A stretch of DNA of 64,000 bases from an uncultured Bacteroidota bacterium (GTDB taxonomy: Bacteria > Bacteroidota > Bacteroidia > JABEUT01), in assembly GCA_903901055.1 (NCBI GenBank), contig CAIUPO010000051.1, forward strand, positions 8,312 to 72,311, read 5' to 3'. How positions within the stretch are numbered: position 1 is the stretch's first letter; every line of letters starts with the position of its first letter. The notes below the pieces were generated by a model that was not told the DNA's origin, did not search any database, and saw nothing but the letters and a program-made list of their open reading frames with translations. Of this stretch, positions 1-64,000 are shown piece after piece. The position numbers and the translations under genes are program-made.

Positions 1-23
1 TGAAATGTTTGAGTAATACTGGC

Positions 24-803
24 TTAGTCTTTCCCTTTACCAAGTTTAGAAAGAGTCATGCCTCTTCCCGTATATGCATCCGCATCCTTCGGATACATTG
101 AAATGCATTTATTGTAATCTTCTAAAGCGCCTTGGTAATCTTCCAGCATGTACTTTGAACCTGCCCTGTTAACCATTGCAGACTCACTTGTGGAATCCAT
201 GTAAAGGGCTACAGAACAATCGGTAATTGCTTCTTTATACTTATGTAGGTGCCTCTCCAGGTAACCCTTTTCATCAAAAGCCCAGGCCTTATCATAACCC
301 AATTGTATTGCACTGGCAACATCATTGAGAGCTCCATCATAATCATCCAACTCCACTTTTGTTTTACCACGGTAAAAAAAAGCCTGTGCCAGTTTAGTAT
401 CAACCTCAAGGGCCGAATTTAAATCCCGCAGCGCCTCCTCATACTTTTTAATTCTGTAATAAACCATCCCACGCCCATTCAGTGCATAGAGGTTTTTGGG
501 GTTAATATGAATTGCCTTGTTATAATCAGTCAAAGCCCCTGCATAGTCTGTATCTCCGTATTTTTCACTTGCACGGTTAATATACGCAGTAGCATTATTC
601 GAATCAAGGGATATAGCCTTATTGTAATCCTTGTATTTAGGGTTGGTTGAAGTATCTAAAGGGTCTAAAATGATAACTGGCCTTTTATCCTGATGCTTAT
701 TAAACAAGCATGAGGAAAAAAGCACAACAATTATAGGGGCATATATTTTTTTCAGCATCAATAACGGATTAAGAACAGCAAAATTATAAAAATGAACTTG
801 CAT
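24..803 (-). CDS. TPR-repeat secreted/lipoprotein
   Basis: 259-aa ORF with a hydrophobic N-terminus ending in Cys (IIVVLFSSC). It is followed by tandem 34-aa TPR-like units (AYINRASEKYGDTDYAGALTDYNKAIHINPKN; AFFYRGKTKVELDDYDGALNDVASAIQL). Confidence 0.8.
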   Translation of the reverse strand: MQVHFYNFAVLNPLLMLKKIYAPIIVVLFSSCLFNKHQDKRPVIILDPLDTSTNPKYKDYNKAISLDSNNATAYINRASEKYGDTDYAGALTDYNKAIHINPKNLYALNGRGMVYYRIKKYEEALRDLNSALEVDTKLAQAFFYRGKTKVELDDYDGALNDVASAIQLGYDKAWAFDEKGYLERHLHKYKEAITDCSVALYMDSTSESAMVNRAGSKYMLEDYQGALEDYNKCISMYPKDADAYTGRGMTLSKLGKGKD

Positions 804-860
804 TGATTATATTCAAGATTCCTTTACATTTCTTATTTTCGTGCGGAATTAAAAAATAAC

Positions 861-1796
861 ATGGGTAATATCATAACGGCAAAAAACATAGTCAAGCGTT
901 ATTCAAAACACGTTGCGCTCGATGATGTAAGTTTTACTGTACCTCAAGGAACCATTTATGGTTTGCTCGGCCCAAATGGTGCAGGCAAGACCTCAATGAT
1001 TCGTATTATTAACCAGATTACTGCTCCTGATAGCGGTGAAGTTTTTTTTAATGGAGAAAAACTGGCACCCATTCATACCCAAGCTATAGGCTATTTACCC
1101 GAAGAACGAGGACTGTATAAAAAGATGAAAGTGGGTGAACAAGCCCTATACCTTGCCCGCTTAAAAGGAATGACCAAGGAGGATGCCATGGCCAAATTGA
1201 AAAAGTGGTTTGTTAAATTTGACATGGTGGCCTGGTGGGATAAGAAGGTAGAAGAGCTTTCCAAGGGTATGCAACAAAAGGTACAGTTTATTGTAACTGT
1301 TTTGCATGAACCTAAATTACTTATACTGGACGAGCCTTTCAGTGGTTTCGACCCAATAAATGTTGAATTAATAAAGAGTGAATTAATGCGCCTGAAAAAG
1401 GAAGGAGCTACAATAATTTTGTCAACCCACAACATGCCATCGGTTGAAGAATTATGCAATAATATCACCCTCATTAACCAATCAAAAGCAGTGCTGGATG
1501 GGAATGTAAGTGAATTGCGGCATAGTTTTAAACTACATGTTTGGGAAGTAAAATTCAAAGGAGATCAAGATTTAGTAAAAAATACACTGACCGGGAAATT
1601 CGAATTACAAGAAATGATTCCGGAAAGCGAGGTAGTTGTTGCAAAAATTAAAATCCCCGATGGAAGCACCTCCAATGATTTGATAAAAGCATTACTCCCT
1701 GTTTCAACTATAATGGGGGTTTCGGAAATTTTGCCTTCAATGTCAGAGATATTTATTTCAGCAGTTAAAAGAACCAATCCAACCAAACAAGCATGA
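861..1796 (+). CDS. ABC transporter ATP-binding protein (ABC-2/NatA-like)
   Basis: Walker A GPNGAGKTS, signature LSKGMQQKV and Walker B LLILDEP. The stop overlaps the start of the downstream permease gene. Confidence 0.9.
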   Translation: MGNIITAKNIVKRYSKHVALDDVSFTVPQGTIYGLLGPNGAGKTSMIRIINQITAPDSGEVFFNGEKLAPIHTQAIGYLPEERGLYKKMKVGEQALYLARLKGMTKEDAMAKLKKWFVKFDMVAWWDKKVEELSKGMQQKVQFIVTVLHEPKLLILDEPFSGFDPINVELIKSELMRLKKEGATIILSTHNMPSVEELCNNITLINQSKAVLDGNVSELRHSFKLHVWEVKFKGDQDLVKNTLTGKFELQEMIPESEVVVAKIKIPDGSTSNDLIKALLPVSTIMGVSEILPSMSEIFISAVKRTNPTKQA

Positions 1797-3139
1797 GTAA
1801 AATAGGATTGATAATTCAGAGAGAATATGTTACACGGGTAAGAAAAAAAACCTTCATACTTATTTCCGTTCTTGGCCCACTTATTTTTGCAGGATTAATA
1901 TTCTTACCTATCATTCTTGGTTCATCAAAAAACCAAAATCAGCGGATTGTGCTGGTTGATGAAAACCAAATTTTTTGCGGAATATTAAAACCCAATGCTA
2001 CCGCCTTTTACGACTACGGTTATTGCAGTATTGATTTAGAGTCAGTGAAAAAATTATTTGCTGATTCCGTCCATGTTTCGGTGCTTTATATTAAGAAGGA
2101 AGAGAAGGTAACAGAAGATTTTCAGGTTCAGTTATTTTCAAAAGAAGACCCCGGAAGCGCTGTTATATCCACGATAGAATACCAGTTGAATAATATTATT
2201 GAAAAAGGCAAAATGAGGTCGCACAACCTTGATCAGGCAACCATTGATGCTGTTAAGTCAAATGTAAATGTTAAGAATTTTGTAAACGATAAAAAAACCG
2301 AACGGGGCTATATCCAGATGCTGGCTTATGCCGCATCAATCCTTATTTATATGTTCATTTTATTTTACTCAGTGCAGGTAATGCGCGGTGTAATGGAAGA
2401 AAAAGTTAACCGCATTGTAGAAGTGATTATTTCATCGGTGCGGCCCTTTCAATTGATGATGGGCAAAGTAATAGGAGTAGGTTTAGTTGGCCTTACACAA
2501 TTCTTAATTTGGTTATTATTGGGTTATGGGGCTTTCCAGGTAGGTAGTTCATACGTCCAGAGCCAGCTCATAACCCCTAATACAACTACAGCCCAACAGA
2601 CATTAACAAAAGGGCTTCCTGTACAAAATGACAATATGGACGCGGGTTCGGATGTAGCTGCACAAAAAATGGAATTGACAAAAAGTTTAAATGATTGGGA
2701 CGATTTTCTTCGCAATACTAACTGGTTTCTGGTGCTTGGCGGATTCTTATTTTATTTCCTTGGCGGATACATGCTCTACAGCGCTTTGTTTGCGGCCGTA
2801 GGCTCGGCGGTAGATCAGGAAACGGAAACTCAGCAATTTATGTTGCCTGTAACAGCACCATTAATATTGTCGATTTATGTAATGATTAATATTTTATCGA
2901 ACCCGAACAGTACTATGGCAGTATGGTTTTCAATGATTCCATTCACTGCACCCATAGCAATGATGGCACGTATTCCGTTTGGTATACCATGGTGGCAGCT
3001 TCCGTTATCAATGGGAATATTAATTGCATCCATATTTGGAACCGTGTGGCTGGCAGGTAGAATTTACCGCGTAGGATTACTTATGTATGGTAAAAAAGTT
3101 ACTTATAGGGAACTTGGCAAATGGCTATTTTATAAATAA
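1793..3139 (+). CDS. ABC-2 family transporter permease (NatB-like)
   Basis: 448 aa with an N-terminal TM helix, a large extracytoplasmic loop and a C-terminal multi-TM block. It overlaps the ATPase gene by 4 nt (ATGA). Confidence 0.8.
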   Translation: MSKIGLIIQREYVTRVRKKTFILISVLGPLIFAGLIFLPIILGSSKNQNQRIVLVDENQIFCGILKPNATAFYDYGYCSIDLESVKKLFADSVHVSVLYIKKEEKVTEDFQVQLFSKEDPGSAVISTIEYQLNNIIEKGKMRSHNLDQATIDAVKSNVNVKNFVNDKKTERGYIQMLAYAASILIYMFILFYSVQVMRGVMEEKVNRIVEVIISSVRPFQLMMGKVIGVGLVGLTQFLIWLLLGYGAFQVGSSYVQSQLITPNTTTAQQTLTKGLPVQNDNMDAGSDVAAQKMELTKSLNDWDDFLRNTNWFLVLGGFLFYFLGGYMLYSALFAAVGSAVDQETETQQFMLPVTAPLILSIYVMINILSNPNSTMAVWFSMIPFTAPIAMMARIPFGIPWWQLPLSMGILIASIFGTVWLAGRIYRVGLLMYGKKVTYRELGKWLFYK

Positions 3140-3145
3140 ACTATT

Positions 3146-4246
3146 TTGAGGGTATTCTTATCTCCACTGGACTGGGGCCTTGGTCATGCAGCGAGATGTG
3201 TACCAATTATCAGTCATTTGCTTGAAAGGAAAATAGAAGTTATTATAGGTGCTGAAGGTTCACACCTGATTTTTCTAAAGGAACATTTCCCTCACATAGA
3301 GTTTATTGATTTTCCCGGCTATGGTATTTCCTATTCGGCTACTTTGCCAGTTGGAGTAAAGGTTTTGCTGCAATTACCCAAAATGGTTTCAGCCATTAAA
3401 AAGGAACATGAATTGCTGAAAGAAGTTATTGCAGCAAAAAAAATAGATGCCGTTATTTCCGATAACCGTTATGGATTGTGGAATGAAAAAATTCCATCCG
3501 TAATTATTACACACCAGTTAAATATTCAAGCTCCGGCGGGGAATAAATTCCTAAGCAAAACCGCTTACAACTACATCAAAAACTTTGATGAATGCTGGAT
3601 TCCCGATTATGCAGGAGCTGAAAATTTATCAGGGCTCCTCTCCCACCCCATTCCTAAAGGAATAAATGGAAAATACATTGGGCCGCTTTCAAGGTTTAGA
3701 TCTCACCCTACCCTCTCCTATGATGAGAGGGTAAAATCCAAATACAATTTGCTTGTTATTCTTTCGGGACCTGAACCTCAGCGTAGCAAAATAGAAGAAA
3801 TTATTTTAAAAGAACTAAAAGAATTACCAGCTTTAAAAGTTTTGATAATTCAAGGGTTGCCGGGTACTCACCCCCAAGCCCCCTCTCTACCAAGTAAAGA
3901 GGGAGGTCACGTAGAAATTGCTCCACATTTAAGCGATGCTGAATTTTTAGAAAAAATAAATTGCAGTGAAGTAATATTGTGCCGTGCTGGCTACAGCACT
4001 CTAATGGATTTGGAAACTATAGGGTGGAGAAAATCAATCTTCATTCCAACTCCTGGGCAAACAGAGCAGGAATACCTCGGTAAATTAATGGAGAATAAAG
4101 GCCTTGGAATAACTTTCAATCAAAAAGGATTTTCAATGAAAGTGGCGTTAGAGAAAGTGAGACAATTAAAATCTGCACAACCCAATCAAGGCAAAGTAAA
4201 TTACAGGGAAGTGATTGATGAGTGGATAAAGAAATTGAAGCACTAA
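3146..4246 (+). CDS. Glycosyltransferase, GT28/MurG-like (UDP-glycosyltransferase fold)
   Basis: N-terminal LDWGLGHAARCVPI and C-terminal AGYSTLMDL...IPTPGQTEQEYL resemble GT-B MurG/UGT-type motifs. The listed start is TTG, so the exact start is uncertain. Confidence 0.6.
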   Translation: MRVFLSPLDWGLGHAARCVPIISHLLERKIEVIIGAEGSHLIFLKEHFPHIEFIDFPGYGISYSATLPVGVKVLLQLPKMVSAIKKEHELLKEVIAAKKIDAVISDNRYGLWNEKIPSVIITHQLNIQAPAGNKFLSKTAYNYIKNFDECWIPDYAGAENLSGLLSHPIPKGINGKYIGPLSRFRSHPTLSYDERVKSKYNLLVILSGPEPQRSKIEEIILKELKELPALKVLIIQGLPGTHPQAPSLPSKEGGHVEIAPHLSDAEFLEKINCSEVILCRAGYSTLMDLETIGWRKSIFIPTPGQTEQEYLGKLMENKGLGITFNQKGFSMKVALEKVRQLKSAQPNQGKVNYREVIDEWIKKLKH

Positions 4247-4878
4247 TTATTCTTCAAACACCGAACTGAAAAACCACTTGCTTTAAAATCAGCTTCTGGA
4301 GTAAAAGTAAAACTTAGGTCCTTTATTTCCATATATAATGCATCCATAACATCTTCATCGGTAGCTGACCAGAAGCCGCATTTATCAGGTATATTATCAA
4401 AAGTTCCTTCATAAATCCGGATACCAGCAGGCAATGCAGTAAAACCACTACTGTCGGTTGCATGCGGATTACTTATCCAATCTGTATCAGTCATCATTTT
4501 ATTTCCTGCGGCAATTTGTCCACCAAGTGTATCAGTTAATGCTATCCATTCATCGGCATCCGGAATGTGCCATCCCTTGGGAGCCAGCCCCCTTTTATCA
4601 TTTACGGCATACCAGTTATACAACTTACCATATTTTTTACCATTAGCTGCTTTATTATCATAATAACACCAGGCAGGTTTTCGTTTTTTCCCGGCACTAC
4701 TCCATGCTTTGTTTGACTTAGCTTCAGGTATTGTATCTCCATTTCTGAATGTAGATACATTCAGGTTTTTTGCCATCCAAACTTGCTTGCCTATTGTTAC
4801 TGATTTAATTGAATTTTGGGCTGATAATAAACTTTGAGAAAATATTACTATTGCCAAAAAGTTCTTTGAAATTTTCAT
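4243..4878 (-). CDS. Fibrobacter-succinogenes-major-paralogous-domain (FISUMP-type) protein
   Basis: Matches the TIGR02145-like pattern: YGKLYNWYAV, GWHIPDADEW, SGFTALPAG and GFWSA. I chose the internal ATG at 4878 (MKISKNFLAIVIFSQSLLSAQN signal), not the listed start at 4989. A -7 motif lies 20 nt upstream. Confidence 0.75.
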   Translation of the reverse strand: MKISKNFLAIVIFSQSLLSAQNSIKSVTIGKQVWMAKNLNVSTFRNGDTIPEAKSNKAWSSAGKKRKPAWCYYDNKAANGKKYGKLYNWYAVNDKRGLAPKGWHIPDADEWIALTDTLGGQIAAGNKMMTDTDWISNPHATDSSGFTALPAGIRIYEGTFDNIPDKCGFWSATDEDVMDALYMEIKDLSFTFTPEADFKASGFSVRCLKNN

Positions 4879-4897
4879 TTTATTTCCATAATTCAGA

Positions 4898-4905
4898 CAA
4901 ACATA
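4898..4905 (-). promoter_or_regulatory. Bacteroidota-type -7 promoter element (TATGTTTG on the minus strand)
   Basis: Matches the TAnnTTTG consensus 20 nt upstream of the ATG at 4878. Confidence 0.45.
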
Positions 4906-4952
4906 ACAAAATACAATGTATGCATTAAAAATATCTTTTATATAAAAACATT

Positions 4953-4960
4953 TATATTTG
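4953..4960 (+). promoter_or_regulatory. Bacteroidota-type -7 promoter element (TATATTTG)
   Basis: Matches TAnnTTTG 39 nt upstream of the ATG at 4999. Confidence 0.45.
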
Positions 4961-4998
4961 TGAGGTACATTTGATTTTGAATTTAACAATTTTCTGTA

Positions 4999-5790
4999 AT
5001 GAGAAAAATATTTTCAGCAATTGCTTCTTGTTTGGTTTGCAGTAGTTTATTTGCCCAGATGGATAATACTAAACCTATTCCTGCGGCACCGAAGTTCAAC
5101 TATACATCAGATACAAAAAAATTCTGTATTGAATTTAACTTCGGACCCGGGATACCCATGGAAGACTATGGCAATATTTCCCAGGTACCCAACCCTGCAA
5201 GTGATACAACCCATATTAATGGATTAGCATCTACAGGATTTCATTTTAATTGCTCTGCGAATTATCTATTTTCCCAAAATTTTGGCGGAGCAGCCATGGT
5301 AGGGTTAACTTTCAATTCATTTAATAATACAGCATGGCAGAAATTGAGAAGCCAGGTAATTCCAGGAATTATTACATCCGCTGATGGTAATTTTCACATC
5401 GGCCAGTATTTAATTGGGCCTAGTGCTTCAATACCATCCGGGAATATCGTAAAAATAGGATTTAAAGCACTTTTAGGGGTTGTAAGTGCCAACTTTCCTG
5501 TATTAACCCAGACTAATCCCAATAATGGAAATACCCTAATAGTAGTAAAGAAATTTGTTAGTTCTAATAATTTTGGTTATTATTTTGGTGCGAACCTGAA
5601 TATAATGATTTCAACTAACATCGGATTAGATTTTAATGTGGGTTACCTGGGTTCGGATATTGATTATCATGAAATAGATGTTACCAAATCACAAATAGGC
5701 TATGCGCCCTATACCAATTATTCCATTTACGATCGCTTTATGTTGCTGGGGATTTTACAAATGACCGGAGGAATCTCCATCAATTGGTAG
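4999..5790 (+). CDS. Putative outer-membrane beta-barrel protein
   Basis: Signal peptide ending SSLFAQ, alternating hydrophobic pattern rich in Gly/Asn, and an aromatic C-terminus (GGISINW). Confidence 0.5.
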   Translation: MRKIFSAIASCLVCSSLFAQMDNTKPIPAAPKFNYTSDTKKFCIEFNFGPGIPMEDYGNISQVPNPASDTTHINGLASTGFHFNCSANYLFSQNFGGAAMVGLTFNSFNNTAWQKLRSQVIPGIITSADGNFHIGQYLIGPSASIPSGNIVKIGFKALLGVVSANFPVLTQTNPNNGNTLIVVKKFVSSNNFGYYFGANLNIMISTNIGLDFNVGYLGSDIDYHEIDVTKSQIGYAPYTNYSIYDRFMLLGILQMTGGISINW

Positions 5791-5835
5791 TGAATGGCAG
5801 TAAGGATTCTTTTATTCCATTAAAGTAAATTTCGT

Positions 5836-5843
5836 TACCTTTG
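5836..5843 (+). promoter_or_regulatory. Bacteroidota-type -7 promoter element (TACCTTTG)
   Basis: Matches TAnnTTTG immediately 5' of the riboswitch aptamer. Confidence 0.45.
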
Positions 5844-5847
5844 TACC

Positions 5848-5918
5848 TAGTGGCAATGGAGTTTGCCCTTAACCGTCGCCCTGACGTTAAATGTCAGGAA
5901 GTCTGATAACTCCTACCT
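5848..5918 (+). promoter_or_regulatory. Fluoride riboswitch (crcB RNA motif)
   Basis: GGCAAUGGAGUUUGCC ... AACCGUC ... stem CCUGAC/GUCAGG ... CUGAUAACUCCUACC. This matches the conserved GGnGAUGGnGUUCnCC / AACCGCC / CUGAUGAUUCCUAC layout, with AACUCC able to pair with GGAGUU. It sits 15 nt upstream of crcB. Confidence 0.8.
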
Positions 5919-5932
5919 TTAAAACTTAATCT

Positions 5933-6307
5933 ATGTTAAAGACGATTACATTGGTAGGACTTGGCGGGGCTATTGGAAGCATACTCCGGTATCTGGCATC
6001 CACCTTAATAAGCAACAAATTTTTAACCACCTTCCCATTCGGAACCATGATTGTAAACATTACAGGGTGTTTCCTTATTGGATTAGTCTACGCATTGGCT
6101 GAAGGCAATAAAATAACTCCCGAGTGGCGGTTTTTCCTTGCAACAGGCATTTGTGGTGGGTATACCACCTTTTCTACATTCTCACTTGAAACATTTTCAC
6201 TACTGCGGGAGGGACAAGTTTTATATGCGTCGGCATATATTGGTTCAAGTGTAGTGCTGGGCGTTTTGGCAACATTCCTTCCAATTTATTTGATTGAAAA
6301 AATATAA
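5933..6307 (+). CDS. crcB: Fluoride ion channel CrcB/Fluc
   Basis: 124 aa with four TM segments and the motifs GGAIGSILRY and GGYTTFSTF. Preceded by the fluoride riboswitch. Confidence 0.9.
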   Translation: MLKTITLVGLGGAIGSILRYLASTLISNKFLTTFPFGTMIVNITGCFLIGLVYALAEGNKITPEWRFFLATGICGGYTTFSTFSLETFSLLREGQVLYASAYIGSSVVLGVLATFLPIYLIEKI

Positions 6308-6344
6308 TGCTGACCAATTTTATTGCTTCTTTTAGTCTTTTATC

Positions 6345-6352
6345 TAAATTTG
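6345..6352 (+). promoter_or_regulatory. Bacteroidota-type -7 promoter element (TAAATTTG)
   Basis: Matches TAnnTTTG 65 nt upstream of the wzm ATG. Probably the promoter of the glycan operon. Confidence 0.4.
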
Positions 6353-6416
6353 CAACAATATCACCTGGCAGTATATTAGCAACAGGTTGAATAAAAAAGG
6401 GTTAATCGAACTATAA

Positions 6417-7271
6417 ATGCAGGAAAAAGATACGGAGCACTGGGATATTGTTGTTGAAGGGGGGAAGAGTAAGTTTTCCTTTGATTTTAAAGAAATCTGG
6501 CAATACCGGGATTTAATCACTCTTTTTGCTAAAAGAGATATTGCTACTGTTTATAATCAAACCATATTAGGGCCGGTGTGGTTTTTTATTCAGCCCCTGT
6601 TAACATCCATTTTATTCATTTTTTTCAGCTCTGTGGCTAAGATTAAAACGGACCCCATTCCCGGTATGCTTTTCTATCTCTCAGGGTTATGCATTTGGGG
6701 GTACTTTACTTCTTGTATTAATAATACCTCAAACACTTTTATTGCAAATGCACAAATCTTTGGCAAAGTTTATTTTCCAAGAATTGTAATGCCCGTTTCT
6801 AAAATTCTTAGTGGTTTGTTTATTTTCACCGCTCAGTTTGCACTCTTTTTACTATTCCTTCTTTTTTGGATATTTTTCAAAGGATTTCAGTTTCATTTCA
6901 GCCCTTATCTTTTATTGATTCCCTATCTTTTATTTGTATTGGCAGGAATTTCACTGGGGTTGGGTATTATAATATCATCTTTGACTACCAAATACCGCGA
7001 CCTTTCCTTTCTTGTAGCATTCGGGGTTCAGCTATTGCAGTTTTTAGCCCCGGTTATGTATCCTCTTTCAATGGCAACCGGGAAAAAGCATTATGTTGTT
7101 TTGGCTAACCCGATTACCGGAATAATTGAGAATTTCAGGTTTGCCTTCTTCCAGGTCGGTAGTTTCCATTGGAAGTATTTGGCCTACAGCACAGGATTTA
7201 TGTTCGTTTGCTTATTTGTAGGGTTGCTAATGTTTAATAGAATTGCGAAAAATTTTATGGATACGGTATAA
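6417..7271 (+). CDS. wzm: Polysaccharide/O-antigen ABC-2 exporter permease
   Basis: 284 aa with six predicted TM segments and the N-terminal YRDLITLFAKRDIATVYNQTILGPVWFFIQP motif typical of Wzm/TagG. Directly followed by the ATPase gene. Confidence 0.85.
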   Translation: MQEKDTEHWDIVVEGGKSKFSFDFKEIWQYRDLITLFAKRDIATVYNQTILGPVWFFIQPLLTSILFIFFSSVAKIKTDPIPGMLFYLSGLCIWGYFTSCINNTSNTFIANAQIFGKVYFPRIVMPVSKILSGLFIFTAQFALFLLFLLFWIFFKGFQFHFSPYLLLIPYLLFVLAGISLGLGIIISSLTTKYRDLSFLVAFGVQLLQFLAPVMYPLSMATGKKHYVVLANPITGIIENFRFAFFQVGSFHWKYLAYSTGFMFVCLFVGLLMFNRIAKNFMDTV

Positions 7272-7282
7272 GCACCAAGTGT

Positions 7283-8548
7283 ATGAGTAAAGAAGTAATT
7301 AAAATTGAAAACTTATCTAAGCAATACCGCCTTGGGGTTATTGGCACCGGCACATTGTCGCACGACTTGAACAGGTGGTGGCATAAGACAAGAGGCAAAC
7401 CTGACCCCTACTTAAGACTTGGCGAAGAAAATAAGCGCGATACACCGGGAACTACCGGATATGTTTGGGCATTGCGTAACATAAATTTTTCTGTAAACCA
7501 GGGCGATACCCTAGGTATTATTGGAAAAAACGGAGCAGGAAAATCAACTTTACTTAAAATATTATCAAGGGTAACTGGCCCAACAACTGGTTCATTTAAA
7601 GTTAAAGGGCGTATTGCCAGCTTGCTTGAAGTTGGCACAGGGTTTCACCAGGAACTTACTGGTCGGGAAAATATTTTTGTGAATGGCGCAATTTTAGGAA
7701 TGACTAAAACTGAAATAAAAAAGAAACTGGATGAAATTATTGAATTTTCAGGTATAGAACGATATATAGATACACCTGCGAAACGATATTCTTCTGGAAT
7801 GTACGTCCGCCTTGCCTTTGCTGTGGCAGCCCATCTTGAGGCAGAGATTCTGATAGCAGATGAAGTGCTTGCGGTTGGTGATGCTGAATTCCAAAAAAAG
7901 TGCCTTGGGAAGATGAAGGATATGGGGCAGGCCGGCAGAACCGTGATATTTGTCAGCCATAATATGGCTGCGGTAAAACAATTATGCTCTCAGTGTGTTT
8001 GGATAAATAGAGGCGAAATTGATTCGATTGGTGCAACTGACGATATCATATTAAATTACACCAAAATGTCTGGTGGCAATAAAGAAAACTCTCTTGTTGA
8101 TATTAAAAGAAAAGGAATTGGAGAAATAAAATTTTCAAAAATCGATGTGTATCCTGTAAATGAAGGAGCCGTAATAAAATCGGGTGATGGTATCAAGTTT
8201 GAAGTATATTATGATACATTAAGAATGAAGGAGGAAGACAATTATGATTTTGTAATAGGAATATGGAATAGTGCTGGTACTCCTCTGCTTATGATGACCA
8301 ATATGTATTTAAACCAAACCATTAAACTAACCAAGCTATCCGGTAAAATTATTTTCTCAATTGATAAGCTTCCACTAAATAAAGGAACCTATACTATCAA
8401 CCTGCGCCTGCTTAAGAATGGATTAGAGATGGATTTTATCGAAGAAGCGTATTGTTTTGAAGTTGAAAACGGCAACTATTTTAATCATAATGTCTTTTAT
8501 CCCGAGCATTATCAAGGTATCTATACCAATTTTACGATCTCGCAATAA
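7283..8548 (+). CDS. wzt: Polysaccharide/O-antigen ABC exporter ATP-binding protein with a C-terminal glycan-binding-type extension
   Basis: Walker A GKNGAGKST, signature YSSGMYVRL and Walker B ILIADEV. An additional ~160-aa beta-rich C-terminal domain resembles Wzt_C. Confidence 0.85.
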   Translation: MSKEVIKIENLSKQYRLGVIGTGTLSHDLNRWWHKTRGKPDPYLRLGEENKRDTPGTTGYVWALRNINFSVNQGDTLGIIGKNGAGKSTLLKILSRVTGPTTGSFKVKGRIASLLEVGTGFHQELTGRENIFVNGAILGMTKTEIKKKLDEIIEFSGIERYIDTPAKRYSSGMYVRLAFAVAAHLEAEILIADEVLAVGDAEFQKKCLGKMKDMGQAGRTVIFVSHNMAAVKQLCSQCVWINRGEIDSIGATDDIILNYTKMSGGNKENSLVDIKRKGIGEIKFSKIDVYPVNEGAVIKSGDGIKFEVYYDTLRMKEEDNYDFVIGIWNSAGTPLLMMTNMYLNQTIKLTKLSGKIIFSIDKLPLNKGTYTINLRLLKNGLEMDFIEEAYCFEVENGNYFNHNVFYPEHYQGIYTNFTISQ

Positions 8549-8556
8549 ACCCGGTA

Positions 8557-9102
8557 ATGATTACGAGGATTAAGAATAAAATATATTTGATAAAGCAAAA
8601 ATTCAAAAAAATAATATATAAAAGACATCCTTATTATATTAACATACCTCCTTCTCAATTAGTGGTAAACTGGATATTCCAAAGAATTTTACGGTTAAAT
8701 TCCAAAGTTAACTATTCGGTACATTTTACCTCAAAGATACAAGGTTCAAAAAATATACTTTTTGATAAGAATGATAAAAAAATCAAGGTCAGCTTTGCCG
8801 GTAGCGGAGGATGCTATTTTGCAGTTTTCGATAATACCACCTTGGAAATCGGGAGTGGTACCTTATGGGCCTGCAATGTATGCATACAAACGGCCAATCA
8901 TGATTTATATAACCGTGAAAAATTTAATTTAGCATCAGTTAAAATTGGTAAAAATTGTTGGATTGGAAACAGTGCAACTATATTGCCCGGAGTTACGCTT
9001 GGCGATAATGTAACTGTTGGTGCCAACACTGTTGTTACCAAAAGTTTTCCATCTAATGTTGTTCTTGCAGGATGTCCTGCAAAAATCATAAAAGAACTAT
9101 AA
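8557..9102 (+). CDS. Hexapeptide-repeat (LbH) O-acetyltransferase
   Basis: C-terminal left-handed beta-helix repeats (IGKNCWIGNSATILPGVTLGDNVTVGANTVV). Confidence 0.75.
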   Translation: MITRIKNKIYLIKQKFKKIIYKRHPYYINIPPSQLVVNWIFQRILRLNSKVNYSVHFTSKIQGSKNILFDKNDKKIKVSFAGSGGCYFAVFDNTTLEIGSGTLWACNVCIQTANHDLYNREKFNLASVKIGKNCWIGNSATILPGVTLGDNVTVGANTVVTKSFPSNVVLAGCPAKIIKEL

Positions 9103-9165
9103 AAAGGCTACATCAATGAAGACTGAAAAATGCGCTACATTTAATGGATTATCATAAACAGCATT

Positions 9166-10920
9166 ATGTGTGGAATAGCGGGTATATATAAAATAAATAA
9201 ATCTTCGGTATCAATCGAAGATTTGAAAAAAATGACTGACGCTATCATTCATCGCGGACCGGACGGGGAAGGGTTTTGGTTAAATGAGAAAGAAACAATT
9301 GGATTTGGACACAGGCGTTTGGCTATTATTGATCTTAGTGAGAATGGCAAACAACCTATGCATTATGCAGAAAGCAGATATACGTTAACCTTTAATGGGG
9401 AAATCTATAATTATATTGAACTAAAGGAACAGCTTTTAAAGAAAGGCTATAAATTTAAATCAGAAAGCGATACAGAGGTTTTGCTTGCATTATATGATTT
9501 GAAAAAGGAAAAATGCCTGGATGATTTGGATGGAATGTTTGCATTTGCAATTTGGGATAAGAAAGATGAAACCCTTTTTTGTGCACGCGACCGGTTTGGT
9601 GAAAAACCTTTTTACTACCATTACAAGCCAGGTGGGGCATTTATTTTTGCTTCTGAAATGAAAGCCCTTTGGGCCGCAGGAGTGCCAAAGGAAAATGACA
9701 TTAAAATGACTAATCTTTTCCTGAAAACCGGTAGAGTATTAGATCCTGATGATTTATCTAAAACATTTTATAAAAACATACTGCAATTAAATTCAGCCCA
9801 CTATTTAAAAATTGATACTAAAGGGTTAAACATTAATCGTTACTATGATATAAAAATAGCAGAGCCTGATTATAGAATAACCCGAAAGGAAGCTTCAGAA
9901 AAATTTTATTCGTTATTAGAAAACAGCGTTAAGTTACGTTTGCGTTCCGACGTTGCGGTAGGGTCAAGCCTTTCAGGTGGGTTAGATTCTTCAAGCATTG
10001 TTATGCTCATTGATAAACTAAAAGGTAATTCTGCACAACAAAATACTTTTTCGGCTAGATTTGAAGGATTTATTAAAGATGAGGGCAAGTACATTCATGA
10101 AGTTGTAGATGCTTGTAAAAATGTTGTTTGTCATGAAGTTTGGCCAAATAACGAGCAACTTGAAAATGATTTAAAAAAACTATGTTATCATCAGGAGGAA
10201 CCGTTTGGTTCTGCCAGTATATTCGCTCAATGGAAGGTAATGGAACTTGCCAAACAAAAAGAAACAATTGTTTTATTAGATGGGCAGGGCGCTGATGAAT
10301 ATCTTGGAGGGTACCTGTATTTTTACAGTTCTTATCTTAACCAGTTGTTCATTAACGATCGTTCAAAATATGTGTCAGAAATAAAAGCATATAACAGTTT
10401 AAGAGGCAACACGATGAAAAGAAAAGAAGAAGAAGAAACACTACGAATGAAACTTGGACGGTATAAGCGAAAGATTCTTAATCAACCATCCTCCTACTCA
10501 ACCACCTATTTGAAAGAAGAACTCAAAAAGTGCCTCTTGCACGATAGTGTCAAATCGCTGTTAAGGTTTGCAGATAGAAATTCTATGGCACATTCCAGGG
10601 AGGTGCGCCTGCCTTTTTTGAGCCACCCATTAATAGAATTCGTTTTTTCCTTACCCGACGATTTCCTGTTAACTGAAGGTTGGACCAAATGGATTTTACG
10701 TGAATCAATGAAAAACACCCTTCCCGACAATATTTGCTGGCGTGTAGATAAAATTGGCTACGAACCACCACAAGACAAATGGCTAGCTAACAACCCCTAT
10801 TGGAAGGACCAAATAGCAACAGGGAAAACAATACTAAATAAATTGGCTACTGGTAAACCTGAAACTTATAAAACGGATGATTGGCAATTAATTATGATTA
10901 GTAAATATTTTGCAAATTAA
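9166..10920 (+). CDS. Asparagine synthase (glutamine-hydrolysing) family amidotransferase
   Basis: N-terminal nucleophile MCGIAG, GPDGEG, the PP-loop SLSGGLDSS and the C-terminal RFADRNSMAHSREVRLPFL motif. It lies inside a glycan locus, so it may amidate a sugar acid instead of making asparagine. Confidence 0.85.
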   Translation: MCGIAGIYKINKSSVSIEDLKKMTDAIIHRGPDGEGFWLNEKETIGFGHRRLAIIDLSENGKQPMHYAESRYTLTFNGEIYNYIELKEQLLKKGYKFKSESDTEVLLALYDLKKEKCLDDLDGMFAFAIWDKKDETLFCARDRFGEKPFYYHYKPGGAFIFASEMKALWAAGVPKENDIKMTNLFLKTGRVLDPDDLSKTFYKNILQLNSAHYLKIDTKGLNINRYYDIKIAEPDYRITRKEASEKFYSLLENSVKLRLRSDVAVGSSLSGGLDSSSIVMLIDKLKGNSAQQNTFSARFEGFIKDEGKYIHEVVDACKNVVCHEVWPNNEQLENDLKKLCYHQEEPFGSASIFAQWKVMELAKQKETIVLLDGQGADEYLGGYLYFYSSYLNQLFINDRSKYVSEIKAYNSLRGNTMKRKEEEETLRMKLGRYKRKILNQPSSYSTTYLKEELKKCLLHDSVKSLLRFADRNSMAHSREVRLPFLSHPLIEFVFSLPDDFLLTEGWTKWILRESMKNTLPDNICWRVDKIGYEPPQDKWLANNPYWKDQIATGKTILNKLATGKPETYKTDDWQLIMISKYFAN

Positions 10921-10932
10921 CTGTTCTCTGTA

Positions 10933-12114
10933 ATGAATATAGCTTTATTTGGATATGGTGTAGGTAATATAAAAGGCGGTGGCGGGGCCGAACGTTTTTT
11001 TGCAGATTTTTTTGAGGCATACCATCAATCGGATATAGCTAAATTTAACTTGTATTTTATACTTGACACAAATTCCATTTCAAATCTTAATCAGGTAAAC
11101 AAATTAAATTCCAGAAAAAATATTCTGCCATTCAAAATATTTTCTAACCGATTTAAGGATAGACTAGAGTCTCTCCAATTAGCCTGGCTAATAGTACGCC
11201 ATAAAATACGTATCATACATATACCGTTATATAATCGTACATATATTCCTATACTTAAAAGGATAGACAGGTTGCCTTCATTCATACGCCCGGAAATTAT
11301 AATTAATATAGTTAATGCCTGTGTGCCGGAAATTTTATTGAATGCAACCGATAAGCGATACCAGTCTTATTACAATACCTACATGCCCTTATTTAAAGAA
11401 GTACACGTGGATGGATATTTTTGCTGGAACCAATCATTTGTCGACTATGTAAATAAAGCTAATGTATTCACTGATAATCCAAAGAAAATCAAGGCTATTC
11501 AATCCAGGTTTTCTGACACTAAAAAATTCACACCACGTTACCCCAAAAAGAAAACAATCATTTTTGCAGGCAGGTTAGTAACTGAAAAAAAACCAGATTG
11601 GTTCATTGAAGCTGCGCATATATTAACAACCAGTCATCCAGATGAAATTAAAGGCTGGTGCTTTATTTTACTTGGTGACGGAGAACTGAGAAACCAATTG
11701 GAAGAAAGTGTAAAAAGTAAAAACATGGGAGATACATTCTCTATGAAAATTGAAGGGGATATTTCCAATCATATCAATTCATCCATGATTTATGTTTCAT
11801 GTCAGGATTGTGACAACTTCCCTTCTTTATCTATGGCGGAGGCCATGTCTGCAGGAAACGCGATTGTAGCAAGAAACTTAGGCCAAACAAATCTTTTTGT
11901 TATAAGCAATCACAATGGCCTTATTATTCAGCCAGATTCACCTTCAGGCCTCGCTGATGCCCTTCTTAAATTAGTAACTAATAAGGAGTTAACCGAGGAA
12001 ATGGGTAAAAAAAGCATTGAGCTTATGAAAAACGTACATACTATTCCGAATTTTATACGGCAAATTGATGCCTTTTGGGAATCATTTAACCCGGATAATA
12101 ATAGTTCCGAATAA
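10933..12114 (+). CDS. Glycosyltransferase, GT4-like (GT-B)
   Basis: FAGRLVTEKKPDW and an E-x7-E-like region (SLSMAEAMSAGNAIVA). Confidence 0.7.
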   Translation: MNIALFGYGVGNIKGGGGAERFFADFFEAYHQSDIAKFNLYFILDTNSISNLNQVNKLNSRKNILPFKIFSNRFKDRLESLQLAWLIVRHKIRIIHIPLYNRTYIPILKRIDRLPSFIRPEIIINIVNACVPEILLNATDKRYQSYYNTYMPLFKEVHVDGYFCWNQSFVDYVNKANVFTDNPKKIKAIQSRFSDTKKFTPRYPKKKTIIFAGRLVTEKKPDWFIEAAHILTTSHPDEIKGWCFILLGDGELRNQLEESVKSKNMGDTFSMKIEGDISNHINSSMIYVSCQDCDNFPSLSMAEAMSAGNAIVARNLGQTNLFVISNHNGLIIQPDSPSGLADALLKLVTNKELTEEMGKKSIELMKNVHTIPNFIRQIDAFWESFNPDNNSSE

Positions 12115-12185
12115 TGGAACAGAGGAGTATAGGCATCTGTCAATTTTATTTTGTAGTATTGCGTTATCATCTGGAATAACATAAC

Positions 12186-12842
12186 ATGCCTATGCGTCTT
12201 GATTTACCTGTAGTTAAAAATAAGAGAGTACTGGTCCTCGCTCCTCACACCGATGATGGTGAGTTTGGTTGCGGAGGAACTATTAATAAATTTATTACAC
12301 AAGGTTACGATGTTTATTATGCAGCGTTTTCAGCCTGCGAACAATCCGTTTTAAAAGAATTCCCGAAAGATATCTTAATCACTGAAGTCAAGAGTGCAAC
12401 AGCAACTCTCGGGTTGAAAAAAGAAAATCTTATTCTATTTAAATATGAGGTTAGGAAATTCAATTATTTCAGGCAGGAGATATTGGAAGATATTGTAAAA
12501 CTTGCGGCAGAAATTAAGCCCGATATTATATTCATGCCATGCGAGAGTGATATCCATCAGGATCACCATACCATTTTTCAGGAGGGTTTAAGGGCATTTA
12601 AATTTAAAACCATTTTATGCTATGAATTACCATGGAATAATTTATCGATAAATACATCTTCTTTTGTATATCTAGATTCAAAAAATATTACTGCAAAAAT
12701 CAATGCTTTAAAAAAATACAAATCACAGGCACACCGCCCTTATGCGAATGAAGAGTTTATAAAAGCATTAGCTAAAGTGCGAGGTGTTCAAATCGGTGTT
12801 GACTACGCCGAAGCGTTTCAAGTGGTTAGAGTTATTTTATGA
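12186..12842 (+). CDS. PIG-L/LmbE family N-acetyl-sugar deacetylase
   Basis: VLVLAPHTDDGEFGCGGT and the HQDH metal-site motif. Confidence 0.8.
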   Translation: MPMRLDLPVVKNKRVLVLAPHTDDGEFGCGGTINKFITQGYDVYYAAFSACEQSVLKEFPKDILITEVKSATATLGLKKENLILFKYEVRKFNYFRQEILEDIVKLAAEIKPDIIFMPCESDIHQDHHTIFQEGLRAFKFKTILCYELPWNNLSINTSSFVYLDSKNITAKINALKKYKSQAHRPYANEEFIKALAKVRGVQIGVDYAEAFQVVRVIL

Positions 12843-13103
12843 TTTTACAGCATTTAACAAAAGAAAATTTACCTGAAAATAATGTCTTTGCTACAGTTTC
12901 TTAAAAAAATGGGTGTTTGGTTTTGAACACCAAACTGAACAAATGAAGATAATCGCATATTCTGGTTTGGTCATGGAATATTTTTTTGAACTTATACTTT
13001 CTTCCTTTCCATTTCTAAGCAAGAATAAACGCATAACAAGGTTTTTAAATTGACAGTTTTCTAATATAATAACTGGTATATAGTGCTCTAAAATTATTCT
13101 TGA

Positions 13104-14024
13104 ATGAAAATATCAACTCTCTTTAAAAACATTTCATCCGTAAAGTATACATTCCACAATGAAACTGATATTGAGTTTAATTTATTAACATCTGTATTTG
13201 AAGCATCCCATGGCGATATATCCTGGATTAGACCCGGCATTAAAAACCTAGAAGCTATTTTAGGTAAAACAAAAGCATCTTGTTTGATTTGCAACCCTGC
13301 AACATACAATTTAGCTGTCTCATTGAATATAAATTGTTTTTTTGTTGTTACAGAAAACCCTGAAATTGTGTTCTTAGAAATTTTAAAAACCATATATCAG
13401 CATAAAAATAAAAGAACAGAGGCATTTATTCATCCTACAGCAATTATCTCAAAAAACTGTAAACTAGGTAAAAATATTAGTATTGGAGCTTTCTCCATTA
13501 TTGATAATGCTATTATTGGAGATAATTGTATAATTTCAAATAATGTTTGTATTTCTAGCGATGTTGAAATTGGTAATAATTGCATTATTCGCGAGTTCTG
13601 TAGTATAGGCGGTGAAGGTTTTGGGTTTATAAAAAATATAGAGGGCCATTTAGAACATATGCCTCATATTGGAAAAGTAATTATTGAAGACAACGTACAT
13701 ATTTTCCCATTTTCTAATATAGACAAAGCAACACTTACAGAAACCAAGATTTCAAAAGGGGTTAAAATTGACCACTATTGCCATATTGGTCATAATTGTT
13801 TTATTGGAGAGAATACTATTGTTGCGGCTAGCGTGGTAACCTGTGGGGGGGTAACTATTGGCAGTAATTGCTTTATAGGTGTAAACACCATTGTTAAACC
13901 GAAAGTAACCATAGCAGACGGAGTAACAACGGGATTAGGATCCGTTGTTACTAAAAACATTCCATTAAATGAAACATGGGCTGGCTCTCCAGCCAGAGAA
14001 TTTAGTGCCTTTATAAAAAAGTGA
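13104..14024 (+). CDS. LpxD-like hexapeptide-repeat N-acyltransferase
   Basis: Non-repeat N-domain followed by a long LbH region (IHPTAIISKNCKLGKNISIGAFSIIDNAIIGDNCIISNNVCISSDVEIGNNC...). Ends in WAGSPAREF. Confidence 0.7.
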   Translation: MKISTLFKNISSVKYTFHNETDIEFNLLTSVFEASHGDISWIRPGIKNLEAILGKTKASCLICNPATYNLAVSLNINCFFVVTENPEIVFLEILKTIYQHKNKRTEAFIHPTAIISKNCKLGKNISIGAFSIIDNAIIGDNCIISNNVCISSDVEIGNNCIIREFCSIGGEGFGFIKNIEGHLEHMPHIGKVIIEDNVHIFPFSNIDKATLTETKISKGVKIDHYCHIGHNCFIGENTIVAASVVTCGGVTIGSNCFIGVNTIVKPKVTIADGVTTGLGSVVTKNIPLNETWAGSPAREFSAFIKK

Positions 14025-14169
14025 CAAAATCAATTTATGAAATGTATTGTTACTGCAAAACAAATCTATCAATACTTGATGTACTTTTCAACTTTGGACC
14101 CGCTACCAAAACCACATTGCAAAACGCATTTAAAAAATAATATTTTAAAGTGTGGCCTCCGATATAACA

Positions 14170-15450
14170 ATGAATAAAAAAATTCTAATTGTTTGTTATT
14201 CTTTCCCACCCTTTCCGGGTATTGGAGGTAGGCGATGGGCAAAATTTGCAAAATATTTTGCAGAAAACGGGGTTGAATGCCATGTTATCAGTGCATTTAA
14301 TTATAGTAAAAGCAAATCAATTTGGAATGCAGATACCGATAACCCTAATATTAAAATCCATCCACTAAAGTTTCGTTTCCAATATTGGATGGGATTATAT
14401 AGTAGTTCCTTTTCTTACCGTATTTTCTCCAAGCTGATAAGAACCGTATTAAATTTAACTAAATATTCCCCCTATTTCAGCACTTCCATTTCAAAGAAAA
14501 TACTTCTTGAAAAATGCACTTCTATAATTCGGGAACATAATATCGATACTGTGGTTGCAAGCGGCGACCCTTATATGCAATACTATGTTACCGAACTAAA
14601 GAAAACCTCTAAGCTTCATGTGATAATAGATTATAGAGATACATGGAATGACAGGCCCAAGTATTACTTAGATAAATTCCATAAACTCTCAAATAAACAA
14701 CGGGCTTTTTTTGAATTTTCCGAAAATGAATCATTAAAAAATTGCGATGAAGTTGTGAGTGTTTACGAACCGATTATTGATAAGTTATCTGCACGAAGTG
14801 GAAAAAACAAAACGCTCTTCCACCTTATACCTAACGGATTTGACAAAAACGATTATACCAATATTAAGGCTCTAAATTCGAATTCTTCCACTATAACACT
14901 ATACTTTGGTGGCAATATTTCCCCTGGGGACATTGCAGATTACTTTCTCGGATTTTTAGAATCTTTCACGCATCTTAAAAAGCAGAATAAATTGCTATGG
15001 GAAAAATTCCGGGTTGAAATAAACGGAGACTGCCCAGCTTACTTTGAAGAAGAGTTAAAAAAATGGAATAATACGAATATTATTTTACAAAAAGGATTTC
15101 TTGCTTTTGGCCAGTATATTGAAAAACTGGAAAACTCAGCTTTTGGTATTTTATCTATACCCGATGAATATTCCGATTGCCTCTTTATTACTAAGGCGTA
15201 TGATTACCTTTATCTTGAAAAACCAATACTTTACCTTGGCAAAAAGGGTTTGGTATCTAAGTTTATTGATGAAAATAGAATAGGATATGCATTTAACCCG
15301 GATGAAAATGCAGATAATTTTTTTGAGAAACTAGCTAACTCCAATATAACTTTGCAATACACAAAAGCAATAAATGAAAAGATAAGGGAGGAGTATGATA
15401 TTGCAAACCTTTCTAAAAGGTATCTTGATTTATTAGGCCTGAAAAATTAA
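14170..15450 (+). CDS. Putative glycosyltransferase (GT4-like N-terminus)
   Basis: KILIVCYSFPPFPGIGGRRWAKFAKYF resembles a Glyco_trans_4-type N-terminus. I prefer the ATG at 14170 over the listed GTG at 14152. Confidence 0.5.
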   Translation: MNKKILIVCYSFPPFPGIGGRRWAKFAKYFAENGVECHVISAFNYSKSKSIWNADTDNPNIKIHPLKFRFQYWMGLYSSSFSYRIFSKLIRTVLNLTKYSPYFSTSISKKILLEKCTSIIREHNIDTVVASGDPYMQYYVTELKKTSKLHVIIDYRDTWNDRPKYYLDKFHKLSNKQRAFFEFSENESLKNCDEVVSVYEPIIDKLSARSGKNKTLFHLIPNGFDKNDYTNIKALNSNSSTITLYFGGNISPGDIADYFLGFLESFTHLKKQNKLLWEKFRVEINGDCPAYFEEELKKWNNTNIILQKGFLAFGQYIEKLENSAFGILSIPDEYSDCLFITKAYDYLYLEKPILYLGKKGLVSKFIDENRIGYAFNPDENADNFFEKLANSNITLQYTKAINEKIREEYDIANLSKRYLDLLGLKN

Positions 15451-16151
15451 AGTTGGGGTAATTGCAATAGACTAAAATCTTTCAGTTCTTTTTTCTTCCA
15501 CCTGCCAAATCCACTTAAATACTTTTTATAATTCTCGCTGCTTTCATTCGAACCCGGACGGTTAGCCGTAATACTTGTTTCAGATAATATCCGTAAATAT
15601 ACCGGATGCGATTTTCTGGCCCACTTAACCTTTTTCTTTCTATAATATTCATGCCAGTATTTACTGTGGTCAAGTGTAAACAGAGGTTTATTCTCTTCAC
15701 CATAAATTTGCAAGGCGTGCTCCATTTTGTGAATCACGGTGTTGGGAAGCCAGTCACGTTTCTGCTGGCTTATTAGCCCGGAATTCAAATCATAAAAGGA
15801 GTGGTATTTATCTGCATAGCAATCGAACTTAATATCTCTTACTTTTTCCAAGATCATGGGCGAAATAATGTCATCATCATCAAGCCTGATAAGGTATTCA
15901 GGCTTATCCGGCAAAGAATTAATATAAGTGTACGCCAGTTGTATTTTATCCCCTTTTGTTATTCCGCTACATTTTAAATAAGTTTTCTTTCCTTCTGTCT
16001 TTTCTTCCTCCCCTACTAACAGGACCTCCCAGTTAGAATACAATTGCGAATCCAATGCATTTAAATAAGCCTGATGCAACTTGTATCTAACCTCATTCAT
16101 CATTGAAGAAGGGGTGAGCGGGGTAATAAACAAAAATTTCGGTGGCACCAT
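15447..16151 (-). CDS. Putative GT2-like glycosyltransferase
   Basis: 234 aa with FITPLTP... near the N-terminus and an acidic LDDDDIISP (DxD-like) motif. Convergent 4-nt overlap with the previous gene. Confidence 0.4.
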   Translation of the reverse strand: MVPPKFLFITPLTPSSMMNEVRYKLHQAYLNALDSQLYSNWEVLLVGEEEKTEGKKTYLKCSGITKGDKIQLAYTYINSLPDKPEYLIRLDDDDIISPMILEKVRDIKFDCYADKYHSFYDLNSGLISQQKRDWLPNTVIHKMEHALQIYGEENKPLFTLDHSKYWHEYYRKKKVKWARKSHPVYLRILSETSITANRPGSNESSENYKKYLSGFGRWKKKELKDFSLLQLPQL

Positions 16152-16229
16152 TTTACATTATTTTACGCAGGAAATGTATGCAATACTAATAATTCTGAAA
16201 TTATCTGAAGCATGAGTAAATATCCGCAC

Positions 16230-16237
16230 TACCTTTG
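16230..16237 (+). promoter_or_regulatory. Bacteroidota-type -7 promoter element (TACCTTTG)
   Basis: Matches TAnnTTTG ~40-50 nt upstream of the 16277/16286 start. The octamer is identical to those at 5836 and 39882. Confidence 0.45.
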
Positions 16238-16276
16238 TACCATATTTAGCAGTGGGTAAAAGTTATTATATGTATT

Positions 16277-17305
16277 TTGCAATTTATGAATGAGGCGGCT
16301 CAAAGTGGAAAATTACAACTTGCATTAGGCAACTTAACTGATACTGCCAATAAAACATATTATACTGATTATAAAGGTATACATTTTTTACGTTTCCGCT
16401 TCAAAATCTTCCGGGGATATTGCAGGGCAAACTTACAGTTGGCAATGGCATTACTTACCAAAAAGTGTTATTACGGCCCATTTAAAGGTGAGTTTGGCCA
16501 TTTCTTAGGCCACAATCTTCCCTTCCTTTCTTATCTTTATTCCAGGGGAGTTAAAATTTATTACTGTGGCATGGATTTACACGCTCCCTTTTTGGTAAAT
16601 AATGAGGGAAAAAGTATAATATACAAGTATTATCCTTTGCGTGATTTTTTTGCTGAAGTATCGCCAATCAGTAACTCTACTATTCCACCTATCGATGTAC
16701 AAAAAACAATTTCGGAGTTTCATGAAATAGCCGAAAAGTCATTTCTGATACCCTACTGGAACCTCGACGATGACTTTTATTATTGGTATATTCATCGCAA
16801 TTGGATAATGAAAAAACCCTATTTTAAAGTCTATACCCTTGCTAATGTATATGGAAAAGGAAAGCAAAAAACTGCGGTGATATTCCCACGAAAAAAAGGC
16901 AACAATTATTCTGCTAATAATGGCTATGCATGGGATTATATGGAAATAGCCAAAGCTATCAGCCCCTATTTTGAAAAAATCTACATTACAGGACACCCGT
17001 CACTTAGCAATGAATTGATATCGGAAGGAAATATTGAGGTTTGTCTTTCAAAAGACAATCGGGTTATTTTAGAAAAATGCGCAATAAGTGAACTAATAAT
17101 AAGTCAGCACTCCGGGGTTAACTATCTCTCAGAATATATGGATTGCAAAATCTTGTTGATTTTTAAAGGGGAACTTCCTATTAAAGGCATGCCAGATACT
17201 GTTCGTTTCAGAAAAGCGCTGGGTAAAAAACATGAATTGGATTTTGCATTTAGTATGGAAGAAATTGTTGATTATGCAAAAAACTTTAATTTTAACACCA
17301 AATAG
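16277..17305 (+). CDS. Hypothetical protein in the glycan locus (no motif recognised)
   Basis: 342-aa uninterrupted ORF in operon context. The listed start is TTG and an ATG follows at 16286. Confidence 0.5.
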   Translation: MQFMNEAAQSGKLQLALGNLTDTANKTYYTDYKGIHFLRFRFKIFRGYCRANLQLAMALLTKKCYYGPFKGEFGHFLGHNLPFLSYLYSRGVKIYYCGMDLHAPFLVNNEGKSIIYKYYPLRDFFAEVSPISNSTIPPIDVQKTISEFHEIAEKSFLIPYWNLDDDFYYWYIHRNWIMKKPYFKVYTLANVYGKGKQKTAVIFPRKKGNNYSANNGYAWDYMEIAKAISPYFEKIYITGHPSLSNELISEGNIEVCLSKDNRVILEKCAISELIISQHSGVNYLSEYMDCKILLIFKGELPIKGMPDTVRFRKALGKKHELDFAFSMEEIVDYAKNFNFNTK

Positions 17306-17310
17306 AATTC

Positions 17311-18219
17311 ATGAAAAAAGTATTAATAACAGGAGTAGCAGGGTTTATTGGTTCCAATTTACTTGATTTTTTAATCGATAATACCGATTGGCACATTACC
17401 GGAATTGATAATTTAAGCACTGGCTCCGATAGCAACATTTCAGGACAAAAGGATAATAAGCGCTTCAACTTTATTAAGATGGATTGCATGCACCTAACAT
17501 CGCTAAAAGAGTATGAAATTGTTTTTCACTTGGCTGCCCTTCCCCGTATTCAACCAAGCTTTGAACTAATTAACGAACATGTTGTTGCTAACTTATTAAA
17601 TGGAATTCATCTGATAGAAGTGATGATAAAAGAAAACCACTTCCCGAGAATAGTTTACAGCGGCTCCAGTGCAATTTATGGAACACCCGAACATATTCCA
17701 ACGGATGAAAATGAACCTATCAGCTGCCTGAGCCCGTATGCTTTCCAGAAATATGAATTTGAAAAATACCTTGAATTAATTTCAACCCGCTATCCTTTAG
17801 ATTATGTTACACTTCGCTACTTTAATCCTTATGGGCCCAGAAGTTTCAACCCGTTGAACAAATTTAATGCTTACAGTAGTGTTGTAGGGATTTTCCTTAA
17901 CCTGAAAAAGAATGGTGAGAACTTACTGATTACCGGTGACGGACAACAAAAAAGAGACTTTATACATGTGTGTGACGTAGCACTGGCTAACTACCTTGCT
18001 TCAATTCATCCCGAAAAACTGAACACATCCTTTAATATTGGTAATGGCTCAACTTTAAGTATACTCGACCTTGCCAAAATGATATCAGATAAATATAGTT
18101 TTATCCCTAAGCGTGAAGGTGAGGCGGAAATTACTTTTGCGAACACCTCAAAAGCTAATAAGGTTTTGAAATGGGCTCCCTTATACAATATCAGCGATTT
18201 CATTAAGGGGGAGCTTTGA
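17311..18219 (+). CDS. NAD-dependent sugar epimerase/dehydratase (SDR-e)
   Basis: Rossmann motif GVAGFIGSNL, catalytic YAFQK (YxxxK) and the RYFNPYGP motif. Confidence 0.85.
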   Translation: MKKVLITGVAGFIGSNLLDFLIDNTDWHITGIDNLSTGSDSNISGQKDNKRFNFIKMDCMHLTSLKEYEIVFHLAALPRIQPSFELINEHVVANLLNGIHLIEVMIKENHFPRIVYSGSSAIYGTPEHIPTDENEPISCLSPYAFQKYEFEKYLELISTRYPLDYVTLRYFNPYGPRSFNPLNKFNAYSSVVGIFLNLKKNGENLLITGDGQQKRDFIHVCDVALANYLASIHPEKLNTSFNIGNGSTLSILDLAKMISDKYSFIPKREGEAEITFANTSKANKVLKWAPLYNISDFIKGEL

Positions 18220-18275
18220 GTAACCTGTAAGGTGAAAAATATGTTAAAATATATACGTAGTTAAATAACTTCATA

Positions 18276-18283
18276 TATATTTG
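18276..18283 (+). promoter_or_regulatory. Bacteroidota-type -7 promoter element (TATATTTG)
   Basis: Matches TAnnTTTG. It overlaps the listed TTG start at 18281, which favours the ATG at 18302 as the true start. Confidence 0.45.
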
Positions 18284-18301
18284 CAGTCAAATGACTACGC
18301 A

Positions 18302-18628
18302 ATGAATTTAAGACGCGATGTTTTTCAGGCAATAGCCGACCCTACAAGAAGGGCGATACTTCTGTTAGTTGCTACTCAAACGATGACGGCAGGTGCTATA
18401 GCCTCCAACTTTGACACAGCAAGGCCAACGGTTTCAAAACACTTGCAAATACTCACCGAGTGTAAGTTGCTTGTACAAGAACAAAAAGGCAGGGAAGTCT
18501 ATTACAACTTAAATCCTGACAAAATGAAAGAGATAGCAGACTTTATAGAACCGTTCCGCAAAATGTGGGATGACCGATTTAATAAATTAGAAAACGTTTT
18601 AAAAAACTTAAAAAAAGATGGAAAGTAA
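18302..18628 (+). CDS. ArsR/SmtB family winged-helix transcriptional regulator
   Basis: [17 protein letters not shown]...[24 protein letters not shown] is a classic ArsR HTH pattern. Confidence 0.85.
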
Positions 18629-19112
18629 TAGCAAAACAGAATTTGTAATGGATTTACAAAACAAAAAAGTTACCATTACAAGAGAGTTTGATGCACCGCT
18701 TGAAAACGTATGGCGTGCATGGACCGAAAGTGGTTTGTTAGACCAATGGTGGGCGCCTAAACCTTTCAGTTCAAAAACAAAATTTATGGATTTCAAAGTT
18801 GGCGGACGAAGATTTTATGCTATGGTAAGCCCGGAAGGGCAAGAGCATTGGTCGGTCCAGAAATATACTTCCATTAGCCCAAAAACCAATTTCAAAATGT
18901 ATAACTCTTTTGCAGACAAAGATGAAAACCCTCAATTGCCGGGTTCTGATTGGGATGTGAATTTTAGCGAACAAAACGGAACAACAAAAGTGTTCATTAT
19001 TATTATAAATGAATCCCTCGACCGTATGAAGAAGATGATTGAAATGGGCTTTGAAGCCGGGTTTACATCTGCACTTGGAAATCTTGATGAATTATTACAG
19101 CAACCAGAATAA
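18618..19112 (+). CDS. SRPBCC/AHSA1-domain protein
   Basis: [31 protein letters not shown] matches the Aha1/START-like family. Overlaps the arsR-like stop. Confidence 0.8.
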
Positions 19113-19135
19113 ACAAATTTTAAAAGCCAATTAAT

Positions 19136-19618
19136 ATGGAGCTGAAAACAAAAGTGCATGCCGAAGACGGCAAACAGGAATTAACAATTACACGGGAATT
19201 TGATTTACCCGTTGAGTTACTTTTTAGAGCCCATGCCGAACCCGAAATTATAGAGCAATGGATGTCGAACCCTTATGCAACCTCAAAAATGCTGAAGTTT
19301 GAAGCGAAGAAGCATGGTAGCTATCAACAGGAATCGAAAGATGCAAATGGGAATGTTGTGTTCAAAGCAAATGGAACATTCCACGAATTTATTCCAAACA
19401 AAAAAATTACCCGTACATTTGAAATTGAGAATTTTCCATTGGGTGTTCAGCTGGAAGTAATAACATTTGAAAAGCTTACGGACGACACCAGCAAACTTAC
19501 TATACACACAATTTATGAATCGGGTGCATTACGTGACCAGCAGCTGAAGATGCCTTTTGCACAAGGCTTAAGCATGGCACATGACAGGATGCAAGAGATC
19601 ATGACTAAATTAAAATAA
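19136..19618 (+). CDS. SRPBCC/AHSA1-domain protein (paralog)
   Basis: ITREFDLPVELLFRAHAEPEIIEQWM has the same architecture as the previous gene. Confidence 0.8.
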   Translation: MELKTKVHAEDGKQELTITREFDLPVELLFRAHAEPEIIEQWMSNPYATSKMLKFEAKKHGSYQQESKDANGNVVFKANGTFHEFIPNKKITRTFEIENFPLGVQLEVITFEKLTDDTSKLTIHTIYESGALRDQQLKMPFAQGLSMAHDRMQEIMTKLK

Positions 19619-19636
19619 CCTACAAGTAAATTTTAA

Positions 19637-20077
19637 ATGATGAATATAGAAATAATTGAAAAGCCTTTCAATATTGATATCTATGGTTTTTCGGGAACTG
19701 CAGTAAATAAGGATTATGCCGGAACTGCTTTCAAGTTATCGGGCAAAATGTGGCAGGTAATTAAAGGGAATGGAATAAAAAACAAAGGACAAAATATTTG
19801 GGTTTATGATACAAATGAAAGTGTGTTTGCAGGTATAGAGATTGAAGAACCATATAAAGAAAGATCAGCATTGGAACACAAAAACATTTTGCTGAATAAG
19901 TATGCTTACTTCAAACACATTGGACCATATAGTTTAATAAAACAAGTCGGGCAAAGTATGAATGAAGAAATAAATAACAAGGGTCTTGAAACTACTTTAC
20001 CCTATATTGAAATTTATGGACATTGGAATAATGATGAAAGTAAACTGGAAACGGAACTTTTAATGAGTTTAAAATAA
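19637..20077 (+). CDS. GyrI-like small-molecule-binding domain protein
   Basis: 146 aa. The size, the GPY motif (FKHIGPYSLI) and YIEIYGH resemble an AraC-effector/GyrI-like fold. Confidence 0.65.
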   Translation: MMNIEIIEKPFNIDIYGFSGTAVNKDYAGTAFKLSGKMWQVIKGNGIKNKGQNIWVYDTNESVFAGIEIEEPYKERSALEHKNILLNKYAYFKHIGPYSLIKQVGQSMNEEINNKGLETTLPYIEIYGHWNNDESKLETELLMSLK

Positions 20078-20083
20078 AATATC

Positions 20084-20677
20084 ATGGCAAAGAGTGAGAT
20101 GAATCCTAAAGTTAATTGGTTTTTTGATAAGCCTACCAAGTGGCAGAATGAATATGGAAAATTGAGAATCATTGCACTTGATTGTGGCCTTACGGAAGAC
20201 CTGAAATGGGGTTGCCCTTGCTATACCTTAGGCGATAAAAACATAGTGCTTATACATGGATTTAAAGATTACTGTGCCTACCTGTTTTTCAAAGGGGCTT
20301 TGATGAAAGATGAGCACGGTATTCTCATCCAGCAAACACCTAATGTACAAGTGCCCCGACAAATAAGGTTTACAAATTTGAAAGAAATCACTAAACTGGC
20401 ACCTACTTTAAAAGCCTATATAAAAGAAGCAATTGAATTAGAAAAATCGGGAGTGAAAGCCGAGTTGAAAAAAACTTCGGAATACAAAATGCCCGAGGAA
20501 CTTGAAACTAAACTGGATGAAAATCCGGCATTGAAAAAAGCTTTTTATGCATTGACTCCCGGCAGGCAACGTGGATATATTTATACTATTTCCCAGGCTA
20601 AACTAGCTAAAACACGCGAGGAAAGAGTTGAAAAATATACACCCAAAATTTTGATGGGAAAGGGAGTTGATGATTAG
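20084..20677 (+). CDS. YdeI/DUF1801-type protein
   Basis: LKWGCPCYTL...NIVLIHGFKDYCAYLFFKG (DUF1801-like) plus C-terminal PGRQRGYIYTISQAKLAKTREERVEK (YdeI/OmpD-associated-like). Confidence 0.7.
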   Translation: MAKSEMNPKVNWFFDKPTKWQNEYGKLRIIALDCGLTEDLKWGCPCYTLGDKNIVLIHGFKDYCAYLFFKGALMKDEHGILIQQTPNVQVPRQIRFTNLKEITKLAPTLKAYIKEAIELEKSGVKAELKKTSEYKMPEELETKLDENPALKKAFYALTPGRQRGYIYTISQAKLAKTREERVEKYTPKILMGKGVDD

Positions 20678-20756
20678 TAGGCCGGCTTGTGATGGGGTAA
20701 ATAAGCAAATCCCTAATAGTTACTTGCCTACTAAGTGCAACTTCGGGGTACGGCGT

Positions 20757-21152
20757 TCATTTAGGCAGGTATTCATCCGATTTTTTTTCTAATGCCTTAA
20801 TTTCTGTCTTCTCTTTTTTAATACCCTGACGAATAAGCCCGAATAAATTCATATATATGTTAGCTATCCATACCAATGAAAATCCTGCAATAATATATCC
20901 TCTCCAATCATCAATCAGCAGTTTGTAATCTGTTAAAAAAAGAAATATAATTGTTATGTAGTGGCTAATACAATATTCGCATGTAAAAATAAAAAAGAAC
21001 TTTCTTTTTAATAGTGTATTATCATGCTTACTTCGTTTAATAAAATATTCTCTTGGTTCACGAAATATTTCTTCAAAGGTAACAGTCCATGAAATACAGG
21101 CTATGGGTATTGCCAAAACAAAAAGCCGGATGATTTGAATGTAGATTTCCAT
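20757..21152 (-). CDS. Small integral membrane protein (possibly DUF1360-like)
   Basis: 131 aa with 3-4 hydrophobic helices and a CxxC (CEYC) pair. The family assignment is tentative. Confidence 0.45.
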   Translation of the reverse strand: MEIYIQIIRLFVLAIPIACISWTVTFEEIFREPREYFIKRSKHDNTLLKRKFFFIFTCEYCISHYITIIFLFLTDYKLLIDDWRGYIIAGFSLVWIANIYMNLFGLIRQGIKKEKTEIKALEKKSDEYLPK

Positions 21153-21252
21153 TTTAAAGAATAAATTTTCGAATACTAAACTACCCTCCTCATGGCTTTA
21201 ACGCCTTACAAAAATCCCAAAGAAAATTATATAGTTCACGGGTTTCACACCC

Positions 21253-21396
21253 TTTTTATTGTTTTGTCGTGGTATTTCAAGCCGACAACGGGGATATCTT
21301 TATAATTTTTCACAACCTAAACAATCCAAAACCAGGGAGGCAAGAGTTGAAAAATATATGCAGTAAATTTTGATGGGAAAGGAGATTGATGATTAA
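21253..21396 (+). pseudogene. Decayed fragment of a second YdeI-like gene (3' end only)
   Basis: 21331-21396 aligns by eye to 20612-20677, the 3' end of the intact gene. It reads ...RQRGYLYNFSQPKQSKTREARVEKYMQ*ILMGKEIDD*, versus ...RQRGYIYTISQAKLAKTREERVEKYTPKILMGKGVDD* in the intact gene. It has an internal stop and no 5' part. Confidence 0.6.
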
Positions 21397-21416
21397 TTAA
21401 TAAAATAGGAACAAGA

Positions 21417-21791
21417 ATGTGTTTTAATTTAAAGTCAATATTCGGCAAAAAATCGGACGAAAGAAAGACCGAAATCCATCTCAGCGGAGAACTAGAGTTT
21501 GATACACATGCAGACTTTTATTGCACCAATTTAATTAATTCAATTATACTTTTTTCCTTTAATACTGATGAACTTGAAAAGCTTGCTGGACCGAGTTTTA
21601 ATCCGATGCCTGAACTTGAAACTGAAATAGATTACGCATTTGTTCCAGTATGTTTCGAAACAATTTTCAGAAACAAACTAATTGATTTTTCAAATAAAGG
21701 TGAACTATTGGAATTCAAAACAAAAGTTGATATTGTGCCAAAAGAAATTTGGGATTGGGAATTTATAAAAGCTACCAAGAACTGGTCTTGA
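21417..21791 (+). CDS. Hypothetical protein
   Basis: 124-aa ORF with no recognisable motif. Coding status rests only on ORF length. Confidence 0.35.
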   Translation: MCFNLKSIFGKKSDERKTEIHLSGELEFDTHADFYCTNLINSIILFSFNTDELEKLAGPSFNPMPELETEIDYAFVPVCFETIFRNKLIDFSNKGELLEFKTKVDIVPKEIWDWEFIKATKNWS

Positions 21792-21892
21792 ATTTACTTT
21801 AATAACTTCCTCCATATAAAGCCTAAATATCTATAATTCTGGATATTTTTTATTGTTCAGTAATAAATATAGTTTCTCTAACTATTCAAAAA

Positions 21893-23683
21893 TTAGTATT
21901 GAATTAATACGGAACCGTTACCTGAAGTTACTAAAGTAGTATTTACACTAACACTTGTAACACCTGGTCCGGCCACATAATTCATAGCTCCGCCACCACC
22001 GGTATAACTGCCGCCGCCGCCGCCATAGTAACCACCACCACCACCACCACCGGTACCACACCCAACACCACCGGTAAGTTGAGTTCCTGCACTTGCGCTG
22101 CACACATAAGTGCCGGCTAAACCACCTAAAGCCGTAGTAGAACCACCGCCGGCATTACCGCCATTATACTGAACACCGGAGTAGTACCCGGATCCAGCTA
22201 ATGCAGTTGCAGTGCCGCCCGGTCCTCCATTTTCTGAATTCGCAGTGTGGTAGTCATTACCTGCACCTCCTCCACCGCCTGCGCTCAACACAACATTTGC
22301 CCATGCATTACCACCAATTCTGATATCGGTTGCACCACCACCTCCTCCTCCGCCATAACCGGAGCCGGAGTAAGTGCCACTGGCACCGCCACCGTTAAAT
22401 CCACCTGGTGCGGTATAAAGCGATGTAGTAGAACCAATTCCACCTGCACCTCCAACATTAATATTCAGAGTACTTCCTCCTGCAACAGTTACAACAGCAA
22501 TAACTGTTCCACCATTAGCCCCAATACTAAACCCATCGCCTGAATTTCCACCGGATGCACCGTTTAATGTAACTGTAATCTGGCTTATACATGCGGGAAC
22601 AGTCCATGTAGTTGCTCCTACAGCTAAAAATGGTATACTGCTGTGAAGGCAATTTATTGATGTAACCGACAAGCATGAAGTAGCGCTGTTACAAAATCCG
22701 CTGATGGCGTATACGCAAATATTCATAGTCCCTGCTGTTCCGCTAAATGCAATGGTAGTCGAAGTTGTACCTTGTCCACTAATAATAACACCATTTGTTG
22801 TGGATACAGACCAAAAATAACTGGTTGCACCTGGTACTGTTGCTACAGTATAAGTATTGGATGTATTAATAGTAGGCGAAGTGGGGCCACCAATTGTTCC
22901 TGGTGTACCAATACTACAAGGGCAAGATATATTTTGCCAGGCAGCACCTGTATAATACTGTAAGCATCCTGTTGTGCTGTTTAATACCACTAATCCTGTG
23001 GCAGGGCCTACAATTGTAGAAGGATTTGCAATACGAGGAGGCAGCAAACCTTGTGTTGCTGATGTAATATCTAACGCAGCAGAAGCGTTAGGAGTGCTCG
23101 TTCCTATTCCCACCTGTCCGGGGATAATTATTCCATTGGCAGGCGCTGCAGTTCCGGCATAAGAACCGAAAGCAGCATTTCCCTTAACATCTAATTTATT
23201 AACGGGGGTTAATGCAGTGGAAGAAATACTTACTCCTGTTCCATTATCCTGAGCAACACCTGTACCTAGATTTGATGCGCTCGTCCAGCGCGATACATAT
23301 CCTGCTGTTCCGGCACCGGTAATTGTACTACCGATTCCACTATTCAGTATATAAAGCCAGGTATTTGCGGGGGAACCGGTAGAGCCGGTCCAGTAATAGA
23401 AGCCTACTCCCTGCCCGCCGGTCATTAAGGCATTTGTATTCCATACAAGCAGCCCTGTAGCAGCACCAACAATGGTGGTATTGTCGGTAATAGATACCAA
23501 ACTTACATTCGGCAGAAGAAACCCAAGGTTAGCATTGGAAGCATCACTCAAATCCAATATGGCCGGCTTTGTGCTTGCTACTCCATTTTTGTTAATGGCC
23601 ACATTGGCAGGTTGTGAATAAAGCGCAAGCGAAACACTTAATAACAGTATAACAAGCGCACTTTTTATGTAATGTTTATTCAT
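21893..23683 (-). CDS. Secreted protein: duplicated N-terminal domain + 1 PKD-like module + polyglycine C-terminal domain (paralog 1)
   Basis: Signal peptide MNKHYIKSALVILLLSVSLALYSQ (alternative upstream start at 23734). Shares blocks with the two upstream genes (AQDNGTGVSISSTALTPVNKLDV; NASAALDITS..GLLPPR). The C-terminus has WTVPACISQITVTLNGASGG and runs of GGGGGG, and ends GNGSVLIQY. Confidence 0.85.
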   Translation of the reverse strand: MNKHYIKSALVILLLSVSLALYSQPANVAINKNGVASTKPAILDLSDASNANLGFLLPNVSLVSITDNTTIVGAATGLLVWNTNALMTGGQGVGFYYWTGSTGSPANTWLYILNSGIGSTITGAGTAGYVSRWTSASNLGTGVAQDNGTGVSISSTALTPVNKLDVKGNAAFGSYAGTAAPANGIIIPGQVGIGTSTPNASAALDITSATQGLLPPRIANPSTIVGPATGLVVLNSTTGCLQYYTGAAWQNISCPCSIGTPGTIGGPTSPTINTSNTYTVATVPGATSYFWSVSTTNGVIISGQGTTSTTIAFSGTAGTMNICVYAISGFCNSATSCLSVTSINCLHSSIPFLAVGATTWTVPACISQITVTLNGASGGNSGDGFSIGANGGTVIAVVTVAGGSTLNINVGGAGGIGSTTSLYTAPGGFNGGGASGTYSGSGYGGGGGGGATDIRIGGNAWANVVLSAGGGGGAGNDYHTANSENGGPGGTATALAGSGYYSGVQYNGGNAGGGSTTALGGLAGTYVCSASAGTQLTGGVGCGTGGGGGGGYYGGGGGSYTGGGGAMNYVAGPGVTSVSVNTTLVTSGNGSVLIQY

Positions 23684-23738
23684 AATATTTATTTTACTGC
23701 AATTCATAAGTCTTCGGTTTTGATTCAAACGCATACGA

Positions 23739-25769
23739 TTAATATTGTATAATTACAGAACCATTTCCGGTATTTGTTTGTGCAGTACTTGATATGGTAC
23801 CTGCGCAATAAGAACCGCCGCCCGCGCCACCTGTATCAGGGTCACCGCCGCCACCGCCGCCATTATATCCGCCGCCACCGCCACCGCCATAATCGCCGCC
23901 GCCGCCGCCGCCGCCATATCCTCCAGGATCTGTACCATCATAACCGGCTACCGCAGTAAAATTATTAGCTTTATCATTACCTCCTGTACTTGAACCATAT
24001 CCATTTACGCCATTACCCAGATATCCTGCACCGCCTGCTGCTCCATATGTTCCGAGTGCACCGCCGCCACCGCCTTCGCCTGTTCCGGCCGCAGCATCTG
24101 CTGTGCCTGTTCCCACAGTCGGTGTGGTAGTTAAACTGCCGGGAGCTCCTATATTGCCTGTTATATATCCGCCGCCGCCGCCGCCGCCTGCAACTTCCAA
24201 AACAGTACCTGTATTATTATCCCAAATGAATGTGCCTCCTCCTCCTCCTCCTCCGTCATCGGAATTATCACCACCTCCAACACCACCTGTTACAATATTA
24301 AGTGTATGCCCACCAGTTACGGTAACCACTCCAATTATTGTAGCACCGTTACCACCTGCTACAGGAGTAGCAGTATATTGTCCATATCCACCTGCACCAC
24401 CTACTGCAGTAATCGTTATTTGTGTGACGCATGCAGGTATAGTCCATGTTTGCACTGAGTTTGAATATGTAAATGTTGGCACTGTACCATGCGCACAAGT
24501 TGTTGAAGTAACAGACAAACACGAAGGGGCGCTAGTCCCACATACATTGCTCGCTGTTACACATATATTCATAGTAGCTGCTGTACCTGAAAAAGTAATA
24601 GTTACAGAAGTAGTGCCTTGTCCCGCTGTTACTGTTCCGTTTGTTGAAGATACTGACCAGGAATAATTGGTTGCCCCGGCAACAGCAGCAATTGTATACG
24701 TATTTGCCGTGCTGATTGCAGGCGCTGTAGTACCTGAAGGAACTGCAGGCGCTGCCGGAATACCGTTAGAAATTGTTAGTGCAAGAACTGAAGGAGCGCT
24801 TGTTCCGCAACTGTTAACTGCTGCTACTGTTATATACCCGGATGTTGCACCCATGGTAACAGTAATAGAAGTACCTGTATTTGCTGTTATAGTTGCGCCG
24901 GGTGGAACCGTCCATATATATGAAGTAGCATTTAGTATTGGTAATATGGTATATACGTTTCCGGTTGTTGATGCACATGCTGCAGTATTACCGGTAATGG
25001 CTCCGGGCATGTCGGGACGTGTATTACAAGGGCAGGCTAAATTCAGCCAGGCTGTTCCGGTATAGTACTCCAAACAATTCGTTGTTGAATTTAATACTAC
25101 CAATCCTGTAGCAGGGGTTGCAATTAAAGATATGCTTGCTCCCGGAATACGCGGAGGAAGCAATCCTTGTGTTGTGGATGTAATATCTAACGTTGCGGAA
25201 GCATTGGGTGCATTTGTGCCAATCCCCACATTTCCAGATACAATTAAACCATTTGAAGGGGCAGCGGTTCCGGCATACGTGCCAAAAGCTGCATTTCCAT
25301 TAACATCTAATTTGTTTACAGGGGTTAAGGCTGTTGAAGAGATACTAACTCCTGTTCCATTATCCTGGGCTACTCCGTTTGCTAATGCGGTTGCGCTTGT
25401 CCAACGGGCTGAATATCCCGTAGTACCGGAGCCTGTGAGCGAACCTCCCACTACCCCACTGTTCGTAATATATAACCAGGCAGTGCCAGACCAATAATAA
25501 AATCCAACCCCTAATGGCAATGCAGCATTGGTGTTCCAAACAATCATACCAACGGTTGGTGCGGGTATGGTAACAATATCGGCCGTAGAGGCCAGGTTCA
25601 CATTCGTCATCAGGAACCCTAGGTTCGGATTGTTACTAAGGTCAAGAACAGCTGATGCGTTTGGTGGGTTTCCGGTACTATTAATACCAACGGTACCTTG
25701 TGAATAAAGCGCAAGTGAAACACTTAACAGGAGTGCAACCAGAGCGCCTTTTATGTAATGCTTATTCAT
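23739..25769 (-). CDS. Secreted protein: duplicated N-terminal domain + 2 PKD-like modules + polyglycine C-terminal domain (paralog 2)
   Basis: Signal peptide MNKHYIKGALVALLLSVSLALYSQ (alternative start at 25805). Its stop lies 4 nt before paralog 1's listed ORF start at 23734 (55 nt before the ATG at 23683 that I prefer). Ends ...GGGGGGDYGGGGGGGYNGGGGGG...GNGSVIIQY. Confidence 0.85.
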   Translation of the reverse strand: MNKHYIKGALVALLLSVSLALYSQGTVGINSTGNPPNASAVLDLSNNPNLGFLMTNVNLASTADIVTIPAPTVGMIVWNTNAALPLGVGFYYWSGTAWLYITNSGVVGGSLTGSGTTGYSARWTSATALANGVAQDNGTGVSISSTALTPVNKLDVNGNAAFGTYAGTAAPSNGLIVSGNVGIGTNAPNASATLDITSTTQGLLPPRIPGASISLIATPATGLVVLNSTTNCLEYYTGTAWLNLACPCNTRPDMPGAITGNTAACASTTGNVYTILPILNATSYIWTVPPGATITANTGTSITVTMGATSGYITVAAVNSCGTSAPSVLALTISNGIPAAPAVPSGTTAPAISTANTYTIAAVAGATNYSWSVSSTNGTVTAGQGTTSVTITFSGTAATMNICVTASNVCGTSAPSCLSVTSTTCAHGTVPTFTYSNSVQTWTIPACVTQITITAVGGAGGYGQYTATPVAGGNGATIIGVVTVTGGHTLNIVTGGVGGGDNSDDGGGGGGGTFIWDNNTGTVLEVAGGGGGGGYITGNIGAPGSLTTTPTVGTGTADAAAGTGEGGGGGALGTYGAAGGAGYLGNGVNGYGSSTGGNDKANNFTAVAGYDGTDPGGYGGGGGGGDYGGGGGGGYNGGGGGGDPDTGGAGGGSYCAGTISSTAQTNTGNGSVIIQY

Positions 25770-25841
25770 ATTAATATGTTTACTGAATTTTTTCGTATTG
25801 GTCAATGCTATTTATTTTTTTCAAAATAGGTCCTTCTATTT

Positions 25842-28700
25842 TTAATATACAATCGTTACAGCGCCTGTCGCATTATTTGCCCCTGCAGTCATTGATGTTC
25901 CTGTTCCGAATGGAGCAACGTAAGAACCTCCACCCTGGCCTGCGGCATCATCACCATTTCCGCCGCCGCCGCCATTATATCCACCACCGCCACCGCCGGC
26001 ACCACAACCACTTTCCCAAGCACCGCCACCACCGCCAAATCCTCCAGCTCCACCATAACTTCCACCTGCAGCACCACCAGCACCGCCGTTTGCCGGACTT
26101 TTGCCACCTATAGATCCTCCGTTAACACCTCCTGTACCATTGGATAGCCAACCTCCACCACCAGCAGCTCCATTTCCAGTTCCTCCTCCACCACCGTTTC
26201 CTAACACACCGCCTGCAGCAGTTCCAAGTCCGCCAGCAGCAATAGTGGTAGCATTTGTAGATGAACCTGCACCCGCTTGGAATACACATGGTGAATTACC
26301 GCCGCCGCCGCCGCCTGCGGCAACATAAAGTGTGGTAGTATTATTATCCCATACATAACTTCCGCCTCCGCCGCCGCCAGTATAAGCGTCAGAAGATGTT
26401 GCACCTGATGTTGCGGTTAAAACTTTCATTACGTGACCTGGGGTAACCGTAAATGTTCCAACCACGGTAGCTCCTCTTCCGGCAAAAGTTCCACTACCAC
26501 CACCTTTAGCTCCCTTGGCTGTAATAGTAATTGATGTGATACCACAAGGAACAGTCCAACTTGTAATAGAACCTGCTGTACCGGTGAATGTGCTGTGTAC
26601 AACTACACAACCAGAAGAAGTTACAGTTAAGCAAGAAGTGGCACTTGTCCCACAAGCATTACCAGCCGTTACACAGATAGTGTATGTTCCGGCCGTTGCA
26701 GTATTTAATATAGTTACCGATGTTGTTCCTTGTCCTAACGATACTGTTGCAAGGTTAGTATTAGAAGTAGACCAGGTATATGTTGTTGCATTTGCAATTG
26801 CAGTAGTAGTATAAACGAAAGAAGCGCTTGTTGACGGAGTAGTGCTTCCTGAAGGAACTGTAGGCACAGAAGGGGTTCCATTAATGGTAACCGCCAAGCT
26901 GCTTGCAGCACTTGTTCCGCATGCATTTTGAGCTGTAACAGTTATATTTCCTGTAAAATAAGATGCGCCTAAAGTAATTGTAATTGAAGTTGTTCCTGCC
27001 CCTGCGGTAATAGTACCTACCCCGGCGGGAACTGTCCAGTTATAAGTGGTTGCACCGGGAACCGCTACTATAGTATATACGTGGTTAGTTGTGCTGTATT
27101 GGTTACAGTAGGATGCAGTTCCTGAAATAATACCTGGAGTAGCAGGTATAGAGGAAAGAGTAATTGCCAATGCAGGGCTTGAGCCGCTTGTTCCGCAGGC
27201 ATTGCCGGCTGTAACCGTAATATTTCCATTAGTTGTTCCCATAGTTACGGTAATGGAGGTAGTTCCTGTCCCTGCCGTAATAGTAGCACCAGCAGGTACT
27301 GACCAAGTGTAGGTTGTTGCTCCTGCAACAGATGCAATTGTATAAACATTACCTGTGCTTGAAGCGCATGGAGTAGCAGGTCCGGTTATTATTCCCGGTG
27401 CTGAAGGTGTTGTACCTAAAGTAACTGCGAGAGTGCTTGCGGCACTTGTTCCGCATGCATTTTGTGCAGTAACCGTAATATTTCCGGGGTTAGTACCCAA
27501 GGTAACTGTAATGGAAGTTCCAGTATTGGCAGTTATTGTTGCACCTGGGGGTACAGTCCAGTTATAGCTGGTAGCAAAGGTAACAGCAGTAATGGTATAC
27601 ACATTTCCGGCTGATGATATGCAAGGCGTTGCATTTCCTGAAATTGCGCCTGGTGTAGCGGGAACTGGAGATGCAGTAACTGCAAGAGTGCTTGCGGCGC
27701 TTGTTCCGCAACTATTTGTGGCAGTAACTGAAATATTGCCACTGGAAGTACCCATTGTTACGGTTATTGAATTGGTGCCCTGACCGGCAGTAATGGTAGC
27801 TCCCGCAGGAATAGACCATGTATAATAAAGAGCACCTGCAACAGCAGTAATGCTATAAACATTTCCTCCTGAAGTTGCACAAGGAGTTGCAGTGCCTGTT
27901 ATTCCACCCGGAGTTGCCGGTGCGCCTGCACATTGGCAGGTAATACTCTGCCAGCTTACACCACTCCAATATTGCATGCAATTAGTAGTGGAATTAAATA
28001 CGATCAACCCAATTGCCGGAGTGCCGATAGCCGTTATTTGGCCTGTTGTCATGCGGGGAGGAAGCAATCCACCCGTAGTGGATGTAATATCTAAAGCTGC
28101 TGAAGCATTTGGTGCGTTTGTTCCTATTCCGGTTTGTCCTGATATAATTACACCACCAACCGGAGCAGCTGTTCCGGCATAAGTACCGAAAGCTGCGTTA
28201 CCATTAACATCCAATTTATTTACAGGGGTTAAAGCCACTGTAGATATACTTACACCAGTGCCATTATCTTGTGCAGCGCCTGTACCTAAAGTTGAAGCGC
28301 TTGTCCATTTGGCTAAATAATTAGGGATTCCTGTACCAGTTGGTGCACTTGGACTTCCGCTATTTTTTATATATAACCACGCAGTGCCCGACCAATAATA
28401 ATAACCTACACCTAAGGGTAATGCCCCGTTGGTATTCCAAATAATAGTTCCAACCACCGGGCCCGGAATGGTTGCCACATCCGATGTTGAAACCAAACTC
28501 ACGTTAGGCATAAGTAAGCCCATGTGAGCATTGGAAGAATGGCTTAAGTCTAATATAGCCGGATTGCTGCTTGCTGCACCCGCCGAGTTAATGGAAATGT
28601 ATCCGGTTTGTGAAAAAAGAGAAAATGAAATACTTAAAAACAACGCAACCAGCGTGCATTTTCCCAACGCGTTCCATTTGGAAGTGTAATATTTATTCAT
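25842..28700 (-). CDS. Secreted protein: duplicated N-terminal domain + 5 PKD-like modules + polyglycine C-terminal domain (paralog 3)
   Basis: 952 aa with a signal peptide ending FSLFSQ. Five ~85-aa modules follow the pattern GNVYTI.AV.GAT.Y.W.VP.GATITAG.GT.SITVT.G...GNITVTA.NACGTSA. The Gly-rich tail ends TGAVTIVY. Confidence 0.85.
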   Translation of the reverse strand: MNKYYTSKWNALGKCTLVALFLSISFSLFSQTGYISINSAGAASSNPAILDLSHSSNAHMGLLMPNVSLVSTSDVATIPGPVVGTIIWNTNGALPLGVGYYYWSGTAWLYIKNSGSPSAPTGTGIPNYLAKWTSASTLGTGAAQDNGTGVSISTVALTPVNKLDVNGNAAFGTYAGTAAPVGGVIISGQTGIGTNAPNASAALDITSTTGGLLPPRMTTGQITAIGTPAIGLIVFNSTTNCMQYWSGVSWQSITCQCAGAPATPGGITGTATPCATSGGNVYSITAVAGALYYTWSIPAGATITAGQGTNSITVTMGTSSGNISVTATNSCGTSAASTLAVTASPVPATPGAISGNATPCISSAGNVYTITAVTFATSYNWTVPPGATITANTGTSITVTLGTNPGNITVTAQNACGTSAASTLAVTLGTTPSAPGIITGPATPCASSTGNVYTIASVAGATTYTWSVPAGATITAGTGTTSITVTMGTTNGNITVTAGNACGTSGSSPALAITLSSIPATPGIISGTASYCNQYSTTNHVYTIVAVPGATTYNWTVPAGVGTITAGAGTTSITITLGASYFTGNITVTAQNACGTSAASSLAVTINGTPSVPTVPSGSTTPSTSASFVYTTTAIANATTYTWSTSNTNLATVSLGQGTTSVTILNTATAGTYTICVTAGNACGTSATSCLTVTSSGCVVVHSTFTGTAGSITSWTVPCGITSITITAKGAKGGGSGTFAGRGATVVGTFTVTPGHVMKVLTATSGATSSDAYTGGGGGGSYVWDNNTTTLYVAAGGGGGGNSPCVFQAGAGSSTNATTIAAGGLGTAAGGVLGNGGGGGTGNGAAGGGGWLSNGTGGVNGGSIGGKSPANGGAGGAAGGSYGGAGGFGGGGGAWESGCGAGGGGGGYNGGGGGNGDDAAGQGGGSYVAPFGTGTSMTAGANNATGAVTIVY
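26613..27920 (-). repeat. Five tandem coding repeats (~255 nt each) encoding PKD-like modules inside paralog 3
   Basis: Covers aa ~261-696 of the 952-aa protein. The repeats are visible as recurring ...NVYTI...ATITAG...ITVT...CGTS... blocks. Confidence 0.8.
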
Positions 28701-29260
28701 ATTTTTAAACAGTTTTTCATCAATATTAAAGAGGCAGACCCGGCAATTTTGCCTTCTTTCTCAAGGGGAAGTTCTTCCAGGGGATTAAGAGAAAAAGAAA
28801 GTAAAATTAAAAAATTACTAACAAATTCCGCCTAAGTTAACGAAATTTTACTTGAATTGTTCCTATTTAAATTATATATATACACAACGATGCTATTTTT
28901 AATCCTATTTTAATCTCTCCATTAAACACAACTGACTTAAATCAGTTTTTTTTAGCTGAAACCAATAATTCAAAAATTTAACTTTTCTTTTTGATTTAAT
29001 TTTAGTAGGGGTACTTTTATCTTTGAGGGGAATAGGGTCAGATAGTTATCATCTTTTGGGAGGTATTTACTAAAGGTAATTTTGCCCCGATTTCAATAAA
29101 AAATGCTTTTTGAGGTTTTCTACCTCCTTAATTAAGTTCTATACCTTTACTAGCCAACTGTACAATAGGCTAATGGTAGCTTTTAAATTATACGTCTTAA
29201 TGTCTGTATTTCAATAAAAAAGCCTTATGAGAATTACCCGATAAGCAGTTAATTTTTAAG

Positions 29261-29610
<350 letters not shown>

Positions 29611-29619
29611 TTCCTGTTT

Positions 29620-29697
29620 TGGTGGGAGCTACCGGGTTCGAACCGATGACCCTCTGCTTGTAAGGCAGATGCTCTGAACCAGCTGAGCTAAGCTCCC
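29620..29697 (-). tRNA. tRNA-Val (anticodon UAC), with CCA encoded
   Basis: The reverse complement is GGGAGCT TA GCTC AGCTGGTTCA GAGC A TCTGC CTTACAA GCAGA GGGTC ATCGG TTCGAAC CCGGT AGCTCCC A CCA, which folds as a canonical cloverleaf. Confidence 0.9.
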
Positions 29698-29753
29698 AAA
29701 AAGGTTTGCAAATGTAATAATTATTAGGAACGGCGATACAAATTTATTTTTTC

Positions 29754-32153
29754 TTAATCCCCTGTTCCACCTCCATATCCACCATAACTTCCATATCCGC
29801 CGTAACCACCATAGCCTCCATATCCACCATAATAACCGTAACTATAACGATTATAGTAGTATTTGGACCTTCTTCTCTTCACGTTATTCAATACAAATCC
29901 GAAATTTTTGATCTTATTCATTACTACGGTATCATGAATATTTTGAACTGCTTCACGATAAGCATATTTTGTGTTCAGTACAAAAAGATTAATATCAGAA
30001 ACATTCATAAGTACAAAAGCATCCGAAATTAAACCTATAGGAGGAGTGTCTACAATAACATAGTCGTAATGCAGTTTGCCAAAATCAAGGATATCTTTTA
30101 CGCGTGGTGAAAGAACCAACTCCGATGAGTTTGGTGGAATTGGCCCGCAAAGAATAATGTCCATACCAGGTATTGGTGTTGGTAATACGCAATCAGCAAT
30201 TTCTGATTTGCCAATAAGGATAGTGCTTAAACCAATATCTGCCTTAATATTCAAAGCTTTGTGAATACGGGGTTTATGAAGATCAAACTCAAGGAGTAAA
30301 ACCTTTTTTTCTGCCTTTGCAAGTATGGCACCTAAGTTGATAGAGCAAAATGTTTTACCTTCTCCTGGGCCATTCGAAGTAAACAACAAAACCTTTGACC
30401 CGGATACATTGCCGGTGGTCATATACTGTAAATTTGTACGCAACACCCTGAAAGATTCCGTTAACGGAGATTTTGGGTTGTTTTCAATAGCTACAGATAA
30501 GTTAGCAAGTGTAGGCGCACTTAATATTTCCCCTACTACAGGCAACGTTGTTTTCTGCTTCAGTTCTGCAATATTCTCAATACGATCGTAAAAAGTAACC
30601 CTGATAAAAATTAAGAAAACACCAAGTAAAGCACCTCCCATAATAAACATCAATAATGTTTTATTTCGGTTAGGCTCGATAACTCCTATCGACCTGGGGA
30701 TTTCAATTATCTCAGTTTTTGGAATAATTGTGGCCCGTTGAATAAGTGTTGTTGCTTTCTCCTGTAAAAGGAATGAATAGAGTTGCTCGTTCACATCCTG
30801 TTGTGTACTGATATTTGTTAAGCCCCTTTGCTTATCCGGTATAGTCTTTATCAGTTCAACATATTGGCTTAACTGGGAACTGTTGTCTTTAATAAGATTA
30901 TTGGTAGCCGCCCTGTCCTTGGCAATGTATGTCATTATTTTTTGCTTGAGGGAATCGATTTTATTATCAATCGAAGACATTGCAATATTTTCTTTGGTCC
31001 CTTTGGCCGCTTCATCAATTCGTCCAATCTGCAAACCATACAATTGATCTACTGTAGTTTTAAGGAAGTCATCATCACTATTAATATAAACTGAAGGAGG
31101 AAGAAATTGAGGGTCCTTATCTTCAATAATATATTTTTCCAGATCATTCAATACACTTACCTGAGCTTCCAGTGTTGTCCTGTTAGCATCAAGGGTATTA
31201 TATTGGCTAAAGTATTCATCCTCTTCCCTATCAAGGTCAAGAATATTTTTCTTGGCCTCATAATTTTGTATAGAAAGACTTATTGTGTCCAATTTCCCCA
31301 ACTCATCGTTAAGTAATTTATTAACAAATTCAATAGTGCGGGTATTTACCCTGATTTCATGGTCAACTACATTTCTCACATACATATTTATCAATGTATC
31401 CAAAAATGCAACTCCTCTTTGGGGATTAGGGTCTTTCAATGTTATTTGAAGCACATTTGTTTTTTCAGGCACCTGAATATCCAGCATGTTTTTTTGAATA
31501 TTACTAACCATGCTATTAAGGTTATGTACTTTTATGTAATAATTAGATATTATAGTTTCATTCGGCCTTAGATTGACCACCTTCATTTTAATATCCGTAT
31601 TAACAATATAATCTCCGAAAGTTCCTGAAAGGGTATATGGCTTTTTATCCTTCTCGTAACTTATTTTATAATGGTATTTATCTATATAATTAAATTTAAT
31701 ATTCGATTCATATAAACTTCCATTGATGTTCAAAACGCTTATCTTGAAAGGAACATTTGCGAACATTTCCTTATCATTCAACCTGCCTTCAATATAATAT
31801 GAAACACCAATATCAAGCTTATCCACTACTTTCCTTAACAAATCAAATGATTCGATAACTTGAATTTCATTATAGTTTTTAACCTGTTGGTTCCCTAATA
31901 AAGAACCGGACCCGGAACCTCCACTTGATAAATTAGAAAGCGCATCGAGTGTTGAACTGGACTCATCCTCAGATTTTAATAAAAGCTCGGTAACAACTGC
32001 ATAAACGTCCTGCAATGTTTTACCGTAATACCATCCGGCAGCTGCTGAAAGCCCTACAAATACAACAAAAATCCACCAGTTTTTCTTAATTACACGAAGG
32101 AATGATTTTAAATCGTTTAAATCAAATATTGCGCCACTACTACGGTTTTCCAT
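29754..32153 (-). CDS. wzc: Polysaccharide biosynthesis tyrosine autokinase (Wzc/PCP-2a type)
   Basis: Two TM segments flank a large coiled periplasmic domain. The C-terminal BY-kinase domain has Walker A (SNGPGEGKT) and a Walker B-like VIVDTPP. The Tyr-rich tail is YYYNRYSYGYYGGYGGYGGYGGYGSYGGYGG. Confidence 0.85.
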   Translation of the reverse strand: MENRSSGAIFDLNDLKSFLRVIKKNWWIFVVFVGLSAAAGWYYGKTLQDVYAVVTELLLKSEDESSSTLDALSNLSSGGSGSGSLLGNQQVKNYNEIQVIESFDLLRKVVDKLDIGVSYYIEGRLNDKEMFANVPFKISVLNINGSLYESNIKFNYIDKYHYKISYEKDKKPYTLSGTFGDYIVNTDIKMKVVNLRPNETIISNYYIKVHNLNSMVSNIQKNMLDIQVPEKTNVLQITLKDPNPQRGVAFLDTLINMYVRNVVDHEIRVNTRTIEFVNKLLNDELGKLDTISLSIQNYEAKKNILDLDREEDEYFSQYNTLDANRTTLEAQVSVLNDLEKYIIEDKDPQFLPPSVYINSDDDFLKTTVDQLYGLQIGRIDEAAKGTKENIAMSSIDNKIDSLKQKIMTYIAKDRAATNNLIKDNSSQLSQYVELIKTIPDKQRGLTNISTQQDVNEQLYSFLLQEKATTLIQRATIIPKTEIIEIPRSIGVIEPNRNKTLLMFIMGGALLGVFLIFIRVTFYDRIENIAELKQKTTLPVVGEILSAPTLANLSVAIENNPKSPLTESFRVLRTNLQYMTTGNVSGSKVLLFTSNGPGEGKTFCSINLGAILAKAEKKVLLLEFDLHKPRIHKALNIKADIGLSTILIGKSEIADCVLPTPIPGMDIILCGPIPPNSSELVLSPRVKDILDFGKLHYDYVIVDTPPIGLISDAFVLMNVSDINLFVLNTKYAYREAVQNIHDTVVMNKIKNFGFVLNNVKRRRSKYYYNRYSYGYYGGYGGYGGYGGYGSYGGYGGGTGD

Positions 32154-32312
32154 CAGGTTTTTACGATATGTTTTTTATACTATTATTTCTTCTCAATAAA
32201 ATTTTTCCACCTTTTTTACAGGCAATTAAATTTTCTAGTTTTTAAAATCAGGTTACTTGTTGTTCCTTGCCAATATTCCTCCATCAAAATTCTTAACCAC
32301 TAATCCATCCCA

Positions 32313-33284
32313 TTAATCCAGCGATTGTGTAGGTTGAGATGCAATGCTTATTATTTGTTTAAACTCATCAGGGGTTAAGTCATTATAAAAGTAGTTGATA
32401 GGGTTAATTTTCACGCCATTTTTTATTACTTCATAATGCAGGTGGTCTCCGGTTGATTCCCCCGTTGAGCCTACATAACCTATTATCTGGCCACGCTTTA
32501 CTTTTTGACCAACAGTAGCGGCAATCCTGCTCATGTGTCCATAAAGGGTCTCATATCCGAAACCATGATTAATAACCACATGGTTGCCGTATCCCCGTTC
32601 CAAATTATCTGCGGTTTCAACCACTCCGTCTCCGGTAGCATAAATGGGTGTTCCAAGCACAGCAGCAAAATCTATTCCGGTATGCATTTTCTCTACTTTA
32701 AAAATGGGGTGAATCCGCATTCCAAAACCAGAGAGTATACCTTTTAGTTGCTTATTGTCAATAGGCTGTATCGCCGGGATACAGGCAAGCATTTTTTCTT
32801 TGTTTTTGGCAAGTTTTTCAACCTCATCATACGACCTGGACTGAACATAAATCTGCCTTACAAGCTGGTCCATTTTGCGGGTTGTTTCGGTCATTAATTC
32901 AGAATTGGTAAAGCCCTGAAGGTCTTTATACCGGTCGGCACCTCCATACCCTGCACCGCGAACACTGGCAGGAATCGGATCGGCATCAAGTACAACACGG
33001 TAAATATTATTATCCCTCGAAGCCATATCCTGCATAACCTGGTTCACTTCACTCATGCGGTTATTCAACAAATCATACTGGAACTCCAACTGGGCAATAT
33101 CCCTTTTCAGCTTCTTTTCTTTCGGGGAATCGATAACACTAAAGCCTATAACAAGAACAATAAAGGAAAAGAAAACACTGGTAAGCACATACGAAAGCAC
33201 TTTGCGCATCTTATCCCGAAAACGGTGATGCACCTTCTCATAACTGAGGGTCTTATGGTTAAATATGTATTTAATTTTCGCCAT
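32313..33284 (-). CDS. M23 family metallopeptidase (membrane-anchored)
   Basis: N-terminal TM, a coiled region, then HTGIDFAA...GYGNHVVINHGFGYETLYGHMS...GSTGESTGDHLHYEV. Confidence 0.9.
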   Translation of the reverse strand: MAKIKYIFNHKTLSYEKVHHRFRDKMRKVLSYVLTSVFFSFIVLVIGFSVIDSPKEKKLKRDIAQLEFQYDLLNNRMSEVNQVMQDMASRDNNIYRVVLDADPIPASVRGAGYGGADRYKDLQGFTNSELMTETTRKMDQLVRQIYVQSRSYDEVEKLAKNKEKMLACIPAIQPIDNKQLKGILSGFGMRIHPIFKVEKMHTGIDFAAVLGTPIYATGDGVVETADNLERGYGNHVVINHGFGYETLYGHMSRIAATVGQKVKRGQIIGYVGSTGESTGDHLHYEVIKNGVKINPINYFYNDLTPDEFKQIISIASQPTQSLD

Positions 33285-33373
33285 CTGTCTCTAAAATTGC
33301 CTTACTTTTGAGCAACTCCTTTTTTAATAGGAGTGCAAATATAAAAAAACATATCCGGAAATTGACATAATTT

Positions 33374-36022
33374 ATGAAATCGGCAGAAATCCGTACTCTT
33401 TTTCTCAAATTCTTTGAATCCAAACAACATCTGATTGTGCCATCTGCACCTATTGTTTTGAAGGACGACCCTACCCTTATGTTCACCAATGCTGGTATGA
33501 ACCAGTTTAAAGACATTTTTTTAGGTCATGGCACAGCCCAAAGTCCGCGTATAGCAGATACCCAAAAGTGCCTGCGGGTTTCAGGAAAACATAATGATTT
33601 AGAGGAAGTAGGGGTTGATACCTATCACCATACCATGTTCGAAATGCTTGGTAACTGGTCCTTTGGCGATTATTTTAAAAAGGATGCAATTGACTGGGCT
33701 TGGGAATTACTCACCGGAGTCTATAAAATAGATAAGGACCGCCTTTATGTTACTGTTTTTGAAGGCGATAAAAACGAAAATCTTGCTTTTGATGATGAGG
33801 CTAAAAAACACTGGTCAGCTTACCTTTCTGAGGATAGAATACTGAACGGAAATAAGAAAGATAACTTCTGGGAAATGGGCGAAACCGGCCCTTGCGGACC
33901 TTGCTCTGAAGTGCATGTAGATATGCGCAGCGAAGAGGACCGCAAAAAAGTAGATGGCAAAACCCTTGTAAATGCAAGCCATCCTCAGGTAATTGAAATT
34001 TGGAACCTTGTTTTTATGGAATTCAACCGAAAGGCTGACGGCAAACTGGAAAAACTACCTGCCCAGCATGTTGATACCGGTATGGGGTTCGAAAGGCTTT
34101 CTATGGTTTTACAAGGAAAGCAATCCACTTACGATACGGACATTTTTCAGCCCCTCATAGTAGAATTAGAAAAAAATTCAGACAAAAAATATTCGCCAAC
34201 AGCTAATTCAGGCGAACAAGAAAAGATAAATATTGCCATGCGTGTTATTGCCGACCACATCAGGGCAATTTCATTTTGCATAGCCGACGGACAAATCCCT
34301 TCCAATACAGGTGCAGGATATGTAATAAGGCGCATATTGCGTCGGGCAGTAAGGTATGGTTATCAATCCCTGAATTTTAAAGAACCTTTTCTTTATGAAT
34401 TGGTTGATATCCTTGTTGCACAAATGGGGAATTTCTTTCCTGAATTGGTAAAGCAGCATAAGCTTATTAAAAAAGTAATACAGGAGGAAGAACAGGCATT
34501 TATGCGCACCCTTTCGCAAGGGTTGGATAGGCTTGATGCATTATGCACTAAGACAAAATCGGAATCTAAAACTACATTAGATGGTGAATTGGTTTTTGAA
34601 TTACATGACACCTTCGGTTTCCCGGCAGATTTAACTGCGCTCATTGCTAAGGGATATAATTTATCTATTGACGAAACTGGTTTTAACAAAGCGCTCGAAG
34701 CCCAAAAAACACGTTCCCGTAAAGCAACTGCTATTGAAACAGGAGATTGGATTGAACTGATCCCTCAAACACAAACCATATTCACAGGGTATGAAAGAAT
34801 TGAAGAAAAAGCCCACATTTTAAAGTACCGAAAAACAACCCTTAAAGGAAAAGACCAATATCAAATTGTATTGGATAAAACTCCATTTTATGCCGAAAGC
34901 GGCGGACAGGTAGGCGATACAGGCTTTCTGGAAGCGAATGGTAAACGCATAAAAATTATCAATACGCAGAAAGAAAATAATCTGATTGTTCATTTTTCAG
35001 ATTCACTTCCGGAGAATTTGAGTGACAACTTCACTGCAATTGTTGATCCATTAAGAAGAATACACACTGCGGACAACCACTCAGCCACTCACCTACTCCA
35101 TGCTGCACTGCGTAAGGTATTGGGCAAACATGTTGAACAACGTGGTTCACTCGTAAGCCCCGATTATTTAAGGTTCGATTTCTCACATTTCTCTAAAATG
35201 ACGGATGAAGAATTAAACGAAATTGAAAGTATTGTAAACCAAAAAATACGGGAGAATATACCTTGCTCAACTCAGATATTACCAATTGAAGAAGCTAAAA
35301 AATTAGGTGCTATGGCTCTCTTCGGGGAAAAATATGGAGATACCGTAAGGGTTGTAACCATTGATAAAAACTACTCTATTGAACTCTGTGGCGGCACCCA
35401 TGTGAAAGCCACCGGGCAAATAGGTTATTTCAAAATCCTTTCGGAAAGCGCACTATCAGCAGGTATCCGAAGGATTGAGGCTGTTACAGCATTGGGTGCT
35501 GAAAACTATATTCACGAACAGATTGAAACTGTAAAACAAGCATCGCTGGCGCTGAAAAACCCTAAGAATATTGTAAAAGCAATTCAAGATATGCAGCAGC
35601 AGACTAGTGAATTACAGAAACAGGTTGAGAAACTTTCCAAAGAACAGGGTGCGGCTATTAAATCAGCATTACAGAATAAAAAACAAACCATTGAAACTAT
35701 TCATTTCATTGGGGAAAAAATTGAAATAACATCAGCTGATGTGGCAAAAGATATTTGCTTTCAATTGAAAAGTGAAATACCAAATCTATTTCTTATCCTC
35801 GGTGCAGAAGTAAACGGAAAGGCAAATCTGTTCCTTGCATTATCTGATAATCTGCTGAAAGAAAAAAGCTGGAATGCATCAACCCTCATCCGTGAATTCA
35901 GCAAAGAAATTCAAGGTGGCGGCGGCGGACAACCGTTCTATGCAAGTGCCGGAGGAACAAATGCGGCTGGTATTTCGGTTGCAATAGCGAAGGCAAAAGA
36001 ATGGGTGGAGAAAAACAAATAA
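33374..36022 (+). CDS. alaS: Alanine--tRNA ligase
   Basis: 882 aa. FTNAGMNQFKD, the class II core, the HxxxH editing motif (HSATHLLH) and a C-terminal DHHA1-like GGGGGQPFYASAGG. Confidence 0.95.
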   Translation: MKSAEIRTLFLKFFESKQHLIVPSAPIVLKDDPTLMFTNAGMNQFKDIFLGHGTAQSPRIADTQKCLRVSGKHNDLEEVGVDTYHHTMFEMLGNWSFGDYFKKDAIDWAWELLTGVYKIDKDRLYVTVFEGDKNENLAFDDEAKKHWSAYLSEDRILNGNKKDNFWEMGETGPCGPCSEVHVDMRSEEDRKKVDGKTLVNASHPQVIEIWNLVFMEFNRKADGKLEKLPAQHVDTGMGFERLSMVLQGKQSTYDTDIFQPLIVELEKNSDKKYSPTANSGEQEKINIAMRVIADHIRAISFCIADGQIPSNTGAGYVIRRILRRAVRYGYQSLNFKEPFLYELVDILVAQMGNFFPELVKQHKLIKKVIQEEEQAFMRTLSQGLDRLDALCTKTKSESKTTLDGELVFELHDTFGFPADLTALIAKGYNLSIDETGFNKALEAQKTRSRKATAIETGDWIELIPQTQTIFTGYERIEEKAHILKYRKTTLKGKDQYQIVLDKTPFYAESGGQVGDTGFLEANGKRIKIINTQKENNLIVHFSDSLPENLSDNFTAIVDPLRRIHTADNHSATHLLHAALRKVLGKHVEQRGSLVSPDYLRFDFSHFSKMTDEELNEIESIVNQKIRENIPCSTQILPIEEAKKLGAMALFGEKYGDTVRVVTIDKNYSIELCGGTHVKATGQIGYFKILSESALSAGIRRIEAVTALGAENYIHEQIETVKQASLALKNPKNIVKAIQDMQQQTSELQKQVEKLSKEQGAAIKSALQNKKQTIETIHFIGEKIEITSADVAKDICFQLKSEIPNLFLILGAEVNGKANLFLALSDNLLKEKSWNASTLIREFSKEIQGGGGGQPFYASAGGTNAAGISVAIAKAKEWVEKNK

Positions 36023-36032
36023 TTATTTTATC

Positions 36033-37454
36033 TTGAAAAAAATATCGTCCTACTTAGCTATTCTGTCAGTTGCTGCTTTTTTTTGCAGTTGCGGCATCAA
36101 TAGTAAATCAACCTACACTATCAATCCTGATTTATCAGGCAAATGCGTTTTCGAAGAAAAACTTGGGCTTGATATGGCAATGATAAGCACCTATTACAGC
36201 GAAGCAAGTTCTAAAAAAGGGGATCTGGGTGGATTTTCCTCTATGTTCGCAGACACTACCAGGCTAACACCCCATGACATGATGCTTGCTTTTGGCAGTA
36301 AAATTTTATCAAAACCGGGAGTGGTAGCATGGAAGGACATAGACCTGCACATGATTGGAAAGGATACCGTATACTTTAAGGGTACGGCTTATTTTAAAAA
36401 TATCTCCGATGAATCTTTATCTTCCATAGATTCCAGCATGAAGGTTTACAATGACGACAAAGGACAAACCATCATCGAGTTAAAACAGAAAAAGGATACT
36501 GGTTCAAGTTATGCCTCTAAAGAATACAAAAAACTGTTTAAAGGCGGAGGCGTTTATTATAGTTACATGCACTATTACATGGCAGTGTTGCTGCGAGATA
36601 TAAACATCAGTGTTACCTACCATCTCCCGGGCAAAATAGTTTCATGCTCAAACTTCGCTAAAATTAACGACAACACTGCAGAACTGTCTATCAATGGAAA
36701 AAACATGATGGCCAGCCTTGATACGCTATTACAGAATACAGATATGATTAGCAAAATGTATAGCAATCCATCCAATATAGGGTCAATGTCTTCAACTGAT
36801 CCGTATAAATACAATAGCTTATTTTTTAGTGAAAATAAACCTATCCGTGTTACCTATAAAGCAGGAGACAAGCCACAATTCGACTATGCAAAGGAGGTGG
36901 CTGAAGCAAAAATATACTATGCTAACTTCCTTAAAAAATCAGGAATTGCAGCCTTCGATTCACTTGCATTAATAAAAATTGAAAAGGTAGAAGCGGAAAA
37001 AAGAAAAGAACATGGTACACTTGTTCTTACTTCCGAAGATTCAGCAAATGGAAAAATCTATTTCAAAGAGCTTGGTGCGAACCAGTATAGCTACAGCAGT
37101 GATAATTACCTCAGTTTTACGGGCACCTTATCCCGTCCTGTAAGTGCGAGTAATTATGCCCTTGTTTCTATTTCATACATAACATCTGATAATGGCACCA
37201 ATTTAACCGACAGTCTTTCCAATTCTTCTTTTATTACGGCATATTTATCTTCGTCGTCATACAATTATTCCGATACTTCTTCCGTTAGTAATGATGATAA
37301 AGTTTCATTTTCATTAAGTGGACATTTTCCTGACGACACAAAATTTATTAACCTGCAAGGCACATTGAAGATTGATACGGTAACAACTATCCCATTTAAA
37401 ATTACCAAGCTTTACCTTTCCAAAAAAAATGGATTTGGCGAAGAAGAAAAATAA
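36033..37454 (+). CDS. Hypothetical lipoprotein
   Basis: Lipobox-like LSVAAFFCSCG, 473 aa, Ser-rich C-terminal half. The listed start is TTG. Confidence 0.5.
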   Translation: MKKISSYLAILSVAAFFCSCGINSKSTYTINPDLSGKCVFEEKLGLDMAMISTYYSEASSKKGDLGGFSSMFADTTRLTPHDMMLAFGSKILSKPGVVAWKDIDLHMIGKDTVYFKGTAYFKNISDESLSSIDSSMKVYNDDKGQTIIELKQKKDTGSSYASKEYKKLFKGGGVYYSYMHYYMAVLLRDINISVTYHLPGKIVSCSNFAKINDNTAELSINGKNMMASLDTLLQNTDMISKMYSNPSNIGSMSSTDPYKYNSLFFSENKPIRVTYKAGDKPQFDYAKEVAEAKIYYANFLKKSGIAAFDSLALIKIEKVEAEKRKEHGTLVLTSEDSANGKIYFKELGANQYSYSSDNYLSFTGTLSRPVSASNYALVSISYITSDNGTNLTDSLSNSSFITAYLSSSSYNYSDTSSVSNDDKVSFSLSGHFPDDTKFINLQGTLKIDTVTTIPFKITKLYLSKKNGFGEEEK

Positions 37455-37470
37455 ATCAAATTCCTAACCA

Positions 37471-38466
37471 ATGAATGCAATTAATTTTTTCAAGACAGGT
37501 TCTTTTGTATTTCTGTTAGTAACCGTTTCATCCTGCAGTTCATCCCATTATAAAGAGGAGAGAGAAAACAATACCGTGTCGGCATTGAAAGCACCTCCCC
37601 CACCTTCTAATAGCTTACCTCCAAGCAGTAATGGCTCATTACATGCCACAGATTCGCTTACCCCATCCAACATGTTTATTTCATCCTCTGCTGCCGGTAC
37701 GAATAGCGATACAAACCGCAAATTCATTAAAACAGCGGATATGAAATTCAGTGTTCATAATGTTTACAAGGCTACCTATAGTATTGAGGACATTGTGAAA
37801 AAATTTGATGGATTTGTTACATACACCAATTTAAACAGCAGTGTAAATAATAAAGCCATTACGAATATCAGCGCCGATTCATCGCTCGAGTCCACTTACT
37901 ACACCGTAAGCAATACAATGGTTTTGCGGGTTCCATGCAATAAACTCGACACAACATTGCGAACCATTGCAAGGCTTATTAACTTTTTGGATGACCGCAT
38001 TATTAAGGCCGATGATGTTCAATTTGATATTCTTTCGAACCAACTAACTGAACTTCGCGCCCGAAAACATGCACATAAGCTTTCAAATGACATCGATACT
38101 AAAGGCAAAAAACTAATTGAGATTTCAGAAACGGCAACCATAGTTGATGACAAAGAAGAGCAAGCAGACAATGCCCGCGTTGAAAATCTGAAACTAAAGG
38201 ACAGGATTCAATACAGCACCATCAATATTGAGATTTACCAAAGGGAAACCATCAAGCGCGAGTTAATTGCCAACGAAAAAAACATCAAGGCGTATGAACC
38301 CGGGTTAGGTTTTAAAATTTGGGAGGCAATAAAATCGGGTTGGTCCACTTTAGAGGATATTATTGTTTTCCTTGCCAATATCTGGTTCCTGTATGTAATA
38401 GCAATTTTAGGATATTTGCTATACCGTTTTTTAGTAAGAATTCAAACCAGAAATAAGCCCAAATAG
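37471..38466 (+). CDS. DUF4349-type lipoprotein
   Basis: Signal with Cys (TVSSCSS), RKFIKTADMKFSV...MVLRVPCNKLDTTL..., a coiled-coil region, ...IQYSTINIEIYQ and a C-terminal TM pair. This pattern is typical of DUF4349. Confidence 0.7.
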   Translation: MNAINFFKTGSFVFLLVTVSSCSSSHYKEERENNTVSALKAPPPPSNSLPPSSNGSLHATDSLTPSNMFISSSAAGTNSDTNRKFIKTADMKFSVHNVYKATYSIEDIVKKFDGFVTYTNLNSSVNNKAITNISADSSLESTYYTVSNTMVLRVPCNKLDTTLRTIARLINFLDDRIIKADDVQFDILSNQLTELRARKHAHKLSNDIDTKGKKLIEISETATIVDDKEEQADNARVENLKLKDRIQYSTINIEIYQRETIKRELIANEKNIKAYEPGLGFKIWEAIKSGWSTLEDIIVFLANIWFLYVIAILGYLLYRFLVRIQTRNKPK

Positions 38467-38469
38467 GTT

Positions 38470-39324
38470 TTACTTCTTAATAGCAGGTGGGTGTGTCAAC
38501 CCGATGTTTACGGAATCTTTATGCGTAAGCTGGTTGCTTTCGTTCATTATTCTGTATTCAGCTCTGGTCACGCTATAAGTTTGTGGCCTGTCGTTTAACC
38601 GCAATGTTATTCCAACCTGCCCGTAGTAAGGCGAGCCAAGCCCTGCCTCAAACTGTAATCCTAAATCCTGCACTGGGAAATATCGTAGTCCCCAAAGCAC
38701 CTGAAAACTTAATTTAGTATTGTTAGTTGAATTAATAACCGGGTAGTAATAATAATAATTAGGGTTTGATGTCCATTGGTCTTGTTCATTCCAAATGGAT
38801 ATTCCTGCCCTTACACCCATGTAAAAATGAACATTGTCGCTGTTTCTCCCCATAAAATAAAAAAGATTCCGCATACCTATATTCAAGCGGGTGAATGTGG
38901 CAAGGTTCGGGTAACGGTTGTAATAATTACCCTGGTAACTATTTTGATTAACAAATTGAATCTCCTGGTAATTGACGCCGATACCCATACTTATAATTCG
39001 CGCGATCAGCATATCAAGCGAGCCTCCGAATTCCGGAAGGTGGTTAATGCTGAAGCCACTGGAATAATTATAATAACCATTTCCGTAATTTTCAATCGGA
39101 CTAAGCAACGATGTCATATCGCCATAGCCAATCCCTCCGGTAATAAAGACTTCCCCGGGATTAAGCTCCCTGTTGGTTGAAACAGGAATTTGTATGAGCA
39201 TGCTTCTATTCGAATCCGGCGGAGACGAAAACGATTTATCCAAATACGGAATATTCGCAATACTTCTTGCACTATTAAAAAGCAAGCAGGATGCCATCAT
39301 TAAAAGAACAGGATGCCTTTTCAT
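38470..39324 (-). CDS. Hypothetical secreted/outer-membrane protein
   Basis: Signal peptide, composition rich in Gly/Asn/Tyr, and alternating beta-strand-like pattern. Confidence 0.4.
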   Translation of the reverse strand: MKRHPVLLMMASCLLFNSARSIANIPYLDKSFSSPPDSNRSMLIQIPVSTNRELNPGEVFITGGIGYGDMTSLLSPIENYGNGYYNYSSGFSINHLPEFGGSLDMLIARIISMGIGVNYQEIQFVNQNSYQGNYYNRYPNLATFTRLNIGMRNLFYFMGRNSDNVHFYMGVRAGISIWNEQDQWTSNPNYYYYYPVINSTNNTKLSFQVLWGLRYFPVQDLGLQFEAGLGSPYYGQVGITLRLNDRPQTYSVTRAEYRIMNESNQLTHKDSVNIGLTHPPAIKK

Positions 39325-39412
39325 ACTTTTACAATTTTATTATTACAAATGTAAAAATAATTTCCGGACAGAACTGTAAGATGTTCAGGAATTTTGATAA
39401 TTTATTTCATCC

Positions 39413-39730
39413 CTATTTGCCGGCAACTTTCTTGATAAGAAGATAAATAATCTTCATTACATAAAAAGCAATAAGCCAGCAGAAAAAGCAGGCAAGCAGC
39501 ATACACACATAAAATGCAAGCCAGTAAATGGCACTATTTTTTCCTAATGCAATGTCGTATTGATGATTTATCGGATGAAAAATAGACATGTTAAAAAAGT
39601 CGATTACCGATGAAGATTCAACCCCTGGTTTTTTCTTGATAATATACCTTGCCAATATTGGCGCAAAGAAATAAAACAAGGCAACAATGCCCAGAATATT
39701 TTTTGTTAAACGTAAAACCCTATCGTACAT
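39413..39730 (-). CDS. Small integral membrane protein
   Basis: 105 aa with three hydrophobic helices. Confidence 0.4.
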   Translation of the reverse strand: MYDRVLRLTKNILGIVALFYFFAPILARYIIKKKPGVESSSVIDFFNMSIFHPINHQYDIALGKNSAIYWLAFYVCMLLACFFCWLIAFYVMKIIYLLIKKVAGK

Positions 39731-39881
39731 AATGCATAAATTTTAGATGTTGAAAGTGTAAATGTAATAAACATCTTTTTACTTGTTTGCCACTAAATCA
39801 CAAAATCACTAAACACACAAAATAATTAGTGTGTAATTTTTTCGTGTTTTTGTGCCTTTGTGGCAGAATTCTAAAATCATT

Positions 39882-39889
39882 TACCTTTG
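39882..39889 (+). promoter_or_regulatory. Bacteroidota-type -7 promoter element (TACCTTTG)
   Basis: Matches TAnnTTTG 52 nt upstream of the paaZ ATG at 39941. It lies inside the listed longer ORF, which argues against the TTG start at 39887. Confidence 0.45.
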
Positions 39890-39940
39890 AACCTTATTAT
39901 GACTTTACATTCACCATTAACAATTTACAATTCTAAATAT

Positions 39941-41980
39941 ATGAAACTCGCTAACTATGTAGAAGGAAAATGGGTGGAAGGCCTTGGAGAAGGTGTTCCG
40001 CTATTTAATGCTATAAACGGAGAACTGATTGCCGAAGCCACTACCAAAGGTTTGGACTTTGGTGAAATACTTGACTATGCCCGCAACACAGGCAGCCCTG
40101 CTTTGCGTAAAATGACTTTCCATGAAAGGGCCTTGATGCTGAAAAAACTGGCGCTGCACCTCACTGCGAAAAAAGAAATGTTCTATAAACTGTCCTACGC
40201 GACAGGCGCTACCAAGGTTGATTCCTGGGTGGATATTGAGGGCGGTATCGGTAACCTGTTTGTATACGCCAGCAAAGGCCGGCGTGAATTACCCAACGAA
40301 CCATTTTTTGTGGATGGCAAACCGGAAATTGTCTCTAAAAACGGGACATTTATCGGGCACCATATTTGTGTGCCATTGGAAGGAACTGCGGTACATATTA
40401 ATGCATTCAATTTCCCATGCTGGGGAATGTTGGAAAAGATAGCTGTGAACTTATTGGCAGGTATGCCCGCTATTGTGAAGCCTGCGACCATTACATCATA
40501 CCTCACCCAAATAATGGTGCAGGAAATTATTTCTTCGGGTATATTACCGGAAGGCGCATTGCAGCTGCTTTGCGGCAGTACAGGCGATTTGCTTGACCAC
40601 CTTACTTGTCAAGATGTAGTTACCTTTACAGGTAGTGCATCCACCGGAAAAAAATTAAAATCGCATGCTTCCATTTTAGAAAATTCGGTGCGATTTACCA
40701 TGGAAGCAGACTCCTTGAACTGTTGTATTCTCGGGCCTGATGCGGTTCCCGGAAGTGAAATATTCAATCTCTTTATTAAAGAAGTTGCACGCGAAATGAC
40801 CACCAAAGCAGGCCAAAAATGTACTGCTATCCGCCGTACCATTGTCCCCGATAACCTGACAGAACCTGTTATTGATGCACTTAAGAAAAGACTTGCAACC
40901 ATTGCAATTGGCGACCCTCAGAAAGAAGGTGTCCGTATGGGCTCCCTCGCAGGAAAAGAACAGGTAAAAGAGGTGATGGAAAAAGTAAAAATGCTTCAAA
41001 AATCATGTGAGACCGTTTTCGGAAATTACGATGACTTTGAAGTAATGGCTGCCGATAAAAAGAAAGGTGCATTCTTCCCGAGTATGTTGCTATATAGCAA
41101 AGATCCGCTCCACAATATGGCTCCGCATGAACTGGAAGCTTTCGGCCCGGTTAGCACCGTAATGCCTTACAAAACCGCCGCCGATGCTATTGCTATTGCA
41201 AAGCTTGGCAAAGGCAGTCTGGTAGGTTCTATATTTACCGAAGACGATTCCTTTGCGCGTCAAATGGTGTTGGGTACTGCAGCCTATCATGGACGTATGG
41301 TAGTGATTAATTCCAAGTCTGCCGGAGAAAGTACAGGGCATGGTTCTCCCCTGCCCCACCTCGTTCACGGCGGGCCGGGACGTGCAGGAGGCGGTGAAGA
41401 AATGGGCGGCATGCGTGGCATTTTCCACTATATGCAGCGCACCGCTATACAAGGCCACCCGACCACCATTACAGCTATTACCGATGTGTACCAACCCAAG
41501 TCAGAACAGATACATACCCTCACCCACCCTTTCCGCAAATATTTTGATGAGTTGCAGATTGGCGAAACCGAAGTAACCCACAAACGCACCGTTACCGAAG
41601 CCGACATTGTGAATTTTGCCAATATAAGCGGAGATAATTTTTACGCCCATACGGATGTTACATCCCTCGAAGGCACTATGTTTACTAGCCGTGTTGCACA
41701 TGGTTATTTTGTACTCTCTATGGCGGCAGGATTATTTGTTGACCCGCGCAAAGGCCCCGTATTAGCAAACTACGGACTGGATGAATGCCGCTTTGTGAAA
41801 CCCGTTTATGTAGGAGCCACCCTTGGTGTGCGCCTAACCGTAAAGGAAAAAACAGCTAAAGAAAACAAAGAAGGAGAACGCCCGCAAGGCATTGTAAAAT
41901 GGCAGGTTGATGTGTATGATGAAACCGGGGAAACGGTTGCTATGGCTACTATTTTGACGATTGTGGCGAGGAAGGAATAA
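39941..41980 (+). CDS. paaZ: Bifunctional aldehyde dehydrogenase / MaoC-type hydratase (PaaZ-like)
   Basis: N-terminal ALDH domain (catalytic-Cys region GQKCTAIRR), EAFGPV and a C-terminal hot-dog/MaoC domain (FANISGDNFYAHTD...HGYF). About 680 aa from MKLANYVEGKW. Confidence 0.85.
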   Translation: MKLANYVEGKWVEGLGEGVPLFNAINGELIAEATTKGLDFGEILDYARNTGSPALRKMTFHERALMLKKLALHLTAKKEMFYKLSYATGATKVDSWVDIEGGIGNLFVYASKGRRELPNEPFFVDGKPEIVSKNGTFIGHHICVPLEGTAVHINAFNFPCWGMLEKIAVNLLAGMPAIVKPATITSYLTQIMVQEIISSGILPEGALQLLCGSTGDLLDHLTCQDVVTFTGSASTGKKLKSHASILENSVRFTMEADSLNCCILGPDAVPGSEIFNLFIKEVAREMTTKAGQKCTAIRRTIVPDNLTEPVIDALKKRLATIAIGDPQKEGVRMGSLAGKEQVKEVMEKVKMLQKSCETVFGNYDDFEVMAADKKKGAFFPSMLLYSKDPLHNMAPHELEAFGPVSTVMPYKTAADAIAIAKLGKGSLVGSIFTEDDSFARQMVLGTAAYHGRMVVINSKSAGESTGHGSPLPHLVHGGPGRAGGGEEMGGMRGIFHYMQRTAIQGHPTTITAITDVYQPKSEQIHTLTHPFRKYFDELQIGETEVTHKRTVTEADIVNFANISGDNFYAHTDVTSLEGTMFTSRVAHGYFVLSMAAGLFVDPRKGPVLANYGLDECRFVKPVYVGATLGVRLTVKEKTAKENKEGERPQGIVKWQVDVYDETGETVAMATILTIVARKE

Positions 41981-41992
41981 ATAAATTAAGTG

Positions 41993-42652
41993 ATGGATAA
42001 AAACACCCAAGAACTATTAAATAGAGTAGATTTTCTATTAACACAAGGGAATTCTGTTTTAGCAACAATTAATGACCTTCAGGTTGATCCTGCAGTACTT
42101 TCCGGTTTCCGATCAGCAAGTTTGTCATTTATAGCTGGACTTTTTGGAGAAGACCATGTTTATTACACAGAATTCAAAGTTAATGTGAATGGAACTTATG
42201 GCTCAAGAACTAGAATTGGTATTAGCATTCTTAACGCAATTAAAAATGAAATTGAGCAAGGTTGGTTAACTACAATAAAAAGCCTAATTACAGCCGAAGT
42301 TTTTTCAGATTTTTTAGAAATGAGTTTACATTTACTTGACAATAATTACAAGGATCCCGCTGCCGTAATGATCGGTTCTATACTCGAGGAACACTTACGA
42401 CAATTGTGTATAAAAAATGGAGTAGAATTAACTTATCAAAAAGGAGATGAAGTGAAACCCAAAAGAGCAGATACCCTAAATACTGACTTAGTGAAACAGG
42501 GTGTTTATAATGTTCTTGAACAAAAAGGGGTTACTGCTTGGCTAGATTTGAGGAATAAAGCCGCACACGGACACTATAATGAATTTGTTATTGCACAAGT
42601 GAAAGAAATGTATTCTGGAGTTTTAGGTTTTCTTCAACGAAATCAATTATAA
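41993..42652 (+). CDS. HEPN-motif protein (Rx4H), candidate RNase/abortive-infection component
   Basis: The C-terminal helical region is AAVMIGSILEEHLRQLC ... VTAWLDLRNKAAHGHY. R is at 42551-42553 and H at 42566-42568, giving R-x4-H. The N-terminal ~110 aa have no recognised motif. Confidence 0.6.
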   Translation: MDKNTQELLNRVDFLLTQGNSVLATINDLQVDPAVLSGFRSASLSFIAGLFGEDHVYYTEFKVNVNGTYGSRTRIGISILNAIKNEIEQGWLTTIKSLITAEVFSDFLEMSLHLLDNNYKDPAAVMIGSILEEHLRQLCIKNGVELTYQKGDEVKPKRADTLNTDLVKQGVYNVLEQKGVTAWLDLRNKAAHGHYNEFVIAQVKEMYSGVLGFLQRNQL

Positions 42653-42653
42653 A

Positions 42654-43532
42654 ATGCTACTATTTAATTTCAATTATTACAATAATCCATCTATTCAAGA
42701 AACAGGAAACTCCTTTTTAAGGGACGCTATTCTATCAACCTGTGGTGTTTTGTTGGGTATAGCAATAAGTGAGTTACTTGGCTATATTAGAAGAAAAAGA
42801 GAAATTAACGACGTAGGTGAAAGTTTTTTAATTGAACTCAACACAATACAACTTAATGTACCAATCCAACTTAAATCAATTAAAGAATTCGCAATTCAAT
42901 TCCATACAAAGCAAATTGATAATAAAATATTTAACTTCATAGCACTTTTAAACACTAAAAGAATTGATATTCTTGACAGAAGATTAGTTTATAAATATTT
43001 CATCAAGAAAGAAAAAAATAAAGAAAAATCATTTAAAATAGTAGATGAATTATATGCTTCACTTGAAATAATTGAGTACGATTCTCAAATGGTAAAAAAT
43101 GAATTTGATATTCAAAAACTCAAATTAGAGGAAGGGACTAAACAACTTGAATTAGCAACTCGGAATATAACTGAAACAATATTTCTTTGGTTAACTGAAA
43201 ACACTAATAATGGATATGATTTTTCATCCGACAAATTTTATCAATTCATTGAATTAGCAATTTCACCTATTATTAAAAAAATTGGGCAACTAAATGTACT
43301 TAAGGTAGATGAAGCGATATTTAACCCACTAATTGAGAAATGTATTGAGCATAATAAACATCCTTTAGTAACTAAACTTTTTCCACTTTGTATTTCCGCC
43401 AGAGACATGGTTGTAAGTATGGGAAGAAAGTTGAATGATGGGGGGACGCTTATGGAAGCATATGCTAAATCGATGGAGCAAGAAGGGATTAGATTAAAAG
43501 CTGGAGTCGAAAAATACATGGGAATCATTTAA
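42654..43532 (+). CDS. Single-pass membrane protein of unknown function, translationally coupled to the HEPN gene
   Basis: The ATG is 1 nt after the upstream TAA. One TM (AILSTCGVLLGIAISELLGYI) is followed by ~250 aa of Lys/Glu/Ile-rich helical sequence with no recognisable catalytic motif. Confidence 0.55.
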   Translation: MLLFNFNYYNNPSIQETGNSFLRDAILSTCGVLLGIAISELLGYIRRKREINDVGESFLIELNTIQLNVPIQLKSIKEFAIQFHTKQIDNKIFNFIALLNTKRIDILDRRLVYKYFIKKEKNKEKSFKIVDELYASLEIIEYDSQMVKNEFDIQKLKLEEGTKQLELATRNITETIFLWLTENTNNGYDFSSDKFYQFIELAISPIIKKIGQLNVLKVDEAIFNPLIEKCIEHNKHPLVTKLFPLCISARDMVVSMGRKLNDGGTLMEAYAKSMEQEGIRLKAGVEKYMGII

Positions 43533-43547
43533 TATTTACCTCCCGTA

Positions 43548-43600
43548 GGCGCGAAGTTGCACTTCGTGCCTAAATAACTGGTAAGCTGAGCTTACTTTTT
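43548..43600 (+). terminator. Hairpin pair after the two-gene cassette
   Basis: GGCGCGAAGT-TGC-ACTTCGTGCC (10-bp stem with one G-T pair), then GTAAG-CTGAG-CTTAC followed by T5. Confidence 0.5.
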
Positions 43601-43803
43601 GTTATCCTTCTCGGGACTTTTACGACATCAGGGACTTCCCTTCAGGTCGTTTGTGTCACTAATGTCCATTGAAGAAATATGGGCTAAAGCCCCTAAGTCG
43701 GTGTTGGTGTTTCCCACACCGCCATAAATGACGCGGCACCCGATTACAGTTCATTCACTATCCATTGCTTTTCCCAAAGGGATCCATTCGGACAAGCAGT
43801 AGT

Positions 43804-44229
43804 TTACTTCCGTTTCAACCCTGCTTCTATCATTCCCTTCAGCACTTTCAAATCAATATCAGCCAGCTTATTTATATACACGCAACCCATGCCGGCCTTA
43901 TACTTGCCCAACTTTTCAAGCGCAGCAGAATGTTCGCCGGCATATGTACCGAAGTACAACGACAGGTTCGATTTGCGTGGTGCGAAGCCTATCCGCATCC
44001 AGTCCGCTTCGCGGCCTGTGGCTGTGCTTTTGTGCCTTTTGATACCAAACCCGATAAAGGAATTGCTCCAGAGTACAGGCTCTTCCTTGCTTGCTTTTTT
44101 CATCATTTCCAGCAGCACAAAACTGTCTTTGCGCTTCTGTTCATTGGTAATATTATTAATGAAATCAACTACGCTGTCTGCGGTTGGTTTTGTCTTGTTA
44201 TCGGCCAGTTTTGATTTTTTTTCAGCCAT
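43804..44229 (-). CDS. DUF1801 (YdhG-like) domain protein
   Basis: VVDFINNITNEQKRKDSFVLLEMMKKASKEEPVLWSNSFIGFG...SLYFG...LGKYKAGMGCVYINKL. Confidence 0.75.
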   Translation of the reverse strand: MAEKKSKLADNKTKPTADSVVDFINNITNEQKRKDSFVLLEMMKKASKEEPVLWSNSFIGFGIKRHKSTATGREADWMRIGFAPRKSNLSLYFGTYAGEHSAALEKLGKYKAGMGCVYINKLADIDLKVLKGMIEAGLKRK

Positions 44230-44462
44230 AATAAATTACTGTTTGTTGCAGATTCTAATCTGACAAATTTAAAAGAAATTTAAGCAACACCGACTGGCTT
44301 TTAAATTTTGTTTATACCCGTGTTAAAGCCCAAAATTGGTGTTGGGACTATTTATACTGCACTACAAATTGTCGGCTTATGAACGGCAATTATTACATAA
44401 TTACATATTAATATATAATAAATGCCACTACTTCGGTCCCACTAACTAGTGTCTTTTGTTCT

Positions 44463-44477
44463 CTGTTATCCCTGTTA
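44463..44477 (+). repeat. Two CTGTTA units (distal part of the iteron-like array)
   Basis: ctCTGTTAtccCTGTTAata. Confidence 0.6.
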
Positions 44478-44730
44478 ATATAAAAATTCTCCTTTGTAAT
44501 TTTTCAAGAGTTTGATTCTTAATTTCTAATTATTCGTAAAGCGTCTGTTTTAATATTTGAACTCATGAGGGCTTCGCCGTTACTAATTAAATACTGGTCA
44601 TTGACTTTTTCAAAAAACACTTTTCCATGAATTATCTTTGTATTCATGAACGTAAAATACCCTACCAAAGTGATTCAAAAATATTTACTAATCAGTAAAA
44701 ATAAAAAACTAATTATTGATATAAAATCTT

Positions 44731-44888
44731 CCTGTAATTTCCTGTTCTGCCCTGTTAATAACAGGAGGCTCATTTACAAGGTATTTATTATCAATAACTT
44801 AGGCCGAGCCCGAAAAATCAAAATTCCTGTTATTCTGCTATTATTTCCCCTGTTACCTCCTGTTACCTCTCTGTTATCTTTCCTGTTA
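44731..44888 (+). repeat. Phased CCTGT(T)A iteron-like array
   Basis: CCTGT occurs at 44731, 44741 and 44751 (exact 10-nt phase), with the palindrome CCTGTTAATAACAGG at 44751-44765. CTGTTA occurs at 44827, 44850, 44860, 44871 and 44883 (10-12 nt phase), with a variant CTGCTA at 44835. Confidence 0.75.
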
Positions 44889-44943
44889 TTTTTCAGGACT
44901 AATTTTATACCTAAAAAATATAAAAACAATTTCAAAAATATAC

Positions 44944-45096
44944 CTATTGCGCTCCCCACCTAATTATCTTCAGTAAGATGGCAATTACAGCAATTACAAG
45001 TAACCAGTGAATAAGGGTACCTAAATGGAATACGAAAAAACCCAATAACCATAATACTACCAATGCAACTGCAATAAAATATAGAAACCTGCCCAT
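44944..45096 (-). CDS. lmo0937-family small membrane protein (50 aa, below the ORF-track cutoff)
   Basis: Hand translation gives MGRFLYFIAVALVVLWLLGFFVFHLGTLIHWLLVIAVIAILLKIIRWGAQ*. The VLWLLGF...LIH.LLVIA motif and two-TM layout fit this family. Confidence 0.7.
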   Translation of the reverse strand: MGRFLYFIAVALVVLWLLGFFVFHLGTLIHWLLVIAVIAILLKIIRWGAQ

Positions 45097-45244
45097 ACCG
45101 TTTTGTATTGAATACTTTTAATTAAAATCCATGACAAATATAGGAACAAACCAACTAAGAAAGGAGATGAAATGTAACAACCTTTATGATGGATGTCATA
45201 ACACCGGCTAGCTCTTTAATGTATTTTTGTATCGATTTTTATTC

Positions 45245-45252
45245 TATGTTTG
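45245..45252 (+). promoter_or_regulatory. Bacteroidota-type -7 promoter element (TATGTTTG)
   Basis: Matches TAnnTTTG 58 nt upstream of the ATG at 45310. Confidence 0.4.
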
Positions 45253-45309
45253 TAGGGAATCATACAACTAATTCGCATCCTTAATATAAACCAATTAACA
45301 CATTTAAAC

Positions 45310-45723
45310 ATGAAAAAACTATTCTTTGCACTGTTCATTTTAACCTCTTCGGTTGCATTTTGCCAAACCACCGATGAAGAGTATAACTACCTAACCAAAG
45401 GATATGCCGTTCAGGTATCTTCCGGATTAGATATGAAAGCCGGATATTCCATAACAGACAAGGGAAATACCCCAATTGACCTTGGAACAACAATTACTGT
45501 AAACGTTAAGTATTTATACCGCACAACCGGCAATGTATATGCCGGAGCACTCCTTACTGTTAATGGCATGAAAGGCGCTACCAAATACTTTTGTGTGCCT
45601 GCACCGGGCTCTTCAATGACCCTGTGGAATAATACACTCTCGGCAATGCAGGCGGCTTATGGAAATGATAAAGCAGGATATGAAGCTATCATGTGGTCAT
45701 TAATGCACACCATTGGCGGGTAA
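45310..45723 (+). CDS. Hypothetical secreted protein
   Basis: Signal peptide MKKLFFALFILTSSVAFCQ, 137 aa, no recognised domain. Confidence 0.5.
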   Translation: MKKLFFALFILTSSVAFCQTTDEEYNYLTKGYAVQVSSGLDMKAGYSITDKGNTPIDLGTTITVNVKYLYRTTGNVYAGALLTVNGMKGATKYFCVPAPGSSMTLWNNTLSAMQAAYGNDKAGYEAIMWSLMHTIGG

Positions 45724-45751
45724 TTCAAAACCAATATTTTTTCATACTAAG

Positions 45752-45779
45752 AACCCTTGTAGAAATACAGGGGTTTTTA
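45752..45779. terminator. Bidirectional intrinsic terminator between convergent genes
   Basis: AACCCTTGTA-GAAA-TACAGGGGTT (10-bp stem with one G-T pair) followed by T5. Confidence 0.65.
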
Positions 45780-45783
45780 ATTT

Positions 45784-46902
45784 CTACTCCCCGAAAATAA
45801 TGTCAACCAGTTTTTGGGCATTACCGCGATTCGAGTAGATATTTTGCAATGTTGCTTTCCTTAGGTCTATTTCTGCTTGCGGAAATGGTATTCTGAAAAG
45901 TTCTTCAACAATGCGTTTCATTTCAGCAGCATCTTTAGCAACATGGCAAAACTTCTCGAGCCCGTTCCCCTCCACCATTTGAGGGTTAACAACACAATAG
46001 CGCCCGGCAAAAAGCGAATTAATAAGTTTATGCTTTATCCCTGTGGGCTGAAAGGTTGGAAGCACATTAATTTGAGCTTCGTGAATTAAGTTACGCAAGT
46101 CTGGCGAAGATGGTGAATCTATAAAATCGATGTTGGGTGAAGTGGTTTTATCCTGCAGGTAAGAAGCCTTGGTTCCCGCTATAATAAGGGGTATGGTTAA
46201 ATCGTTAAAAACTTCATTAATTAGAAACTCAGCAGCCTGAAGGTTTTCTTCTACGGTAAGATTGCCGTGATACAAAACGTATTCCCCTCTACCTGGTTTA
46301 GAGTCTATCTCATCGTGGTATATAAATGGCGGTATGTATTCTACGTTTGCAAATTGGGCTGAAAGCGTTGCATGGTCTCGCTCTGAAACAGAAAAAAGGC
46401 ATTTGGCACGGTCTAAATTCTTCTCGAAAACTTTCAGCCTCTCAGATTCTTTTTCATAATAGTACTTGCGCAATTTATGGGTTGTAGCCTTTGCCAGGTA
46501 CTCATAATACTCATGTTCCACATTATGCATCCGCACATAAAATGGTTTCTTTTTATAGCGCTCATCCATTAGTATTCCGCATGTATGAACACCCTCCAGC
46601 AAAACCGGGAATTTATCGGCAAAAATGCGGTCATACATTTTTTTATTCTCCCTGCTGAACACAATGTATGGATCAGTTTTGAAGAAAAACGGAAGCATAC
46701 TTTTACGGGGATAATAATAAATCTGCTCGCAATAGTTTTTGAGCTTGGCAGGTTTGCCACGGCCATATTCGAAGCAGTGCAAAATTATGCGGATGCCAAG
46801 GTGGTGCAGCGATTTCAGCCTGCAATACATATCAATAGCAGCGCCGTAATTTGGCGGATAGGGCACATCCAGATCGACAATATGTAAAAACCGCTCCTTC
46901 AT
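45784..46902 (-). CDS. Glycosyltransferase (GT-B, family 1/4-like)
   Basis: 372 aa. The N-terminal HIVDLDVPYPPNYGAAIDMY and the C-terminal TFQPTGIKHKLINSLFAGRYCV region resemble a GT1-type nucleotide-sugar site. Confidence 0.6.
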   Translation of the reverse strand: MKERFLHIVDLDVPYPPNYGAAIDMYCRLKSLHHLGIRIILHCFEYGRGKPAKLKNYCEQIYYYPRKSMLPFFFKTDPYIVFSRENKKMYDRIFADKFPVLLEGVHTCGILMDERYKKKPFYVRMHNVEHEYYEYLAKATTHKLRKYYYEKESERLKVFEKNLDRAKCLFSVSERDHATLSAQFANVEYIPPFIYHDEIDSKPGRGEYVLYHGNLTVEENLQAAEFLINEVFNDLTIPLIIAGTKASYLQDKTTSPNIDFIDSPSSPDLRNLIHEAQINVLPTFQPTGIKHKLINSLFAGRYCVVNPQMVEGNGLEKFCHVAKDAAEMKRIVEELFRIPFPQAEIDLRKATLQNIYSNRGNAQKLVDIIFGE

Positions 46903-46982
46903 TTATTTTCGCAAATTAAGTAAATCCTAAGCTTTTAACCGGTTTGCAAATCAACAAAATTGTTTGAATGGGCTATTAATTC

Positions 46983-46990
46983 TATTTTTG
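46983..46990 (+). promoter_or_regulatory. Bacteroidota-type -7 promoter element (TATTTTTG)
   Basis: Matches TAnnTTTG 38 nt upstream of the ATG at 47028. Confidence 0.45.
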
Positions 46991-47027
46991 AGGTCGTTTA
47001 ATACCCTCATCCAGACACTATACCGGA

Positions 47028-48485
47028 ATGCATACCCTCCGAAAAATCCTTTTAAAAAATCCTTCCTCACAAGGGCTCTGGTTGGCGTTAGGATTACTTT
47101 TTAAAGGAATCCTGCCATTCATCTGGTTGTTACATAGCCACCCTATCTGCGAAATACCGGGCTTTTGGGGAGGGACCGGTGGCGATACATCTTCCTACTT
47201 AAAACCCATTGACAATTGGCTTGCCCATGGAATATACACCCCAGACTTCCGTATGCCGGGCTATGGTTTGGTTTATCTTATTTTCCGGTTAATAACTCCA
47301 ACAGCTATTGCTTGTAATATTATACTTATTCTTCAGTACCTGATGGCCTCCATCAGTATTTATATCCTCGCCATTACGGCAAAAAACATCTTTGGCAACA
47401 ACAGGATATTTTATATTAGTTTTTACTTTTTACTCATCAGCAATTTCCAAAACTATTTCGACGGATTCATTCAGACAGAGAGCTTGTGTACCTCATTTTT
47501 AATATTCTCGGCCTGGTTCTTCACAAACTATATCCATACAAAAAGGTTTTTGCATCTTTTTCTTTCTTCTATTTTCCTTGGGTGGGCAGTCTTTATGCGC
47601 CCGGGTTTTGCATTATTGCTCCCTGCTTTTGCTTTGCTAATATTATTTCAAAAGAAAGGAGAAATCCGCAGAAATATCAAATATGGTTTTCTGTTTCTAC
47701 TGCCCTTTCTTATTGCCGACAGTTTTTGGACCTACCGGAATTATGTTCATTTCAAAAAAATAGTTCCATTGGCATACATTGGCAATTACCCCAATGTTGC
47801 CGAGAGTTATCTACAACCCATGTTTTACTTTACCCAATCTTGGGGAGGGGCTTATTCCTTTGGGGATAAAGAACCCGATTTAAGCTGGTTCGACTATTCG
47901 TACCCGGGAAGAATTAAACCTTTGAAGTACGACTCACTCCCTGATGATATATATACCTCCAAGTATAATAAAGACAGCCTTCTACACTTGAAGAAGCTTA
48001 TCATTGCTTTGCAAAACCCTTTAACCGATTCATTCACTGCCAAGCTATATCAAAAAGAATTGATTTCAAAATTCAACCACTATAAGGCCTCCTTTCAAAA
48101 GGAAAAACCTTTTACCTATTATGTAGCAACACCAATAAGATTAACAGGAATCTTTTTATATGGTGCTTACACAAAAAAATACCTCGACAGGGGCCAAACC
48201 CTTGGCCAATTAAATCCAATTATGCGTATATTCAGCACAACGCTTTATTTGGGCACCCTCCTATTTGGCTTAATTGGAATGATTTTCCTTTTATGGGCTG
48301 GATTAAGGAAAAATATCTTATTCGTTCTGATTGCTCTATTCCCGCTCTATACGATACTTATCCACCCTATTTTCTTAAGAGTTCCCGACACCCGATTCTT
48401 TTCTCCCACCTGGTCTTTCCTTATTGTTTGCGCTGCTTTTTCAATTTCAAAAATTGTTAAAAACCCAAACCTAAATAATAAGTGA
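47028..48485 (+). CDS. Polytopic membrane protein, GT-C-like (ArnT/PMT-type) candidate glycosyltransferase
   Basis: 485 aa with >=10 TM helices. The first loop contains GGDTSSYLKPIDNWLAHG. Divergent from a GT-B gene. The assignment is tentative. Confidence 0.45.
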   Translation: MHTLRKILLKNPSSQGLWLALGLLFKGILPFIWLLHSHPICEIPGFWGGTGGDTSSYLKPIDNWLAHGIYTPDFRMPGYGLVYLIFRLITPTAIACNIILILQYLMASISIYILAITAKNIFGNNRIFYISFYFLLISNFQNYFDGFIQTESLCTSFLIFSAWFFTNYIHTKRFLHLFLSSIFLGWAVFMRPGFALLLPAFALLILFQKKGEIRRNIKYGFLFLLPFLIADSFWTYRNYVHFKKIVPLAYIGNYPNVAESYLQPMFYFTQSWGGAYSFGDKEPDLSWFDYSYPGRIKPLKYDSLPDDIYTSKYNKDSLLHLKKLIIALQNPLTDSFTAKLYQKELISKFNHYKASFQKEKPFTYYVATPIRLTGIFLYGAYTKKYLDRGQTLGQLNPIMRIFSTTLYLGTLLFGLIGMIFLLWAGLRKNILFVLIALFPLYTILIHPIFLRVPDTRFFSPTWSFLIVCAAFSISKIVKNPNLNNK

Positions 48486-48573
48486 ATAAGGTTATCCCCA
48501 ATATCAATTGCCCCTAATTCATTAAAAGTGCATTCATCAAAGGGTCAAGAGGTAACGATTCCGCCTTTTTTTT

Positions 48574-48581
48574 TACTTTTG
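48574..48581 (+). promoter_or_regulatory. Bacteroidota-type -7 promoter element (TACTTTTG) preceded by a T9 tract
   Basis: Matches TAnnTTTG 20 nt upstream of the ATG at 48602. The T9 run is at 48566-48574. Confidence 0.45.
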
Positions 48582-48601
48582 CAGCCTTTATTTAAACATA
48601 G

Positions 48602-49192
48602 ATGGGTTCAGAAAGTGATATATACGTACATCCTACAGCTATTGTTGACGAAGGTTGTAAAATTGGAGAAGGCAGCAAAATATGGCACTTCTGCCATGTT
48701 ATGGCAAATGCGGTAATTGGTAAAAAATGTAGTTTAGGCCAGAATGTGATGGTTGCACCGGGGGTTATTCTTGGCAATAATGTTAAGGTACAAAATAATG
48801 TTTCCATTTATGAAGGGGTAGTATGTGAAGATGATGTGTTTTTAGGCCCTTCAATGGTGTTCACAAACATTACAAATCCACGCAGTGCAATTGTCCGCAA
48901 AGGGCAATATGCTAAAACCAAAGTTCATAAAGGTGCAACCATAGGTGCAAATTCGACAATAGTCTGCGGACATGATATTGGCGAATTTGGATTTATTGGA
49001 GCCGGCGCAGTTGTAACAAGAAGTGTTAAACCTTACGCGTTAATGGTGGGGAATCCTGCCAGGCAAATTGGATGGATGAGTGAATATGGACATCGGCTTC
49101 ATTTTGATGCAGATGGTATTGCTACTTGTTCTGAAAGTAAAGAAAAATATAAATTAGAGAACGGACACGTCAGTAAAATTACCACTGCCTGA
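48602..49192 (+). CDS. wbpD: UDP-2-acetamido-3-amino-2,3-dideoxy-glucuronate N-acetyltransferase-like (WbpD/WlbB type LbH)
   Basis: IHPTAIVDEGCKIGEGSKIWHFCHVM...LGQNV...VFTNITNPR...GANSTIVCG...GAGAVVT...GNPARQIGWMSEYGHRL. Confidence 0.8.
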   Translation: MGSESDIYVHPTAIVDEGCKIGEGSKIWHFCHVMANAVIGKKCSLGQNVMVAPGVILGNNVKVQNNVSIYEGVVCEDDVFLGPSMVFTNITNPRSAIVRKGQYAKTKVHKGATIGANSTIVCGHDIGEFGFIGAGAVVTRSVKPYALMVGNPARQIGWMSEYGHRLHFDADGIATCSESKEKYKLENGHVSKITTA

Positions 49193-49193
49193 A

Positions 49194-50210
49194 ATGAGTG
49201 TGAATAAAATAAAATTTGCTGTTATTGGTTGCGGGCATATTGGGAAACGCCATGCGGAAATGATTAGCAGAAATAATGATACAGAATTGGTAGCCCTCTG
49301 CGATATTTTAACCGAAGAACAAACCGGAGTTTCAAAATTTGAAGTGCCCTATTTTAATTCAGTTGATGATATGCTTGCATCGTGTGATATTGATGTAGTA
49401 AGCGTTTGCACCCCCAATGGATTACATGCTGAACATGCCTTGAAAGCCCTTGAAGCTAAAAAACATGTTGTATGCGAAAAACCAATGGCGTTAAAAAAGT
49501 CAGATTGTGAGACCATTATTTTTAAAGCCCTTCAGGCACACAAGCAAGTTTTTTGTGTTATGCAAAACCGCTATTCACCTCCGGCCGAATGGCTCAAAAA
49601 ACTGGTAGAATCAAAAGCATTAGGTGGTATTTTCATGGTTCAACTCGATTGCTATTGGAACCGCGATGAACGCTATTATAAACCCAATACCTGGAAAGGC
49701 AGAAAAGATATGGATGGCGGGGTTTTATTTACCCAGTTCTCACATTTTATTGATTTAATGTACTGGCTATTCGGTGATATATACGATATCAAAGGCCAAT
49801 TTAACAACTTTACTCATTCAAAAAATACGGAGTTTGACGATAGCGGCAGCGTTAGTTATAAATTTTTGAAGGAAGGTATCGGCAACCTTAATTTCTCAAC
49901 CTCTGTTTGGGATCATAACTTCGAAAGCAGTTTAACAATAGTAGCTGAAAACGGAACAGTTAAATTAGGCGGACAGTATATGGATATTATAGAATATTGC
50001 CATGTTAAAAATGTGGAACAGCCAAACCTCCCTCCTACCAACCCTGCTAATGATTACGGACATTATAAAGGCTCTGCTGCAAACCATCACTACGTAATTG
50101 AAAATGTGGTTAACACCTTAAAAAATGGCTCTACTGCATCCACTAATGCTTTGGAAGGTATGAAAGTAGTTGAAATAATTGAACGGATTTACGCATCAAA
50201 ACAACAATAA
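49194..50210 (+). CDS. wbpB: Gfo/Idh/MocA oxidoreductase (WbpB/WlbA-like)
   Basis: KFAVIGCGHIGKRH Rossmann motif, the EKP motif (VCEKPMAL) and adjacency to the wbpD-like gene. Confidence 0.75.
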   Translation: MSVNKIKFAVIGCGHIGKRHAEMISRNNDTELVALCDILTEEQTGVSKFEVPYFNSVDDMLASCDIDVVSVCTPNGLHAEHALKALEAKKHVVCEKPMALKKSDCETIIFKALQAHKQVFCVMQNRYSPPAEWLKKLVESKALGGIFMVQLDCYWNRDERYYKPNTWKGRKDMDGGVLFTQFSHFIDLMYWLFGDIYDIKGQFNNFTHSKNTEFDDSGSVSYKFLKEGIGNLNFSTSVWDHNFESSLTIVAENGTVKLGGQYMDIIEYCHVKNVEQPNLPPTNPANDYGHYKGSAANHHYVIENVVNTLKNGSTASTNALEGMKVVEIIERIYASKQQ

Positions 50211-50212
50211 CC

Positions 50213-51502
50213 ATGTATCAGGATATCATCGACAAAAAAGCAAAAGTTTCCTTAATCGGATTGGGATATGTAGGTCTGCCAATTGCCCTTGCCTTCGCTA
50301 GGAAAGTATCGGTAATCGGTTTCGACATTAACAAGGAACGAATCGAACTGATGAAGAAAGGAATTGACCCAAGCGGGGAACTGAAACCAGAAGAATTTAA
50401 GGGCTGCGATATAGAATTTACGGATTCGTTGGAGGTATTAAAGACAGCGAATTTTCATATTGTGGCAGTACCAACCCCTGTTGATCAAGCCAACCAACCT
50501 GACCTTACACCTGTGTTAAAAGCAAGTGAAAGCATTGGAAAGGTTCTAAAGAAAGGAGATTATGTAGTGTATGAATCCACAGTATACCCGGGGTGCACAG
50601 AGGAGGATTGTGTTCCAGTTCTTGAAAAATTCTCAGGACTTAAAGTAGGCGTAGATTTCAAGGTAGGGTACTCTCCTGAGCGTATCAATCCGGGAGATAA
50701 AGTACATACTATAACCAAGATTTTAAAAATTGTTTCAGGCTGCGATGCTGAAGCATTGGATAATATTGCAAAAACATATTCAATCATTGTTGAACCGGGT
50801 GTTCATAAAGCTTCCTCCATCAAGGTTGCTGAGGCTGCGAAGATTATTGAAAACACCCAGCGTGATGTTAACATCGCACTGATGAATGAGCTTTCACTCA
50901 TATTCAGCAGGCTTGAAATTAATACCTACGAAGTGCTTGAGGCAGCCGGAACCAAATGGAATTTTTTAAAGTTCTCACCGGGTCTTGTAGGCGGCCACTG
51001 CATAGGTGTTGACCCATATTATCTTATTCATAAGGCTGAGGCATTGGGTTATCACACACATGTTATTAACTCAGGCCGTTATGTTAATGACTCCATGGGA
51101 TTTTATGTTGCAAAAACCACTGTGAAGAAAATCATTGCCACAGGAAAAGACATTTCCAAGGCTAAAGTTTTAGTGATGGGTGCTACTTTTAAGGAAGATG
51201 TGAAAGATATTCGCAATTCCCGCGTTGCAGATGTGGTTAAGGAGTTAAAATCATTTTCATTGACTGTTGATGTAACCGATCCTTTGGCCGACTCTCACGA
51301 ATTGATGGAAGAATATGGTTTTGCATTGACAGATAAAATTTCCAATAATTACGACGCTGTTATTGTTGCCGTAAACCACAAACAGTATCTTGATTACAAC
51401 GAAGATTTCTTCTCATCCATACTTACTCCGCAAGGTGTTGTTACAGATGTAAAGGGCATTTATCGCGGCAGGATTAAGAACTTTGGATACTGGAGCTTAT
51501 AA
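50213..51502 (+). CDS. wbpA: UDP-N-acetyl-hexosamine 6-dehydrogenase (WbpA/TviB/WecC family)
   Basis: VSLIGLGYVGLPIA Rossmann motif and the catalytic GGHCIGVDPYY. 429 aa. Confidence 0.8.
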   Translation: MYQDIIDKKAKVSLIGLGYVGLPIALAFARKVSVIGFDINKERIELMKKGIDPSGELKPEEFKGCDIEFTDSLEVLKTANFHIVAVPTPVDQANQPDLTPVLKASESIGKVLKKGDYVVYESTVYPGCTEEDCVPVLEKFSGLKVGVDFKVGYSPERINPGDKVHTITKILKIVSGCDAEALDNIAKTYSIIVEPGVHKASSIKVAEAAKIIENTQRDVNIALMNELSLIFSRLEINTYEVLEAAGTKWNFLKFSPGLVGGHCIGVDPYYLIHKAEALGYHTHVINSGRYVNDSMGFYVAKTTVKKIIATGKDISKAKVLVMGATFKEDVKDIRNSRVADVVKELKSFSLTVDVTDPLADSHELMEEYGFALTDKISNNYDAVIVAVNHKQYLDYNEDFFSSILTPQGVVTDVKGIYRGRIKNFGYWSL

Positions 51503-51511
51503 TAAACTACC

Positions 51512-52573
51512 ATGAGAGATTTAAAGAACATATTAATCACAGGAGGGGCCGGATTCATTGGCTCTCATGTGGTACGCCGTTTTGTAACTAATTATCCGGG
51601 TTCTAAAATTGTGAACCTCGATAAACTTACTTATGCGGGAAATCTGGAAAACCTTACTGACATTGAGAATAAACCCAACTACAGTTTTGTTAAAGGAGAT
51701 ATTGTTGATGGTGCATTTATTGATGAACTTTTCAAAAAACATCAGTTTGACGGTGTAATTCACCTGGCAGCTGAATCGCATGTTGATAGGTCCATCTCCA
51801 ACCCGACCGAGTTTGCAATGACCAATGTTATTGGTACAATCAACCTATTGAATGCAGCTAAAAAATATTGGGCGGGTAATTACGAAAACTGTTTATTCTA
51901 CCATGTTTCTACCGATGAAGTATATGGTTCCTTAGGTGAGGAAGGTTTGTTTTCTGAATACACACCTTACGATCCACGCAGCCCCTACTCCGCTTCCAAA
52001 GCCAGTGCCGACCATTTTGTATTTGCATATTTCCATACCTATGGATTGCCAATAGTTATGTCAAACTGTTCAAACAACTACGGGCCAAACCATTTCCCGG
52101 AAAAGCTCATTCCCCTTGCCATACATAACATAAAAGAAATGAAACCTGTACCTGTTTATGGTAAAGGTGAAAACATCCGTGACTGGCTGTATGTAGAAGA
52201 CCATGCCTCTGCCATTGACCTTGCATTTCACAAAGGACAAATCGGTGAGAAATATAACATCGGTGGCAACAACGAATGGAAAAATATTGAACTCATCCAA
52301 TTGCTCTGCGATATTATGGATAAGAAGTTGAACCGCCCAATGGGTACATCAGCTAGCCTTATAACTTTTGTGAAAGACCGTGCCGGACATGACCTGCGTT
52401 ATGCCATAGACTCATCCAAAATACAAACTGAACTCGGCTGGCAACCATCTTTGGTTTTTGAACGCGGCCTTGCCAAAACTGTAGACTGGTACCTAAGCAA
52501 TGAAAAATGGCTGAATGATGTTACCTCTGGCGAATACCAGAAATACTATAAGGGGCAATACGAGGAGAGGTAG
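51512..52573 (+). CDS. rfbB: dTDP-glucose 4,6-dehydratase
   Basis: GGAGFIGSH, HLAAESHVDRS, STDEVYG, YSASKAS (YxxxK) and NNYGPNHFPEKLIP. Confidence 0.92.
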   Translation: MRDLKNILITGGAGFIGSHVVRRFVTNYPGSKIVNLDKLTYAGNLENLTDIENKPNYSFVKGDIVDGAFIDELFKKHQFDGVIHLAAESHVDRSISNPTEFAMTNVIGTINLLNAAKKYWAGNYENCLFYHVSTDEVYGSLGEEGLFSEYTPYDPRSPYSASKASADHFVFAYFHTYGLPIVMSNCSNNYGPNHFPEKLIPLAIHNIKEMKPVPVYGKGENIRDWLYVEDHASAIDLAFHKGQIGEKYNIGGNNEWKNIELIQLLCDIMDKKLNRPMGTSASLITFVKDRAGHDLRYAIDSSKIQTELGWQPSLVFERGLAKTVDWYLSNEKWLNDVTSGEYQKYYKGQYEER

Positions 52574-52595
52574 GGAGATTTATTATTCAATAGCA

Positions 52596-53282
52596 ATGAA
52601 ACTACCACTATTATTTGGCCTATTTACAATTATTGCAATAGGACTTTTATTTAGTTGCAACTCAAAGACAAAAGAAAAGTCTGCTAATGAAATTTTTGCC
52701 AGTGTCCTTAATGATAAACGCGTAAACTCAAAAGAAGTTGGTGAACGAGAAGGAATCAAGTACTTCCAAATAATGCAAAATAATAAGACAGGTTTTCGTG
52801 ACCTAAACGGTAAAATTGTAATTGAACCTAAATTCGATTATGCTGAAATGTTTTCAGAAGGCTTTTCAAATGTGCAAAATGAAAACAAATGGGGGCTTAT
52901 AGACACAACAGGTAAATATGTGCTTCAGACACAATATGAATATTTAGGTCCAGTTCATAATGGATTAGCTAGTTTCAGGGCAAATGACAAATATGGCTTC
53001 ATTGATATTAAAGGACAAGAAAAAATAAAACCCCAGTTTGATTGGGTTGATCATTTCTCGGAAGGTCTTTGTGTTGTCCGAAATGATCATGGAAAACTAG
53101 GGTCAGGAAAATCCGGTTATATAGATACTACAAGAAAATTAGTCATCGATTTTCAGTTTCAGTATGCTTGTAAATTTGAAAAAGGACAAGCGAAAATTGA
53201 ATTAAATAATCTTTGGGGAGCTATCGATAAAAACGGGAAAATGGTAGTTGAACCCACTCATAAAAATGCGATTGATTGGTAA
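52596..53282 (+). CDS. WG-repeat (KWG-type) lipoprotein
   Basis: I chose the internal ATG (MKLPLLFGLFTIIAIGLLFSC). Repeats read NKWGLIDTTGKYVL..., DKYGFIDIKGQEKI... and NLWGAIDKNGKMVV. Confidence 0.75.
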   Translation: MKLPLLFGLFTIIAIGLLFSCNSKTKEKSANEIFASVLNDKRVNSKEVGEREGIKYFQIMQNNKTGFRDLNGKIVIEPKFDYAEMFSEGFSNVQNENKWGLIDTTGKYVLQTQYEYLGPVHNGLASFRANDKYGFIDIKGQEKIKPQFDWVDHFSEGLCVVRNDHGKLGSGKSGYIDTTRKLVIDFQFQYACKFEKGQAKIELNNLWGAIDKNGKMVVEPTHKNAIDW

Positions 53283-53371
53283 CGTATTAGTTTTCGCACC
53301 AACGTAATTAATCAAACTAAAAAGCCCACCCATTTATCCAACAGGCAGGCATTTCTTTAAAGATAATATTC

Positions 53372-53806
53372 TTACTCCGTAATAGTAATCTTGGTAATCT
53401 TATCTCCTTGCTTGATTTGATCAATCACATCAAGGCCTTCCACTACCTTGCCGAAGCAAGTATGTTGTCTATCTAAGTGTTTTGTATTAGTGCGGCTGTG
53501 ACAAATAAAGAATTGGGAGCCTCCGGTGTTTCTTCCGGCATGTGCCATACTTAATACGCCACGGTCGTGATATTGGTTTTCGCCTCCGGTTTCGCACATA
53601 ATGGTATAACCAGGGCCACCTGTTCCGGTGCCATTAGGGCATCCTCCTTGAATCACAAAATCAGGTATTACACGGTGAAAATTAAGTCCGTCATAATAGC
53701 CTTCTTTGGCTAGTTTAATAAAGTTAGCAACGGTTCCGGGAGCATCCTTGTCATAGAACTCTACCTTCATTGTGCCTTTTTCTGTTATAATTTCTGCTTT
53801 GCTCAT
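53372..53806 (-). CDS. Peptidyl-prolyl cis-trans isomerase, cyclophilin type
   Basis: [34 protein letters not shown]. Confidence 0.92.
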
Positions 53807-53889
53807 ATTGTTTATTTGAGTTAATATTAATTATGAATTCCCAAAAATAGGGAAATATTATAGTCCGCCGGTAATTTTTAAAAGGCCGT

Positions 53890-54792
53890 TTAGATATTAA
53901 ACGCCCGCATGATAGTAAACCCAAGTTTAAAACCACCTTTAGTCCATGTATCGGTGGTACTTGGTATAAAATTATTTCCCAGCAAACCGGAGGAATTGCT
54001 AAGCGTAATTTCGAAAACGTGTCCACCCGTAAAAACCTCTAACCCGAATGATAGTGGATTATAGTAATGTAGGTATGGGTTGTTCGTTCTATAGGTAGAT
54101 ATAACATAATAGTAGTCTGCTACAAGCCCAATCTGCTTAGTGAACATATACCTTCCCCCCACAGCAATTGCAGGAATATCATTCGCATCAAAGGAATCAT
54201 TGTTATAATTGATTGATTCAAGTGTATGGTTTCTATGGCTAAGTGTAGGAATAATCTCTACTGAAATGTGTTTGTTTATCCTGGTGTCGATAATTACTTG
54301 GGTAAGGTAATCAAGCCTGTCCATAACCGTTTGCCTTGAAGGAGGAATGCTTGTGCTACCATAAAACTGGTTATCGGCTTCGGGAATAACCCCAATATCT
54401 TCGTAGATAGCCATAGAAATAGGTGAACCGCCTTTCTTCTGGTTTAAAAACCTGTATTTTCCATATACATCAATAAGTTCCTGTTGTTTGCTACGGGCAA
54501 TACCCACCATTATCCGTTTGGAAATAGCAATGTCAAAACCAAATAAAATATCGGAGGCAACATCAAAACCATATAATGTGTGAATTCCACCGTTCGAAGC
54601 TTCACCAATACTGCCAAAACGGTGCATGAAATAAACATCCAGGAAATGCGGGGCAACGGTTTTTGTAGTAGGCGAACAAATATTCCTTACATCATTCCAA
54701 GTTGGGGGTTGAGTTTTAGAAGTATCTGTTTGTGCGTAGGAGAAAGCAGGAACAATAAATAAAAATAGAATGAAGGAAATGCTTTTAGACAT
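53890..54792 (-). CDS. DUF5777-like outer-membrane beta-barrel protein
   Basis: Signal peptide ending FSYAQ, FMHRFGS, a repeated beta-strand pattern, and GGHVFEITLSNS near the C-terminus. Confidence 0.6.
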   Translation of the reverse strand: MSKSISFILFLFIVPAFSYAQTDTSKTQPPTWNDVRNICSPTTKTVAPHFLDVYFMHRFGSIGEASNGGIHTLYGFDVASDILFGFDIAISKRIMVGIARSKQQELIDVYGKYRFLNQKKGGSPISMAIYEDIGVIPEADNQFYGSTSIPPSRQTVMDRLDYLTQVIIDTRINKHISVEIIPTLSHRNHTLESINYNNDSFDANDIPAIAVGGRYMFTKQIGLVADYYYVISTYRTNNPYLHYYNPLSFGLEVFTGGHVFEITLSNSSGLLGNNFIPSTTDTWTKGGFKLGFTIMRAFNI

Positions 54793-54826
54793 AGGCTCAA
54801 AAGTATGAATTAATAATTACATGGAC

Positions 54827-55294
54827 TTAGTCGGCCCAAATTTTAGGGTTTATGCTTCCGTGGCAGCTATTACAAGCCCCTATAGTAGTAGGATTAGGCA
54901 TGTACCGCTTTATTCCCGTACCTGAAATTATCATTGGGTATAGTCCGTTTCCAAATGCAACAGGAGTGGTAGTGAAAAAATTTCCGCTCCTGTCAACAGT
55001 CAACGTTATTATTAAATCTCCAGCACCATTGGGCTGAGTATATAATTTTACAACCGCCCCTTGGGTAGCGCCACTACCGGAAATACTATCAAAGGCCGTT
55101 CCACCAACCCTGAAACATCCGCCAGCACCGCCATTAGGGCTATGGCAATTCATGCAGTCGCCTACCATTTTTTTACTTTCATCACCTTCGGCATTACTAT
55201 CATAACCCTTACTACAACCATTTTCTTCGCAGGATTGAATAACAAATGCTGAAAACACTGTCAATATGAGACCTATAAATATGTTCCTTTTCAT
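54827..55294 (-). CDS. Lipoprotein with two CXXCH haem-c-type motifs
   Basis: Lipobox VIQSC. The motifs are CMNCH (N-terminal part) and CNSCH (near the C-terminus), flanking a ~80-aa beta-rich segment (VVKLYTQPNGAGDLIITLTVDRSGNF). Confidence 0.6.
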   Translation of the reverse strand: MKRNIFIGLILTVFSAFVIQSCEENGCSKGYDSNAEGDESKKMVGDCMNCHSPNGGAGGCFRVGGTAFDSISGSGATQGAVVKLYTQPNGAGDLIITLTVDRSGNFFTTTPVAFGNGLYPMIISGTGIKRYMPNPTTIGACNSCHGSINPKIWAD

Positions 55295-55396
55295 AATTTT
55301 AAATGACTAATTAGAATAAGCGAAGTTACGCCCTTTATATCACTATAGATGTGATTTTAGTCATAAAGGTTGCATGCAACGTTAAAACACATTAAT

Positions 55397-56182
55397 TTAC
55401 AGGCAACCCATTCGTCCACCATCAACGGTTAAATTAATACCATTCAGATAAGAAGCCTCATCAGAAGCCAAAAAAGCAACGGCATAAGCTATTTCCTCTG
55501 GTGCAGCAAACCTTCCAGCAGGGACTTTACTAAGCATATCTGCTTTTACCTGCTCCTTACTTTTGCCTGACTTAACTGAAGTGCGGTCAATAATGTCGTA
55601 GATACGGGCAGTTTCAGTGGAACCGGGAAGCACATTATTCACTGTAATCCCAAAAGGACCTAACTCAAACGACATTGTTTTTGCCCAATTAGCAACTGCA
55701 GCACGTATAGTATTGGAAACCCCTAATCCTTTAATTGGTTCTTTAACTGAAGTTGAAATGATATTGATGATTCGCCCATGTTTATTTTTCTTCATTCCAG
55801 TAATAAGAAGTTGAGTGAGGATATGGTTGCATAAGACATGCCGTTGGAAAGTGAGGGTAAAATCTTCCAGTTTAGCATTTACAATCTCTCCCCCTGGAGG
55901 GCCTCCGGAGTTATTCAGTAAAATATTGAATTCAGACCCATTGGCTAAATAAGTTTCAACACTCTTCTTTAATGATTCAGGCTGGTTAAAATCGGCAACT
56001 ATATAATCGTGTTTTTGAGAAGAATTAGATGGCAATTCTTTCAGAGTTTCTTTCAAAGCATCTTCATTCCTTGCAACGAGAGTTATACTTGCCCCTTGTT
56101 TTGCGAGCACCATTGCTGAGGCTTTGCCAATCCCTTGCGTGCTTCCGCACACCATTGCTCGTTTGCCAGTTAAATCAATCAT
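55397..56182 (-). CDS. SDR family oxidoreductase (FabG-like)
   Basis: GSTQGIG cofactor motif, NNSGG, and PGSTET after the active-site region. 261 aa. Confidence 0.85.
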   Translation of the reverse strand: MIDLTGKRAMVCGSTQGIGKASAMVLAKQGASITLVARNEDALKETLKELPSNSSQKHDYIVADFNQPESLKKSVETYLANGSEFNILLNNSGGPPGGEIVNAKLEDFTLTFQRHVLCNHILTQLLITGMKKNKHGRIINIISTSVKEPIKGLGVSNTIRAAVANWAKTMSFELGPFGITVNNVLPGSTETARIYDIIDRTSVKSGKSKEQVKADMLSKVPAGRFAAPEEIAYAVAFLASDEASYLNGINLTVDGGRMGCL

Positions 56183-56224
56183 CTTTTGCCTTTCGATTAC
56201 TAATTACTAATTATTAATTACTAA

Positions 56225-57364
56225 TTACTTTAACGCTTGTTTTAAATCTTCAATTAAGTCATCTACATCTTCAATACCCACACTCAAGCGGATAAGCGAA
56301 TCAACCACTCCTGATTTTTCACGTACTTCTTTCGGAATAGAAGCATGAGTCATTGTTGCCGGATGCCCGCAAAGGGATTCAACTCCACCTAGGGATTCTG
56401 CAAGAGAGAAAACCTTAAAACGGGAAAGCACTTTATGGGCTTCTTTAGTATCGTCCTTTTTCAATGTGAAAGACATCATTCCACCAAAACCTCTCATTTG
56501 TTCTTTAGCTACTTTATGATTCTTGTGTGTTGGTATTCCAGGGAAATAAACCTTATCGACTTTGGGATGAGTTTGCAAAAATTTACAAATCTTAATCGCA
56601 TTCTCACAGTGCCTATCCATACGGATATGCAAGGTTTTTATTCCTCTTAAAACAAGGAAACAATCATGTGGTGAAGGAATCGCGCCACAACTGTTTTGTA
56701 TAAAGTGAAGCTGCTCTGATAAGGTCGCATCATTACAAACAATCGCTCCCATGATAACATCAGAATGTCCTCCTAAATATTTAGTAACTGAGTGTGTAAC
56801 AATATCAGCTCCAAGCTTCAAAGGAGTTTGCAGGTAAGGCGTAGCGAAGGTATTATCAACGGCAACAAGAATCTTGTGTTTCTTAGCAATTGCTGAGATA
56901 GCCTTAATATCTATAATATGCAGCATCGGATTGGTTGGAGTCTCAATCCAGATAAGCTTCGTGTTTTTATTAATATACTTCGCAACCAGTTTTGGGTCAT
57001 CCATTGGTATGAAATGGAACTTGATACCATAATTGGCAAAAATCTTAGTGAACATACGAAATGAACCACCATATAAATCATTGGTAGAAATAACCTCATC
57101 ACCCGGCTTTAAAAGTTTAGCAACACAATCTTCAGCAGCCATACCACTTGAAAAACAAAGTCCGTACTTTCCTTCCTCTAAGGCAGCAAGGTTTGATTCC
57201 AATGCCTCTCGTGTGGGGTTATGTGTTCGGGAGTATTCAAACCCCTTATGCTTGCCCGGTGCGGCCTGAACATACGTAGAAGTTTGGAATATGGGAGTCA
57301 TAATGGCTCCTGTTGAAGGGTCAGGTTCCTGACCTGCATGTATAGCTTTAGTTGCAAATTTCAT
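56225..57364 (-). CDS. PLP-dependent trans-sulfuration enzyme (cystathionine gamma-synthase/lyase family)
   Basis: The HSVTKYLGGHSD lysine motif and ESLGGVESL. 379 aa. Confidence 0.88.
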   Translation of the reverse strand: MKFATKAIHAGQEPDPSTGAIMTPIFQTSTYVQAAPGKHKGFEYSRTHNPTREALESNLAALEEGKYGLCFSSGMAAEDCVAKLLKPGDEVISTNDLYGGSFRMFTKIFANYGIKFHFIPMDDPKLVAKYINKNTKLIWIETPTNPMLHIIDIKAISAIAKKHKILVAVDNTFATPYLQTPLKLGADIVTHSVTKYLGGHSDVIMGAIVCNDATLSEQLHFIQNSCGAIPSPHDCFLVLRGIKTLHIRMDRHCENAIKICKFLQTHPKVDKVYFPGIPTHKNHKVAKEQMRGFGGMMSFTLKKDDTKEAHKVLSRFKVFSLAESLGGVESLCGHPATMTHASIPKEVREKSGVVDSLIRLSVGIEDVDDLIEDLKQALK

Positions 57365-57492
57365 ATTGATTTCAAAATTATTTGGCTCAAAGATAGCATC
57401 AATAGTTATGAGTTATAAGTTATGCGTTATAAATTCCCAATAAAGTGTCAGAAAGTTCGTAGTTTAGTAGCATCTTATAAAAAATACTATTC

Positions 57493-58353
57493 ATGAAAGG
57501 AATTATTCTTGCGGGTGGTTCAGGCACACGTCTTCATCCCCTCACATTGGCTTTAAGTAAGCAATTGATGCCTATTTATGACAAGCCAATGATTTACTAT
57601 CCCCTGTCGGTATTAATGATGACAGGCATTAAGGAAATACTTATCATCTCCACTCCTCATGACCTGCCCGGTTTTAAAAGATTGCTTGGGGACGGCAAAT
57701 CCCTTGGATGCTCTTTTGAATATGCCGAACAACAAATCCCAAATGGGCTTGCACAAGCATTTGTTATTGGAGAAAAATTTATCGGCAACGAAAAAGTGGC
57801 TTTGGTTTTAGGTGATAACATCTTTTATGGAGGCGGCCTTGGAAGGCTTTTACAATCGAATCATAACCCTGATGGCGGTATTATATATGCCTACCATGTT
57901 TCCGATCCTGAAAGGTATGGTGTGGCCGAATTTGATAGTAACAACAAAGTAATTTCAATAGAAGAAAAACCGGAGAAACCCAAGTCAAATTATGCTGTAC
58001 CTGGTTTATATTTTTACGATAATTCAGTAGTTGAAATAGCGAAAAACCTTAAGCCCAGCGCCCGCGGAGAATATGAAATTACGGATGTAAACAAGGAATA
58101 CCTTAAATTAGGAAAGCTGAAAGTGAGTGTACTTGACAGAGGAACCGCGTGGCTGGATACAGGCACTTTTGCATCTCTTATGCAGGCAAGTCAGTTTGTG
58201 CAGGTGATTGAAGAACGGCAAGGGCTTAAAATTGGTTGCATTGAAGAAGTGGCTTACCGCATGGGATATATTGACAAGGATCAACTTAAGAAACTCGCCC
58301 AACCTTTATTGAAGAGCGGATATGGAACATACCTTATGGAATTACGCGATTGA
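57493..58353 (+). CDS. rfbA: Glucose-1-phosphate thymidylyltransferase
   Basis: [52 protein letters not shown]. Confidence 0.93.
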
Positions 58354-58368
58354 AACATGATTTAACTA

Positions 58369-60852
58369 ATGAACATATTCCCCTTGAAAATAGTGCTAAA
58401 AAAATCACTTCAGGTAATTCTGTTGTTGAGCCCATTTGCACTATTTGCACAGGAAAAAACAATCATTACCGGAAAGGTTTACGATGCAATTACAAGGGAA
58501 CCCCTGCCTTTCGTTAACCTTTTACTCAAAAACACAACAGTTGGAACAAGCACCGATATTAACGGGGTATATAAACTGGAGGCTACCACCAAATCGGATT
58601 CCTTGCTCTGTTCATATATTGGCTATACACTTGCTGCAAAACCAATAGCAAACCATAAAACACAGGTAATTAATTTTTTCCTCAATGCGGAATCAAATAA
58701 CCTGGGGGAGGTTTTAGTGCATCCGGGCGAAAACCCGGCCTGGAAAATCATGCGGAAAATGGTACAGCATAAACCTGATAACGATCCACGCAAAATGGAG
58801 TCTTACCAGTTTGAAGCTTATAATAAACTGGAGTTTGATTTGAATAATATTCCAAAATCATACGAAAAGAAAAAGGTTTTGAAACCTGTAAAATTCATTT
58901 TCAATTATGTAGATAGTTCGAATGTAAAAGAGAAACCTTTTTTGCCTGCCTTCATCTCAGAAGCGGTGTCAGATATATATTATAGAAATAATCCGCCTAT
59001 CAAAAAAGAGGTAATTAAAGCCACGAAATTTTCAGGATTTAAGAACCCAAGCATATCCCAGTTCACAGGCGACATGTATCAGGATATAGATATATACAAA
59101 AACAACTCCTTATTATTCGGCCAACAATTTGTAAGCCCTTTAACCGATGCGTGGAAAGGGTATTACAAATATTACCTGATTGATAGTACTTACATTAATG
59201 GGCATCGTTGTTATCAACTTCAATTTAAACCCAAACATTTTGGGGAATATACTTTTTCAGGGAACATGTGGATTACTGATACCACGTTCGCCTTGTTGCG
59301 CATAGAAATGACCGTTTCAAAGGATGCGAACCTGAATTATGTTCAGGACTTTAGCGTTGTGCAGGAGTATGCTTATGTTGATAATAAATACTGGATGCTT
59401 AGCAAAAACAAACTAGTTGTAGATTTTGCACTTGCGCAAAAAGGAATGGGTTTGTATGGACGGAAAACAACACTCTACGATAACTTTATTATTAATAAAC
59501 CGCAGGATGATAAATTTTACAATCCGGTTAAAAAAGTAATTGTTGACGACAGTGCAAACACACGCAACAGTCACTATTGGGATTCCATCAGGCAAGAGCC
59601 TTTATCAAAAGATGAAAAAAACATTTACCAAATGGTGGATACTTTTCAAACACTGCCAATTTATCGCCATGCATTAAATACAGTTACACTTATTGCCACT
59701 GGCTATAAGACTTTTGGGGATTTTGAAATAGGCCCAATTACAGATTTCTACAGCCATAATCTGATTGAAGGAAACCGTTTTCGTTTCGGTGGGCGAACAA
59801 GTAACAATTTCAGCAAATGGTATGAATTAAGCGGCTATGTGGCTTATGGCACATTTGACCAGAAAATGAAATACGATATAGGGTATAAAGCCTATATCAC
59901 CAAAGACCCGTGGCAACAGATTGAAGTAAGGTATAATGATGACCTGAAAATTCTGGGCCGTTCTGACCGCCTATTTCATTCTGATAATATTTTGAACAGT
60001 TTGCTCTCAAGGCATCCAATGAGTAACCTTACTGAAATAAAGGAAACAAGGCTAACCTACGACCGTGATATTTTTACAGGGCTTAATTTCCAATTATCAT
60101 TCATTAACCAGACTTTCATTCCTACTAAACCACAGACCTACCAAGTATTCGATAACCAAGGCGACCTTGATACAAAACCCGCAATCTATAATCCGGAGTT
60201 GCAGTTTAATATGAACTTATCTTTCAACCAGAAATTTGTAGTTTATTCTGTTAGCCGAAGGTCATTAGGCACAAAATATCCGGTGTTTATTTTACGTTAT
60301 ACAAAAGGCTTACAGGGTATTTTTAATGGCGATTACAATTACCACAAAGTAATTACCGGGGTTACTTATAACCTTCATACAAATCCATTTGGAAAAACAC
60401 GCCTTAATCTGGAAGCAGGCCAAATTTGGGGCAGAGTACCTTATATGCTTATGTTTCTGCATTCGGGCAATGAAACATACGTGTATGATCGTTCTACTTA
60501 CAATTTGATGAACTATTACGAATTTGCAAGCGACCGATATGTTTCATTTTCTGCAGAACATCATTTTGAAGGATTCTTTTTGAACAGAATTCCAATTATG
60601 CGCAAGCTCAAGTGGAGGGAAGTGGCAACTTACAAATGGCTCGCCGGAAGCGTAAATTCGGAGAATGAGAAAACTGTACTTTTCCCTGCAAATATGTTTA
60701 CCCTCAACACAAAGCCCTATTCAGAGGCAGGAATTGGTATTGAAAATATTTTTGATGTTATCCGCATTGATGCCGTTTGGAGGCTTTCATACCTTGATCA
60801 CTCTAATATTTCTAAATTTGCCATCATGGGCTCTCTCGAAATTTTATTCTAA
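58369..60852 (+). CDS. CarboxypepD_reg-like + DUF5686 outer-membrane protein
   Basis: Signal peptide, then ITGKVYDAITREPLPFVNLLLKNTTVGTSTDINGVYKL (Cna/CarboxypepD_reg). The long C-terminal region ends in the aromatic SLEILF. Confidence 0.75.
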   Translation: MNIFPLKIVLKKSLQVILLLSPFALFAQEKTIITGKVYDAITREPLPFVNLLLKNTTVGTSTDINGVYKLEATTKSDSLLCSYIGYTLAAKPIANHKTQVINFFLNAESNNLGEVLVHPGENPAWKIMRKMVQHKPDNDPRKMESYQFEAYNKLEFDLNNIPKSYEKKKVLKPVKFIFNYVDSSNVKEKPFLPAFISEAVSDIYYRNNPPIKKEVIKATKFSGFKNPSISQFTGDMYQDIDIYKNNSLLFGQQFVSPLTDAWKGYYKYYLIDSTYINGHRCYQLQFKPKHFGEYTFSGNMWITDTTFALLRIEMTVSKDANLNYVQDFSVVQEYAYVDNKYWMLSKNKLVVDFALAQKGMGLYGRKTTLYDNFIINKPQDDKFYNPVKKVIVDDSANTRNSHYWDSIRQEPLSKDEKNIYQMVDTFQTLPIYRHALNTVTLIATGYKTFGDFEIGPITDFYSHNLIEGNRFRFGGRTSNNFSKWYELSGYVAYGTFDQKMKYDIGYKAYITKDPWQQIEVRYNDDLKILGRSDRLFHSDNILNSLLSRHPMSNLTEIKETRLTYDRDIFTGLNFQLSFINQTFIPTKPQTYQVFDNQGDLDTKPAIYNPELQFNMNLSFNQKFVVYSVSRRSLGTKYPVFILRYTKGLQGIFNGDYNYHKVITGVTYNLHTNPFGKTRLNLEAGQIWGRVPYMLMFLHSGNETYVYDRSTYNLMNYYEFASDRYVSFSAEHHFEGFFLNRIPIMRKLKWREVATYKWLAGSVNSENEKTVLFPANMFTLNTKPYSEAGIGIENIFDVIRIDAVWRLSYLDHSNISKFAIMGSLEILF

Positions 60853-60854
60853 GG

Positions 60855-61580
60855 ATGATATTAAGAACTTCACAACTTGTAAAGAAATATAAACGGCGTA
60901 CTGTTGTAAACCATGTATCTGTTGAGGTAAAGAAAGGCGAAATAGTTGGCTTGCTCGGACCAAATGGCGCCGGGAAAACAACCACATTCTACATGATTGT
61001 AGGCCTTGTAAAACCGAATGAAGGTGACATTTTTCTCGATAATACTCCGATAACAAATGAGCCAATGTACAAGAGGGCATCAATGGGGATATCTTATCTT
61101 CCACAGGAACCATCGGTGTTTCGCAAGTTAAGTGTACAGGATAATTTGAAACTGGTACTTGAAATGACTTCCCTAAGTAAGCAAGACCAAAAGCTAAAGG
61201 TAGAATCTCTGTTAGAAGAATTTGGCCTAAACCATATCCGTGATGCCCGTGGGGATGTGCTTTCAGGTGGAGAAAGACGCAGAACAGAAATAGCACGTTG
61301 CCTCGCTGTAAACCCTTCATTTATTTTGCTGGATGAACCCTTTGCAGGTATTGACCCTATTGCGGTTGAAGAAATCCAGAAAATTGTGGTAGCTCTGAAA
61401 AAGAAAAATATTGGAATACTTATTACTGACCATAATGTTCACGAAACACTTTCCATCACCGACCGTTCCTACTTGCTGTACGAAGGAAGAATATTAAAAG
61501 CCGGTACCACTGAAGAATTAGCAAATGATCCGGAAGCAAGGAAGTTATATCTCGGCGAAAAGTTTGAGTTGAGACCTTAA
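60855..61580 (+). CDS. lptB: LPS export ABC transporter ATP-binding protein
   Basis: 241 aa. GPNGAGKTTTFYM, LSGGERRR, ILLDEPFAGIDP and the C-terminal ARKLYLGE. Confidence 0.88.
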   Translation: MILRTSQLVKKYKRRTVVNHVSVEVKKGEIVGLLGPNGAGKTTTFYMIVGLVKPNEGDIFLDNTPITNEPMYKRASMGISYLPQEPSVFRKLSVQDNLKLVLEMTSLSKQDQKLKVESLLEEFGLNHIRDARGDVLSGGERRRTEIARCLAVNPSFILLDEPFAGIDPIAVEEIQKIVVALKKKNIGILITDHNVHETLSITDRSYLLYEGRILKAGTTEELANDPEARKLYLGEKFELRP

Positions 61581-61585
61581 TTAAC

Positions 61586-64000
61586 ATGGCAAAGTTTCCA
61601 TCGCAATATGAATTAGCCTTTCAACAATCCCTTGAAAAGCTTAATGCGGCACAAAAGCAAGCTGTAGAAAATATTGAAGGACCTGTCCTTGTTATTGCCG
61701 GACCAGGAACAGGGAAGACACAAATTCTTGCAACCAGAATTGGTAAAATATTACAAGACACCGATACACCAGCGCATGGGATTCTCTGTCTTACCTATAC
61801 AGACACAGGCCGGGTTGAAATGCGCAACAGGCTTTTCAATATTATCGGACCAGCGGCCTATAGGGTGAATATTCACACATTCCACTCATTTTGTAATGAA
61901 GTAATACAAGATAATATTTCCTACTTCGGAAGGCAAAGCATGGAGGCCATTTCAGAATTAGAAGAACTGGAGTTATTTAATGAATTGCTGAAAAACCTGC
62001 CAATTGAAAGCAGACTTAAAAATTTCAAAAGCGATATTAATTATGAAGTTAAAAAGGTCATAAACCTTTATGCACGTTATAAAAAAGAGAACTGGTCGGT
62101 TGAATTTATGAATCAGAAAATTGATTCCTATCTTCAGGATTTGCCAACAAGGGATGAATTTATTTATAAGGTTAATTCTAAAAATTTCAAGAAAGGGGAT
62201 TTGAAAGTTGGAGCAATAAAAGAGGAAACAGAGAAAATGGAAAAACTGCGTGAAGCAGTAAACCTCTATCCCAAGTATGAAGCATTGATGCGTGAGAAAA
62301 GGCGCTATACTTTCGATGATATGATACTTTGGGTATTGAAAGCATTTGAAGAAAACAACAATATCCTACTTAATTATCAGGAAAAATATTTATACTTTTT
62401 AGTAGACGAATTCCAAGATACAAGCGGCTCGCAAAAGCAATTACTACAATACTTAATTCAGTATTGGGAAGCACCGAATGTGTTTGTGGTGGGTGACGAT
62501 GACCAATCCATATTTTCGTTTCAGGATGCGAACGTTAAAAACATAACTGACTTTGCAAGCGAATACGCAAATGGGTTACACAAGGTTGTATTAACTGAAA
62601 ATTACCGCTCAACCCAAAATATTTTAGATGCTGCAAAAAGCCTTATTGAAAAAAACAAAGAACGCTTTGTAAATATTGATACAACCTTAAGTAAAGACTT
62701 GGTAGCAGCTAAAGTTTCTTTAAAAGAATTAGATATTCCTCCTCAAATTATTGAATACCCAAACCCCGCCAACGAAGCCATTTGTATCGCACATAAAATT
62801 GAAGAATTAATTTCTTCAGGGAGAACTCAGCCTTCAGAAATTGCAGTTATATTCCGCAATCACAGGCAGGTTGAAGATTTGGTAAATTATTTCGAAAAGA
62901 AAAATATTCGTCTCAATATGAAACGGAATATCAATATTCTGGAACTGTCTTTCGTAAATAAAATACTTACCCTACTGGAGTATATCGCCTTGGAGGCTAA
63001 CAAAGAATACAGTGGCGATGAAAAGTTATTTGAGATATTACACTTTGCTTTTTTCAACATCCCTCCGATAGATATAGCAAGGCTTAGCAGGCAAGTTGCA
63101 CAAAAAAACTTTAACTGGAGAAACGAAAAAACTTCCTTACGGCGTGCCATTTCTGAAGAAGAAAGTGCTGTTCCGGATCTCTTTAATACTGCAGAAACAA
63201 GCGAGCTAAAGCGAATAAGCAATGTGCTTGAAGAACTAATTAAAGCATCAAACAACGTTACACTCCAGGTATTATTTGAAGTAGTAATTCGTGAAGCAGG
63301 TATTCTAAACTATATTCTTAACCAGCCTGACAAGCCTTGGCTTATGGAGGTAATCACTTGCCTTTTCAAGTTTATAAAATCTGAAACGCACAAAAATCCG
63401 GATATTACACTTCAACGTTTGCTCGACATGATTAAGACCATGAAGAGTAATAACATCAGGCTTAATCTCGAGAAAGTATCTGCGTCAGCTGATGGTGTAA
63501 ATCTGGTTACAGCCCATAGTTCGAAAGGAACGGAATATGAATATGTATTTTTAATCGGTTGCAATAAAAACACTTGGGATGACAAAAAATCATCAGGCCA
63601 TTATGATTTCAGTATGCCCGATAATCTTACTTCCGATAATTATGTTGTGGATGAACTGGAGGAAGCCCGAAGATTGTTTTATGTCGCTATGACGAGAGCT
63701 AAAACCCACCTGGCTATTTCTTATTCATCCAATGATAATTCAACCAAAGTTTTAGAACGTTCAGAATTTGTTGGGGAATTAATTGAGGGAACAGGCATCT
63801 TGGAGAAAAAAGAACATGCAGATGAAAATACGGTATCGGATTATCTGCAACTTCAATACACTAACAAACCGATTCCGGAAATTGGACTTATTGATAAAAG
63901 CTACATTGATAAAATTCTGGAAAACTATTCGCTTAGTGTAACCAATCTGAATAATTATCTGGAATGCCCAATTAAATTCTATTACAATAATGTAATAAGG
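61586..64000 (+). CDS. UvrD/Rep-family (AddA-like) DNA helicase, 3' end outside the window
   Basis: Hand translation from the ATG at 61586 gives MAKFPSQYELAFQQSLEKLNAAQKQAVENIEGPVLVIAGPGTGKTQIL. Later motifs are DEFQDTSGSQ, VVGDDDQSIFSFQDA, TENYRST and VTAHSSKGTEYEYVF. The frame stays open to position 64000, which is why it is absent from the ORF track. Confidence 0.85.
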   Translation, partial: MAKFPSQYELAFQQSLEKLNAAQKQAVENIEGPVLVIAGPGTGKTQILATRIGKILQDTDTPAHGILCLTYTDTGRVEMRNRLFNIIGPAAYRVNIHTFHSFCNEVIQDNISYFGRQSMEAISELEELELFNELLKNLPIESRLKNFKSDINYEVKKVINLYARYKKENWSVEFMNQKIDSYLQDLPTRDEFIYKVNSKNFKKGDLKVGAIKEETEKMEKLREAVNLYPKYEALMREKRRYTFDDMILWVLKAFEENNNILLNYQEKYLYFLVDEFQDTSGSQKQLLQYLIQYWEAPNVFVVGDDDQSIFSFQDANVKNITDFASEYANGLHKVVLTENYRSTQNILDAAKSLIEKNKERFVNIDTTLSKDLVAAKVSLKELDIPPQIIEYPNPANEAICIAHKIEELISSGRTQPSEIAVIFRNHRQVEDLVNYFEKKNIRLNMKRNINILELSFVNKILTLLEYIALEANKEYSGDEKLFEILHFAFFNIPPIDIARLSRQVAQKNFNWRNEKTSLRRAISEEESAVPDLFNTAETSELKRISNVLEELIKASNNVTLQVLFEVVIREAGILNYILNQPDKPWLMEVITCLFKFIKSETHKNPDITLQRLLDMIKTMKSNNIRLNLEKVSASADGVNLVTAHSSKGTEYEYVFLIGCNKNTWDDKKSSGHYDFSMPDNLTSDNYVVDELEEARRLFYVAMTRAKTHLAISYSSNDNSTKVLERSEFVGELIEGTGILEKKEHADENTVSDYLQLQYTNKPIPEIGLIDKSYIDKILENYSLSVTNLNNYLECPIKFYYNNVIR

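Follow-up and report, generated by a model that had tools for sequence, protein, structure and literature searches.

Three genes lying in the same direction and encoding proteins with one shared plan were found in the window, by which we mean the whole stretch of 64,000 nucleotides of DNA, from an uncultured Bacteroidota bacterium, that was analysed; all three, along with every protein feature listed below, are on the minus strand. Gene A (25842..28700) is an open reading frame (ORF) of 952 amino acids, whose product is composed of a signal peptide, two PTL units, five PKD_6 modules, and a glycine-rich head; the gene is backed by the ORF itself, by the five Pfam PKD_6 stretches, by precomputed matches to PF26696 and PF19408, and by one ortholog in another genome (P0011, 79% identical). 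Gene B (23739..25805) appears as an ORF of 688 amino acids with a TTG start, and encodes two PTL units, two PKD_6 modules, and a glycine-rich head; gene C (21893..23734), an ORF of 613 amino acids, encodes two PTL units, one PKD_6 module, and a glycine-rich head. The gaps between these ORFs are 36 and 4 nt, or 72 and 55 nt if the internal ATG codons of the MNKHY starts (25769 and 23683) are used, both pairs of values being those of the original prediction. The start of gene B is probably the ATG at 25769, which codon gives a protein of 676 amino acids—the length also reported by the gene callers—with the signal peptide at its N-terminus; in gene C, the ATG at 23683 is the signal-peptide-like start and yields 596 amino acids. 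In public records the members are named only "glycine-rich protein" or "hypothetical protein," and a search of NCBIfam gave no family for A, B, or C. The earlier statement that this architecture has no described function does not hold in the sense of unknown parts, since each module, and with it every part of the proteins, already belongs to an existing Pfam family.

A Sec signal peptide is predicted in A, B, and C alike, followed in each instance by Gln. In A it spans residues 1–30 (28611..28700), with a hydrophobic core of KD 2.4 and the ending ...FSLFS; in B it corresponds to MNKHYIKGALVALLLSVSLALYS (25701..25769), and in C to MNKHYIKSALVILLLSVSLALYS (23615..23683). That the signal peptides of two of the proteins are nearly identical had been noticed from the outset and is evident from the comparison of B (MNKHYIKGALVALLLSVSLALYSQ) with C (MNKHYIKSALVILLLSVSLALYSQ). 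The mature-end pattern [FY][SA]Q occurs in homologs, and Cys positions that are invariant in the alignments recur in the three proteins, both where PTL unit 2 ends and within the PKD modules; these three features—signal peptide, mature end, and recurring Cys—thus point to an extracytoplasmic character. Charged residues are very scarce (2–4%), the composition being rich in Gly, Thr, Ser, and Ala. As anticipated, the proteins lack a T9SS C-terminal domain (CTD): the Pfam and NCBIfam searches gave no match at E ≤ 1 in A, B, or C to either the type A (PF18962/TIGR04183) or the type B (PF13585/TIGR04131) domain, nor did they reveal any known outer-membrane export or anchoring signal. A lipobox is also absent: in B and C no Cys occurs in the signal peptide, and Cys15 of A lies upstream of the hydrophobic core without a lipobox. 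Throughout, the surface exposure of A, B, and C is assumed.

Directly after the signal peptide comes an N-terminal module of about 230 amino acids, made up of two PTL units with a beta-fibre-like linker between them. The duplicated unit is, by profile match, PF26696 ("PTL_trimer"), a superfamily that counts some 56,000 representatives, to which precomputed Pfam matches exist for all three proteins; our literature search found no paper on PF26696/PTL_trimer. An HMM that we built for the unit detected two copies per protein, with E-values of 1e-17 to 3e-22 (unit 1) and of 1e-30 to 1e-33 (unit 2), thus bearing out the internal duplication originally proposed. In A, unit 1 (28365..28610, E 1.8e-17) is located at the mature N-terminus and is a divergent variant ("GLLMPNVSL ... 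WNTN ... YYYWSG..W"), and unit 2 (27930..28154, E 9.5e-34) is a canonical PF26696 unit with C..C.C at its end. The corresponding units are at 25461..25700 (E 2.7e-22) and 25026..25250 (E 4.3e-31) in B, and at 23345..23614 (E 3.9e-17; AF2 core pLDDT 85–90) and 22916..23134 (E 1.6e-30; AF2 core pLDDT 82–90) in C. The linker of A (28155..28364) reads G.G..NY.AKWTS...LGTG.AQDNGTGVSIS..ALTPVNKLDVNGNAAFGTYAGTAAP, with 90% amino-acid identity between the paralogs and with diverged codons; those of B (25251..25460) and C (23135..23344, with a low monomer pLDDT) were assigned from the paralog alignment. The stretch AQDNGTGVSISS..LTPVNKLDV.GNAAFG.YAGTAAP, previously described as a strongly conserved linker, is indeed 90–97% identical between the paralogs. 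Gene conversion was considered as the origin of this identity and rejected, because only 50–60% of the codons are the same among the identical residues.

The AF2 monomer of the N-terminal module was partly confident, with a mean pLDDT of 67 and confident regions in only two small cores, and a Foldseek search of the PDB with that model gave nothing significant, the best E-value being 0.33 and the weak matches being all to phage tailspikes. At the level of motifs, the module has a weak match (E 0.04) to residues 662–1031 of the MAT fibre Bd2133. What suggests a trimeric state is the name of the Pfam family along with that weak MAT motif match.

The spacers between the N-terminal module and the head are, according to their Pfam matches, PF19408 PKD_6, which is the family that the original prediction had named, and the proposed gradient of five, two, and one PKD-like modules was recovered as the same numbers of Pfam stretches. 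With a cut-off of 25 bits, the stalk of A (26610..27929) scored 350 bits (E 1e-106), that of B (24498..25025) 122 bits (E 1.7e-35), and that of C (22652..22915) 41 bits (E 3.3e-10). The CGTS motif, which had been taken as conserved in all the modules, is present in A at residues 331, 416, 502, 594, and 683 and in B at 333 and 422, but is degenerate in C (FCNS). PKD domains are usually monomeric, so that these stalks are a poor fit to a rigid trimeric fibre. The PKD_6 family has been defined as a stalk domain of fibrillar adhesins (10.1101/2020.12.07.414375).

The C-terminal domain is an ALK/LTK-type TNF-like plus polyglycine domain (PF12810). A glycine-rich domain of about 250 amino acids is present in all three proteins, as had been claimed, with 34–37% Gly over the last 230 residues; nevertheless, the expression "polyglycine C-termini" is better replaced by a folded TNF-like/polyglycine domain. 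The head of C (21896..22651) is of the classical "ATDIRIGG" PF12810 subtype and matched the Pfam family anticipated for it with 44 bits against a cut-off of 24.5 (E 3.6e-11), its profile reaching ALK with an E-value of 2e-12. The head of A (25845..26609), of the "SYVWDNNTTTL" subtype, and that of B (23742..24497), an ALK/LTK-type glycine-rich domain of the same subtype, had no Pfam PF12810 match at E ≤ 1; the profile of this subtype (A8) reached LTK with an E-value of 9e-19 and ALK with one of 6e-17. Such profiles were needed because the PDB sequence search with a single protein gave only a marginal ALK match (E 0.27). The profile matches extend over the whole domain, and the one to ALK with the E-value of 2e-12 is colinear, with profile positions 22–253 of 254 corresponding to ALK 47–307, WTVP aligning with WKVP and GNGsVtI with GHGEVNI. 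As to the conserved C-termini GNGSVIIQY, GNGSVLIQY, and TGAVTIVY, the sequences are as reported, but they do not constitute a separate feature, being the last beta-strand of the domain and aligning to ALK GHGEVNIK.

The AF2 model of residues 363–613 of C, the sole head modelled, had a pLDDT of 82 and a pTM of 0.85. With that model, Foldseek retrieved 21 ALK/LTK chains (E 6e-8 to 1e-4, probability 1.0, TM 0.45–0.54), the next matches being the cyanophage Pam3 fibre gp24 (E 2.5e-3, probability 0.98) and the Bxb1 tail tip (E 0.014). In gp24, TNF-like along with glycine-rich domains form a trimeric fibre's receptor-binding end, and the protein resembles the ALK of C. elegans (PMC9608196), and in a Klebsiella phage fibre the host-range mutations fall in the glycine-rich domain (PMC12671077); for bacteria, the literature on PF12810 offered nothing relevant that we could find. 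Among related glycine-rich domains, 52 of 74 are placed at the protein end with PTL at the N-terminus, and in the T9SS-CTD proteins that carry a glycine-rich domain this domain comes directly after the signal peptide; in both arrangements, then, it would be located opposite the presumed anchor.

The amino-acid identity between the paralogs ranged from 60 to 97% in the N-terminal module, which is the most conserved part of the proteins, versus 20 to 50% in the head, which is the most divergent. Since the synonymous sites are diverged throughout, the N-terminal conservation would be attributable to selection and not to gene conversion. Among close relatives the C-terminal head is exchanged, the point of exchange being exactly the junction of PKD and head (...CLSVTS..C, followed by the head): P0002 and P0004, whose loci share synteny, are 70% identical over residues 1–356 and unrelated past that junction, and in orthologous genes the place of the head is taken by a domain unrelated to it and not rich in glycine. 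The homologous arrays expected in other genomes were found, with three or four such paralogs in tandem, in no fewer than five further Bacteroidota lineages; they sit in differing chromosomal contexts, and over 84 loci no conserved accessory gene was universal. We also observed LuxR-type regulators beside PTL proteins, in Flavobacteriia only; CHU_C, PorP_SprF, and OmpA genes beside two related arrays; and an OMP-like family of about 280 amino acids beside several arrays, a member of which is 10 kb from the array in the window.

Within ±10 kb, the array is surrounded by housekeeping and polysaccharide genes, with no genes for capsid, tail, baseplate, sheath, or integrase. A tRNA-Val is located at 29620–29697, from which gene A is set apart by a GIY-YIG ORF together with 613 nt of non-coding DNA (31% GC). 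The tRNA locus and the AT-rich leader to which attention had been drawn are thus present nearby, but this context is incidental, the adjacency not being kept in related arrays. Scans for sigma-70 promoters and terminators returned fewer sites than in shuffled sequence, and the exact Bacteroidetes TAnnTTTG motif is absent from the intergenic regions. A fourth paralog, considered in the other GC-rich stretch of the window (39887–41980), was rejected, since by eye the translation resembles an aldehyde dehydrogenase-hydratase fusion.

Taking these data together, we lean, with slightly better than even confidence, to the reading that A, B, and C would be Sec-exported, fibre-like binding proteins constituting a cell's counterpart to the tail fibres of phages. 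The three fit the anchor-stalk-head grammar of fibrillar adhesins: the N-terminal module would oligomerise, probably as a trimer, and keep the protein attached to the envelope of the cell; the PKD stalk, in three differing lengths, would set the reach; and the glycine-rich head might bind an outside ligand, perhaps a glycan or a protein carried by a particle or another cell, so that the array would represent a small set of specificities. As far as the sequences can indicate, the array most likely provides a small assortment of proteins for binding at the surface. Among the roles initially suggested, that of an adhesin or receptor-binding family gains support because the head is homologous to the ligand- or receptor-binding domain of ALK/LTK and phage fibres, the spacers belong to an adhesin-stalk family, and the heads are swapped; in contrast, the bacteriocin-like role found no toxin or immunity module to accompany it, and the surface-lattice role no lattice family. 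A further proposal, which we hold to be quite unlikely, is that the double-PTL module might be a new surface-display device of the Bacteroidota that operates without a T9SS CTD, the arrays being a MAT-like repertoire for the recognition of other cells; interchangeable heads on stalks of graded length would then serve for recognition in predation, epibiosis, aggregation, or phage decoying.

The proteins might instead be released in soluble form, unattached to the producer, as lectin-like agglutinins, scavengers, or bacteriocin-like recognition proteins. Such a fate would agree with the absence of a known anchor, of a lipobox, and of a T9SS CTD, with the scarcity of charge and the Gly/Thr/Ser/Ala-rich composition found in many secreted proteins, and with the ligand-binding fold of the head; we nevertheless regard it as unlikely, if deserving of serious consideration, in view of the lack of a toxin or immunity module, of the polarity of the head in the T9SS-anchored relatives, and of the conservation of the N-terminal module, which is the greatest both among the paralogs and across species and suggests a shared docking partner.

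To a phage derivation—the genes being tail-fibre genes of a prophage remnant, a tailocin, or a contractile injection system, with the products assembled on a particle and not on the cell—we assign a very low probability, even though some phage proteins do contain PTL units and glycine-rich heads. The head matches PHROGs 22713, 5811, 1589, and 7388, with several tail-fibre PHROGs matching at marginal E-values; among the BFVD matches, all marginal and with high rmsd, are cyanophage proteins named "tail fiber-like" and "glycine-rich domain"; and one PTL unit is present in the Leptolyngbya phage Lbo-JY46. That unit, in a hypothetical protein, was the one PTL-unit match of a tblastn search against 50,697 phage records, in which the low-complexity filter masks the glycine-rich head. 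Phage fibres, however, assemble in the cytoplasm, whereas all three proteins bear, as exported proteins typically do, a Sec signal peptide and Cys residues at conserved positions; moreover, the surroundings hold no virion, tail-structural, or integrase genes within ±10 kb, and the arrays of other lineages occupy differing chromosomal contexts. The snow-flea antifreeze protein binds ice through a flat polyglycine-II array, and a structural or physical role might likewise be envisaged here, either as a surface lattice or coat or in ice binding by such an array. A polyglycine lattice does offer a flat, regular surface, as in the description of Pam3 (PMC9608196), the BUCK21 samples seem to be metagenomes from lakes, and three paralogs of differing length could form layers. 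Even so, neither Pfam nor NCBIfam gave a match to an S-layer or ice-binding family, the glycine-rich domain is found widely, both in phages and over many habitats, and the exchange of heads for an unrelated, non-glycine-rich domain fits interchangeable binding tips better than it does a lattice, so that this role strikes us as highly improbable.

If the reading as exported, fibre-like binding proteins is true, uncultured freshwater Bacteroidota would carry small cassettes of tail-fibre-like surface proteins, whose heads share the fold that phages use for host choice and ALK for cytokine binding; a bacterial, experimentally tractable setting for the TNF-like/polyglycine domain would thereby become available, with the head-swap junction as a natural boundary for domain exchange. 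The same reading would point to a new anchoring or export route for proteins lacking a T9SS signal, and the "conserved base, swapped tip" principle seen in the MAT fibres of Bdellovibrio would then hold for another phylum as well.

In the MAT (mosaic adhesive trimer) fibre proteins of Bdellovibrio bacteriovorus, the signal peptide is followed by an invariant N-terminal domain, and the fibre, a trimer, has tips that are swapped (PMC10769870). The array proteins resemble them in being cell-encoded, with a signal peptide and then a conserved N-terminal domain without PDB homologue; in having a fibre or stalk and C-terminal tips that are exchanged between paralogs or relatives, which likeness is one of architecture only; in the many paralogs per genome and a phage tail-fibre ancestry; and, weakly, in the MAT VGIGTxxP-type motif. 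They differ in that the stalk is formed by PKD_6 Ig-like domains and not by a long trimeric beta-helix, the head is of the ALK-type glycine-rich class, the N-terminal module contains two PTL units, the S74 chaperone domain is missing, and the host belongs to the Bacteroidota. With Pam3 gp24 (PDB 7ypx/7yfw; related to S16 gp38), the array proteins share the fold of the head, its distal position on the fibre, and a conserved N-terminal docking module at the opposite end; gp24, for its part, has an alpha-helical baseplate-docking N-terminus, has neither signal peptide nor PKD stalk, and needs a fibre chaperone, whereas the array proteins are exported and cellular, and no chaperone gene was recognised nearby.

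The likeness to ALK/LTK (PDB 7lrz, 7n00, 7nx0) is a homology of the whole domain, from the "W.VP" strand via the GGGGGG segments to G.G.V.I, with a model match at a TM of about 0.5, and in ALK/LTK this domain binds the ligand. ALK and LTK, though, are metazoan membrane kinases that bind ALKAL cytokines, whereas in the array the domain forms the C-terminal end of a secreted bacterial protein that has no kinase, EGF-like, or transmembrane part. As in the fibrillar adhesin-like proteins (Monzon, Lafita & Bateman; 10.1101/2020.12.07.414375), a tandem PF19408 stalk of variable repeat number projects a terminal non-stalk domain, but the array proteins are short, with one to five stalk domains, and have no recognised anchor. 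Finally, the T9SS cargo of the Bacteroidota (e.g., P0053, P0056, P0067, P0089), annotated as "glycine-rich protein" or "T9SS type A sorting domain-containing protein," combines an N-terminal glycine-rich domain with a C-terminal Por_Secre_tail; that cargo and the array proteins share one head family within one phylum, the array proteins carrying PTL units where the cargo has the T9SS domain.

The three co-directional minus-strand ORFs of the original prediction were found exactly as described—A at 25842-28700 (952 aa), B at 23739-25805 (688 aa, with a TTG start) and C at 21893-23734 (613 aa)—with gaps of 36 and 4 nt, or of 72 and 55 nt when the MNKHY... ATG (25769 and 23683, respectively) is taken as the start of B and C; independent gene callers gave 676 aa for B. 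In end-to-end alignment, A was 57% identical to B and 50% to C, with blocks of PKD-like modules accounting for almost all the difference in length; and the predicted 5-2-1 gradient was recovered by Pfam as five, two, and one copies of PKD_6 (PF19408), a family defined as a "stalk domain" during a survey of fibrillar adhesins (10.1101/2020.12.07.414375). The GC content of the region (0.46-0.48, against 0.32-0.40 in the flanks) fits a Gly/Ala/Thr-rich coding; in each protein K+R+D+E made up only about 2-4% of the residues and G+T+S+A 53-59%. The long plus-strand ORFs lying wholly within the three genes (24103-24666, 24667-25065, 25132-25497, 25805-26113, 26515-26814, and 27892-28182), some with Pro-rich translations, appear to be shadows of that coding on the minus strand and ought not to be annotated as genes. 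Another GC-rich stretch of the window (0.45-0.48), the second, holds a plus-strand ORF of 697 aa at 39887-41980; this was rejected as a fourth paralog, since by eye it resembles a fusion of aldehyde dehydrogenase and hydratase domains.

The signal peptides of B and C are near-identical (MNKHYIK[GS]ALV[AI]LLLSVSLALYS|Q), with that of A being related, and in homologs [FY][SA]Q typically precedes the first unit. Cleavage by signal peptidase I exposing an N-terminal Gln is common in Bacteroidota, with which cut the pattern is consistent. The mature N-terminus is a module of ~230 aa whose predicted internal duplication proved to be real: an HMM built from the second copy matched both copies in every protein, with E-values between 1e-17 and 3e-22 for unit 1 and between 1e-30 and 1e-33 for unit 2. 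Public precomputed annotation assigns this unit (consensus VGIGTxxPxASAxLDITSTxKGxLxPRMTxxxRxAIxxPAxGLxVYNTxxxxxxYYxGxxW) to PF26696 "PTL_trimer," a name that no paper retrieved in our literature searches on PF26696/PTL_trimer explained. When the whole-module profile was searched against 1.84 billion representative proteins, 56,563 matched at E ≤ 1e-3, 23,431 at E ≤ 1e-10, and 857 at E ≤ 1e-30; the module is therefore a very common building block. Of the 251 PTL units in the proteins gathered for this analysis, 144 sit in the first 45 residues, and the Pfam partners of the unit include Peptidase_S74, YadA_head, Collagen, Collar, FISUMP, Lcl_C, and fn3. In the AF2 model, confidence was limited to two small three-stranded cores (pLDDT 82-90), the VGIGT and linker parts being poor, as would be expected of—though it proves nothing about—an obligate oligomer.

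In Flavobacterium, Winogradskyella, and relatives (loci L016-L083), proteins of 600-1,900 aa carry a single PTL unit directly after the signal peptide, and in about 30 of those loci TPR-LuxR or response-regulator-LuxR genes adjoin them. The sole such large protein scanned with Pfam (L022, 9974-15070; 1,698 aa) also contained, besides repeats of YadA_head, a Peptidase_S74 chaperone domain at its C-terminus.

The ~250 C-terminal residues of A, B, and C constitute a glycine-rich domain, or head, of the ALK/LTK type, in two subtypes: ATDIRIGG in C versus S[YF]VWDNNT in A and B. C passed PF12810 in Pfam (E 3.6e-11); a profile of the C-type domain matched human ALK at E 2e-12, covering profile positions 22-253 of 254; and the A/B-subtype profile matched both LTK (E 9e-19) and ALK (E 6e-17). 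The AF2 model of the C head (pLDDT 82, pTM 0.85) retrieved 21 ALK/LTK chains with E-values of 6e-8 to 1e-4, prob 1.0, and TM about 0.5; next came the fibre protein gp24 of cyanophage Pam3 (E 2.5e-3) and the tail tip of Bxb1 (E 0.014). The predicted terminal strand with its Tyr is present, but is no special feature: it aligns to ALK GHGEVNIK, and G.G.V.I.[YW] is the protein end in 52 of 74 related glycine-rich domains, so that it is the domain's final strand, not a sorting signal. The predicted absence of a T9SS C-terminal domain held in Pfam and NCBIfam at E ≤ 1, and no lipobox was found in A, B, or C.

Identity among the paralogs drops from the N-terminal module (60-97%) to the head (20-50%). 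The linker, described as strongly conserved, is indeed 90-97% identical, and even there only about half the identical residues share a codon, so that the conservation reflects purifying selection on the protein rather than recent gene conversion; the paralogs are old. Two homologs, P0002 (77% identical to C and with a C-like head) and P0004 (with the unrelated domain described next as its head), share 70% identity across residues 1-356 and then lose all similarity right after ...SVTS..C; their loci have downstream neighbours in common. This is an exchange of heads at a defined point. In the L002 array, the second and third genes end in an unrelated domain of ~220 aa that lacks the glycine-rich character. 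This beta-rich domain (8-14% Gly, no Pfam match, ending in ...V.IHP/VQP) stands in place of the glycine-rich head in proteins that are orthologous in other respects, at L002 12039-13760 and 9965-11917 (P0004 and P0009) and also in P0005, P0012, P0014, and P0023.

Homologous tandem arrays recur in other lineages: 946/638/573 aa, plus one gene of 883 aa, in L002/L004 (MAG KR3_bin-0479); 716/704/708 aa in L003; 612/608/612 aa in L085; 948/949/788 aa in L086; 865/872/820/907 aa in L087; and three single-PTL-plus-head genes in L030. In L002 the ortholog of A is 79% identical, the first gene (946 aa) aligning with A over its full length; the second has two PKD_6 stretches and the third one, so that, on the counts in those two genes and the alignment of the first, the long-to-short gradient looks conserved. 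No universal accessory gene was found across the PTL arrays, and the flanking genes vary between lineages; the tRNA and AT-rich leader, to which the original prediction had drawn attention, are therefore incidental.

In L086 (1971-6354) and L087 (495-4868), PTL-PKD arrays lie directly downstream of CHU_C (type B T9SS CTD), PorP/SprF-family, and PD40-OmpA proteins, accompanied in L087 by a 767-aa collagen-repeat protein. Two or three copies of a ~280-aa signal-peptide protein family without a Pfam match adjoin the arrays in L002 (17863-19676), L004 (8786-10599), and L003 (19740-22151); its homolog in the window (38470-39324, minus; 29-30% identity) is 10 kb from A-B-C, and two genes of similar size occupy the corresponding syntenic position in L088 (4545-6225). 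The C-terminal half of this family may, at a guess from the sequence, be a beta-barrel, and the family might be a partner in the envelope or be there by coincidence.

The neighbours of A-B-C are AlaRS, peptidase M23, a 799-aa ORF, glycosyltransferases, and AHSA1/HTH genes. The 799-aa ORF (29754-32153, minus; unannotated, with no Pfam hit in the gene table) looks by eye like a Wzc-type chain-length/tyrosine-kinase protein, and has at its end a regular Gly-Tyr repeat (YGYYGGYGGYGGYGGYGSYGGYGGGTGD), which is unusual. Between tRNA-Val(TAC) (29620-29697, minus) and a ~45-nt copy of its 3' part from anticodon loop to acceptor end (about 29262-29306, minus) lies a GIY-YIG ORF of 84-90 aa (29314-29586, minus); 29250-29700 has the look of a small GIY-YIG element inserted at the tRNA gene with duplication of its target.

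With respect to function, ALK/LTK use the glycine-rich domain for ligand binding, as the titles of PDB complexes indicate. The T9SS C-terminal domain is the cell-proximal end after processing; the glycine-rich domain directly follows the signal peptide when it accompanies that domain and is C-terminal when it accompanies PTL units, which placement at the opposite end favours a distal head. In the trimeric fibre of Pam3, the receptor-binding end consists of TNF-like together with glycine-rich domains resembling C. elegans ALK (PMC9608196), and in a fibre from a Klebsiella phage the mutations affecting host range map to the glycine-rich domain (PMC12671077). Because polarity, a conserved base with a variable head, and the stalk family combine, the best-supported model is one in which A, B, and C would be exported by Sec; the double-PTL module would oligomerise, presumably as a trimer at the cell surface, and dock to a component of the envelope; reach would be determined by the PKD_6 domains; and the head, after a presumed passage of the outer membrane, would bind an external ligand.

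That the proteins are instead released as soluble binders we consider rather improbable, even if the lack of a known anchor speaks for it. Particle-borne tail fibres are unlikely, given that A, B, and C carry signal peptides and conserved Cys positions and lie in a purely cellular neighbourhood; and for lattice or ice-binding proteins, with which the head swaps would fit poorly, there is no positive evidence.

All the modules belong to existing Pfam families, the public records carry the names "glycine-rich protein" or "hypothetical," and our literature search retrieved nothing published on the PTL-PKD_6-GRD architecture or its arrays; the family is real, conserved, and uncharacterised, and would be of greater interest should its N-terminal module turn out to be a new device for surface display in Bacteroidota. 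It is best filed as a variant among the tail-fibre-like or fibrillar-adhesin surface proteins, where the closest functional analogue is the mosaic adhesive trimer (MAT) family of Bdellovibrio bacteriovorus, whose members have a signal peptide and an N-terminal domain that is invariant and presumably binds the surface of the predator, and whose fibre is trimeric with tips that are swapped (PMC10769870).

What the first reader, a model, noticed from the sequence alone, without database searches (positions are those of the whole stretch)
41990..43600. Two-gene cassette (HEPN-motif protein + single-pass membrane protein) inserted after paaZ: candidate undescribed defence/toxin module
Two ORFs are translationally coupled (TAA at 42650-42652, ATG at 42654) and begin only ~10 nt after the paaZ stop. 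The first (219-220 aa) ends in a helical region with an R-x4-H signature, LDLRNKAAHGHY, preceded by AAVMIGSILEEHLRQL. That layout is typical of HEPN RNase domains of the DUF4145/Abi type. The second (292 aa) has one N-terminal TM helix and a ~250-aa Lys/Glu-rich helical body in which I recognise no enzyme motif. There is no MNT-type nucleotidyltransferase, which is the usual HEPN antitoxin partner. By eye the cassette is more AT-rich than paaZ. It ends in a strong hairpin and opens a ~3.3 kb patch of accessory-looking DNA (to ~45.3 kb). HEPN plus membrane-protein pairs are common in abortive-infection systems, but I cannot place this pair in any named system.
Basis: partly seen in the sequence, partly recalled or inferred. 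Interest (0 to 1): 0.68.

Follow-up and report, generated by a model that had tools for sequence, protein, structure and literature searches.

The report
Standalone HEPN gene plus unrelated inserted gene
The first gene is a real but uncharacterised stand-alone HEPN-type (putative RNase) accessory gene that normally travels alone, and the membrane-protein gene behind it is a separate, later 0.9-kb insertion rather than its conserved partner, so this is not a two-gene defence cassette.

Summary

ORF1 (41993-42652, 219 aa) belongs to a family of more than 3,000 proteins. R187, N188 and H192 are invariant, the model is a confident all-helical fold, and its best structural matches are HEPN domains. 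Relatives score around the Pfam HEPN_RiboL-PSP threshold.

The two-gene cassette reading fails. In about 90 loci carrying ORF1 relatives, including plasmids and proviral contigs, none has an ORF2 relative and no neighbour is conserved. The closest relatives (72-78% identity) keep paaZ, HEPN and terminator but lack ORF2. DNA alignment shows ORF2 as an 889-bp single-ORF insertion (42653-43541) placed between the HEPN stop codon and its conserved double-hairpin terminator.

ORF2 belongs to a small, fast-diverging family of membrane-anchored helical proteins (about 24 members, 20-28% identity). Its members recur directly behind unrelated defence nucleases: ApeA-HEPN, a Type I R-subunit-like gene, an AbiV islet and a TraG/HerA-like ATPase.

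Best reading: a single-protein, trigger-activated HEPN RNase, analogous in layout to RAZR/PD-T7-4, plus an independent gene of the kind found in defence islets. The functions are inferred, not shown.

The parts
39941..41980 (+). PaaZ-like gene (aldehyde dehydrogenase + MaoC dehydratase, 679 aa). It is the upstream context gene, it is syntenic with ORF1 in three lineages, and it probably supplies the transcript.
   Evidence: Pfam Aldedh 1.3e-57 and MaoC 6.5e-25. The same gene precedes the ORF1 orthologue in L001 and L002. The start at 39941 matches the 679-aa gene called in other assemblies.
41993..42652 (+). ORF1: a 219-aa stand-alone HEPN protein, a putative RNase. It has an N-terminal helical domain (aa 1-90, 41993-42262) and a HEPN core (aa 91-219).
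   Evidence: More than 3,139 homologues. AF2 pLDDT 92.9. Foldseek hits to HEPN domains: Csm6, HepT, AF_0298 and TM0613. 32 of 34 relatives hit PF18735. The N-domain has 44% mean pairwise identity against 65% for the HEPN core.
42386..42400 (+). Conserved EEHLR segment in the first long HEPN helix (E132, E133, H134, R136).
   Evidence: E132 and E133 are invariant. H134 and R136 are at least 90% conserved. Coordinates checked.
42551..42568 (+). RNKAAH, the Rx4H catalytic signature of HEPN (R187, N188, H192).
   Evidence: R187, N188 and H192 are invariant in 34 sequences of 52-78% identity to the window protein, drawn from several phyla. Coordinates checked.
42653..43541 (+). 889-bp inserted segment. 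It holds ORF2 plus 1 nt upstream and 9 nt downstream, and it is absent from the orthologous site in relatives.
   Evidence: blastn against L002: similarity stops at 42646 and resumes at 43542, which equals L002 1631, 4 nt after its HEPN stop. Alignment A4. L001 also has a degenerate copy of the element directly after its HEPN stop. GC 0.25-0.27.
42654..43532 (+). ORF2: 292 aa, with an N-terminal TM anchor (aa 25-43, 42726-42782) and a cytoplasmic elongated helical bundle. It belongs to a small divergent family.
   Evidence: 24 proteins at E<=1e-3 in 1.84 billion, including itself. The relatives are of the same length and 20-28% identical. Alignment A3. AF2 pLDDT 82. There are 4-6 K/R residues just after the TM helix across the family, which indicates an N-out, C-in topology. 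No significant fold match in the PDB or BFVD.
43546..43603 (+). Conserved double-hairpin intrinsic terminator: 43546-43572 and 43580-43596 plus a T-run. It originally followed ORF1 directly.
   Evidence: Terminator scan. Predicted energy -27.1 kcal/mol, and -27.4 for the L002 copy. 85% identical to L002 1631-1689, with compensatory changes in stem 1: GAAGT/ACTTC versus GGATT/AATCC.
43804..44229 (-). DUF1801 gene, a convergent and syntenic flank that is not part of the module.
   Evidence: Pfam DUF1801 2.3e-07. 83% nucleotide identity to L002 3063-3547.

Best explanation
There are two independent accessory genes that happen to share one transcript.

**(1) ORF1.** ORF1 is a stand-alone, horizontally mobile HEPN protein. 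It has a variable N-terminal helical domain of about 90 aa and a C-terminal HEPN core with an invariant R-N-x3-H site. In this Bacteroidota lineage it has sat directly behind the PaaZ-like gene for some time. It is probably read from the paaZ transcript, and it was originally closed by a conserved double-hairpin terminator.

I infer that it works as a single-protein, trigger-activated RNase. HEPN cores would dimerise to form a composite Rx4H site. The N-domain would keep the enzyme off or sense a trigger such as a phage protein. Activation would cut cellular or phage RNA and stop growth, as in abortive infection or a toxin. This is the logic shown experimentally for RAZR/PD-T7-4 and proposed for AbiD/F-like HEPN proteins.

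**(2) ORF2.** ORF2 is a later single-ORF insertion of 889 bp and 29% GC. It sits precisely between the ORF1 stop codon and that terminator, so it borrows ORF1's transcription, its terminator and, with a 1-nt spacer, probably its ribosomes. It encodes a membrane-anchored cytoplasmic helical bundle from a small, fast-evolving family. Members of that family recur immediately downstream of unrelated defence nucleases. I infer that it is a self-contained conflict or defence gene of the kind found in defence islets, not ORF1's partner.

**Shown:** the anatomy, HEPN membership, the lack of co-occurrence and the insertion. **Inferred:** RNase activity, the trigger logic and any defence role.
For: **HEPN identity**
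- R187, N188 and H192 are invariant.
- 32 of 34 relatives hit PF18735, 9 hit DUF4145 and 6 hit HEPN_MAE_28990.
- The model has pLDDT 92.9. PDB fold hits are dominated by HEPN domains, for example 2hsb with prob 1.00 and TMt 0.75.

**Stand-alone and mobile**
- At least 341 hits lie scattered over many phyla at about 50% identity.
- 515 neighbour proteins fall into 463 clusters, and none is shared by more than 4 loci.
- Neighbours mix housekeeping genes with AbiEi, PifA, PD-T7-4, patatin effectors, HEC-06 and R-M genes.
- RAZR-like genes with a zinc ribbon and an Rx7H motif lie within two genes of it in L052, L083, L023 and L065.
- It occurs on a Hymenobacter plasmid and on small MOBQ Acinetobacter plasmids among TA modules, and on 9 IMG/VR contigs.
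- Its GC3 is lower than its neighbours' in 89% of 75 loci (p=5.5e-12).

**No room for a partner in relatives**
- In L002 the gene starts 11 nt after paaZ and its stop is followed at once by the terminator.

**ORF2 is an insertion**
-.
- No ORF2-family gene occurs in about 90 ORF1-family loci, and the reverse search also finds none.

**ORF2-family contexts**
- One member lies 8 nt after an ApeA_NTD1+HEPN_Apea gene.
- One overlaps the stop of a gene carrying a Type I R-subunit domain, next to an integrase.
- One lies 6 nt after a 494-aa protein with a weak HNH hit, in an islet that also holds HEPN_AbiV.
- One lies 57 nt after a 1,011-aa TrwB/TraG/HerA-like ATPase.
- These partners are not homologous to one another.

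**Analogue**
- RAZR is a single-protein system with an N-terminal sensor and a DUF4145-type HEPN RNase that acts by abortive infection (PMC13017515).
Against: - No experiment or RNA data bear on activity, and no RNA runs were found.
- The window protein itself scores only 14.1 bits against PF18735, where the cut-off is 28.4. Foldseek E-values are weak, 0.09-2.
- Many ORF1-family loci are flanked by housekeeping genes, and the window has no recognisable defence system. The defence context is therefore moderate, not strong.
- ORF1 and ORF2 share the same extreme GC3 (0.21) and are 1 nt apart. ORF2 relatives sit near three different HEPN families in 3 of 7 informative contexts. A functional link between ORF2-type proteins and HEPN effectors is therefore not excluded.
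- Only 7 ORF2-family contexts could be read.
Confidence: 0.6

Rival explanations
1. A genuine, recently assembled two-gene system. ORF2-type membrane proteins would be promiscuous add-on partners, acting as membrane sensor, tether or second effector, that plug in behind different nuclease effectors. In this lineage ORF2 would have been recruited to the ORF1 HEPN RNase.
For: - The stop-start spacing is 1 nt, and there is no separate promoter or terminator.
- Both genes have GC3 of about 0.21.
- ORF2 relatives lie directly after ApeA-HEPN, in an AbiV-HEPN islet, after an HsdR-like gene and after a large ATPase.
- In 6 of 7 contexts they start no more than 57 nt after a co-directional gene.
- The arrangement is identical in four independent assemblies of this organism.
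Against: - No co-occurrence of the two families appears in about 90 ORF1-family loci or in the other ORF2-family loci.
- ORF1 orthologues at 72-78% identity exist without ORF2.
- ApeA and Type I R-M are self-sufficient systems (own knowledge).
- One ORF2 relative stands alone, 264 nt after a DUF2142 gene.
- The partners share no homology.
Confidence: 0.17
2. ORF1 is the toxin of an addiction or toxin-antitoxin module whose antitoxin has not been recognised: a small ORF, an RNA, or ORF2 itself in this lineage.
For: - Many HEPN proteins are TA toxins (PMC3710099).
- On Acinetobacter plasmids the relative sits among RelE and BrnT modules, with a 133-aa hypothetical gene 52 nt upstream.
- Fold hits include the HepT toxins 7ae8 and 5yep.
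Against: - There is no MNT or other recurrent neighbour.
- In L002 and in the window the gene is wedged 10-11 nt after paaZ. In L002 it is followed directly by the terminator, which leaves no room for an antitoxin gene.
- Rfam finds no known RNA.
- ORF2 is absent from relatives, so it cannot be the family's antitoxin.
Confidence: 0.08
3. ORF1 is a housekeeping or regulatory protein functionally tied to the PaaZ-like enzyme, for example in RNA processing of that operon or as a non-catalytic HEPN. ORF2 would be an ordinary lineage-specific membrane protein.
For: - The paaZ-ORF1 adjacency is conserved in three lineages at 72-100% identity, with 10-69 nt spacers.
- The window lacks defence systems.
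- Some HEPN families, such as MtlR, are metabolic regulators (PMC3710099).
Against: - Outside this narrow clade, none of the other loci pairs the gene with a PaaZ-like gene.
- The distribution is sporadic across phyla and includes plasmids.
- GC3 is systematically lower than the host's.
- The catalytic residues are invariant.
Confidence: 0.05

Closest known systems
Pfam HEPN_RiboL-PSP (PF18735), the 'Ribo L-PSP-HEPN' family of Anantharaman et al. 2013 (PMC3710099), within the DUF4145/Abi2-like part of the HEPN superfamily
   Same: It is the best profile match for the family: 32 of 34 relatives at E<=0.01, and the best scores 30.7 bits against a 28.4 cut-off, covering profile positions 66-185 of 191. 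The Rx4-6H motif is conserved, as stated for that family.
   Different: The window protein is far below threshold at 14.1 bits. There is no endoRNase L-PSP fusion and no ParB operon, which are the features that named the family. It has its own helical N-domain of about 90 aa. It is best called a peripheral, uncharacterised subfamily.
RAZR / PD-T7-4 (ring-activated zinc-finger RNase; PMC13017515)
   Same: It is a single protein of about 200-220 aa with a small N-terminal domain and a C-terminal DUF4145-type HEPN RNase, has no partner gene and acts by abortive infection. RAZR-like genes lie within two genes of ORF1-family genes in several loci.
   Different: ORF1's N-domain is helical and has no cysteine, so it is not a Cys4 zinc ribbon. 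The motif is Rx4H, not Rx7H. There is no PADLOC PD-T7-4 match, and hhalign finds no significant similarity. The resemblance is in architecture and logic, not in family membership.
HEPN-MNT (HepT-MntA) type VII toxin-antitoxin systems
   Same: They share the HEPN fold and an Rx4H site. HepT structures are among the fold hits.
   Different: There is no adjacent MNT nucleotidyltransferase in the window or among 141 immediate neighbours of relatives. ORF1 also has an extra N-domain.
ApeA and AbiV/AbiD/AbiF single-gene HEPN abortive-infection proteins
   Same: They are stand-alone HEPN effectors with N-terminal accessory domains, found in defence islands. ORF2 relatives sit beside ApeA and AbiV genes.
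   Different: ORF1 and its relatives have no Pfam or PADLOC match to these families. hhalign against the AbiV neighbour is not significant.
For ORF2: small membrane-anchored proteins embedded in defence loci, for example genes inserted into Type I R-M operons such as prrC-type insertions
   Same: It occupies the same kind of position, an extra gene tucked directly behind a restriction or nuclease gene. It is fast-evolving and AT-rich.
   Different: It has no sequence or fold relationship to any described family: Pfam, PADLOC, NCBIfam, PHROGs, PDB and BFVD are all negative. No enzymatic motif is present.

Membership tests
HEPN superfamily | Conserved Rx4-6H motif at the start of the last core helix | tested here: met
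   R187, N188 and H192 are invariant in 34 homologues of 52-78% identity to the window protein. The motif RNKAAH lies at 42551-42568.
HEPN superfamily | All-alpha helical-bundle core fold | tested here: met
   The AF2 model has pLDDT 92.9 and is all-helical. PDB hits are mostly HEPN domains: 2hsb (prob 1.00, TMt 0.75), 1wol, 7ae8, 1o3u and Csm6. E-values are weak, 0.09-2.
HEPN superfamily | Metal-independent RNase activity | not testable with these tools
   Needs biochemistry.
Pfam HEPN_RiboL-PSP (PF18735) | Score at or above the gathering threshold of 28.4 bits | tested here: inconclusive
   The window protein scores 14.1 bits, below threshold. Relatives score 20.4-30.7 bits and 1 of 5 passes. 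32 of 34 hit at E<=0.01.
Ribo L-PSP-HEPN as defined in PMC3710099 | Fusion to endoRNase L-PSP, or an operon with ParB | tested here: not met
   The protein is 219 aa with a helical N-domain only. No L-PSP or ParB appears among the 25 commonest of the 110 Pfam families matched by 141 immediate neighbours.
HEPN-MNT toxin-antitoxin | Adjacent minimal nucleotidyltransferase (MNT) gene | tested here: not met
   The neighbours in the window are the PaaZ-like gene, ORF2 and DUF1801. No NTase is recurrent among neighbours of relatives.
RAZR / PD-T7-4 | N-terminal Cys4 zinc-ribbon domain and a match to the PD-T7-4 model | tested here: not met
   There are 0 Cys in aa 1-90. No PADLOC hit for ORF1, and no PD-T7-4 hit in 34 relatives. 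hhalign against a RAZR-like neighbour gives E=0.2.
Conserved two-gene system (ORF1 + ORF2) | Co-occurrence of homologues of both genes in other genomes | tested here: not met
   The ORF2-family HMM has 0 hits at E<=1 in about 90 other ORF1-family loci. The ORF1-family HMM has 0 hits in ORF2-family loci other than the window's own. Orthologous loci L001 and L002 lack ORF2.
Known defence systems (PADLOC-DB 2.0.0) | HMM match of either protein | tested here: not met
   No hits for ORF1 or ORF2 at E<=1. There are only stray weak hits for relatives. The whole window gives only generic-domain hits.
Integron-type gene cassette (considered for ORF2) | A cassette-borne attC-like hairpin at the 3' end | tested here: not met
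   The hairpins after ORF2 are present at the same site in relatives that lack ORF2, so they belong to the recipient locus and not to the insert. A nearby integron integrase was not specifically searched for.

The most novel reading that the evidence does not exclude
ORF2-type proteins, which combine an N-terminal membrane anchor with a cytoplasmic helical bundle, may be a previously unrecognised, promiscuous add-on module. On this reading they insert, promoterless, directly behind the stop codon of diverse nuclease effectors: three different HEPN families, a Type I R-subunit-like gene and an HNH/ATPase protein. They would then functionally couple those effectors to the membrane as a sensor, tether or second effector. 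The window would capture a very recent recruitment event.
Probability: 0.12. Interest if true: 0.65.

Novelty: new member of a known kind. Interest (0 to 1): 0.36.

Why it matters
ORF1 represents a large, widely transferred family of more than 3,000 proteins. It is completely uncharacterised, and databases mostly label it 'hypothetical', 'HEPN domain-containing' or 'DUF4145 domain-containing'. It is a stand-alone HEPN protein with its own N-terminal domain. If it behaves like RAZR, it would add another single-protein, trigger-sensing RNase to the bacterial immune repertoire, and its variable N-domain would be the place to look for the trigger.

The ORF2 family is a small new family with a reproducible habit of sitting immediately behind defence nucleases. 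The window offers a clean before-and-after example, at base-pair resolution, of such a gene being slotted between a stop codon and a terminator.

Neither point is surprising in kind. The value lies in a corrected annotation and two testable leads.

Tried and rejected
- **Family libraries for ORF2:** Pfam, NCBIfam, PHROGs and PADLOC gave nothing.
- **Word-indexed searches with ORF2:** the single sequence returned only itself. The ORF2 family alignment returned only itself and one relative already in that alignment. The exhaustive HMMER search was needed to find relatives.
- **PDB sequence search with the ORF1 profile:** nothing meaningful.
- **Fold searches with the ORF2 model:** PDB and BFVD gave only generic long-helix bundles such as McpS/TorS sensor domains and BAR domains, at TM 0.2-0.4. 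I rejected these as evidence of function.
- **Collection scans with ORF2-family queries:** Single-protein scans of metagenome and viral contigs found nothing.
- **Short contigs:** two look-ups landed on contigs too short to be informative.
- **Phage and plasmid collections:** ORF1 is on plasmids but not in deposited phages, and ORF2 is in neither.
- **RNA evidence for co-transcription:** no RNA runs were found.
- **Population polymorphism of the ORF2 insertion:** no contig skips it in four lake metagenomes, but contigs drop rare variants.
- **Rfam on 39-46 kb:** no hit.
- **Integron-cassette idea for ORF2:** rejected because the hairpins pre-exist in ORF2-less relatives.
- **Target-site duplication at the insertion:** only the two TAA stop codons and a 10-of-14 resemblance of the two gene ends, which is not distinguishable from chance in AT-rich DNA.
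- **RxxxxH-like strings in partners of ORF2 relatives:** their frequency is about what chance predicts, so I did not pursue them.
- **Spurious-ORF explanation for ORF2:** rejected, because it has homologues, a confident model and 292 codons open in 29% GC DNA.
Full report
**1. Observation**

- **Upstream gene.** A PaaZ-like gene (Aldedh + MaoC domains) ends at 41980.
- **ORF1.** It starts at ATG 41993, with an in-frame GTG at 41990, and ends with TAA at 42650-42652.
- **ORF2.** It starts at ATG 42654 and ends at 43532.
- **ORF1 motifs.** EEHLR lies at 42386-42400 and RNKAAH at 42551-42568.
- **ORF2 shape.** It has a single hydrophobic helix (aa 25-43) followed by YIRRKRE, and then a helical body.
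- **Composition.** GC falls from 0.46 in paaZ to 0.34 in ORF1 and 0.29 in ORF2, against 0.38 for the window. Both ORFs have GC3 of about 0.21, the lowest of the 41 long ORFs in the window.
- **Terminator.** A double hairpin plus T-run follows at 43546-43603.

**2. ORF1 is a HEPN protein of a large stand-alone family**

- It has more than 3,139 database relatives, nearly all about 220 aa long.
- In an alignment of 34 relatives (52-78% identical to the window protein, from Bacteroidota, Pseudomonadota and others), R187, N188 and H192 are invariant, as are E132 and E133.
- 32 of the 34 hit Pfam HEPN_RiboL-PSP at E<=0.01. Some also hit DUF4145 and HEPN_MAE_28990.
- Scores straddle the curated cut-off: the best is 30.7 against 28.4, and the window protein scores 14.1.
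- An AlphaFold model built on this alignment is confident (pLDDT 92.9). It shows an N-terminal helical domain (aa 1-90) and a helical C-terminal domain.
- Its PDB matches are dominated by HEPN domains (Csm6, HepT toxins, AF_0298, TM0613, ST0689), though with weak E-values.
- The 2013 HEPN survey lists 'Ribo L-PSP-HEPN' as a family with a conserved Rx4-6H motif, distantly related to AbiD and AbiF. It is defined by fusion to endoRNase L-PSP or an operon with ParB (PMC3710099). Neither feature is present here.
- No PADLOC model matches ORF1, and none matches its relatives convincingly.

**3. The family travels alone and moves horizontally**

- A scan of one genome per species found at least 341 carriers in many phyla, all about 47-57% identical to the window protein.
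- I called genes in about 80 loci and clustered 515 neighbours within four genes. They fell into 463 clusters, and no cluster was shared by more than four loci.
- Pfam and PADLOC summaries of the 141 immediate neighbours show a mixture of two kinds:
  - housekeeping genes: aconitase, purH, GroEL and sigma factors;
  - scattered strong defence or mobile-element hits: AbiEi, PifA, PD-T7-4, patatin effectors, HEC-06, MzaA, Type I S and Type IV restriction genes, YoeB and transposases.
- Genes with a CxxC...CxxC zinc ribbon and an Rx7H motif, the RAZR/PD-T7-4 architecture, lie within two genes of the ORF1-family gene in L052, L083, L023 and L065.
- The family occurs on a Hymenobacter plasmid beside NACHT, recombinase and IS genes. 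It also occurs on small mobilizable Acinetobacter plasmids between RelE and BrnT toxin-antitoxin modules. It is on 9 IMG/VR contigs but in no deposited phage genome.
- Across 75 loci its GC3 is below that of its neighbours in 89% of cases (mean -0.11, p=5.5e-12).
- The N-domain is more variable than the HEPN core, at 44% against 65% mean pairwise identity, and it has no cysteines.

**4. The pair is not a conserved cassette**

- The closest relatives (78% identity in L002, 72% in L001) still sit directly after the PaaZ-like gene but lack ORF2.
- At the DNA level, window-L002 similarity (82%) runs through paaZ and ORF1 up to 42646. It resumes at 43542, which corresponds to L002 position 1631, four bases after the L002 HEPN stop.
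- That resumed segment is the double-hairpin terminator. It is 85% identical, and stem 1 has compensatory changes.
- L001 also has a degenerate copy of the element directly after its HEPN stop.
- ORF2, with 1 nt before it and 9 nt after it (42653-43541, 889 bp), is therefore an insertion in the window's lineage. It sits between a stop codon and a pre-existing terminator and has no promoter, terminator or flanking repeats of its own.
- The same arrangement is found, 100% identical, in four assemblies of this lake-water organism.
- An HMM of the ORF2 family finds no member in any other ORF1-family locus, about 90 loci including plasmids and IMG/VR. The ORF1 HMM finds nothing in other ORF2-family loci.

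**5. What ORF2 is**

- The word-indexed search returned only ORF2 itself. An exhaustive HMMER search of 1.84 billion representatives found 23 relatives at 20-28% identity. Nearly all are about 285-295 aa and align from residue 1.
- They share an N-terminal M-x-L-F/I-x-F-N motif, a Gly-rich hydrophobic helix, a K/R cluster just after it and a G-E-x-F-x-x-E segment.
- The charge distribution implies an N-out, C-in topology, so the helical body is cytoplasmic.
- The model (pLDDT 82) is an elongated helical bundle with no significant match in the PDB or BFVD.
- The readable contexts of relatives are as follows:
  - 8 nt after an ApeA_NTD1+HEPN_Apea gene, and followed by an HNH gene;
  - overlapping the stop of a gene with a Type I R-subunit domain, beside an integrase and trmE;
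  - 6 nt after a 494-aa protein with a weak HNH hit, in a five-gene islet that also holds HEPN_AbiV, inserted before era and der;
  - 57 nt after a 1,011-aa TrwB/TraG/HerA-like ATPase;
  - 43 nt after an unidentified partial gene;
  - one member standing alone, 264 nt after a DUF2142 gene.
- These partners share no homology with each other.
- The family therefore shows a habit of sitting promoterless just behind diverse conflict-system nucleases. It has no fixed partner.

**6. Mechanism (inferred)**

*ORF1.* It is most likely a single-protein, conditionally active HEPN RNase. The HEPN cores would dimerise to build the Rx4H site. The variable N-domain would gate or sense. Activation would degrade RNA and arrest growth.

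The best characterised analogue in logic and size is RAZR/PD-T7-4. It has an N-terminal sensor domain and a DUF4145-type HEPN, acts by abortive infection, and is activated by assembling on phage ring proteins (PMC13017515). ORF1 fails RAZR's defining features: it has no zinc ribbon, no model match, and hhalign is not significant. It is therefore an analogue, not a member.

*ORF2.* It is most likely a separate gene of the defence-islet kind with an unknown mechanism. Possibilities are a membrane-anchored scaffold, a sensor or an exclusion factor.

*Rival readings.*
- **Recently formed functional pair.** This keeps some weight, about 0.17. The two genes are 1 nt apart, they share composition, and ORF2 relatives are near three distinct HEPN families in 3 of 7 contexts.
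- **Hidden-antitoxin TA module.** This is unlikely, for the reasons listed in the rival section.
- **paaZ-linked housekeeping role.** This is also unlikely, for the reasons listed there.

**7. Context and limits**

- The window itself is not a defence island. PADLOC over its 56 genes gives only weak generic-domain hits.
- DUF1801 and DUF5670 downstream are syntenic core-like genes.
- No RNA data exist for the locus.
- All functional statements are inferences from family membership, architecture and context.

**8. Verdict**

The HEPN call is supported. The interpretation as a two-gene cassette inserted after paaZ is not supported.

The finding is a new, uncharacterised member of a known kind (stand-alone HEPN effectors), plus a small unannotated gene family with a defence-associated placement. 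Interest is moderate to low, at 0.36.

Noticed in passing
window 44350-44900: In four lake-water metagenomes this AT-rich intergenic stretch has a contig word depth of up to about 270x, against about 20x for its flanks. It shows more than 15 different joints that skip 93-284 bp, and many loose ends. It behaves like a high-copy, modular repeat in the community, but it has no second copy inside the window.
   Followed up: partly
window 41000-41947: The 3' part of paaZ is covered at 85-110x by two variants about 7% apart. Depth drops to about 20x right at the end of paaZ (about 41940). Co-occurring sister strains therefore differ, or diverge beyond 15%, from ORF1 onward.
   Followed up: no
L002 1631-1689 and 2001-2057: The relative L002 carries two copies of the hairpin-terminator element about 370 bp apart. 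The DNA between them contains three short GGGCT(A/T)(A/T)AGCCC palindromes. The window has one such palindrome, at 43681-43692. This may be the footprint of another small insertion at the same hotspot.
   Followed up: partly
L052 5348-5974; L083 (gene -2); L023 6737-7402; L065 (gene +2): Proteins of about 210-220 aa with an N-terminal CxxC...CxxC zinc ribbon and an Rx7H motif, the RAZR/PD-T7-4 architecture, lie beside or within two genes of the ORF1-family HEPN gene. In these loci two different single-protein HEPN genes sit side by side.
   Followed up: partly
L094 4510-8808: A five-gene islet sits between T9SS-cargo genes and the era and der genes. It holds a 494-aa protein with a weak HNH hit, an ORF2-family gene, genes of 139 and 192 aa, and a HEPN_AbiV gene. 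It looks like an uncharacterised composite defence islet.
   Followed up: partly
L085 594-5964: This apparent operon holds a 161-aa protein, a 1,011-aa TrwB/TraG/HerA-like P-loop ATPase with a weak nSTAND_NTPase5 hit, an ORF2-family gene and a 283-aa UPF0489 protein. It lies next to MqsA-like and DUF4258 genes and rpoC, and may be another candidate conflict system.
   Followed up: no
window 43600-43800: This GC-rich stretch (0.45-0.47) lies between the terminator and the convergent DUF1801 gene and has no ORF. It has no Rfam match, and the corresponding interval in L002 is different and longer, at 1.4 kb.
   Followed up: partly
L096 3470-4597 (Acinetobacter pittii plasmid pOCUAc17-3): On small MOBQ plasmids a distant ORF1 relative (39% identity over aa 52-214) is preceded, 52 nt upstream, by a 133-aa hypothetical gene. 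It is flanked by RelE/HTH and BrnT/BrnA modules. That subfamily might have a partner of its own.
   Followed up: no
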